In this document: positions 1-5,612 of the stretch, one piece after another
Numbering within the stretch: position 1 is the stretch's first letter
How the letters are laid out: every line of letters starts with the position of its first letter
Virus record (IMG/VR): IMGVR_UViG_2548876695_000002
Coordinates: 1-5,612 of that record
Source of the DNA: a virus
Lineage: Duplodnaviria; Heunggongvirae; Uroviricota; Caudoviricetes
Strand: one strand, 5' to 3'
DNA: 5,612 nt
Translations under genes and position numbers: made by a program
Notes under the pieces: model-generated
What the model saw: only the letters and a program-made list of their open reading frames with translations
What the model was told of the DNA's origin: nothing
Database searches by the model: none

Positions 1-73
1 TTCCATCAGAAACGATGATCTGGCAGCCTGAGTTCACAGATAAAACACTCTCCAGGAAAACCGGGGCGGTTCA
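1..73 (+). mobile_element. Right terminus (IRR) of an IS3-family insertion sequence, IS629-like; element body lies left of the window
   Basis: Plus strand ends ...CCGGGGCGGTTCA at 73. Its reverse complement TGAACCGCCCCGGTTTTCCTGGAGA matches the terminus at 5541 (TGAACCGCCCCGGAAATCCTGGAGA) at 22 of 25 positions, so the two are the paired terminal inverted repeats of one IS type. TGA...TCA termini are typical of the IS3 family. Confidence 0.6.
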
Positions 74-289
74 ATCAGAGTTTGATTCAGTAACGCGTAT
101 GGCAGCTAATTCAACATTATATAAATTAAGAATGTCGAGGATGTTATTTCTCACATACTTTAATTTTTCTGGTGTGTCTAAGGTCGAAGGTATTTTAATA
201 ACATCAACACATTTGAGTGCAGACTCATTAGTGCAATATACAACAAAAGATGTAACTTTGGGCGCCGCTCTAACACCTAGTATTCTCAT
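71..289 (-). pseudogene. N-terminal fragment (72 codons) of an unknown gene, truncated by the IS insertion; the stop codon TGA is the IS terminal triplet
   Basis: ORF begins with ATG at 289 and runs leftward in AT-rich DNA (about 28% GC in 121-180 by hand count). Its stop (plus-strand tca 71-73) is exactly the last three bases of the IS inverted repeat. No recognisable family from the sequence. The antisense ORF 15-308 is an alternative reading I cannot exclude. Confidence 0.35.
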
Positions 290-340
290 TTTTTATATCC
301 TATTTTAGAATCAGGCCGCATCTCTGCGACCATCCATCAT

Positions 341-355
341 CCAAACGTCTCTTCA
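341..355. repeat. 15-bp direct repeat CCAAACGTCTCTTCA, copy 1 (copy 2 at 712-726)
   Basis: Exact 15-mer present at 341-355 and 712-726. Copy 1 lies 2 nt 3' of the 113-aa ORF stop and copy 2 lies between the cI stop and that ORF's RBS. Confidence 0.8.
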
Positions 356-356
356 C

Positions 357-698
357 TCATCCGAAGAAGCAGCAATCCGGGTCAGCACGCACAAGCTCAA
401 GCGCATCAGTCAGCGAAAGTTCAGTACTGTACTGATGCCATTTCATATCCTTCCGCATCCAATAGATTTTCCATCTATCCAGAGAACGTATGTACTTGAT
501 TCTTGCTGATGGCAGGATGTTTGTTTCACCTGGATTGCCCTGCCACACGGGGCGCTGTTCGCCGATATCTATCGTTTGGTCATTGATGCTATAAACAATA
601 TCCAGTTCATTGCGGATATGTTCAGGCGGCCTTATGCTTTCAATGAATTGGTGAACTTCTTTTTTTACTGCTTGATATTCAAGGTCATTGAACGCCAT
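357..698 (-). CDS. Hypothetical 113-aa protein, accessory gene immediately downstream of cI on the same strand (position of lambda rexA/rexB)
   Basis: Intact ORF on the cI strand with a strong SD (minus strand AAGGAGGATAG-ATG) 4 nt upstream of ATG at 698. No signal peptide or transmembrane segment is evident; C-terminus ...DPDCCFFG. Family not recognised by eye. Confidence 0.6.
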   Translation of the reverse strand: MAFNDLEYQAVKKEVHQFIESIRPPEHIRNELDIVYSINDQTIDIGEQRPVWQGNPGETNILPSARIKYIRSLDRWKIYWMRKDMKWHQYSTELSLTDALELVRADPDCCFFG

Positions 699-711
699 CT
701 ATCCTCCTTAC

Positions 712-726
712 CCAAACGTCTCTTCA
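712..726. repeat. 15-bp direct repeat CCAAACGTCTCTTCA, copy 2
   Basis: Identical to 341-355; the two copies bracket the 113-aa ORF. Confidence 0.8.
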
Positions 727-758
727 GGCCACTGGTTACCAGCTATGTGACGATGAAG

Positions 759-1466
759 TCACGAACTTTTCAGCCACTCCCTTGCCTCGATGTCATCCAG
801 ATGGCGAGATTGCTTCAGAATACCAGCTACATACTCCACCTTTGCTACTTGATGATAAGGCAACGTTATAGGCCTGTGATCCTGGTTAATGCTTGTAAAT
901 TGGTATTCTCCATCTCTGTCATAGCCAAGAACCTTAATCATGTTGTGTCCTTCAACGGTTCTGACAAACACCTCATCACCCGGGAATACTTTGGTGTTAG
1001 GCTCAATGAGTACATATTCTCCTGATTTTATTCTGGGCCACATGCTGTCTCCTTTCACACGAAGACCAAAGGCATCTGGATCATCGCTATAAATTTTGAG
1101 CCACCCATCGCGCTCTTCGGTCATCTCGATGGCACCATCAACACCAAGAATTGCCTCACCAACCACGCGCACTAACCCTTTTTTTAATTTGCCAACAAAT
1201 GAAAGAGTATCTTCATCATTCGCTCCATTTAACGAAGTGCCGTGCTGAAGCCAAACAACATCAACGTTTAGAAATTTCGCAAGCGCATTCATTTTTTCCT
1301 GACGCGGTAAAGACTCAGCATTAAACCATTTGCTAACGCCTTTGGACGAAAGAGAAAGGGCACGGGCTATAGCCATTCCCCTACCATGTTCATCAAGACC
1401 AGCTTCTTTACAGGCTTGCGCTAGCCGCTGGGCGAATTCTTTGCGCACTTTTTCATTCTGAACCAT
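759..1466 (-). CDS. cI: Phage CI-type repressor (N-terminal HTH DNA-binding domain, C-terminal LexA-like S24 peptidase domain)
   Basis: 235-aa ORF. N-terminal HTH region (...GRGMAIARALSLSSKGVSKWFN...). C-terminal domain has GDSMWP (catalytic Ser) and a downstream Lys in ...HNMIKVLGY, the Ser-Lys dyad spacing of LexA/CI/UmuD. Transcribed divergently from cro. Confidence 0.9.
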   Translation of the reverse strand: MVQNEKVRKEFAQRLAQACKEAGLDEHGRGMAIARALSLSSKGVSKWFNAESLPRQEKMNALAKFLNVDVVWLQHGTSLNGANDEDTLSFVGKLKKGLVRVVGEAILGVDGAIEMTEERDGWLKIYSDDPDAFGLRVKGDSMWPRIKSGEYVLIEPNTKVFPGDEVFVRTVEGHNMIKVLGYDRDGEYQFTSINQDHRPITLPYHQVAKVEYVAGILKQSRHLDDIEAREWLKSS

Positions 1467-1544
1467 GAGTACGATACTAAAGCACTTGCAAAAACTTTCA
1501 GTTCAACCATAATACGTACTGAAAGTACGAAAAAGGATATTCCT
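1467..1544. promoter_or_regulatory. Divergent immunity control region (OR operators, PR rightward, PRM leftward)
   Basis: 78-bp intergenic region between divergent cI and cro. Rightward sigma70-like promoter TTGCAA (1486-1491), 16-bp spacer, CATAAT (1508-1513). Inverted repeats with GTAC cores: CGTACTgaaAGTACG (1515-1529), AGTACG at 1468-1473, and ACTTTCAGT (1494-1502) paired with ACTGAAAGT (1518-1526). cro SD AAGGA at 1533-1537. Exact operator boundaries are not determinable by eye. Confidence 0.6.
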
Positions 1545-1772
1545 ATGCAAAATCTTGATGAGCCGATTAAAGGTGTCGGCATCCCTGAAGTTGCGAAGGC
1601 TTGTGGAGTTAGCGAAAGGGCTGTCTATAAGTGGCTCAAAAACGGCTTCCTCCCTAAGACTGAGTTTTTTGGGAAAACTAAATACGCATCAAAAATCGAA
1701 GAGATTTCTGGTGGCAAATATCAAGCAAGCGAAATGCTTGAAATAAGCAAAAAGAACCTTCTGGCTGCATAA
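1545..1772 (+). CDS. cro: Cro-like HTH repressor
   Basis: 75-aa ORF divergent from cI, with HTH segment GIPEVAKACGVSERAVYKWLKNG; the position and size fit a cro gene. Not lambda Cro in sequence. Confidence 0.8.
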   Translation: MQNLDEPIKGVGIPEVAKACGVSERAVYKWLKNGFLPKTEFFGKTKYASKIEEISGGKYQASEMLEISKKNLLAA

Positions 1773-1810
1773 GTAACACCGCTATTTTCACAATGGACAT
1801 TCGTCCTACG

Positions 1811-1871
1811 TCGCTGACAAAGCGAGTCCCAATATATCTGACCAACTAAGGCTACATGCGTTTCCACGCAT
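1811..1871 (+). promoter_or_regulatory. Two short hairpins in the cro-cII spacer, candidate nutR boxB-like / tR1 region
   Basis: TCGCT-gacaa-AGCGA (1811-1825) and ATGCGT-ttcc-ACGCAT (1856-1871). This is the location where lambdoid phages carry nutR and tR1. No clear boxA consensus seen, so the functional assignment is tentative. Confidence 0.25.
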
Positions 1872-1910
1872 ACCTTTCAACTAACTATTCACTATTGGAA
1901 ATCTTAAGAA

Positions 1911-2207
1911 ATGGAACAAACAAGTTACAGCAAACTATCCCAGCGTGACGTTGATCGCGCAGAAACAGATTTACTCATCAACCTGTCAACGCTTACCCAG
2001 CGCGGTCTGGCAAAGATGATTGGCTGTCATGAATCGAAGATAAGCAGAACGGACTGGAGATTTATTGCTTCGGTCTTGTGTGCTTTCGGAATGGCATCAG
2101 ACATCAGTCCGATTAGCAGGGCTTTTAAGTATGCGCTTGATGAAATCACAAAGAAAAAATCCCCGGTGGCCGCCGGGGACTCTAAGCAAATTGATATGCA
2201 ATTCTGA
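1911..2207 (+). CDS. cII: CII transcriptional activator
   Basis: 98-aa ORF whose C-terminus ...KKKSPVAAGDSKQIDMQF parallels lambda CII ...KKRPAATERSEQIQMEF as I recall it; same size and position between cro and O. Confidence 0.85.
   Translation: MEQTSYSKLSQRDVDRAETDLLINLSTLTQRGLAKMIGCHESKISRTDWRFIASVLCAFGMASDISPISRAFKYALDEITKKKSPVAAGDSKQIDMQF
1920..1933 (-). promoter_or_regulatory. Candidate CII-binding tetrad repeat of pRE (TTGC-N6-TTGT on minus strand)
   Basis: Minus strand reads TTGC-TGTAAC-TTGT across cII codons 4-8, analogous to the lambda pRE -35 region TTGC-N6-TTGC which also overlaps the start of cII. Confidence 0.35.
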
Positions 2208-2229
2208 GGGAATTACTGGATCAATCCAC
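2151..2229 (-). ncRNA. oop: OOP-like antisense RNA overlapping the 3' end of cII, ending in an intrinsic terminator
   Basis: Minus strand hairpin CCCCGGCGGCCACCGGGG (plus 2161-2178) followed by ATTTTTTCTT. The upstream minus-strand sequence resembles the lambda oop transcript (shared GATCCAGTAAT core). Start inferred about 7 nt downstream of the pO -10. Confidence 0.5.
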
Positions 2230-2236
2230 AGGAGTC

Positions 2237-2265
2237 ATTATGACAAATACAGCAAAAATACTCAA
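2237..2265 (-). promoter_or_regulatory. pO-like promoter for the OOP RNA
   Basis: Minus strand TTGAGT (plus 2260-2265), 17-bp spacer, CATAAT (plus 2237-2242); it lies inside the first codons of O, as in lambda. Confidence 0.45.
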
Positions 2266-3178
2266 CTTCGGCAGAGGTAACTTTGCCGAACAGGAGCGTA
2301 ATGTGGCAGATCTCGATGATGGTTACGCCAGACTATCAAATATGCTGATTGAGGCTTATTCAGGCGCAGATCTGACCAAGCGACAGTTTAAAGTGCTGCT
2401 TGCCATTCTGCGTAAAACCTATGGGTGGAATAAACCAATGGACAGAATCACCGATTCTCAACTTAGCGAGATTACAAAGTTACCTGTCAAACGGTGCAAT
2501 GAAGCCAAGTTAGAACTCGTCAGAATGAATATTATCAAGCAGCAAGGCGGCATGTTTGGACCAAATAAAAACATCTCAGAATGGTGCATCCCTCAAAACG
2601 AGGGAGGTTCCCCTAAAATGAGGGACATCCCTCAAAACGAGGGAAAATCCCCTAAAACGAGGGATAAAACATCCCTCAAATTAGGGGATTGCTATCCCTC
2701 AAAACAGGGGGACACAAAAGACACTATTACAAAAGAAAAAAGAAAAGATTATTCGTCCGAGAATTCTGGCGAATCCTCTGACCAGCCAGAAAACGATCTT
2801 TCTGTGGTTAAACCGGATGCTGCAATTCAGAGCGGCAGCAAGTGGGGAACAGCAGAAGACCTGACCGCCGCAGAGTGGATGTTTGACATGGTGAAGACTA
2901 TCGCGCCATCAGCCAGAAAACCGAATTTTGCTGGGTGGGCTAACGATATCCGCCTGATGCGTGAACGTGACGGACGTAACCACCGCGATATGTGTGTGCT
3001 TTTCCGCTGGGCCTGCCAGGACAACTTCTGGTCCGGTAACGTGCTGAGTCCGGCCAAACTCCGCGACAAGTGGACCCAGCTCGAAATCAACCGTAACAAG
3101 CAACAGGCAGGCGTGACAGCCAGCAAACCAAAACTCGACCTGACAAACACTGACTGGATTTACGGGGTGGATTTATGA
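2240..3178 (+). CDS. O: Replication initiator protein O (origin-binding), lambda-like, with a 13-aa insertion encoded by two extra iterons
   Basis: 312-aa ORF with N-terminus MTNTAKILNFGRGNFAEQERNVADLDDGYARLSNML... and C-terminus ...TNTDWIYGVDL matching lambda O as I recall it (lambda O is 299 aa). SD AGGAG at 2230-2234. The extra 13 residues (roughly GSPKMRDIPQNEG) fall in the iteron-encoded linker. Confidence 0.95.
   Translation: MTNTAKILNFGRGNFAEQERNVADLDDGYARLSNMLIEAYSGADLTKRQFKVLLAILRKTYGWNKPMDRITDSQLSEITKLPVKRCNEAKLELVRMNIIKQQGGMFGPNKNISEWCIPQNEGGSPKMRDIPQNEGKSPKTRDKTSLKLGDCYPSKQGDTKDTITKEKRKDYSSENSGESSDQPENDLSVVKPDAAIQSGSKWGTAEDLTAAEWMFDMVKTIAPSARKPNFAGWANDIRLMRERDGRNHRDMCVLFRWACQDNFWSGNVLSPAKLRDKWTQLEINRNKQQAGVTASKPKLDLTNTDWIYGVDL
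2589..2712 (+). repeat. Origin of replication iterons (six O-binding repeats) inside the O gene, followed by an AT-rich unwinding region (2713-2760)
   Basis: Six ~17-18 bp inverted-repeat iterons: TCCCTCAAAACGAGGGA (2589-2605), TCCCCTAAAATGAGGGA (2609-2625), TCCCTCAAAACGAGGGA (2628-2644), TCCCCTAAAACGAGGGA (2648-2664), TCCCTCAAATTAGGGGA (2672-2688), TCCCTCAAAACAGGGGGA (2695-2712). Followed by ACAAAAGACACTATTACAAAAGAAAAAAGAAAAGATTATT. Confidence 0.9.
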
Positions 3179-3876
3179 AAAACATCGCCGCACAGATGGT
3201 TAACTTTGACCGTGAGCAGATGCGTCGAATCGCCAACAACATGCCGGAACAGTACGACGAAAAGCCGCAGGTACAACAGGTAGCGCAGATCATCAACGGT
3301 GTGTTCAGCCAGTTACTGGCAACTTTCCCGGCGAGTCTGGCTAACCGGGACCAGAACGAACTGAATGAAATCCGCCGCCAGTGGGTTCTGGCTTTCCGGG
3401 AAAACGGGATCACCACAATGGAACAGGTTAACGCAGGAATGCGCGTAGCCCGTCGGCAGAATCGACCATTTCTGCCATCACCCGGGCAGTTTGTTGCATG
3501 GTGCCGGGAAGAAGCATCCGTTATCGCCGGACTGCCAAACGTCAGCGAGCTGGTTGATATGGTTTACGAGTATTGCCGGAAGCGAGGCCTGTATCCGGAT
3601 GCGGAGTCTTATCCGTGGAAATCAAACGCGCACTACTGGCTGGTTACCAACCTGTATCAGAACATGCGGGCCAATGCGCTTACTGATGCGGAATTACGCC
3701 GTAAGGCCGCAGATGAGCTTGTCCATATGACTGCGAGAATTAACCGTGGTGAGGCGATCCCTGAACCAGTAAAACAACTTCCTGTCATGGGCGGCAGACC
3801 TCTAAATCGTGCACAGGCTCTGGCGAAGATCGCAGAAATTAAAGCTAAGTTCGGACTGAAAGGAGCAAGAGTATGA
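3175..3876 (+). CDS. P: Replication protein P (DnaB helicase loader), lambda-like
   Basis: 233-aa ORF MKNIAAQMVNFDREQMRRIANNMPEQYDEKPQ... matching lambda P in length and sequence as recalled. ATGA overlap with the O stop at 3175-3178. Confidence 0.95.
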   Translation: MKNIAAQMVNFDREQMRRIANNMPEQYDEKPQVQQVAQIINGVFSQLLATFPASLANRDQNELNEIRRQWVLAFRENGITTMEQVNAGMRVARRQNRPFLPSPGQFVAWCREEASVIAGLPNVSELVDMVYEYCRKRGLYPDAESYPWKSNAHYWLVTNLYQNMRANALTDAELRRKAADELVHMTARINRGEAIPEPVKQLPVMGGRPLNRAQALAKIAEIKAKFGLKGARV

Positions 3877-4163
3877 CGGGCAAAGAGGCAATTATTCATT
3901 ACCTCGGGACGCATAAGAACTTCTGTGCACAGGACGTTTCCGCGGTAACAGGCGCAACCGTAACCAGCATAAATCAGGCTGCGGCTAAAATGGCGCGGGC
4001 AGGAATCCTGATCATTGATGGTAAGGTCTGGCGAACGGTGTATTACCGGTTTGCTACCAGGGAAGAACGGGAAGGAACGGTGAGCACGAACCTGATTTTT
4101 AAGGAGTGTCGCCAGAGTGCAGCGATGAAACGGGTATTGGCGGTATATGGAGTTAAAAGATGA
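3873..4163 (+). CDS. ren: Ren protein (Rex exclusion resistance), lambda-like
   Basis: 96-aa ORF MTGKEAIIHYLGTH...KRVLAVYGVKR, same length and closely similar to lambda Ren as recalled. ATGA overlap with the P stop. Confidence 0.9.
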   Translation: MTGKEAIIHYLGTHKNFCAQDVSAVTGATVTSINQAAAKMARAGILIIDGKVWRTVYYRFATREEREGTVSTNLIFKECRQSAAMKRVLAVYGVKR

Positions 4164-4188
4164 CCATCTACATCACTGAGCTAATGAC

Positions 4189-4220
4189 AGGCCTGCTGGT
4201 AATCGCAGGCCTTTTTATTT
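4189..4220 (+). terminator. Intrinsic terminator, tR2-like
   Basis: 8-bp stem AGGCCTGC (4189-4196) / GCAGGCCT (4205-4212) with loop TGGTAATC, followed by TTTTATTT (4213-4220). Confidence 0.7.
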
Positions 4221-4233
4221 GGGGGAGAGGGAA

Positions 4234-4512
4234 GTGAACGATAGCTACCGACAGTTTGAAAACTGGTGGTCAAAAGACAAAAGCCAGTTCACGGGAGACG
4301 ATGAATTAAAAGAGTTTGCCTGGGTGATATGGCAGGCATCGCGCTCTGCTATTGAACTGGATATCGACTGGCCCGAATCGAATGACGACCTTTGGAAAGA
4401 TGGTGAAGAAGGTGCTTATGCGATGGGTTATGAGGATGGGCGTGACAAAACGGTAATTGCAGTAATGAAAGCCATCAGGGCCGCAGGAATCAAAGAAAAG
4501 AATTTCGATTAA
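4234..4512 (+). CDS. Hypothetical small acidic protein (about 93 aa); start codon uncertain (GTG 4234 preferred over TTG 4219)
   Basis: ORF ...NDSYRQFENWWSKDKSQFTGDDELKEFAWVIWQ...IRAAGIKEKNFD. GGAG at 4224-4227 lies 6 nt before GTG 4234. The TTG at 4219 offered by the ORF track sits inside the terminator T-run and is unlikely. Inserted relative to lambda, where ninB follows tR2 directly. Confidence 0.5.
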   Translation: MNDSYRQFENWWSKDKSQFTGDDELKEFAWVIWQASRSAIELDIDWPESNDDLWKDGEEGAYAMGYEDGRDKTVIAVMKAIRAAGIKEKNFD

Positions 4513-4644
4513 GCAAATATCACTTCAATAAATCGCTTTTAAGGCATCACAATCGCTCTGTGGTGAGGTAAGCACGTGCAAGGCATGCCGATAAGCAGCG
4601 AGAATGAAAAATGCGTCAGAATGCGTTTGAGGAGGTTTTAAGAA

Positions 4645-4860
4645 ATGAGTACGATAGCTGAGCTTGTCAGGGCTAATTTTCGTGAAGAGTTGGTGCGTTG
4701 GTATCGGTATCGTTCATCGTCCAGTTTGCCGCTTGATGAGTTGTATGAGCATTCACCTGCCGCACGACGCTATCCGCGTGACCGTGTTCTTCGACGGTTG
4801 TTCAAACTCAACAATGAGTTTCAGCGCAACAGAATTATCCGGAGTCTGGATTTTAAGTGA
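4645..4860 (+). CDS. Hypothetical 71-aa basic protein
   Basis: Strong SD GAGGAGG (4630-4636) 8 nt upstream of ATG 4645. Arg-rich sequence; family not recognised. Confidence 0.6.
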   Translation: MSTIAELVRANFREELVRWYRYRSSSSLPLDELYEHSPAARRYPRDRVLRRLFKLNNEFQRNRIIRSLDFK

Positions 4861-4870
4861 AGGAGTGAGC

Positions 4871-5041
4871 ATGAGCGACCTATCATTAACCCAGCCAAAG
4901 CTAAAAGAATGTCCGTTTTGCGGCGGTAATGCTCGTCTGTGGGTTGAGGCCGGAATAAATATTGATGTGTGGGGCTATGCAGAATGTGACCTCTGTGAAG
5001 CCAGGGGGGGCATGGGCACCATCAGTTGCTGCGGCGGCTGA
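4871..5041 (+). CDS. Lar-family-like zinc-ribbon protein (restriction alleviation), apparently frameshifted at a G7 tract
   Basis: SD AAGGAG (4860-4865) 5 nt before ATG 4871. CPFCGG-x20-CDLC four-cysteine zinc-ribbon pattern. The frame ends ...GGMGTISCCGG* at 5041, but the other forward frame (codons on 5010, 5013, ...) continues AWAPSVAAAAEKWNRRAGDEANLSASQRSNQK* to 5108 and carries the A-x-x-WNRR motif I associate with Lar-family C-termini. One fewer G in the run 5004-5010 would fuse the two. Confidence 0.5.
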   Translation: MSDLSLTQPKLKECPFCGGNARLWVEAGINIDVWGYAECDLCEARGGMGTISCCGG

Positions 5042-5064
5042 AAAATGGAACCGGAGAGCAGGAG

Positions 5065-5511
5065 ATGAAGCAAACCTTTCTGCTTCGCAACGAAGCAATC
5101 AGAAATAACGCCATAGACGCCATTCTCTCACTACCCATCGACGACAAGTCACCCCACGAAGTCCACGTTAAAGAACCCAAGCGCAGCAAAGCGCAGAATG
5201 ACCGCATGTGGCCGATGCTGAACGATGTTTCGCGTCAGGTGCTATGGCATGGTCAACGGCTGGCGCCGGAAGACTGGAAAGACCTGTTCACTGCCCTGTG
5301 GCTTAAGACCAAAAAACTGGAGCAACGAAGTGTGCCTGGTATCGACGGTGGCGTTGTCATGCTTGGCGTGCGTACCAGCAAAATGCGGAAGGCCAGCATG
5401 ACTGAGCTTATCGAAATCATGTTCTGGTTCGGCTCAGAGCGCAACGTGCGGTGGAGTGATGACTCCTGGCGAGAGTATGAATGGTCACAACGAAAAGGGA
5501 GAGCTGCATGA
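5065..5511 (+). CDS. ninB: NinB (Orf-family recombination protein)
   Basis: 148 aa starting MKQTFLLRNEA... (lambda NinB MKKLTFEIRSP...), with conserved ...DQNRKLW / NDRMWP..., GDVSRQV / NDVSRQV and C-terminal ...EWKARWGDRAA versus ...EWSQRKGRAA. The upstream ATG at 5026 in the ORF track lacks support. GGAG at 5053-5056. Confidence 0.9.
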   Translation: MKQTFLLRNEAIRNNAIDAILSLPIDDKSPHEVHVKEPKRSKAQNDRMWPMLNDVSRQVLWHGQRLAPEDWKDLFTALWLKTKKLEQRSVPGIDGGVVMLGVRTSKMRKASMTELIEIMFWFGSERNVRWSDDSWREYEWSQRKGRAA

Positions 5512-5543
5512 CTATCAAATCAAATACGCCATCACACGACTGA
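5508..5543 (+). pseudogene. First 11 codons of the gene translationally coupled to ninB (ATGA overlap), truncated by the IS insertion
   Basis: ATG 5508 overlaps the ninB stop TGA 5509-5511, the arrangement at the lambda ninB/ninC junction. The reading frame MTIKSNTPSHD terminates at TGA 5541-5543, which is the first triplet of the IS inverted repeat. Confidence 0.4.
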
Positions 5544-5612
5544 ACCGCCCCGGAAATCCTGGAGACTAAACTCCCTGAGAAAGAGGTAAACAGGATGACT
5601 AAAAATACTCGT
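5541..5612 (+). mobile_element. Left terminus (IRL) and 5' end of an IS3-family insertion sequence, IS629-like; element continues beyond the window
   Basis: TGAACCGCCCCGGAAATCCTGGAGACTAAACTCCCTGAGAAAGAGGTAAACAGG-ATG-ACTAAAAATACTCGT matches the IS629 left end and OrfA start MTKNTR as I recall them. Inverted-repeat match to the sequence at 49-73. Confidence 0.75.
5596..5612 (+). CDS. IS3-family transposase OrfA, 5' partial (first 5 codons in window)
   Basis: ATG at 5596 preceded by AAAGAGG. MTKNTR is the remembered N-terminus of IS629/IS1203 OrfA. Only 17 nt fall in the window. Confidence 0.6.

Follow-up and report, generated by a model that had tools for sequence, protein, structure and literature searches.

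What does a Shiga-toxin prophage carry beside its repressor gene cI, in the place that phage lambda gives to rexA and rexB, and do the genes found there make up one system or two? The question is raised by a 5,612-nt stretch of phage DNA, here called the window, in which a 113-aa ORF and a 72-aa ORF both lie downstream of cI on the same strand, the second of them running into an insertion sequence (IS). The original prediction placed these ORFs correctly, at 357–698 and 289–74 on the minus strand, and proposed that they form an AT-rich exclusion or defence cassette of two genes, one of which had been broken by the IS.

The window comes from a 933W-type Stx1a prophage of E. coli O45:H2, of which it represents the immunity region. 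In megablast searches against phage records, positions 74–800 are 99.9–100% identical to 933W, phi24B, Stx2-86, P27 and many Stx1a/Stx2a phages, while the exact junction including bases 1–73 is present in seven complete E. coli genomes, mostly O45:H2; in NZ_CP031916.1 the region falls within a Stx1a prophage. To the right of cI, ORF listing and domain scans give cro, cII, O, P, ren and ninB, followed from 5541 by a second IS copy. The operon of 933W and phi24B is annotated as pM/pRM – cI – L0084 (vb_24B_13c) – L0083 (res) – stk – L0081 (vb_24B_12c) – tM/tRM, and it follows from this annotation and the identity of the window that the 113-aa ORF is L0084 and the 72-aa ORF the first 72 codons of L0083. 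The parts of the operon lying in the window are as follows.

759–1466, minus strand: 933W-type cI repressor gene, 235 aa (HTH_3 and Peptidase_S24 in the domain scan), opening the cargo-bearing pRM operon.
702–709, minus strand: Shine-Dalgarno sequence TAAGGAGG of the DUF3024 gene, followed by 4 nt and then ATG.
357–698, minus strand: intact DUF3024 gene (L0084 in 933W, vb_24B_13c in phi24B), 113 aa, GC 0.447, PADLOC PDC-S43.
74–289 (71–289 with the stop codon), minus strand: codons 1–72 of 933W L0083 (phi24B 'res', 153 aa when intact), first gene of the L0083–stk–L0081 cassette, GC 0.347.

The comparison with the rexAB slot is borne out by the same annotation, which places these genes between cI and the pRM terminator, where they are transcribed in the lysogen, and 933W L0084–L0083 provides the uninterrupted homologous locus. 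The locus has been sequenced and annotated since the 933W genome and is partly characterised, and is thus not a new system. Veses-Garcia et al. (PMC4651098) state that vb_24B_13c and res are expressed in phi24B lysogens and that induction leaves their expression, as well as that of cI and stk, unchanged; in a second transcriptome (PMC10789677) cI, the DUF3024 gene, the RuvC-like gene and stk change together. An Rfam scan of the window gave no match, and scans for promoters and terminators gave signals at chance level. We consider it probable, with some reserve, that the region corresponds to the promoter-proximal portion of the established 933W-type pRM operon and carries two independent, lysogen-expressed cargo units, one being the DUF3024 gene and the other the cassette that begins with L0083.

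Neither protein had been thought to resemble RexA, RexB or any recognisable family. The first part of this holds, scans against Pfam, PHROG, NCBIfam and PADLOC having returned no Rex match, and the second has been superseded. The 113-aa protein matches Pfam DUF3024 (PF11225) over residues 4–113 of 113 (E = 2e-31, 108.9 bits against a cut-off of 24.9), is a member of PHROG 3467 (E = 1.7e-67) and matches end to end the single-gene PADLOC candidate PDC-S43 (E = 5e-42); the truncated ORF matches PHROG 3875, 'RuvC-like' (E = 8e-41). The DUF3024 gene is intact and has the strong Shine-Dalgarno sequence on the cI strand that had been described. Its predicted model (pLDDT 90) consists of an N-terminal helix, a five-stranded antiparallel sheet and a C-terminal helix (alpha-beta5-alpha), and a profile search of 1.84 billion representatives recovered 893 clusters of the family, nearly all of them stand-alone proteins of 110–117 aa with N-terminal additions only rarely present. 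PDB sequence searches with profiles of the DUF3024 and L0083 families found nothing below E 0.4, a Foldseek search of BFVD was uninformative, its best match having an E-value of 0.018, and NCBIfam holds no model for DUF3024, L0083 or L0081. PDC-S43 is a computational candidate for which no published phenotype was found in the literature; it has been reported together with PD-T4-6 in an O157:H7 strain.

The company kept by L0083 is different. In 933W, L0083 and stk overlap by 7 nt, and a 67-nt spacer with a repeat boundary lies between the DUF3024 gene and L0083. Klebsiella and Yersinia prophages carry an L0083-like gene, a Pkinase gene and a 55–59-aa ORF directly after the repressor with no DUF3024 gene, and the only distant phage homologues of L0083 found by tblastn lie in Bacillus SPbeta-like phages, where the gene for a homologue of 167 aa (35% identity) runs into the beginning of one for a 350-aa kinase (40% identical to Stk), with a 60-aa ORF behind it. 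Terasakiella, an alphaproteobacterium, has an L0083-like gene that overlaps a Pkinase gene after an integrase gene, on contigs of about 1.5 kb that end within the kinase gene (leaving a 74-aa fragment), so that any third ORF would lie beyond the contig end. Judged from gene order and composition, the conserved unit is L0083–stk–L0081, since the trio recurs without DUF3024 and its genes share a low GC content (0.35–0.38, compared to 0.44–0.45 for the DUF3024 gene and cI). The third, small ORF of the cassette (47–59 aa, basic and hydrophilic) shows the N-terminal pattern MKK..P.R...A.PY across enteric prophages and has no family assignment; in our numbering of the loci it lies at the following positions.

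Locus L001, 2548–2712: small third ORF of the Stk cassette.
Locus L011, 6482–6661: small third ORF of the Stk cassette.
Locus L014, 6493–6660: small third ORF of the Stk cassette.
Locus L017, 5987–6130: small third ORF of the Stk cassette.

These neighbourhoods bear directly on the proposal of a single exclusion system, composed of the 113-aa protein and the product of the truncated ORF and broken by the IS. In 933W-type phages the two genes are indeed neighbours with a common orientation and a common transcript, lysogens express both, and a prophage remnant in Erwinia combines the DUF3024 gene with the trio of L0083, kinase and small ORF. Yet tblastn finds DUF3024 in 144 phage records and L0083 in 41, with about 100 of the 144 lacking L0083, while L0083 and stk occur without DUF3024 in the Klebsiella, Yersinia and Bacillus phages, and in Terasakiella L0083 accompanies the N-terminal fragment of a kinase. 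The partners of L0083 are Stk and the small ORF, the DUF3024 gene has repeats of its own, the 67-nt spacer with its repeat boundary contrasts with the 7-nt overlap of L0083 and stk, and the two genes differ in base composition: the description of the cassette as AT-rich fits the truncated ORF but not the 113-aa gene, whose GC content is the same as that of cI (0.452). As far as gene neighbourhoods can tell, the two-gene model is already contradicted by synteny, and we regard it as very improbable.

That the slot bears exclusion cargo is nonetheless correct, the cargo in question being Stk, which matches the PADLOC PD-T4-6 and mad6 models as well as Pfam Pkinase; the DUF3024 protein corresponds to a PADLOC defence candidate. 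According to the passages of PMC3681748 and PMC6356687 that cite Friedman 2011, Stk of 933W is a tyrosine kinase which HK97 infection activates and which aborts that infection, excluding HK97. The IS may have affected this unit in the present prophage; two of its features lie in the window.

1–73, plus strand: right end of an IS3-family (IS629-like) element, ending ...CCGGGGCGGTTCA at base 73 and annotated 'IS3 family transposase' in NZ_CP031916.1.
74–76, no strand: 3-bp target-site duplication ATC, whose second copy lies at the far IS end in the source genome.

The whole element measures 1310 bp, is annotated as an IS3 family transposase with programmed frameshift and lies antisense to the operon. 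Across it the source genome reads ...AAGATTATC / TGAACCGCCCCGG...(1310 bp)...CCGGGGCGGTTCA / ATCAGAGTTTG..., the slashes marking the IS ends, compared to ...AAGATTATCAGAGTTTG... in the uninterrupted 933W sequence. Both ends were found, with the terminal inverted repeat TGAACCGCCCCGG... and, for the two IS copies of the window, duplications of ATC and (C)GAC, within the 3–4 bp looked for in IS3/IS629-like elements; what took place was simple transposition of an IS629-like element, accompanied by duplication of 3 bp. The second ORF does run into an IS terminus, as had been noted: the terminal TCA of the element provides the TGA (73–71, minus strand), within the terminal inverted repeat. What was lost is the opposite of what had been supposed, for the partner was not 'decapitated'. 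Its N-terminus is intact, all 72 residues of the fragment are native, and the C-terminal 81 of 153 residues have been removed; these lie, with stk and L0081, beyond the IS in the source genome, which thus retains the remainder of the Stk cassette. Within the window no intact, expressed component of that cassette was found, L0083 being cut after codon 72 and stk lying outside.

By entering codon 72 the IS629-like element destroys L0083, and it leaves stk separated from pRM by 1310 bp of IS sequence. Given the 7-nt overlap, translation of stk may normally be coupled to that of L0083, and any such coupling would be removed together with direct access to pRM, now 1.3 kb away across antisense sequence. 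We infer that the insertion is polar on stk and that the Stk unit is probably inactive or under-expressed here, because L0083 is destroyed, an antisense IS lies between pRM and stk and any coupling is gone; expression of Stk could nevertheless persist through an outward IS promoter or by way of the RBS annotated for stk. The DUF3024 gene, by comparison, is still intact and linked to cI.

The second IS3-family element (window 5541–5612; L003 17542–18851) follows ninB, points the same way as the first, has its own (C)GAC duplication and adjoins the start of a phage N6-adenine methyltransferase gene. A composite transposon formed by the two flanking copies is not supported, since separate target duplications accompany them and 68 of their 1310 positions differ (5% divergence). 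Two further genes of the source prophage are annotated as damaged: a Lar-family restriction-alleviation gene (window 4871–5041; L003 16871–17109) is frameshifted in RefSeq and, outside the window, the antiterminator N gene (L003 8436–9308) is annotated as an N-terminally truncated pseudogene. The truncated N gene and the two IS insertions suggest that this Stx1a prophage may be defective for induction.

What L0083 contributes to the kinase unit can be approached through its fold. The AlphaFold model of L0083 (48 family members, the first sequence being 93% identical to 933W L0083) has a pLDDT of 91.5, and a RuvC / RNase H-like fold spans the whole protein, although the protein scores below the RuvC profile thresholds (14.2–16.1 bits against 22.2 for Pfam PF02075, E = 0.04; 12.5 against 163 for NCBIfam). 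The acidic catalytic tetrad of RuvC (D7, E66, D138 and D141 in E. coli) was not recovered in L0083 by sequence and profile alignment with secondary-structure register. In the hhalign alignment with E. coli RuvC, ILGVRAAP of L0083 falls on ILGIDPGS, so that R7, invariant in all 48 family members, occupies the position of the catalytic D7; if the register is extended one residue beyond the alignment, the invariant R65 falls at E66. The Bacillus homologue likewise has R7, R65 and E68. In RuvC, D7 is essential for cleavage, and its replacement by an invariant Arg is the reason for which we think L0083 non-nucleolytic.

An active RuvC-type nuclease, regulated by Stk and cutting phage replication or recombination intermediates either as the effector or as a DNA-structure-specific sensor, would be in keeping with the annotation of L0083 as a 'resolvase' in phi24B and with E68 and E140, the only invariant acidic residues near canonical RuvC positions. 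With Arg at the D7 position in 48 of 48 members and in the Bacillus homologue, R65 at the place of E66 in the extended register and only a sub-threshold match to the RuvC profile, we consider such a nuclease quite unlikely. L0083 is more plausibly a RuvC-fold protein without classical nuclease chemistry that acts as a sensor or regulator serving the kinase, in which E68 and E140 could still form a reduced metal site. If stk alone suffices for exclusion, the role of L0083 would be dispensable or modulatory.

The DUF3024 gene has left a different kind of trace, in the form of direct repeats on either side of it.

341–355, minus strand: downstream member of a 15-nt repeat pair in direct orientation (coding strand: TGAAGAGACGTTTGG), starting 2 nt past the DUF3024 stop codon.
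712–733, minus strand: upstream copy, 22 nt left over from a lambda-type cI 3' end (CAGTGGCCTGAAGAGACGTTTGG, encoding ..QWPEETFG), past the stop codon of the 933W-type cI.

The shared 15-mer is CCAAACGTCTCTTCA at 341–355 and 712–726, which on the coding strand is TGAAGAGACGTTTGG; on the upstream side the repeat continues to a length of 22 nt, identical in sequence to the final codons of lambda cI. Where a phage has a lambda-type cI, the repeat motif forms the end of the actual cI gene, and the TAA within the DUF3024 Shine-Dalgarno sequence is the cI stop codon. The relic of a lambda-type 3' end in 699–758, after a 933W-type cI that ends at 759, looks like the scar of an immunity-region exchange that kept the junction to the DUF3024 gene. 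A chance origin of the flanking 15-mer was rejected, since it is found on both flanks in many loci against an expectation of approximately 6e-4 per flank. Among near-identical loci both flanks carry the motif in 15 of 18 distinct flank pairs, and at 57–90% protein identity it is present in 4 of 10 upstream and 6 of 10 downstream flanks. In the Morganella-type group (41% identity) the repeat is another one, ...TGACGACACGTTTTAG, again matching on the two sides and corresponding to ..WPDDTF, the end of the local repressor. The two copies change together from one lineage to another. From these patterns the DUF3024 cassette appears to be one that brings along, or re-creates, copies of the repressor gene's 3' end, and the presence of matching repressor-end repeats on both of its flanks suggests gain and loss via recombination at that site.

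The association with repressors is close in enteric phages. An HTH+S24 repressor gene lies directly upstream on the same strand at 76 of 80 IMG/VR DUF3024 loci, the repressors falling into three sequence clusters, and the gene is likewise first after the repressor in Salmonella phage SE1, Stx2-II, Kluyvera and a Morganella phage (34% identity). Downstream of the same 80 loci are at least 15 unrelated groups, including L0083 (30), a 177-aa protein (18), a 162-aa protein (12), ParA-like, M78 peptidase and NYN proteins and others. Rouxiella badensis (L016 3352–4648) has two tandem DUF3024 genes behind one repressor, the first directly after it and the second further downstream, with a DUF333 fragment on one side, a full DUF333 gene on the other and the repeat motif on its flanks. 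Outside this setting, 80 chromosomal homologues with 35–73% identity (77 of them below 50%) are spread over many phyla. No conserved partner was found for the distant homologues, 75–78 neighbours of which belong to 83–90 Pfam families; a minority encode type I/IV restriction, AbiE/AbiL, toxin-antitoxin or other PADLOC-candidate proteins, and an HTH is found in only 4 of 75 upstream neighbours.

Such a distribution could mean that the DUF3024 protein is an accessory of the repressor and induction circuit with no part in defence, which binds cI, RecA* or an antirepressor and tunes prophage stability. Its position first after the repressor in enteric prophages, beside three S24-type repressor clusters and a short HTH type, is what one would expect in that case; the cI stop codon inside the DUF3024 Shine-Dalgarno sequence in phages with a lambda-type cI suggests coupled translation; and there is a precedent in Hex of phage 434, co-transcribed with its repressor according to PMC3564112. 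A metagenomic protein of 254 aa (P0134) even joins an XRE-type HTH (residues 53–105) to a C-terminal DUF3024 domain (143–254), a possible Rosetta-stone link to repressors, but as a single example it could equally be an artefact of gene calling. Against this, the distant members of the family in many phyla do not lie beside repressors, and a match of DUF3024 to PsiB is weak, with 5% identity. The protein is 98–100% identical beside two different S24-type repressor clusters and 87% identical beside a third, and a nearly unchanged protein beside different repressors argues against specific contact with any of them. A role confined to the repressor circuit is therefore unlikely in our view. The neighbourhoods fit an autonomous single-gene function that enteric prophages have put into a lysogen-expressed slot, and fit a dedicated repressor partner less well.

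Under the reading of two independent units, the first would be the stand-alone DUF3024 gene, a repeat-bracketed cassette directly after the repressor gene, whose product presumably acts alone on a protein or nucleic-acid target as an exclusion or defence factor made continuously in the lysogen. The second would be the AT-rich trio of L0083, with its RuvC fold and Arg in place of the catalytic Asp, the Stk kinase and a protein of about 50 aa. Stk is the published effector and aborts HK97 infection after the infecting phage has activated it; L0083 would be a non-nucleolytic accessory of the kinase, as sensor or regulator. More tentatively, and with the chances rather against it, both units may be of a more general kind. 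The Stk/PD-T4-6-type defence of 933W would then be a three-gene module, distributed from enteric prophages to Bacillus SPbeta-like phages, in which a RuvC-fold pseudo-nuclease with Arg for the metal-binding Asp senses phage DNA or protein and gates the kinase; and the DUF3024 gene would be an autonomous defence or lysogeny factor, a mini-cassette that spreads via recombination at repressor 3' ends and leaves matching, lineage-specific direct repeats on both sides. Neither of these readings was found in the literature searched.

The locus lies in the repressor operon of the main Shiga-toxin phage family, which would imply that DUF3024 and L0083 are expressed in every such EHEC lysogen. The division into units also determines the choice of constructs, DUF3024 alone on the one hand and L0083–stk–L0081 together on the other, and natural IS629 knock-outs such as the O45:H2 prophage are ready-made controls for Stk-dependent exclusion.

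Among known systems, the pRM operon of 933W and phi24B is the same locus, sharing gene order, strand, Shine-Dalgarno sequence and flanking repeats in addition to near-complete identity; the present prophage differs in that L0083 is split at codon 72 by the IS629-like element, the N gene is truncated and a second IS follows ninB. L0083 shares 12–17% identity with the RuvC proteins of E. coli, T. thermophilus (4ld0) and Lactococcus phage 67, and differs from them in the invariant Arg at D7. The truncated ORF opens a cassette whose kinase is 933W Stk, which connects it to abortive infection of the Stk (933W), PD-T4-6 and Stk2 type; those systems are catalogued as single-gene kinases, by definitions that include neither a RuvC-fold partner nor a small third ORF, and in the present case the kinase gene itself lies outside the window. 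With lambda rexA/rexB the locus shares the slot and its logic, transcription from pRM with cI in the lysogen, although its cargo is a DUF3024 protein and a RuvC-fold/kinase cassette with no sequence or domain similarity to RexA or RexB, and the 3' end of lambda cI itself is preserved, base for base, in the 22-nt relic upstream of the DUF3024 gene.

Follow-up and report, generated by a model that had tools for sequence, protein, structure and literature searches.

IS629-group elements are amplified in the major STEC, whose prophages they reshape (PMC9397093, PMC10810198), and the position of an IS can change the behaviour of the phage (PMC10810198). The closest described counterparts of the locus reported herein are the IS629/IS1203v insertions in the Stx prophages of O157:H7 (Stx2a_F422 with accession AP012531, F7349, and phages PA2 and PA8), in which elements of the same group, with the same length of 1310 bp, the same inverted repeats (IRs) and an orfA/orfB frameshift, have likewise entered the 933W-like early region. 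Two directly oriented copies are also observed in F7349, there bracketing N through roi. In contrast, the insertions in the O45:H2 prophage occupy other sites, the prophage is of the Stx1a type, and the isoforms are different, being 95.4% and 95.8% identical to the IS629 of O157, for which the element annotated in GenBank phage record AP012531, rather than the ISfinder reference, was the comparison sequence. Both copies thus exceed 90% identity to this annotated IS629. Deletions promoted by IEE or transposase and adjoining IS3-family elements have also been described (Kusumoto et al. 2011, as reviewed in 10.1101/2023.06.07.543989 and PMC9397093); no such deletion is present in the genome matching the DNA analysed here (strain 2011C-4251).

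Two other known systems resemble the locus in layout. Compound transposons such as Tn10 and Tn6330 show the same IS-passenger-IS arrangement; however, the duplications observed in the present study mark two insertions into a resident segment, with no sign of movement of the unit. Autonomous lambda dv plasmids made of the immunity-replication region are established, and the same functional set, pR-cro-cII-O(ori)-P with cI, is bracketed here; however, no autonomous form was found in PLSDB, and excision would need recombination between IS copies that are 95% identical.

The bracketed module of an O45:H2 Stx1a prophage

The window, i.e. the whole stretch of 5,612 nucleotides of viral DNA analysed in the present study, is exactly matched over its full length by E. 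coli O45:H2 strain 2011C-4251 (NZ_CP027388.1, positions 6001-11612 of locus L001), and represents the part of a 933W-like Stx1a prophage that governs immunity and replication. The host lineage of this prophage is clinical and bovine STEC O45:H2; according to PMC7285328, strains SJ7, FWSEC0003 and 2011C-4251 are clinical O45:H2. Window positions 74-5540 align with 933W and Stx1a phages as one collinear piece at 98.3-98.7% identity (98.3% for 933W, single-piece alignment). The lambdoid immunity-replication character is seen in the divergent cI and cro around oR, cII, O with iterons, and P, and the gene content that the earlier note on this DNA had placed between the IS copies (cI, cro, cII, O, P, ren and ninB) was confirmed using Pfam, PHROGs and the 933W annotation; the 933W-type module runs cI-cro-cII-O(ori)-P-ren-lar-ninB. 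The features of the window are as follows.

1-73, plus strand: 3' end of the left IS (left-type isoform, IS629/IS1203 group), identical to L001 6001-6073; orfB stop at 29-31 and IRR at 49-73 (IR pattern match; complete element at L001 4764-6073)
71-289, minus strand: first 72 codons of 933W L0083 (153-aa gene; PHROG 3875, 'RuvC-like'), cut by the left IS, with the stop codon from the IS end
74-76, no strand: ATC, right-hand copy of the 3-bp target-site duplication (TSD) of the left IS (L001 ...GATTATC[IS]ATCAGAG...)
357-698, minus strand: DUF3024 gene (933W L0084) of the pRM operon, downstream of cI (Pfam PF11225, E=2e-31; 933W annotation)
759-1466, minus strand: cI repressor, LexA-like self-cleaving type (HTH_3 and Peptidase_S24; Pfam, 933W annotation)
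1459-1529, no strand: predicted oR3-oR2-oR1 with pRM and pR, transferred from 933W (L004 5386-5456, offset 3927) through the collinear alignment
1545-1772, plus strand: cro (HTH families including P22_Cro; 933W annotation)
1911-2207, plus strand: cII (Pfam Phage_CII, E=5e-31)
2240-3178, plus strand: O, replication initiator (Pfam Phage_rep_O, E=1e-35)
2588-2710, plus strand: ori inside O, six ATCCCTCAAAACGAGGG-like iterons (repeat family; six 'ori iteron' features listed in 933W)
3175-3876, plus strand: P, replication protein (Pfam Phage_lambda_P, E=5e-62)
3873-4163, plus strand: ren (PHROG 142 'Ren-like exclusion protein', E=1e-40; 933W ren)
4234-4512, plus strand: hypothetical gene, 933W L0091 (PHROG 343, function not assigned in PHROGs)
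4645-4860, plus strand: DUF7301 gene (Pfam PF23975, E=4e-26)
4871-5108, plus strand: lar (restriction alleviation), frameshifted (PGAP 'frameshifted'; alignment; Pfam Lar_restr_allev on the N-terminal part)
5065-5511, plus strand: ninB (Pfam NinB, E=9e-49)
5508-5543, plus strand: first 11 codons of a Dam-family N6-adenine methyltransferase gene (933W L0094, nin region), cut by the right IS (read from the sequence)
5537-5540, no strand: CGAC, left-hand copy of the 4-bp TSD of the right IS (L001 ...CACACGAC[IS]CGACAAGG...)
5541-5612, plus strand: 5' end of the right IS (right-type isoform, IS629/IS1203 group), identical to L001 11541-11612; IRL at 5541-5565 and orfA start at 5595 (complete element at L001 11541-12850)

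The earlier suggestion of a degraded prophage holds in a mild sense: the insertions split two accessory genes and lar carries a frameshift at a run of seven G (5004-5010; six G in relatives by alignment), whereas N, cI, cro, cII, O, P and Q are intact in 2011C-4251. A truncation of N in the PGAP annotation was rejected, as L001 has an uninterrupted N frame of 127 codons. The prophage would be expected to be impaired in accessory functions only. The left IS would uncouple stk and the next gene from pRM, and N-modified polymerase would read through the right IS, so that Q and stx1 should still be reachable; a sequence scan of the plus strand of the right IS revealed no terminator-like site. The insertions may also alter the replication and induction of the Stx1a prophage, and hence the amount of toxin and the ease with which stx1 spreads.

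Two complete IS copies and their target sites

The pattern TGAACCGCCCCGGNNNTCCTGGAGA matched the window twice, at 49-73 (minus strand) and 5541-5565 (plus strand), compared with an expectation of 0 in 200 shuffles, and a repeat search revealed the same inverted pair, with arms agreeing at 22/25 bases, so that both searches bear out the matching IS3-family termini noted previously. These are ends of two elements of the IS629/IS1203 group (IS3 family), the IRR of one at 49-73 and the IRL of the other at 5541-5565. Extension into the flanks in 2011C-4251 showed, as had been proposed, two full copies in direct orientation around the module, each complete, 1310 bp long and on the plus strand (L001 4764-6073 and 11541-12850). 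In both copies the imperfect 25-bp IRs read TGAACCGCCCCGG...TCCTGGAGA and the ends are 5'-TG...CA-3', and both orfA (108 aa; HTH_Tnp_1 match) and orfB (295 aa; rve, HTH_21 and rve_3 matches) are intact. Elements of this group have two consecutive frames linked by a programmed -1 frameshift, and a 'programmed frameshift' and an AL1L pseudoknot are predicted for the transposase at the level of the PGAP annotation. Thus, the copies belong to the IS629/IS1203 group of the IS3 family, with which the size, IRs, two frames and TSD length all fit. Under the ISfinder rule, an isoform shares more than 90% nucleotide identity with the named element. The two copies are 94.9% identical to each other, with 67 mismatches and no indels, and are different isoforms; the earlier description of a single element type is therefore roughly right for the group but not at the level of the isoform.

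Each IS disrupts a gene, consistent with the earlier note. Window positions 74-289, next to the left IS, correspond to 933W L004 4001-4216 within the L0083 coding sequence (3755-4216), and the full-length L0083 protein matches PHROG 3875 with E=8e-91. The remainder of the methyltransferase gene lies beyond the right IS at L001 12851-13349 (Pfam Dam, E=8e-63). The methyltransferase reported in PMC10810198 was rejected as the same gene, being gp5, of the MT-A70 family and located elsewhere in the prophage, and is a parallel only. It is also true that each terminus donates the stop codon of a truncated reading frame: the minus-strand frame 71-289 ends on the TGA made by the last three bases of the left IS (71-73), and the plus-strand frame 5508-5543 on the TGA that opens the IRL of the right IS (5541-5543). 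These stops carry no meaning, because every IS629 end reads 5'-TGA, which falls in frame in one case out of three.

The check for TSDs that the earlier note had called for revealed one at each IS, ATC on the left and CGAC on the right; each sequence is present as a single copy in the uninterrupted phages 933W, Stx1a_NIID112183, F422 and F7349. The TSDs of this IS type at the locus are 3-4 bp long, including the ATT of a third copy in strain SJ7. A separate duplication at each IS, together with collinearity with uninterrupted Stx phages, indicates two independent simple insertions, and the bracketed unit is neither a compound transposon nor rearranged. Among 5426 complete E. coli genomes, 7 contain the left junction and 6 the right junction, without exception at this one prophage site. 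Herein, we propose that the arrangement very probably results from two separate IS insertions into the early region of a 933W-like O45:H2 Stx1a prophage. Two members of the IS629/IS1203 group, presumably moving by the copy-out-paste-in route of the IS3 family, would have inserted in two separate events, and their common orientation may be due to chance. The left element entered the RuvC-like gene in the pRM operon, downstream of cI and between cI-DUF3024 and the stk kinase gene, and the right element a site 11 codons into the Dam-family methyltransferase gene, after ninB in the pR delayed-early operon.

Bracketing by two complete, separately arrived insertion sequences is an ordinary state in such pathogens, and existing knowledge of IS elements and lambdoid phages is unchanged by the biology seen here, which was already known. 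No account of this IS configuration in O45:H2 was found in the literature searched, and insertion sequences are not mentioned at all in the comparative genomics of O45:H2 (PMC7285328). The practical value is small: both insertions, and likewise their derived variants, mark the STEC O45:H2 lineage.

Alternative explanations for the arrangement

Two intact, directly oriented IS copies around a passenger segment, with the outer ends (left IRL and right IRR) pointing outward as a transposon needs, would suit a compound transposon that brought the module into the prophage or can carry it out. However, each IS has its own duplication and the outer flanks differ (ATC vs CGAC), with no single duplication around the whole unit; moreover, the segment occupies the same position as in uninterrupted phages, and the unit is found in only one genomic context, a single prophage site in 6 genomes, and in 0 plasmids. 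We consider this explanation extremely unlikely. The same duplications bear on the earlier proposal of a rearranged prophage, in which the arrangement arose when IS copies recombined homologously or were rearranged in some other way. IS629-group copies are plentiful in 2011C-4251, with matches at about 29 places, and STEC are known to undergo rearrangements between them; however, exchange between copies separates the halves of a TSD, whereas both duplications are intact here, and the gene order and spacing equal those of 933W. This origin was not borne out and is very improbable. Even less credence, close to none, is due to the idea that the IS fragments at the two ends are artefacts of assembly or of contig ends and that the copies are not both real: like a short-read contig, the window breaks off inside repeats, after 73 and 72 bases, but both full copies are found at these same positions in six complete genomes that were assembled independently, and a seventh has the left copy.

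Deletion or circularisation of the segment through its flanking copies, also raised previously, concerns its fate rather than its origin. In the functional version of this idea, IS recombination would free a lambda-dv-like plasmid (cI-cro-cII-O-ori-P with one IS) and leave a locked-in stx1 prophage. A complete lambdoid replicon lies between the copies, consisting of pR, cro, cII, O with its six iterons, and P, and the longest perfect stretches common to the copies are 175 and 145 bp. RecA could in principle act on such a pair to delete or circularise the segment; to that extent the earlier claim stands. Despite this, no product was found. Using a query that fused the 1500 bp preceding the left IS to the 1500 bp following the right IS, with both halves required within 2 kb, the deletion was detected in 0/5426 complete E. 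coli genomes, and none of 72,556 PLSDB plasmids contained window positions 74-5540 as an IS-joined circle. Divergence of 5%, as observed between the copies, lowers RecA recombination, and cI carried on a circle would be expected to repress the pR-dependent activation of ori unless the Cro state were adopted. Two small lambdoid circles from one dog strain are present in PLSDB, but they lack any IS and are probably assembly artefacts, since both end at the homologous ninB position. An excisable functional unit is accordingly rated as very unlikely. Mobilisation of the module, either as a compound transposon of 8.1 kb that moves by its outer IRL and IRR or as an IS-recombined lambda-dv-like circle, is scarcely probable; if true, phage immunity and a replicon could spread without the phage, and a locked-in stx1 prophage would be left behind. 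The earlier interpretation is partly supported, and two separate IS insertions into a resident early region are the preferred explanation.

Continued IS activity in sister strains

The locus is still changing through continued IS activity in the lineage, and real degradation occurs in sister strains via IS events other than exchange between the left and right copies. In SJ7 and 99E2750, a third IS is located in cII at window 2114/2115 (TSD ATT in SJ7) and is 100% identical to the left IS; this identical extra copy suggests recent movement of the left-type IS. In strain 2000-3039, another IS-associated deletion has removed O through ninB plus the right IS, a loss of 4645 bp as read by comparison with sister strains, the polarity of which depends on the whole-genome phylogeny. 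The deletion spans everything between the end of cII and the outer edge of the right IS, with its left deletion/IS junction at window 2205/2206. As described for IS629 in deletions promoted by IEE or transposase, it starts exactly at an IS end and that IS is retained; it differs from them in stopping, on its other side, at the outer boundary of a second IS629-type copy, where 14 terminal bases form a direct repeat. With O and P gone, the stx1 prophage of 2000-3039 should be replication-dead.

Two independent IS insertions at the ends of the segment

The 25-base pattern TGAACCGCCCCGGNNNTCCTGGAGA matched the window twice, at 49-73 (minus strand) and 5541-5565 (plus strand), with 0 matches expected from 200 shuffles, and the same pair was also recovered by a repeat search of the window. 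The earlier note took these matches for the termini of full IS copies in direct orientation, and this reading was borne out in the chromosome of E. coli O45:H2 2011C-4251 (NZ_CP027388.1; region L001), which contains the whole window as an exact substring (L001 6001-11612) and carries both elements on the plus strand:

L001 4764-6073, + strand: left IS, complete IS3-family element, 1310 bp
L001 11541-12850, + strand: right IS, complete IS3-family element, 1310 bp

Intact orfA (HTH_Tnp_1) and orfB (rve) were observed in both copies, PGAP annotates the programmed frameshift and the AL1L pseudoknot, and both elements show all those defining features of the IS3 family and the IS629 group that could be tested. 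The copies share 94.9% identity, with 67 mismatches over 1310 positions and no indels, and their identities to the annotated IS629 of the O157 phage Stx2a_F422 are 95.4% and 95.8%. Matches of at least 99% identity were observed in 617 E. coli records for the left type and 83 for the right type. Judged from their sequences, the elements represent two different isoforms within the widespread IS629/IS1203 group, and not copies of one and the same sequence.

The left IS has ATC on either side and the right IS has CGAC on either side, and a single ATC and a single CGAC occur at the corresponding points in 933W, Stx1a_NIID112183, Stx2a_F422 and the F7349 prophage, all of which are uninterrupted here. 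With a separate duplication at each IS and unlike outer flanks, the IS-segment-IS unit does not have the properties of a compound transposon; insertion as such is ruled out because the outer flanks mismatch, and a later exchange between the two copies is ruled out because it would separate the duplications. On this evidence, the left and right IS are two independent insertions. The paired IS around the module are real but ordinary: both insertions are already annotated in a public genome, and it is well established that IS629-group elements insert into the early region of Stx prophages. The Stx2a_F422 phage has one such copy, adjoining N. The Stx2 prophage of O157:H7 F7349 independently carries a pair of IS1203/IS629 copies in direct orientation (L006 1-66 and 10447-11756, NZ_CP038363.1), on either side of a larger early region that extends from N to roi and includes the same immunity-replication module.

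As the earlier note described, the stop codon of each truncated frame is a TGA donated by the IS, at 71-73 (minus strand) and 5541-5543 (plus strand); because all ends of this IS read 5'-TGA, such a stop arises one time in three without further meaning. In addition, an open frame that begins at an ATG inside the IRR-proximal IS end (MIWQPEFTDKTLSRK..., MIWQPEF...) reads outward from the element. At the right IS, it continues in phase into the Dam-family methyltransferase and substitutes for the first 11 residues of that protein; the hybrid is what PGAP calls as the gene (L001 12792-13349). Window 15-308 contains this outward frame as well.

Gene content and expected effects on transcription

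Window 74-5540 aligns as a single collinear piece with phage 933W (98.3% identity) and with Stx1a phages (98.6-98.7%), and forms a complete lambdoid replicon. Genes were assigned from Pfam, PHROGs and the 933W annotation:

minus strand: truncated L0083 (PHROG 3875, RuvC-like)
minus strand: DUF3024 gene
minus strand: cI (HTH and Peptidase_S24)
+ strand: cro, cII
+ strand: O, with six iterons at 2588-2710
+ strand: P, ren, hypothetical gene, DUF7301 gene
+ strand: lar, ninB
right end of segment: Dam-family methyltransferase, first 11 codons only

To the left, the prophage continues with stk, N, cIII, kil, gam, bet and exo, and to the right with the methyltransferase remainder, nin genes, Q and stxA1a/stxB1a. 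SJ7, FWSEC0003 and 2011C-4251 are clinical STEC O45:H2 (PMC7285328). The prophage of the window's own genome is only lightly damaged: the N, cI, cro, cII, O and P frames are intact in 2011C-4251, and Q is intact by annotation.

In the 933W annotation, cI, L0084, L0083, stk and L0081 sit between pRM and the terminator tM; given this order, L0083 is destroyed by the left IS, which probably also uncouples stk from pRM. Within the pR delayed-early operon, the right IS separates ninB from the methyltransferase and points in the direction of pR transcription. The search of this IS for terminator-like sites gave none on the plus strand, and N-modified polymerase probably reads through it to Q. Stx phage induction is altered by IS position (PMC10810198). 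The two insertions have modest value as lineage markers and are a possible modifier of Stx1a phage fitness.

Several minor features were also observed. At L001 2436-2819, PGAP gives just a 69-nt 'incomplete' antitermination gene; the apparent truncation of N is an annotation artefact, since the full 127-codon frame is intact, with one residue different from 933W N. A lar frameshift at window 5004-5010 (a seven-G run, against six G in 933W-type relatives) is flagged in two independent assemblies (L001 and L002, the latter from SJ7) and reflects either a genuine slippage mutation or a homopolymer sequencing error common to both. At window 341-355 and 712-726, the 15-nt sequence CCAAACGTCTCTTCA is repeated exactly in direct orientation, once in each of the minus-strand gaps between genes of the cI operon (cI/DUF3024 gene and DUF3024 gene/L0083).

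Deletion in the O45:H2 lineage

Direct repeats are able to recombine, leading to deletion or circularisation of the intervening DNA, and this possibility was raised in the earlier note. The substrate is imperfect (5% divergence; longest perfect runs 175 and 145 bp). When the two outer flanks were joined as a query, none of 5426 complete E. coli genomes had them within 2 kb, and no IS-joined circle was found with the segment as query among 72,556 plasmids. Deletion or circularisation between the two copies is thus possible but unobserved. Two 'circular plasmids' from a single dog E. coli strain, L007 (CP148561.1, 8232 bp) and L008 (CP148562.1, 7007 bp), are purely lambdoid immunity-replication regions; L007 has 98.8% identity to most of the segment, with about 72 bp of the iteron region missing. 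Each record stops at the homologous ninB position, which suggests assembly artefacts and not lambda-dv-like plasmids.

Seven genomes have the left junction and six have the right one. Three structural states were observed among those with the left junction:

two IS, as in the window: 2011C-4251, UTAK-2, UTAK-4, FWSEC0003
three IS: SJ7, 99E2750
deletion: 2000-3039
L002 8115-9424 (NZ_CP044315.1), inverted: third IS in SJ7
L009 12283-13592 (NZ_CP101302.1), inverted: left-type IS in 2000-3039, in place of window 2206-5540 and the right IS

Degradation of the module by IS elements, as the earlier note envisaged, was found in the sister strain 2000-3039, by a route other than the one proposed. Its prophage matches L001 at 100% as far as window 2205, where the inverted IS begins, and the IRL end of this IS adjoins CGACAAGG..., precisely the point at which the right IS ends, on its outer side, in the other strains. 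Compared with the right IS's IRR end, this IRL end is the same at 22 of 25 bases, with the terminal 14 identical, and the two make a short direct repeat because IS ends are inverted repeats. The most economical history is an insertion at the cII end followed by a deletion between these two ends; slippage could account for this deletion, as could the transposase- and IEE-promoted deletion described for IS629 (10.1101/2023.06.07.543989; PMC9397093). Less economical alternatives are that the same CGAC site received an IS independently and the adjoining DNA was then deleted, or that two inverted IS copies recombined. Whichever the route, O, P, ren, lar and ninB (window 2206-5540) and the right IS are absent, 4645 bp in total, and the stx1a prophage of 2000-3039 should be unable to replicate.

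The third IS of SJ7 and 99E2750 is inverted in cII at window 2114/2115, with the duplication ATT, and is 100% identical to the left IS; these two copies form identical inverted repeats around cI-cro.

Follow-up and report, generated by a model that had tools for sequence, protein, structure and literature searches.

A DUF3024 gene behind the repressor of a 933W-type prophage, flanked by relics of lambda-type cI tails

The window, i.e. the whole 5612-nt stretch of DNA analysed, carries an exact 15-bp direct repeat on the two sides of one small gene located behind the cI repressor. Both copies of the repeat are untranslated relics of the tail of another repressor allele, since the window's own cI already ends with ..EWLKSS and its stop at 761-759. 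With a probability of about 0.7 the repeat is best explained as a relic module junction reused as short recombination homology. The region clearly exemplifies phage mosaicism of a known kind and reveals no new molecular mechanism.

Identity and distribution of the repeat

The 15-mer, CCAAACGTCTCTTCA on the plus strand, is present in the window in exactly two copies, at 341-355 and 712-726, with a start-to-start spacing of 371 bp, and no third copy was found in the whole 5612 nt at up to 2 mismatches. The single ORF between the copies (357-698, minus strand) encodes the 113-aa DUF3024 protein. The positions, the spacing and the bracketing of one gene described in an earlier note on this DNA were found exactly, and both copies lie outside the ORFs called in the window, i.e. 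they are intergenic here as the note had it. Copy 1 does adjoin the DUF3024 gene, although it begins 1 nt past the stop codon (359-357) and not 2 nt as had been counted; copy 2 occupies nt 33-47 downstream of the cI stop (761-759), and 13 nt separate it from the ATG of DUF3024. The copies are identical over the 15-mer and no further on either side, the minus-strand 5' flanks being ..GGATGAG versus ..GTGGCC and the 3' flanks ATGA versus GTAA.

In the repeat search the 15-mer, a two-copy family, was the sole exact direct repeat of at least 15 nt besides the ori iterons. A chance repeat of no common origin, for which its short length alone speaks, can practically be dismissed: none of 200 dinucleotide-preserving shuffles contained two matches, both copies keep the cI frame and stop and have exact counterparts at intact cI ends, and the comparative data presented below refute it.

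On the sense (minus) strand the 15-mer is TGAAGAGACGTTTGG, read as GAA GAG ACG TTT GG.. (EETFG), which are the final five codons of lambda cI; the lambda gene ends with ..CAG TGG CCT GAA GAG ACG TTT GGC TGA (QWPEETFG and stop). The match to the terminal lambda cI codons is 15/15 in both copies and extends to 23/23 (CAGTGGCCTGAAGAGACGTTTGG) in copy 2. No intact repressor ORF reads through the 15-mer in the window, where the ORFs in the EETFG frame comprise only 8-17 codons. The earlier view that the repeat is not explained by coding constraints was wrong as far as its origin is concerned: the motif is the tail of lambda-type cI, and in the phage population it is coding constraint on the intact genes that sets its sequence.

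Intact counterparts of the relics listed in the table were identified in related phages. The sequence corresponding to 708-735 is in L229, L013 and 1717 the coding end of an intact cI located directly before DUF3024. An intact lambda-type cI is followed by DUF3024 in L013, L229 and L053, and in the 1717-type phages DUF3024 is present after lambda-type cI as a frameshifted pseudogene. The 38 nt from copy 1 to ..GAGATGC (318-355) are the sequence that follows CAGTGGCC of the intact L122 cI. The third S24 repressor class (..RIIGRVFWSSHSW and stop) is intact in L077, L040, L230, L233 and the Stx1a phage Stx1a_10051.

Features of the 933W-type immunity region in the window (a dot marks no strand)
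Feature	Position	Strand	Remark
IS629 end inserted in L0083	1..73	.	Outside the repeat system; left limit of 933W homology
L0083, 5' part (PHROG 'RuvC-like')	74..289	-	First gene of the L0083-stk module after copy 1; truncated by IS629
Hairpin GGTCGCA-GAGA-TGCGGCC	314..331	-	Post-cI terminator stem-loop of relatives; T-run here replaced by TGATTCT, with the L0083 gene next
Copy 1 with in-frame stop, TGAAGAGACGTTTGGATGA	337..355	-	cI frame ..SEETFG, stop TGA
Copy 1 of the 15-mer, TGAAGAGACGTTTGG	341..355	-	Non-coding relic of a lambda-type cI tail
DUF3024 gene, 113 aa, 933W L0084	357..698	-	Full-length Pfam DUF3024, E = 2e-31; candidate phage-defence gene
Spacer GTAAGGAGGATAG	699..711	-	Fossil-tail stop TAA (710-708) overlaps the DUF3024 Shine-Dalgarno AAGGAGG
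Fossil lambda-type cI 3' end CCAGTGGCCTGAAGAGACGTTTGGGTAA, 28 nt	708..735	-	Reads NQWPEETFG and stop; 23 nt as in lambda cI
Copy 2 of the 15-mer	712..726	-	Part of the 708..735 fossil
Second, older fossil CTTCATCGTCACATAGCTGGTAA, 23 nt	736..758	-	Reads ..SSSHSW and stop; tail of the third S24 repressor class (..RIIGRVFWSSHSW and stop)
933W-type cI repressor, 235 aa, HTH + S24 peptidase	759..1466	-	Ends ..EWLKSS and stop; tail unrelated to the 15-mer

A scan of IMG/VR for the exact 15-mer gave at least 120 loci, with 124 copies among the matches listed. Sixty-seven of the 124 listed copies form the end of intact cI ORFs with 150 aa or more, which belong to at least 3 diverged classes of C-terminal domain; 38 are relics or cases of unclear class and are preceded by ..GGCC, 6 come after DUF3024, and 13 are unrelated chance matches. 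All of the in-context copies (111 of the 124 listed) continue with GGN and a stop, past which they split into approximately 31 unrelated downstream clusters. The motif is not the genome-wide terminator or RBS-associated sequence that the earlier note had considered, 111 of the 124 listed IMG/VR matches being located at the ends of repressor genes.

The endings of cI homologues were also surveyed with a motif-independent query, the cI C-terminal domain minus its last 8 residues. QWP[ED][ED]TF(G) followed by the stop is the conserved protein ending in Enterobacterales, and this ending was absent from the Pseudomonas homologues recovered in the C-terminal-domain search. Codon identity at lambda-identical residues amounted to 71 % over the 8 final cI codons and to 43 % over the remaining C-terminal domain, a comparison that is based on 6-7 codons and on non-independent lineages. 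A lambda cI of 99 % identity was present in approximately 18 non-enteric assemblies (L130-L147; Shewanella, Kitasatospora, Capnocytophaga, Paenibacillus and others), frequently on short, low-coverage contigs, and it is probably laboratory lambda DNA contamination.

Reassortment of repressors and cargo genes around the tail

Window positions 74-1500 are 99.9-100 % identical to the immunity region of phage 933W and of many Stx phages. The gene order in 933W continues from L0083 to the stk kinase gene, L0081 and the annotated terminator tM of the pM transcript.

The junctions between modules are located exactly at the 15-mer. L002, in which the cargo is preceded by DUF3024 and the 15-mer, and L113, in which the same cargo is preceded by cI and the 15-mer, differ downstream by 1 mismatch in 900 nt, and L053/L231 differ from L122 by 2 mismatches in 721 nt; the likeness in each of the two module pairs is gone from the first base 5' of the 15-mer. 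The BLAST breakpoints against relatives were found at window positions 333-336, 347, 710, 720, 731 and 736. Those of Lambda_ev087 and PhiR12_4, which contain no copy of the 15-mer, were at 731/736. In the 80 IMG/VR loci compared, DUF3024 genes of 97-100 % identity are joined, almost freely and in many combinations, to 3 repressor contexts and at least 5 downstream modules. The two copies of the repeat in these 80 loci often differ from one another by 1-2 bases (e.g. AGAAGAAACGTTTGG upstream and TGAAGAGACGTTTGG downstream), which argues for separate histories of the two copies, and this pattern fits independent assortment better than fresh duplication.

As the earlier note had anticipated, relatives without DUF3024 carry a single 15-mer at the cI end. 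They include BP-4795, ST2-8624, L043, L058, L060, L076, L079, L093, L106, L118 and L291; in BP-4795, ST2-8624 and many IMG/VR contigs the 933W-type cI end is accompanied by both relics, one 15-mer and other cargo. Some of the relatives lacking the gene also lack the motif (PhiR12_4, Lambda_ev087), the outcome that the earlier note had named as a refutation; most of them do not. The exact empty site, comprising the cI tail, this particular hairpin and L0083, was found neither in IMG/VR nor among 60 sampled E. coli rows, where all full-length matches consisted of two pieces and thus represented the occupied state. The occupied arrangement was present in 186 of 5426 complete E. coli genomes. Approximately one third of the 60 E. 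coli rows, spaced evenly down the ranking, had a single copy and approximately one quarter had none, and approximately a quarter of the sampled E. coli matches break at window position 731.

The same motif also flanks another cassette. A 23-aa hydrophobic ORF (MREYLIVGVVTLLSVVAIVLMVA and stop) lies between two cI-tail copies 87 bp apart in L064 (7551-7652), L107 and L121; its ATG overlaps the stop of the first tail (TGATG), and it terminates at the TGA with which the second 15-mer opens.

In more distant lineages the tails on the two sides of DUF3024 are those of the local repressors. In Proteus/Providencia/Morganella prophages cI ends with CAATGGCCTGACGACACGTTTTAG (QWPDDTF and stop) and is followed by a DUF3024 homologue of approximately 40 % identity; in Proteus/Providencia the local cI end TGACGACACGTTTTAG is located on both sides of DUF3024, with at least 10 downstream contexts past the second copy. 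The downstream copy in Enterobacter asburiae, CTGACGAGACGTTTGGGTGA, is the Enterobacter cI ending, and in Erwinia and the metagenomic lineage L272 both copies contain CGTTCGG. The tail on the two sides of DUF3024 in Kluyvera is of the other, type-3 relic kind, ..TGGTCGGCGCAT[GA]G[TC]TGGTGA. Decayed copies were found in the 1717-type phages, in Salmonella SE1Spa and in L290; the DUF3024 ORF is intact beside them in SE1Spa as well as in L265 and L266, where the decay is of the 1717 type, and L290 is devoid of DUF3024. Given these local tail variants and decayed copies across lineages, the flanking repeat follows the local repressor tails yet is dispensable.

DUF3024 homologues nearly all end with FFG and a stop (alignments A2-A4; window 357-365), F111 being invariant and F112 and G113 at least 90 % conserved. 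The sequence TTYGGNTGA, common to this end and to the lambda-type cI end (TFG and stop), may have been the microhomology for the original join, or may be a coincidence. In L298 (Rouxiella badensis) two serial DUF3024 paralogues (552-893 and 1201-1542), separated by a DUF333 fragment, are present behind one S24 repressor and the tail copies bracket the second paralogue only.

Origin of the repeat and rival explanations

According to the proposed scheme, copy 2 in the form of the 28-nt relic would have come with DUF3024 from a phage in which DUF3024 stood directly behind a lambda-type cI, and would have been left behind as other repressors recombined in, first one of the '..FWSSHSW' class, which left the relic at 736-758, and then the 933W cI. 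Copy 1 would be another cI tail that together with the post-cI terminator hairpin constitutes the 5' edge of the L0083-stk module. This order of historical events is what we infer from the arrangement of the relics. In general, cargo that was once located behind cI would keep the final 15-35 nt of cI at its 5' edge, and relic tails would remain whenever two cargos are stacked or the repressor is replaced. The cI tail DNA, nearly invariant among co-circulating lambdoid phages, would provide a short patch of homology, and relic tails could be reused for exchange since they are identical to the live cI tails of these phages. A phage Red/Rad52-type recombinase or host RecA, acting by homologous recombination inside the 15-23 nt patch, would join any 'cI-tail + cargo' module to the cassette on its 3' side, and repressors of any kind on its 5' side, and the tail-DUF3024-tail unit would then act as a portable cassette in a defence-gene slot behind the repressor. 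Red-type recombinases are reported to act efficiently on diverged sequences and are proposed as a source of phage mosaicism (Martinsohn et al. 2008, PMC2327257). The decayed copies in 1717, SE1Spa and L290 are read as neutral decay in places that exchange has not reached.

Certain points count against the homology model: 15-23 nt is short for efficient homologous recombination, the exact empty site of the window's own flanks was missing from IMG/VR and from the 60 E. coli rows, homology does not account for how the 3' end of DUF3024 was first joined to a cI tail, the relic length of always 15-35 nt is narrower than random illegitimate joins predict, and the type-3 tails on both sides in Kluyvera call for one more event or for tails that were already stacked.

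The Kluyvera arrangement is one of the observations that suit an unlikely alternative, in which DUF3024 or a helper would have entered repressor 3' ends anew in each lineage, every time duplicating a target site of approximately 15-24 nt; in several lineages the repeat matches the tail of the local repressor, the unrelated Kluyvera tail included, its length is narrow (15-24 nt), and single-copy 'empty' sites exist. Promoterless genes between short repeats and 'empty' sites with one copy are likewise features of integron cassettes and transposons with target-site duplications. Unlike these, the region has no integrase, transposase, attC-like inverted repeat or terminal inverted repeats, and usual target-site duplications are shorter than this repeat. 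No tyrosine or serine recombinase is present in the window ORF list, no inverted-repeat pairs were found at the cassette ends, and DUF3024 has no likeness to a transposase or nuclease by sequence or fold. A transposon with target-site duplication was rejected for its missing terminal inverted repeats and transposase, and an integron cassette or site-specific site was rejected since there is no recombinase in the window ORF list, the folds around both copies are no better than those of shuffles and the unrelated tails of Kluyvera serve likewise. The earlier proposal of a duplicated module junction or a short recombination site was borne out in one half: a junction used in cassette gain is supported by the single-copy relatives and by the other cassette. 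Its other half, taken as a dedicated recombination site, has nothing pointing to it, in view of the missing recombinase and inverted-repeat structure, the decayed copies beside intact DUF3024 and the unrelated Kluyvera tail. It is also unlikely that repressor tails are selected 'docking' sequences, at which tail-gene-tail units (DUF3024, the 23-aa peptide) would loop out and re-enter or would be inserted by an unknown activity duplicating 15-24 nt. If this were true, the slot behind cI would be an integron-like, recombinase-independent cassette array conserved across Enterobacterales.

A functional nucleic-acid element, i.e. a motif acting in the pRM transcript or in DNA as a processing, protein-binding or translation signal, would account for the unusual conservation of synonymous positions in the cI tail, for the persistence of the downstream copy in distant lineages and for the TGATG that follows GGN in 11 of 31 downstream contexts. 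This explanation is nevertheless considered quite improbable. Downstream copies have decayed beside intact DUF3024 in SE1Spa, L265 and L266, and the sequence varies by lineage, with an unrelated tail taking its place in Kluyvera. No Rfam covariance match at E <= 1 was obtained for window positions 1-1600, and RNA folds around the two copies were no better than those of shuffles (z = -1.06 and 0.02). At the overlapping ATG there is mostly no ORF of at least 30 aa, and copy 1 in the window precedes a hairpin and not a start codon. Translational coupling of the cargo via the tail was rejected as an explanation in general, TGATG being frequent and long ORFs rarely starting there, and so was a readthrough or frameshift product across copy 1, the frame relation of DUF3024 and tail in E. 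coli being unlike that in Proteus.

The consensus scan showed no terminator or promoter at either copy, and no promoter-like site was seen between cI and DUF3024. The hairpin at 314-331 consists of a 7-bp stem followed by UGAUUCU with no U-run and does not qualify as an intrinsic terminator; the same hairpin with a T-run follows cI in L038, L050, L108 and 1717. In L290, at approximately 1744-1763 (GGCTGC-AGAAAC-GCAGCC), the hairpin pairing is kept by compensatory changes, also with no T-run before L0083-stk. Behind copy 1 the hairpin may represent a conserved stem with an attenuating or a stabilising effect.

The slot behind the repressor and comparison with known systems

The position downstream of the repressor appears to be a hotspot for defence genes, since DUF3024 matches the PADLOC candidate PDC-S43 (E = 5e-42), the stk gene of 933W (L009 215-1261) matches the PD-T4-6/mad6 models, and in Dryocola (L299) RexA/RexB are encoded downstream of DUF3024. 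The rexAB slot behind the repressor has also been described elsewhere (PMC2629481). In the papers on phages epsilon34 and L a rex-like slot is mentioned and cI-tail relics are not. Neither the cI-tail relics nor the 14-mer GAAGAGACGTTTGG was found in the literature searched, which excluded Degnan et al. 2007 on lambda-immunity wild phages; in the literature searched, DUF3024 is mentioned once, in a single paper, and PDC-S43 likewise once, in another.

As a relic junction reused for exchange, the region would illustrate at the level of base pairs how the repressor operon of lambdoid prophages has the accessory and defence genes that it expresses reshuffled, among them those located beside cI in Stx phages, i.e. 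DUF3024 (PDC-S43) and the stk kinase module. The conserved end of cI would serve as the common joint, and each swap would leave a relic of 15-35 nt. Stacks of relics would then record the order of past replacements of immunity and cargo. The tail pattern could be used as a simple marker for cargo genes behind prophage repressors, and it provides a testable case of recombination at very short homology.

Modular exchange of lambdoid phages at short linkers and gene boundaries is reportedly familiar from the Susskind-Botstein module theory and from the comparisons of HK97, HK022 and HK620. The present joints resemble such linkers in being located at a gene boundary, in the short conserved sequence between unrelated flanks and in the same cargo having different neighbours. 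They differ in that the linker is here the last 15-23 nt of lambda-type cI, forms a stack of relics and occurs twice around one gene.

Morons are said, after Juhala and Hendrix, to be extra genes of lambdoid prophages expressed from the prophage, and a classic moron has its own promoter and terminator. The DUF3024 gene is similar to morons and to the occupants of the rexAB slot as a small accessory gene of variable presence just downstream of the repressor, in the pM-tM operon in 933W. Unlike a moron it has no promoter-like site between cI and DUF3024, and no T-run accompanies the hairpin at 314-331. Having neither a promoter nor a terminator to itself, the DUF3024 unit was rejected as a strict moron.

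Relaxed recombination by Red/Rad52-like recombinases was reportedly studied by Martinsohn et al. in 2008 and De Paepe et al. in 2014 with longer homologies. It would be a plausible enzymatic basis for short, imperfect exchange between co-resident lambdoid genomes, whereas the exchange considered here would take place within 15-23 nt. The nearest analogy for the shuffling of repeat-flanked ORFs is the PeSL cassettes of T4-type phages, reportedly described by Arbiol et al. in 2010 as promoter and stem-loop units with a regulatory role. In both cases single accessory ORFs lie between short non-coding repeats, in the T4-type phages in a hyperplastic region, and are shuffled apparently by homologous recombination; unlike the PeSL, the present repeat is a relic of a coding tail with no sign of regulatory activity.

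Both ends of the window (1-73 and 5542-5612) are IS629 ends, so the segment from cI to ninB lies between two copies of IS629. The left one (IR TGAACCGCCCCGGTTTTCC.. on the minus strand) interrupts L0083 at a position matching 933W 11390, and the right one starts with TGAACCGCCCCGGAAATCC.. and takes in the orfA start ATGACTAAAAATACTCGT. The O gene holds six 17-nt iterons (ATCCCTCAAAACGAGGG and variants) at window 2588-2710, which constitute the lambdoid replication origin.

In phage lambda a relic is present between cI and rexA. The cI-rexA spacer (L001 2193-2228; lambda 37192-37227) opens with 35 nt, directly behind the cI stop, that read IGKVFWSAHS and two stops, and this is the tail of the third S24 repressor class (..RIIGRVFWSSHSW and stop). 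The type-3 relic tail (..CAT AGC TGG TAA/TGA) carries a near-Chi octamer that adjoins the recombination joint and matches GCTGGTGG at 6-7 of 8 positions; it is GCTGGTAA at window 736-743 on the minus strand and GCTGGTGA in L077 and L295.

Follow-up and report, generated by a model that had tools for sequence, protein, structure and literature searches.

A probable oriStx-type replication origin with six iterons in the O gene of a 933W/P27-type lambdoid prophage

Introduction

[quoted passage not shown] 2020, PMC7466680). Iteron 3* designates the Stx-specific variant of iteron 3. In addition to the 13 residues, the O protein of phage P27 differs from that of lambda by the substitutions Gly17Glu and Leu37Ile (PMC7466680). 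The first description of this type of origin, oriStx, is credited to Nejman et al. 2009 (PMC7466680). A high output of Shiga toxin requires that the phage DNA be replicated, and the architecture of the origin therefore bears on the virulence of EHEC and on anti-replication strategies (PMC7466680). Here we describe an origin of this kind in a phage sequence from IMG/VR and compare it with those of lambda, phage 21 and the Stx phages.

Results

Early region and iteron array

The window, by which we mean the whole 5612-bp stretch of DNA that was analysed, has the layout of a standard lambdoid early region, cI-cro-cII-O-P-nin, according to its open reading frames (ORFs) and Pfam matches. The principal genes, with the evidence for each, are as follows.

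759–1466, − strand: gene for a cI-type repressor with a Peptidase_S24 domain (ORF and Pfam)
1545–1772, + strand: cro-like HTH gene (ORF and Pfam)
1911–2207, + strand: cII (ORF and Pfam)
2240–3178, + strand: O gene, encoding the replication initiator of 312 aa and containing the origin (ORF; Phage_rep_O at residues 22–115, E = 1.1e-35)
3175–3876, + strand: P gene, encoding the helicase-loader partner of O (Pfam Phage_lambda_P, E = 5.3e-62)
5026–5511, + strand: NinB gene of the nin region (ORF and Pfam)

The P gene directly follows O, with a start that overlaps the stop codon of O. Between cI and the end of an insertion sequence (IS) is a DUF3024-family gene of 113 aa (357–698, − strand; Pfam E = 2.1e-31), whose position is kept in 933W-type phages according to their annotation. 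Towards the right end of the window, two ORFs overlap (4664–5041 and 5026–5511). In this region, RefSeq annotates a Lar-family restriction-alleviation gene as frameshifted, at 4871–5108 of the window, corresponding to 16871–17108 of L125, the chromosomal locus described below.

A repeat search of the window yielded six copies of a 17-nt unit that form one repeat family at 2588–2712. The copies occupy positions 2588–2604, 2608–2624, 2627–2643, 2647–2663, 2671–2687 and 2694–2710, with start-to-start distances of 20, 19, 20, 24 and 23 bp. When up to three mismatches were allowed, the consensus TCCCTCAAAACGAGGGA was found at five sites in the window, all of them within the iteron array. By chance, 0.02 sites are expected, and none of 200 shuffles reached five. 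The sixth iteron, TCCCTCAAATTAGGGGA (2672–2688), has four mismatches to the consensus. The iterons are imperfect palindromes of 18–19 bp that match ATCCCTCAAAACGAGGGA and have the form TCCCTC-AAAAC-GAGGGA, in which the inverted inner arms are TCCC(T/C)(C/T) and (G/A)(A/G)GGGA. The array is in frame within O and starts at codon 117, just past the Phage_rep_O domain (residues 22–115), in the stretch of the gene coding for the linker that follows the N-terminal DNA-binding domain. GC content reaches its minimum, 0.30–0.35, to the right of the iterons, at 2700–2759. With the iterons named as in PMC7466680, the elements of the origin are the following.

2588–2605, + strand: iteron 1, the outermost, with the same sequence as the third copy (repeats; the homologous site is annotated in 933W)
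2608–2625, + strand: iteron 1', TTCCCCTAAAATGAGGGA, the sole copy without a lambda counterpart (repeats and alignment)
2627–2644, + strand: iteron 1'', identical to lambda iteron 1 (repeats and alignment)
2647–2664, + strand: iteron 2, identical to lambda iteron 2 (repeats and alignment)
2671–2688, + strand: iteron 3*, one base off lambda iteron 3 (repeats and alignment)
2694–2712, + strand: iteron 4, identical to lambda iteron 4 (repeats and alignment)
2713–2760, + strand: A+T-rich tract of the origin, the putative unwinding region (71% A+T)

The original prediction had placed an origin with six iterons at 2589–2760. This agrees with the present annotation: the first iteron was located to within 1 bp, and the end at 2760 takes in the A+T-rich tract.

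Comparison with lambda and phage 21: an in-frame insertion of 39 bp

Window positions 2540–2800 were aligned at the DNA level with the sequences of lambda (NC_001416), phage 21 and 933W. Relative to the window, lambda and phage 21 show a single gap of 39 bp and are otherwise near-identical. At the protein level, the same difference appears as one gap of 13 residues between O proteins that are 99% identical elsewhere and are 312 aa long in the window versus 299 aa. Four iterons are annotated within O in the lambda reference record, and likewise in phage 21. The annotation and the gap confirm the four iterons that the original prediction gave for lambda, and the possibility that lambda itself carries six was rejected on the same grounds. 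The protein alignment also bears out the original reading of the two extra copies as in frame and as adding about 13 residues to O; in the Stx-phage naming, the insertion creates iterons 1' and 1''.

2587–2625, + strand: 39-bp in-frame insertion, one of the possible equivalent positions being given (repeats; gaps in the DNA and protein alignments)

Since iterons 1 and 1'' do not differ in sequence, more than one placement of the insertion is equally valid. MAFFT gives IPQNEGGSPKMRD and the original prediction GSPKMRDIPQNEG, the two describing the same event. The inserted residues lie just past the DNA-binding domain in a segment rich in Pro, Gly, Ser, Lys and Asp. A search for a PDB chain matching O, by which the 13 residues might be placed in a structure, returned none at E ≤ 0.01.

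The inserted segment (2587–2625) and the segment that follows it (2626–2664) are 90% identical, differing at four positions. In sequence terms, these data fit a tandem duplication of the iteron 1–2 pair followed by four substitutions. The alignment is consistent with both directions of the event: the Stx lineage may have gained the segment by duplication, or the lambda lineage may have lost it by deletion. The only other difference from lambda within the array is in iteron 3, which reads TTAGGGG in the window and 933W versus TTGGGGG in lambda and phage 21. Elsewhere in O, the window and 933W have Glu17 and Ile37, and lambda has Gly17 and Leu37.

Identity with the origin of known Stx phages

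The O gene of the window is 100% identical in DNA sequence to those of P27, BP-4795, Stx2a_F723 and many Stx1a-converting phages, 98.9% identical to that of H-19B and 98.6% identical to that of 933W. The encoded protein is exactly the P27 variant of O: it has the G17E and L37I substitutions and keeps Ser where 933W has Gly. In the GenBank record of 933W (AF125520), the homologous positions are annotated with six misc_binding features, which are numbered from "ori iteron 1" through "ori iteron 6". This annotation and the published work (PMC7466680) bear out the statement of the original prediction that six-iteron origins occur in Shiga toxin phages such as 933W.

Overall, the feature is very probably the oriStx variant of the lambda-type origin, belonging to a lambdoid prophage of the 933W/P27 type; we put the probability of this reading at roughly 0.95. 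The six-iteron feature is real and was correctly read and interpreted, but it is already known from GenBank annotation and from the experimental literature. Its use is as an annotation marker for the 933W/P27-type replication module, and it adds nothing new to origin biology.

Distribution of four- and six-iteron origins

To survey the six-iteron arrangement, we used as a junction probe positions 2580–2650 of the window (71 bp), a segment for which an origin with four iterons offers megablast no seed. The junction was present in 72 phage records, 53 of which are Stx-converting as judged from the opening word of the organism's name. The other 19 are filed under Escherichia or Enterobacteria and, among the matches listed (details were listed for 60 of the 72 records), correspond to known Stx phages or to EHEC/O157 hosts. 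Among 5426 complete E. coli genomes, 364 contained the junction, with up to four copies per genome; a lambda-type origin region was found at ≥80% coverage in 1312 complete E. coli genomes.

We also surveyed iteron number in IMG/VR, using a sample made up of contigs that share the iteron 2–3 junction. Nearly all of the 124 loci fetched have either four or six iterons. Four is the majority state (about 97 of the 118 scorable loci), and 19 loci have six. Those scored as having three or five iterons comprise three loci with point-mutated iterons missed by the filter (L092, L078 and L035), one truncation (L036) and one with a 23-bp duplication (L117). In the last, the duplication is in tandem and covers iteron 3 and its spacer, which gives five iterons in an origin that otherwise has the four of lambda. 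As 23 bp do not make up whole codons, the O gene of this contig should be frameshifted. The variant may be a genuine mutation or may stem from an error in sequencing.

A further rearrangement was observed in E. coli O157:H7 F6321 (L004, NZ_CP038369.1 1530725–1531596), in which 67 bp are deleted between iteron 1'' and iteron 4. Three iterons are left in the array, namely 1, 1' and a 1''/4 hybrid, and the O gene is annotated by RefSeq as a frameshifted pseudogene. From its sequence, this deletion is evidently a natural, repeat-mediated collapse of a six-iteron array.

Relationship of the six-iteron origin to stx

All 5612 bp of the window recur without a mismatch in the E. coli 2011C-4251 chromosome (locus L125, 12001–17612). 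The window itself is without an stx gene. The prophage at this locus carries stxA1a/stxB1a at 23561–24787, downstream of Q and ∼5.9 kb past the right end of the window. A different situation was found in a dog isolate, E. coli Z1323PEC0014 (L126, 14180–17297), in which a lambda-like prophage with lambda-type head genes lies next to ybhC, at the att-lambda side. The cI protein of this prophage is the same as that of the window (WP_000250473.1), and its 939-bp O gene contains six iterons. No stx gene was found between the antiterminator and holin genes of the prophage.

The dog-isolate prophage led us to reject the idea that six iterons strictly indicate stx carriage. Because a prophage lacking stx carries them, what the six iterons mark is a mosaic immunity/replication module and not the lineage of an entire phage, and the 933W-type module circulates outside stx-carrying phages. 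Residence alongside stx is typical of the six-iteron family, not obligatory. The original prediction had suggested that the repeats may place the prophage in the Stx lineage. For the window this placement stands, given the exact match to an Stx1a prophage and the Stx, EHEC or O157 names or hosts among the phage records listed; as a general rule by which six iterons would signal stx, it does not.

Published binding and mutant data

By sequence identity, the origin and the O protein of P27 are those of the window. [quoted passage not shown] Thus, iteron 1 gave a weak footprint in vitro. Iteron 1' also bound O weakly, yet was needed for the establishment of P27-derived plasmids, and point mutations that eliminated O binding at either iteron 1 or iteron 1' abolished such establishment (PMC7466680). 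The loss of plasmid establishment is not assignable to the DNA sites alone, because the iteron mutations also alter the coding sequence of O.

The authors of that study proposed that, with the additional iterons, O becomes locally more concentrated or the O-some more stable, and that these iterons offset the lower affinity of the Stx-phage O proteins for iterons (PMC7466680). From a secondary-structure prediction, they suggested that the added residues are not in contact with DNA (PMC7466680). Normal growth with three iterons was described by Moore et al. 1981, as cited in PMC7466680. The original prediction held that iteron number plausibly affects initiation and copy number. For initiation, such an effect finds support in the published iteron mutants (PMC7466680); as for copy number, the term "copy number" occurs 0 times in PMC7466680.

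IS elements and state of the prophage

Both ends of the window (1–73 and 5540–5612) are the ends of insertion sequences of the IS3 family (IS629/IS1203-like). In E. coli 2011C-4251, the block that runs from the DUF3024 gene through cI, cro, cII, O and P to ninB has an IS copy on each side, and the two copies share 94.9% identity over 1311 bp. Phages of the 933W type match the window only over 74–5540. This composite-transposon-like arrangement may affect the inducibility or the mobility of the prophage. Upstream of the window in the same strain, the N-type antitermination gene is annotated as an incomplete, truncated pseudogene (L125 8436–8504). Given the truncated N and the two flanking IS elements in the complete E. 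coli genomes that match the window exactly, lytic growth of the prophage may be impaired, with the origin, O and P intact. Judged from these features, then, the window may derive from a defective prophage.

Discussion

The way in which this origin would function can be drawn from the scheme of O-some formation, unwinding and DnaB loading that is established for lambda, and which we infer to apply here from the near-identity of the sequences and from PMC7466680. Dimers of O would bind the 18–19-bp iterons and wrap them into an O-some, which would destabilise the adjoining A+T-rich tract. P would then deliver the host DnaB, and transcription from pR would activate the origin. Relative to lambda, the duplicated iteron 1–2 pair, since diverged at four positions, would add two origin-distal iterons to the DNA and 13 linker residues to the protein. 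The two distal, weakly binding iterons appear to aid the assembly or the stability of the O-some. No sequence evidence counts against the oriStx explanation.

Short tandem arrays are prone to mis-assembly, and rare other copy numbers do occur, as in the three-iteron array with a frameshifted O in strain F6321 and the five-iteron IMG/VR contig L117. An origin of the extra repeats in assembly or sequencing of the tandem array, which the original prediction had named as a way in which it might fail, can nonetheless be dismissed with near certainty. The identical 71-bp junction recurs in the 72 phage records, which are independent of one another and include the Sanger-era sequences of 933W, VT1-Sakai and BP-4795, as well as in the 364 complete genomes. 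The insertion is exactly 39 bp and keeps the O frame. As it differs from the neighbouring copy at four positions, collapse or expansion of a perfect repeat does not account for it. Moreover, six-iteron origin fragments of P27 and 933W have been cloned and footprinted (PMC7466680). We therefore rejected the artefact. If the repeats are real, they might nevertheless be neutral, a hitch-hiking duplication that is kept by linkage to the 933W-type immunity/replication module. Such neutrality would accord with the majority status of four-iteron origins in IMG/VR and with the efficient replication of lambda with four iterons, three even giving normal growth (Moore et al. 1981 via PMC7466680). However, the array is conserved base for base in many Stx1 and Stx2 phages and across the 364 genomes, although repeats are prone to deletion, and the published mutants of iterons 1 and 1' are replication-defective (PMC7466680). 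We consider neutrality unlikely.

It is also unlikely, in our estimation, that the 39 bp act chiefly through the protein, in which case a longer O linker would alter O-some geometry, P binding or turnover by ClpXP and the DNA sites would be secondary. The position of the insertion, just after the DNA-binding domain in the Pro/Gly/Ser/Lys/Asp-rich segment, is in keeping with such a role, as is the efficient binding of only the four A+T-proximal iterons with the distal two barely protected (PMC7466680). By contrast, the added residues are not predicted to contact DNA, and mutants of iteron 1 or 1' lose the establishment of P27-derived plasmids, but these mutants change coding too (PMC7466680). 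A further, speculative reading is that the distal iterons constitute a regulatory element, for example a weak-affinity sink or an O-some stabiliser, by which the moment of initiation following induction, and with it Stx production, would be adjusted, or else that the 13-residue linker itself was selected; we hold this to be doubtful. The regulatory-element and selected-linker versions are both compatible with the published mutants, in which the DNA and the protein are altered at once. If true, either would refine known biology, and both ideas are already in the literature. The oriStx assignment is the reading that we prefer.

Among more distant systems, the iteron origins of plasmids such as P1, F, R6K, pSC101 and RK2 contain direct repeats that bind a replicon-encoded initiator beside an A+T-rich unwinding element. 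They thus share with the window origin the combination of repeats, initiator and A+T-rich element. The plasmid initiators, of the Rep_3/RepA class, are unrelated to O, however; the plasmid iterons do not lie within the gene for the initiator, and handcuffing governs copy number, none of which is implied for the window.

The origins of lambda (NC_001416 39034–39160) and phage 21 are much closer to that of the window. They too are within O, which is followed by the same overlapping P gene, and have iterons 1, 2 and 4 in common with it; the A+T-rich tract of lambda is that of the window except for one base. They differ in being without the 39 bp, and so have two iterons and 13 residues fewer, and in having G rather than A in iteron 3. 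The closest likeness is to oriStx as found in P27, BP-4795, 933W and H-19B, with which the window has in common the six iterons, their spacing, iteron 3*, the 13 extra residues and the G17E and L37I substitutions. Within the origin, there is no difference from oriStx. Outside it, 933W O has Gly at lambda position 282, where the O protein of the window has the Ser of the P27 variant.

Follow-up and report, generated by a model that had tools for sequence, protein, structure and literature searches.

A probable variable accessory-gene slot between tR2 and ninB of a Stx-phage-type lambdoid prophage, with a frameshifted Lar-family gene

The window analysed here is a 5,612-nucleotide stretch of a tailed-phage record (Caudoviricetes; IMGVR_UViG_2548876695_000002, positions 1 to 5,612). 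In this window, tR2 and ninB flank a slot of 831 bp (4234-5064) that contains three ORFs, each preceded by a strong Shine–Dalgarno (SD) sequence (Table 1). The ORFs, each with its own SD, lie where the original prediction placed them, with minor corrections: the interposed DNA had been estimated at about 850 bp, and the first gene, acidic as described, encodes 92 rather than about 93 residues and starts at GTG 4234, position 4221 lying in its SD. Specifically, the SD of gene 2 (GAGGAGG) is located 9 nt 5' of ATG 4645 and that of the Lar-like ORF (AAGGAG) 5 nt 5' of ATG 4871, with the stop codon of gene 2 lying inside the latter. The nin region has been reported to be tightly packed, with ATGA overlaps (PMC8022706). 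In the window, the ninA ATG overlaps the ren stop codon (ATGA) and the ninA stop codon overlaps the gene 1 start (GTGA), and intact Lar alleles overlap the start of ninB by 44 nt. The slot is thus situated as nin-region genes are, between the replication genes and Q, 3' of tR2 and with overlapping stop and start codons, and NinE/F/G/H and Q come next in relatives. The tiny ninA ORF, which spans tR2 and is annotated NinA or H0046 in SE1, PhiR12_4 and VT1-Sakai, had escaped the first reading.

Table 1. Positions of genes and sequence features around the tR2-ninB slot in the window
Feature	Position	Strand	Remarks
ninA-like ORF, 25 aa, hydrophobic, MTIYITELMTGLLVIAGLFIWGRGK	4160..4237	+	phrog_5907, E 1.3e-17
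tR2 intrinsic terminator (8-bp GC-rich stem, loop, T-run)	4189..4219	+	hairpin 4189-4212
Purine-rich SD, GGGGGAGAGGGAA	4221..4233	+	upstream of gene 1 GTG
Gene 1, acidic, 92 aa, PF26207 (Phage_phiTE_015)/phrog_343	4234..4512	+	starts at GTG 4234
Non-coding spacer between genes 1 and 2, 132 bp	4513..4644	+	polymorphism cluster 4562-4593 including an indel (SNP table)
Gene 2, Arg-rich, basic, 71 aa, DUF7301 (PF23975)/phrog_1785	4645..4860	+	Pfam and phrog matches
Lar-like zinc-ribbon ORF, 56 aa as read in the window	4871..5041	+	PF14354/TIGR03655, below cut-off
G7 homopolymer	5004..5010	+	longer by one G than in intact alleles (G6), by alignment with relatives
Out-of-frame rest of the Lar-like gene, AWAPSVAAAAEKWNRRAGDEANLSASQRSNQK and stop	5011..5108	+	last 44 nt overlap ninB
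ninB, Orf-family recombination mediator, right-hand anchor of the slot	5065..5511	+	PF05772, 165 bits

The P-ren-tR2 stretch is 96.7% identical to lambda, and the homology ends at window position 4235, 1 nt before the ninB ATG of lambda. The tR2 stem-loop and T-run are identical to those of lambda, and within 4160-4235 the two sequences differ only at 4174 and 4186, both 5' of the stem. The homology runs through the SD, which serves ninB in lambda and gene 1 in the window; as the original prediction stated, ninB directly follows ren and tR2 in lambda, without the extra genes. Additionally, the tR2/ninA segment of about 75 bp is shared at 90-99% identity by lambda, phage 21 and P22-like phages, whatever the flanking genes, and only in part (41 nt) by HK022. 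This pattern of sharing marks the segment as the conserved left-hand linker of the slot. On the right, NinB of the window has 44% amino acid identity to lambda NinB; with so divergent an allele of ninB, a clean insertion junction is lacking on this side.

Gene 1, which corresponds to L0091 of phage 933W and H0045 of VT1-Sakai, encodes a protein of pI 4.40 with 21 Asp and Glu residues that belongs to phrog_343 (E 1.2e-29). Its PF26207 assignment comes from precomputed tags, carried by a 100%-identical protein (P0001) and by 76 of the 81 matches listed; the local Pfam copy holds no PF26207 model, so a direct scan returned nothing. Gene 2, which corresponds to Orf6 of 933W and H0044 of VT1-Sakai, is Arg-rich as first described (14 Arg, pI 10.80) and matches DUF7301 over model positions 1-64 of 65 (91.4 bits against a cut-off of 27) as well as phrog_1785 (E 2e-33), and an invariant YPRDRVLRRL motif is common to its homologues. 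Both genes, earlier held to have no assignable family, therefore fall into catalogued ones. A deep HMM search with DUF7301 retrieved only 47 representatives, all small, among 1.84 billion proteins, and a scan of ten that were longer or more distant showed DUF7301 and no other domain in every one; a literature search for 'DUF7301' returned no papers. In older annotations, L0092 of 933W (119 aa) and ORF30 of BP-4795 (141 aa) merge frames and so hide the DUF7301 gene.

Homologues of the ORFs occur in other genera down to 51-60% identity, and dN/dS across genes 1 and 2 ranges from 0.20 to 0.64 (0.28-0.64 for gene 1 and 0.20-0.35 for gene 2). The two genes are under purifying selection, and on account of this range and of the distant homologues the ORFs are genuine genes, conserved and coding. 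In the AlphaFold model of gene 1 (pLDDT 71), two helices at the N-terminus are followed by an acidic middle part of low confidence and by one helix at the C-terminus; the model of gene 2 is all-helical (pLDDT 76). These helical models gave no informative fold match: nothing better than E = 2 was obtained with Foldseek for both models against the PDB or for the gene 2 model against BFVD. A PDB profile search with gene 1 returned noise only (best SETD8, E 0.36), and neither gene has a match in PADLOC or NCBIfam. A Cro-like fold for DUF7301 was considered and rejected; the PDB profile match to P22 Cro (1rzs, E 2.8e-7) came from a single chimeric row, P0112, in which a Cro-like N-terminus is fused to a DUF7301 C-terminus, and it was gone once that row was left out. 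As a weak guess from charge, the Arg-rich DUF7301 protein might bind nucleic acid and the acidic PF26207 protein might bind another protein.

In consensus scans of 4000-5300, no promoter-like site was found on the + strand, and tR2, upstream of the three genes, was the only terminator-like site. The GC content of the module is 47.8% (single genes, 45.9 to 50.4%) against 47.2% for the prophage segment. A moron, or autonomous cargo as defined by Hendrix and colleagues, reportedly carries its own promoter and terminator and often has an atypical composition; by these scans the module lacks a flanking promoter and terminator of its own, and its base composition is not distinct. On the minus strand, a promoter-like site at 4861-4834 was dismissed, one consensus match being fewer than the 1.5 that chance would produce, and it is not antisense to the Lar-like gene. 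No structured RNA or sRNA was matched in Rfam at E <= 1 on either strand of 4000-5300, and the fold z-scores of the spacer and the Lar surroundings are about 0 on both strands. A mini-ORF of 18 codons at 4585-4641, noticed in the spacer sequence itself, was also rejected, as its ATG and frame vary among near-identical phages: the ATG is altered in AU5Stx1 (4587), and the frame is shifted in 933W by a deletion at 4593.

The third ORF encodes a C4 zinc ribbon composed of CPFCG and a second CxxC, whose cysteines (C14, C17, C39 and C42) are kept and align with those of RalR. Immediately downstream, at the G7 run, the frame shifts, and the product ends with the tail GMGTISCCGG and a stop codon at 56 residues, as compared with 78 in G6 alleles; this extra G was also overlooked in the first reading. 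The C-terminal E-x-W-N-(R/K)-R motif is missing from the in-frame product, and the WNRR tail is instead encoded in the +1 frame, the peptide of which matches PF14354 at positions 31-58 and TIGR03655 at positions 34-55, the C-terminal part in either Lar model. The window product scores below both curated cut-offs (25.9 against 28.6 bits for PF14354, 39.3 against 39.6 bits for TIGR03655), whereas the 78-residue G6 allele exceeds them at 41.3 and 62.3 bits, respectively. Judged from these alignments and scores, the locus is a Lar-family gene and the window copy a frameshifted derivative of it; the earlier identification as Lar-like holds at family level, but the gene is broken here.

By alignment, the tract is G7 in 933W and G6 in VT1-Sakai, AU5Stx1 and BP-4795. 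An exact-allele census of E. coli genomes yielded 22 G7 and 324 G6 records, and one of phage records 6 and 94, respectively; the exact truncated 56-residue protein is present on 812 contigs. The identical G7 allele is labelled 'frameshifted' by PGAP (NCBI). Two haplotypes, and likewise two prophage types, carry G7; the two haplotypes are suggestive of independent origins but leave them unproven, as the window and 933W are identical across 4769-5204 and one crossover could explain the distribution. Because the slip from G6 to G7 shifts the frame past the zinc cysteines and removes the WNRR segment, the window copy is most likely a pseudogene that would have lost its function. The truncated product, which keeps all four cysteines and is so widespread, may have a residual or altered function.

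Overall, the segment is about 99% identical to 933W, VT1-Sakai and more than 100 further phage records; AU5Stx1 and BP-4795 also match at about 99% and, like 933W and VT1-Sakai, annotate the same ORFs. Among complete E. coli genomes, about 9% contain part of the segment, and prophages in STEC genomes match the window over its full length at 100% identity. The locus is therefore already known; Stx-phage sequences and annotations that cover it go back many years, and PMC3430580 lists lar among Stx-phage accessory genes. An insertion between tR2 and ninB thus holds relative to lambda, which lacks the genes, but not relative to 933W, VT1-Sakai and many others, which have them. Among relatives, the ren-ninB junction is a mosaic of separate cassettes. 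Gene 1 is absent from PhiR12_4 and F451, in which its SD region is joined directly to the SD of gene 2, and a different gene stands in its place in TL-2011a; the Lar gene is replaced in F723 and TL-2011a; and WGPS4 has a joint within gene 1. The cassette breakpoints among relatives fall at 4229-4232/4631, 4878, 4328 and 4506, and joints coincide with SDs or start codons. These joints indicate that the three genes assort independently among relatives and are not one inserted island. Additionally, in prophages of Hafnia, Salmonella and E. coli with unrelated replication genes, PF26207 and DUF7301 genes occupy a fixed position between the replication module and ninB, and in another prophage a PF26207 gene overlaps ninB by the same 44 nt.

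The original prediction had viewed the locus as a three-gene cargo island with an anti-defence theme; taken in full, this reading would have one moron-like unit inserted, with all three products serving anti-restriction or host takeover. The absence of the 831 bp from lambda, the Lar-family member, the PHROGs class of Lar-like proteins ('moron, auxiliary metabolic gene and host takeover') and the recurrence of the order PF26207, DUF7301, (Lar), ninB are all in keeping with such an island. Nevertheless, relatives carry the genes separately and show joints at every gene boundary as well as inside gene 1, the promoter and terminator scans and GC content are unremarkable, and the ninB on the right is a different allele. 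The anti-defence theme fares no better, as its Lar carrier is frameshifted here and genes 1 and 2 have no tie to defence or anti-defence families in PADLOC, fold or PDB searches. We therefore consider a single anti-defence island improbable. A related proposal, that the G6/G7 tract acts as a slippage-driven on/off or frameshift-attenuated switch for an anti-restriction or DNase function in STEC prophages, that the positionally conserved PF26207 and DUF7301 families provide factors for early host modulation or anti-defence, or both, is likewise unlikely in our judgement.

Two further readings concern the Lar-like gene itself. The G7 allele might still be functional, either because the 56-residue ribbon suffices or through a +1 ribosomal or transcriptional slip, with the G-tract serving as an expression switch or attenuator. 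All four zinc-ligand cysteines precede the shift, the downstream +1 frame is intact, and a +1 slip of Gly tRNA from GGG to the overlapping GGG on A-GGG-GGG-G would give exactly the G6 frame; the 812 contigs and the presence of G7 on two haplotypes in two prophage types point the same way. Against this, G6 is the majority allele in both sets of records, PGAP calls G7 a frameshift, no frameshift-stimulating feature is evident, seven G residues are short for a contingency tract, and recombination across the region identical in 933W would explain just as well how a single G7 allele came to lie on both haplotypes, which makes a functional G7 allele very unlikely. Also very unlikely is the view that the gene is a RalR-type DNase toxin of a type I toxin-antitoxin pair, with the frameshift selected in lysogens to relieve toxicity. 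It draws on the weak match of the intact allele to the RalR equivalog (27.6 bits, 36% identity), on the report of RalR as a DNase toxin (PMC4041452) and on the chance that the frameshift arose more than once, but the score is far under the 113-bit equivalog cut-off, the Rfam search gave no match, the sole minus-strand promoter-like site is at chance level and not antisense to Lar, and most carriers keep G6.

Taken together, the locus is very probably an ordinary variable accessory-gene slot heading the nin region of a lambdoid, Stx-phage-type prophage. The slot is bounded by the conserved tR2/ninA linker on the left and the ninB start on the right and holds three independently exchangeable genes, for an acidic PF26207 protein, a basic helical DUF7301 protein and a Lar-family zinc ribbon. 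The genes most likely belong to the delayed-early operon of pR and are expressed when N permits RNA polymerase to read through tR2; dependence on pR and N is expected from their position and from lambda biology. Translation would proceed from their own strong SDs within a tightly packed, partly overlapping arrangement. Intact Lar alleles, by homology to Rac Lar/RalR, would act, soon after infection or induction, on the type I restriction-modification of the host, and an anti-defence role would be limited to them, the window copy having lost its C-terminal WNRR segment through the G6-to-G7 slip just past the zinc-binding cysteines.

The importance of these findings is small and mostly one of housekeeping, as both 'orphan' genes already stood in catalogued families and the frameshift had already been flagged by PGAP. 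The Lar copies of the window and of 933W should not be counted as intact in anti-defence inventories. In many pathogenic E. coli prophages, PF26207 and DUF7301 are small genes of the early operon with a fixed position; functional screens could include them at little cost, even though their roles are not predicted by anything found here.

Among known systems, 933W (L0091/Orf6/L0092) and VT1-Sakai (H0045/H0044/H0043) carry the same three genes in the same order from ren/tR2 to ninB at 99.3-99.6% nucleotide identity. VT1-Sakai has the closest module haplotype, one SNP and the extra G apart, whereas 933W differs from the window module at 7 sites and shares its frameshift. Unlike these phages, the window prophage has IS3-family elements on both sides, one of them lying between ninB and dam. 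The nin regions of lambda and P22 resemble the window in the tR2/ninA linker and SD, operon position, overlapping stop/start packing and mosaicism at gene boundaries, but in lambda ninA/tR2 leads straight to ninB, and in SE1, a P22-like phage, the slot contains orf-86, of the PF26207 family, together with an unrelated orf-98.

The papers that we found on restriction alleviation in O157 concern the Rac-like lar of prophage Sp10 (ECs1932), not the window locus. Alleviation of type I (EcoKI) restriction, with enhanced modification, has been demonstrated for Rac Lar alone, going by King & Murray 1995 as cited in PMC4041452. PMC4041452 itself instead reports the Rac protein RalR as a non-specific DNase toxin, so that even the founding member may work by a different mechanism. 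Like Rac Lar/RalR (E. coli K-12 b1348), the intact allele is a small C4 zinc ribbon with CPFCG, another CxxC and, at its C-terminus, E(K/R)WN(R/K)R, belonging to the same Pfam and TIGR family with 36% identity over 58 residues. It is not an equivalog of RalR, scoring 27.6 bits, and the window product 18.3 bits, against the 113-bit cut-off of NF007260. Unlike the RalR/RalA pair, the window Lar has no Rfam family nearby, hence no RalA-type RNA if Rfam models one, although a divergent trans-encoded sRNA could escape such a search. Rac lar also differs in adjoining recT, far from the nin region. Lambda Ral is not known to be related to Lar in sequence and is encoded in the pL operon, not in the nin region. 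In role, Ral is a functional analogue of Lar that alleviates type I restriction, as stated in PMC4041452 with citation of King & Murray 1995 and Toothman 1981.

The window holds a lambdoid early-right region and matches over its entire length, at 100%, a prophage in the STEC genomes SJ7, 99E2750, 2011C-4251 and UTAK-4. In 2011C-4251, two IS3-family elements flank the segment, and their termini make up the first 73 (1-73) and last 72 (5541-5612) bases of the window. These ends are IS629-like (...CCGGGGCGGTTCA at 61-73; TGAACCGCCCCGG... from 5541), and the right-hand terminus contains the start of a transposase orfA (MTKNTR, 5596); both copies have the same orientation around the cI-to-ninB block, the right-hand one lying between ninB and dam.

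Features of the window and the basis of their assignment
Feature	Coordinates	Strand	Basis or properties
cI-type repressor	759-1466	minus	ORF map and family scans
cro	1545-1772		ORF map and family scans
cII	1911-2207		ORF map and family scans
O	2240-3178		ORF map and family scans
P	3175-3876		ORF map and family scans
ren	3873-4163		phrog_142
ninA-like ORF	4160-4237		25 aa, hydrophobic, spans tR2 hairpin; phrog_5907
tR2 hairpin	4189-4212		followed by T-run
Region under study	4221-5064		between ren and ninB
Gene 1	4234-4512		GTG start; 92 aa, pI 4.40, 21 acidic residues
Gene 2	4645-4860		71 aa, 14 Arg, pI 10.80
Lar-like ORF	4871-5041		56 aa
ninB	5065-5511		PF05772, 165 bits

As the original prediction stated, ninB directly follows ren/tR2 in lambda. 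Lambda homology (BLAST, 96.7% identity) spans O, P, ren and tR2 and stops at 4235, one base before the lambda ninB ATG, so that gene 1 takes the Shine-Dalgarno (SD) sequence serving ninB in lambda. The tR2 hairpin is the only terminator-like site within 4000-5300. The 75-bp ninA/tR2 segment (4160-4235), which acts as a conserved linker, is 90-99% common to lambda, phage 21 and P22-like phages whatever genes flank it, and HK022 has part of it (41 nt). Within the lambda match, P/ren positions 3415-4080 carry about 50 window-only substitutions relative to 933W, VT1-Sakai, AU5Stx1 and BP-4795, which agree mutually; this stretch looks like a separate mosaic patch in the replication genes.

Three ORFs, each with its own SD, had been predicted between tR2 and ninB; all are present and each SD is strong: GGGGGAGAGGGAA precedes the GTG of gene 1, GAGGAGG lies 9 nt 5' of the gene 2 ATG, and AAGGAG lies 5 nt 5' of the Lar-like ATG. 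The expected acidic protein is one residue shorter than the estimated 93, and the expected Arg-rich protein has the length foreseen. A lack of conservation or coding signal, raised as a possible objection, was not found: homologues of gene 1 in Salmonella, Shigella, Hafnia and Obesumbacterium are as little as 51-60% identical, those of gene 2 in Escherichia as little as ~56%, and pairwise comparison gives dN/dS values of 0.28-0.64 (gene 1) and 0.20-0.35 (gene 2). By these signals, the ORFs are genuine genes. Nor do the first two lack an assignable family, as had been supposed. Gene 1 matches phrog_343 (E 1.2e-29), and its identical and near-identical homologues carry the PF26207 (Phage_phiTE_015) tag; gene 2 matches DUF7301 (91.4 bits) and phrog_1785, with a YPRDRVLRRL motif invariant in it and its homologues. 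PF26207 and DUF7301 genes hold a constant place between the replication module and ninB (or a ninB-slot gene), even across prophages with unrelated replication genes: O/P, DnaB-type, Toprim primase-helicase and IstB/DnaA-like.

Structure prediction and profile searches, the route originally put forward for both small proteins, gave no meaningful match. In the AlphaFold model of gene 1 (pLDDT 71), two helices at the N-terminus and one at the C-terminus enclose an acidic middle of low confidence, and the model of gene 2 (pLDDT 76) is all-helical; fold searches of PDB and BFVD returned E-values of 2 or worse, PDB profile searches returned nothing once a chimeric row was taken out, and PADLOC and NCBIfam gave no match for either gene. 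That row, P0112, is a 68-aa protein from a Logan contig, in which a P22 Cro-like N-terminus joins a DUF7301 C-terminus at YPRDRVLRRL; it produced a false PDB match to Cro (1rzs), and a Cro-like fold for DUF7301 is rejected. Its precomputed matches include Pfam P22_Cro and YdaS_antitoxin, and it represents either genuine recombination or chimeric assembly. Scanning all 1.84 billion representatives by HMM yielded only 47 DUF7301 proteins, and the 10 longer or more distant ones that were scanned in turn showed no second domain. As a low-confidence guess, gene 1 may be a protein-binding acidic factor and gene 2 a nucleic-acid-binding Arg-rich helical factor.

The proposal of one inserted three-gene island does not hold among relatives, where the module varies one cassette at a time, the joints falling at gene boundaries. 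In PhiR12_4 and F451, homology ends at 4229-4232 and resumes at 4631, leaving out gene 1 and the spacer, with the joint within two purine-rich SDs. In TL-2011a, an unrelated 68-aa phrog_1165 gene replaces gene 1 and homology returns at 4506; both TL-2011a and F723 diverge from 4878, 8 nt past the Lar ATG, into a 60-aa phrog_9493 gene and another ninB arrangement. WGPS4 has a joint within gene 1, at 4328, and the P22-like phage SE1 carries a phrog_343 gene (orf-86) with an unrelated orf-98. Because ninB here is a divergent allele (44% amino acid identity to lambda NinB), there is no clean right-hand insertion junction. Additionally, the tail of intact Lar, ...EANIHASQRSNQK, also terminates some gene 1 homologues; in one prophage of this kind, the overlap between the PF26207 gene and ninB is 44 nt, equal to that of intact Lar. 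The shared tail and equal overlap imply that different upstream genes are spliced to ninB at a common point and borrow an out-of-frame stop inside ninB.

In the Stx2a phages F723 (2588-3446 of its locus) and TL-2011a (2317-3328), a NinB-family ORF of 87 or 138 aa, shortened or alternative, occupies the ninB slot and is followed before dam by a ~200-aa ORF annotated as endonuclease (F723) or hypothetical protein (TL-2011a). Positions 4562-4593 (32 nt of the spacer between genes 1 and 2) contain 7 of the ~12 polymorphisms separating near-identical Stx phages across the module, including a 1-nt indel, and showed no RNA structure or RNA family signal.

No plus-strand promoter-like site was found in a scan of 4000-5300, and module GC (47.8%) resembles that of the prophage segment (47.2%), so the module lacks the usual marks of an autonomous 'moron'. 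Since the genes follow tR2 and lack their own promoter, they should be delayed-early: judged by position and lambda biology, pR transcription would reach them when N antiterminates tR2, and they would be silent in a repressed lysogen. Packing is tight, as in published nin-region descriptions (PMC8022706): ren overlaps ninA through ATGA and ninA overlaps gene 1 through GTGA, the gene 2 stop lies within the Lar SD, and intact Lar enters ninB.

The Lar-like assignment stands for the locus, but the gene is frameshifted in this copy. At 5004-5010, alignment places seven G (G7) in the window and 933W, and six (G6) in VT1-Sakai, AU5Stx1 and BP-4795. The G6 ORF encodes 78 aa and passes PF14354 (41.3 against a cut-off of 28.6 bits) and TIGR03655 (62.3 against 39.6). 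It is 36% identical to Rac Lar/RalR, and both have CPFCG, a second CxxC and a C-terminal E(K/R)WN(R/K)R. G7 shifts the frame after residue 46, immediately beyond C39/C42, so that the product ends in GMGTISCCGG and, at 25.9 and 39.3 bits, misses the PF14354 and TIGR03655 cut-offs; the +1 frame still encodes the lost C-terminus. Without the conserved C-terminal motif, the window copy is most likely inactive. Sequencing error is ruled out as the source, since several independent records of 933W and its host EDL933 have G7, and the exact 56-aa product occurs in 812 contigs. Among 491 complete E. coli genome records with the segment, 22 have exact G7 and 324 exact G6; the 119 such phage records include 6 (933W ×4, Min27 ×2) and 94, respectively.

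Across the module, only 4584 and the G-run distinguish the window from VT1-Sakai. The seven-site haplotype of 933W is also that of BP-4795 (G6), so G7 is present on two haplotypes. Recurrent slippage would fit this distribution. A single crossover that moved G7 between haplotypes explains it equally well, since the window is identical to 933W throughout 4769-5204.

Comparing junctions among lambdoid phages bore out the absence of these genes from lambda, but 933W and VT1-Sakai carry the same genes there. Of the 401 phage records that match window 4100-5200, 106 do so at ≥80% coverage, and identity is 99.6% in VT1-Sakai, 99.5% in AU5Stx1 and 99.3% in 933W; a 66-nt Lar gene piece occurs in 486 of 5,426 complete E. 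coli genomes, and proteins identical to those of genes 1 and 2 in the window occur in at least 1,000 contigs each. The ORFs are annotated in 933W (L0091, Orf6, L0092) and VT1-Sakai (H0045, H0044, H0043), and RefSeq/PGAP labels gene 2 'DUF7301 family protein' and marks Lar as 'frameshifted' in the identical allele. The original observation is correct and reads better than some older database annotations. The 119-aa 933W L0092 (2082-2441 of its locus) and 141-aa BP-4795 ORF30 (2082-2507) start within the DUF7301 gene, use a different frame and continue into Lar, thereby hiding the 71-aa gene; RefSeq names the merged 933W ORF 'Lar-like restriction alleviation protein'.

Given their identity to Rac Lar/RalR, intact Lar alleles may modulate type I restriction-modification. 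Rac Lar/RalR is described as a DNase toxin (PMC4041452, which cites King & Murray 1995 for restriction alleviation), and the mechanism of this founder is disputed. Taken together, the only functionally suggestive member of the module is most likely a pseudogene here, and the feature is an ordinary, previously annotated mosaic nin-region slot, with lar included in the accessory gene list of Stx phages (PMC3430580).

Follow-up and report, generated by a model that had tools for sequence, protein, structure and literature searches.

The DNA analysed here (the window, 5612 bases in all) carries a restriction-alleviation gene of the Lar family that is broken at a run of seven G residues. This is very probably a genuine, heritable pseudogene allele, sited within a 933W-like Stx prophage in its nin-type early-right region. 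A reading of the sequence alone had offered three explanations for the interruption: a homopolymer sequencing error, an inactivating frameshift, or slipped-strand on/off switching of an anti-restriction gene. The second of these is supported, and the PGAP annotation treats the locus likewise.

The gene and its neighbourhood

The window corresponds to the immunity, replication and nin-type region of a lambdoid Stx prophage resembling 933W, with the following features:

759-1466, minus strand: LexA/S24-type repressor gene, with cro-like and cII genes coming next
2240-3178: O
3175-3876: P
3873-4163: ren
4189..4212, plus strand: terminator-like stem-loop with a T tract, of the intrinsic type, upstream of the nin-type gene block
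4645..4860, plus strand: DUF7301 gene (Pfam PF23975, 91.4 bits), the second of two small ORFs between the terminator-like hairpin and the Lar-like ORF, lying directly upstream of the latter
4861..4865, plus strand: Shine-Dalgarno sequence AGGAG as read from the sequence, 5 nt upstream of the Lar-like ATG at 4871
4871..5041, plus strand: Lar-like ORF as encoded, from ATG 4871 to TGA 5039-5041, 56 aa: MSDLSLTQPKLKECPFCGGNARLWVEAGINIDVWGYAECDLCEARGGMGTISCCGG
5004..5010, plus strand: G7 homopolymer, the site of the +1G frameshift
5010..5108, plus strand: displaced 3' part of the Lar gene, (G)AWAPSVAAAAEKWNRRAGDEANLSASQRSNQK, ending in TAA 5106-5108 and containing the W-N-R-R motif conserved in the family
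5065..5511, plus strand: ninB, annotated as recombination protein NinB (Pfam PF05772, 165 bits, profile positions 1-131 of 131)

A rho-independent terminator is annotated in the 933W record Y10775.2 at the position equivalent to 4189..4212, and this stem-loop forms part of the context for the probable expression of the Lar-like gene. A promoter and terminator scan of 4100-5612 gave counts at chance level except for this known terminator-like site.

Prophages of E. coli strains 2011C-4251, SJ7, 99E2750 and UTAK-4 contain the whole window with 100% identity, located in those genomes between two IS3-family copies. The Lar locus (4871-5108, 238 bases) is also 100% identical to phage 933W and to EDL933. 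The DUF7301-Lar-ninB block moves as a unit between phage mosaics and is kept in 10 of the 10 contexts compared. There are two IS insertions in the window's own prophage, one of which cuts the dam gene just 3' of ninB, which is in keeping with a decaying element.

The positions proposed for the interrupted gene from sequence alone (start at 4871, stop at 5041, run at 5004-5010, alternate stop at 5106-5108, and a 44-nt overlap with ninB) all agree with the sequence. The 56-aa product has the zinc ribbon C14-P-F-C17 ... C39-D-L-C42 and ends in a frameshifted tail of 10 residues, GMGTISCCGG, before the TGA. After the run the next frame continues AWAPSVAAAAEKWNRRAG..., as part of an ORF at 4962..5108. 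Dropping one G joins the two parts into a 78-aa protein with the four-cysteine zinc ribbon at its N-terminus and the W-N-R-R segment at its C-terminus; the restored frame overlaps the first 44 nt of ninB (ATG 5065). In the intact six-G (G6) allele, the codons at the run are AGG GGG GCA, encoding R-G-A. The extra G shifts the frame at codon 46/47, so that the four cysteines are kept and the last 32 residues are replaced by 10 unrelated ones. No other G or C run of 6 or more is present in the window, where about 0.21 runs of seven or more G would be expected from base composition.

Membership of the Lar family

Both family models separate the two versions of the protein. Against Pfam PF14354 (Lar_restr_allev, cut-off 28.6 bits), the frame-corrected 78-aa protein scores 41.3 bits over profile positions 2-58 of 58, and the encoded 56-aa product scores 25.9 bits over positions 2-33. 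Against TIGR03655 (cut-off 39.6 bits), the corrected protein scores 62.3 bits over positions 1-55 of 55, and the encoded product 39.3 bits over the first 39 positions. Only the corrected protein passes the two cut-offs, the 56-aa product being below both. By these scores the locus is a Lar-family gene and its encoded product is an incomplete member of the family.

PHROG 599, 'Lar-like restriction alleviation protein', is matched with 135 bits. In BLASTP against E. coli K-12 RalR/Lar (from NC_000913.3), residues 11-68 align with 36% identity (E 9e-10). The alignment crosses the shift point and pairs AAEKWNRR with ALERWNKR. C14, C17, C39 and C42 are invariant in an alignment with RalR and a Salmonella homologue. 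The EKWNRR motif is in frame with the zinc ribbon in G6 alleles; in the window it is not, lying in the next frame after G7. The C-terminus in the alternate frame is thus true homology rather than a chance likeness, since joining the frames raises the scores and the BLASTP alignment spans the shift.

The idea that a zinc-ribbon Lar-family gene has been broken at G7, and that a shift of one base restores the C-terminus of the family, is therefore borne out by the full-profile scores and the RalR alignment. The comparison of homologues that had been suggested as a check gives the same answer, with similarity running across the frameshift into the downstream frame both in tblastn against 119 phage records and in BLASTP against RalR.

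The relationship to RalR itself is more distant. For the RalR equivalog model NF007260, the corrected protein scores 27.6 bits and the encoded product 18.3, against a cut-off of 113. A blastn search of the window with K-12 ralA found no RalA-like sRNA, giving only chance matches of 9-10 nt. The Rfam scan of the window at gathering thresholds, whose models need not include RalA, returned no RNA family. The Pfam, NCBIfam and PHROG scans gave Lar-family models only and no match to Ral.

Allele frequencies

The G6 allele, with its 78-aa product, is the ancestral and common form and G7 is in the minority. In tblastn with the 78-aa protein, the gene is uninterrupted in nearly all of the 119 phage records, and matches in two pieces come only from the 933W-type records and Min27. 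The Lar-like gene is present in about 490 complete E. coli genomes; an exact G6 36-mer is found in 326 E. coli records at 416 places, and an exact G7 67-mer in 23 of 491 E. coli complete-genome records. When IMG/VR viral contigs were scanned with a pattern that allowed any 4-10 bases where the run sits, 97 copies emerged, of which 73 have G6, 20 have GGGTGG and 4 have G7. The GGGTGG variant, which encodes Arg-Val and interrupts the run, thus makes up about 20% of the IMG/VR copies. Exact product look-ups placed the intact 78-aa protein on at least 1000 public contigs and the exact 56-aa product on 812.

The count of G residues across homologous prophages, another of the checks proposed, accordingly reveals a run of variable length in which six is modal and seven is infrequent (23/491 and 4/97). 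The frequency of G7 is about 4-5% of copies in both complete E. coli genomes and IMG/VR. It is the commonest disabling lesion in the unbiased IMG/VR set, accounting for 4 of the 6 disrupted copies there.

Origins and stability of the G7 allele

The G7 allele adjoins at least five replication modules, these being O/P with two immunity regions (lambda-type), O with DnaB, a Toprim primase, and a DnaC-like ATPase. Alignment of 106 copies of the common 870-bp DUF7301-Lar-ninB block, a sample enriched for G7 by design, gave 53 haplotypes outside the run. At least 14 of the 53 haplotypes carry G7. Three of the 870-bp flanking haplotypes are common to G6 and G7 carriers exactly, and most of the G7 groups have a G6 neighbour 0-1 differences away. 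At least four G7 groups each have two or more separate assemblies behind them:

the window / O45:H2 type
the EDL933 type
the L032/L110 type
the L103/L107/L006/L108 type

In the four-gamete test, 24 of the 36 informative SNPs are incompatible with the state of the run, and 178 of 630 SNP-SNP pairs (28%) fail by comparison; these background failures reflect real recombination within the block.

Repeated origin of G7 by slippage (+1G) is the simplest and most likely reading of these sequences, because there are at least four well-supported haplotype groups and at least five mosaic contexts. Homopolymer error may lie behind some of the G7 calls in draft or long-read assemblies, which would inflate the apparent number of independent origins. 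Candidates for such error are the G7 calls in Korean chicken isolates, where several other genes nearby are annotated as partial or frameshifted.

Within lineages the allele is unchanged among the isolates compared. All EDL933 stocks have G7, and so do O157:H7 isolates from three countries (the USA, New Zealand and Japan); those from New Zealand and Japan share flanking protein alleles with EDL933. One G7 copy, L100, has a second indel. A sequence of 239 nt (H21) that had been considered as a G8 allele was rejected as such, being G7 with an extra T.

The pseudogene reading can be set out as a sequence of steps. The extra G would have arisen by replication slippage on the homopolymer, the G6 run acting as a mutational hot spot. 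G7 is seen on several flanks that match G6 haplotypes exactly or almost exactly, and after its origin it is passed on stably. By analogy with the family, antitermination would allow the intact protein to be expressed from the pR transcript at an early stage of lytic growth, and its role would be to help unmodified phage DNA to escape type I (EcoKI-class) restriction. To our knowledge, restriction alleviation has been shown within this family for Rac Lar alone. Phages with G7, including the inducible 933W and Min27, would do without Lar, which would make the gene dispensable.

A phase-variable switch

The G run occupies codons 45-47, and its length determines which of three different products is made: one from G5 or G8, one from G6 or G9, and one from G7. 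In exact look-ups of the predicted products, with run lengths deduced from protein rather than DNA sequences, the in-frame 79-aa protein of G9 is on 10 contigs, the 213-aa products of G8 on 6 and 2 contigs, and the 212-aa product of G5 on 2 contigs. Those of G5 and G8 come from Logan automatic assemblies only and could include errors. Since ninB is read in the third frame after the run, and that frame is open, they are in-frame Lar-NinB fusions.

It is on these observations that a contingency locus could be proposed, in which the G run is a slipped-strand on/off switch of an anti-restriction (or toxin-like) gene, perhaps with three outputs: intact Lar from G6 or G9, a truncated zinc ribbon from G7, and the Lar-NinB fusion from G5 or G8. 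Products fitting every length from G5 to G9 are in public assemblies, all three frames are open for a meaningful distance past the run, G7 has several apparent origins, and it leads the disabling lesions in IMG/VR (4 of 6 disrupted copies). However, the run is of 6-7 G with a mode of 6, and high-frequency phase variation typically involves runs of 8 or more. Nor is the tract maintained, with GGGTGG (R-V) in 20 of 97 copies and different residues at the position of the run in a Salmonella homologue of 49% identity. G7 is fixed in all EDL933 stocks and among isolates of one lineage from places far apart, indicating slow change; it accounts for just 4-5% or so of copies, and the G5, G8 and G9 products are rare, with 2-10 contigs each.

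A contingency locus therefore seems unlikely, the run being short and unconserved in relatives. Of the earlier suggestion of slipped-strand switching, what stands is that the run varies in length (products of G5 to G9) and that G7 seems to be recurrent; the short, unconserved and stable run speaks against a switch. It is distinctly unlikely, too, that the same three states, with G7 giving a bare zinc-ribbon peptide, form a switch operating at low frequency. If they did, slippage would diversify the expression of an anti-restriction (or DNase-toxin) gene, and perhaps the translation of ninB, across a phage or lysogen population, and a phase-variable phage anti-restriction gene would be a counterpart of the phase-variable restriction-modification systems of hosts. 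Ordinary decay of a gene seems a better description of the locus than switching.

The truncated product

An AF2 model of the intact protein, of moderate confidence (mean pLDDT 74) and built from a shallow alignment of 6 close relatives, has two strands (21-27 and 33-39), then a short bridge (45/49) and a helix (52-75). In this model the four cysteines are before the shift point, and the bridge or last strand and the helix, with W59-N-R-R62, lie past it. Compared with the PDB by Foldseek, the model had no significant match; the lowest E-value was 0.29, to dsRBD-like folds. The PDB sequence search found only a weak resemblance to the eL43/L37ae zinc ribbon (E 0.009).

The 56-aa product is probably inactive, since it has lost part of the domain that is conserved from Rac Lar/RalR to this protein. 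It retains all four zinc ligands and could have kept or gained some activity. That the peptide is functional, whether by a new or a partial function, and that G7 persists for this reason in lineages such as 933W, is very unlikely. The four Cys ligands are accompanied by the first two strands, the allele is widespread (812 contigs) and viable phages, 933W and Min27, carry it. On the other hand, the lost segment contains the best-conserved C-terminal motif of the family, one G7 copy (L100) has acquired another indel, and neutral loss in a dispensable accessory gene predicts persistence equally well.

Recoding

A peptidyl tRNA-Gly slipping from GGG 5006-5008 to 5007-5009 would re-pair perfectly and yield exactly the G6 protein, and the run resembles a Shine-Dalgarno sequence. 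Some full-length Lar might then be made from G7 by +1 ribosomal slippage (tRNA-Gly on G-GGG-GGC), or else by transcriptional slippage. This is highly improbable as an explanation, given that about 95% of homologues are in frame and the shift is not conserved. The A-site codon GGC, common in E. coli, is neither slow nor a stop codon, and there is no separately placed stimulator of the prfB kind. Efficient transcriptional slippage is usually linked to longer runs than G7. The features of a programmed +1 frameshift of the prfB type are thus absent from this site, which has GGC in the A site, no stop codon, and homologues that are in frame in about 95% of cases, and programmed recoding is unlikely. 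Low-level +1 leakiness of the G7 allele may nonetheless occur, since the sequence would permit the perfect re-pairing.

Sequencing error

Homopolymer miscounts are frequent, several other genes near G7 are partial or frameshifted in some carrier assemblies, and the old 933W record Y10775.2 annotates an intact orf7 of 237 nt, but it is barely credible that the true state is G6 and the gene intact, since Y10775.2 itself has G7 and G7 is reproduced in record after record. The allele is found in AF125520 / NC_000924 (933W), in CP111102, in CP008957 (EDL933) and in CP124741/2 (a Chinese EDL933 stock), the 933W and EDL933 records being separate deposits and not necessarily independent determinations. 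It is found as well in ATCC 43894 and its derivative strain 277, in Min27, in the ENA metagenome contig L105 and, as the exact 56-aa product, on the 812 contigs. The error proposed as one of the three explanations is rejected on this recurrence.

Y10775.2 had been considered as an independent G6 state of 933W and was discarded. Its 'intact' ORF arises because the G4 run further upstream (4971-4974) is one G shorter, which compensates for the G7. The ninB gene is split into two ORFs in the same record, which suggests local errors there.

Significance

RefSeq/PGAP labels the gene 'Lar family restriction alleviation protein, frameshifted' in EDL933, in 2011C-4251 and at every G7 RefSeq locus inspected. 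A comparative study includes lar among the characterised accessory genes of Stx phages (PMC3430580). The frameshift was therefore already known at the level of annotation. A literature search found no paper on this frameshift or on a phase-variable phage anti-restriction gene. What is added here is the exclusion of error, the frequency of about 4-5%, the evidence that G7 arose repeatedly at a slippage hot spot, and the three-frame behaviour of the run. Nothing in these results is surprising for so short a homopolymer in an accessory phage gene that is dispensable, and their significance beyond annotation hygiene is slight.

In 933W, the reference Stx2 phage, and in a minority of related prophages the Lar-family gene is a dead copy, and most Stx phages have an intact one. 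This is relevant to the use of 933W in studies of host range or restriction evasion. The pseudogene also accounts for conflicting database entries: a 119-aa 'Lar-like' ORF call, the 'intact' orf7 of Y10775.2 and the 'frameshifted' pseudogenes of RefSeq. The G run can conveniently serve as a natural marker for a hot spot of slippage, and would be of biological interest only if population sequencing showed high-frequency switching.

Comparison with known systems

Rac Lar/RalR of E. coli K-12 belongs to the same Pfam and TIGRFAM family, is likewise borne by a prophage, and shares the CPFCG...CxxC ribbon and the A-x-E-[RK]-W-N-[RK]-R motif. Restriction alleviation and modification enhancement were attributed to Rac Lar by King and Murray (1995), as cited in PMC4041452. 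RalR was later described as a DNase toxin whose antitoxin, in a type I system, is the sRNA RalA (PMC4041452). The present gene lies elsewhere, in the nin-type region with the replication genes on one side and ninB on the other, whereas RalR is next to recET. It also differs in that its protein is not an equivalog, no RalA-like sRNA was found in the window, and the gene is frameshifted.

Ral of phage lambda enhances the methylation of unmodified DNA by type IA enzymes (review PMC12707154). The two share a proposed role as early, non-essential alleviators of type I restriction, and the likeness is functional only.

The contingency genes of Haemophilus, Neisseria and Campylobacter likewise have poly-G within the coding sequence, where length polymorphism alters the frame. 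In contrast to these, the present run is short (6-7), unconserved in orthologues and unchanged among the isolates compared within a lineage.

A further comparison is with the intact 78-aa Lar-like protein of Stx phages (VT2-Sakai, BP-4795, 2851 and others), which is encoded by the same gene at 99.6% nucleotide identity. These copies have the same DUF7301-Lar-ninB order, either G6 or GGGTGG at the run, and an ORF that ends 44 nt inside ninB. The window differs from them in having G7 and the premature stop at 5039-5041.

Alleles of the G run

The intact Lar-like gene carries six G residues at the run in 5004-5010, where the window has seven. The third reading frame 3' of the run is open into ninB (window 5004-5511) and, because of this, alleles with five G residues would be predicted to encode an in-frame Lar-NinB fusion of 212 aa, and those with eight a fusion of 213 aa. 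Exact protein-level matches to the predicted fusions are found in Logan assemblies (2, 6 and 2 contigs).

Approximately 20% of the IMG/VR copies of the locus (L011, L016, L017, and others) have GGGTGG at the equivalent of 5004-5010, which breaks up the homopolymer and codes for Arg-Val where the run codes for Arg-Gly. A frameshift at the run site was present in none of the 20 GGGTGG copies from IMG/VR.

Conflicting records and ORF annotations

Some database entries give a different picture of the locus. The old phage 933W record (Y10775.2; copy L002, about 1601-1604) has G3 vs the G4 at window 4971-4974, which offsets the G7 and generates a seemingly intact orf7. In the same record ninB is divided into two ORFs. 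Sequencing errors in Y10775.2 probably account for both the G3 and the split of ninB. A 119 aa 'Lar-like' protein (P0022; window 4664-5041), also linked to a phage 933W source, starts upstream, within the DUF7301 gene and in a different frame; its ORF was called on the frameshifted allele and is over-extended. The copy in O45:H2 strain FWSEC0003 (L100; NZ_CP031916.1, about 3091-3096) has the G7 plus an extra T (ATATTTGATG) and is the same pseudogene; the extra T may be a second lesion or may come from an error in the assembly.

Genomic context

One feature is found in the interval from ren to the small ORFs 5' of the Lar-like gene:

4189-4212, strong intrinsic terminator-like hairpin followed by a T tract

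For the equivalent of this hairpin, Y10775.2 has the annotation rho-independent terminator. From its position upstream it follows that the Lar-like gene would depend upon antitermination for its expression.

Both ends of the window (1-73 and 5540-5612) are IS3-family termini, similar to IS629/IS1203. On the left is an inverted repeat ending ...CCGGGGCGGTTCA, with its last base at 73, and on the right is TGAACCGCCCCGG, from 5540, followed by the start of the transposase, ATGACTAAAAATACTCGT. In matching genomes, two IS copies flank the stretch equivalent to the window. The phage N-6-adenine methyltransferase gene dam usually starts at an ATGA that overlaps the ninB stop codon (window 5508-5539); here, the right-hand IS interrupts it after about 11 codons and the remainder is annotated by PGAP beyond the IS. 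The interrupted dam adds a second lesion to the prophage region that carries the Lar-like frameshift.

Relationships of the intact Lar protein

A Salmonella homologue with an overall identity of only 49% shares all of the final 16 residues of the intact protein (AGDEANLSASQRSNQK; window 5060-5108). We think that the tail is shared because the DNA encoding it also contains, in another frame, the conserved 5' end of ninB. The tail would then result from that overlap and would not be a feature conserved in Lar itself.

A further resemblance, which was not confirmed by a Foldseek search, is to eL43/L37ae, the eukaryotic and archaeal ribosomal zinc-ribbon protein. Residues 7-56 of the restored protein (window 4889-5040) have weak similarity to it (phmmer E 0.009; Pfam Ribosomal_L37ae E 0.019), reaching past the second CxxC and through the adjoining 'GAW'.
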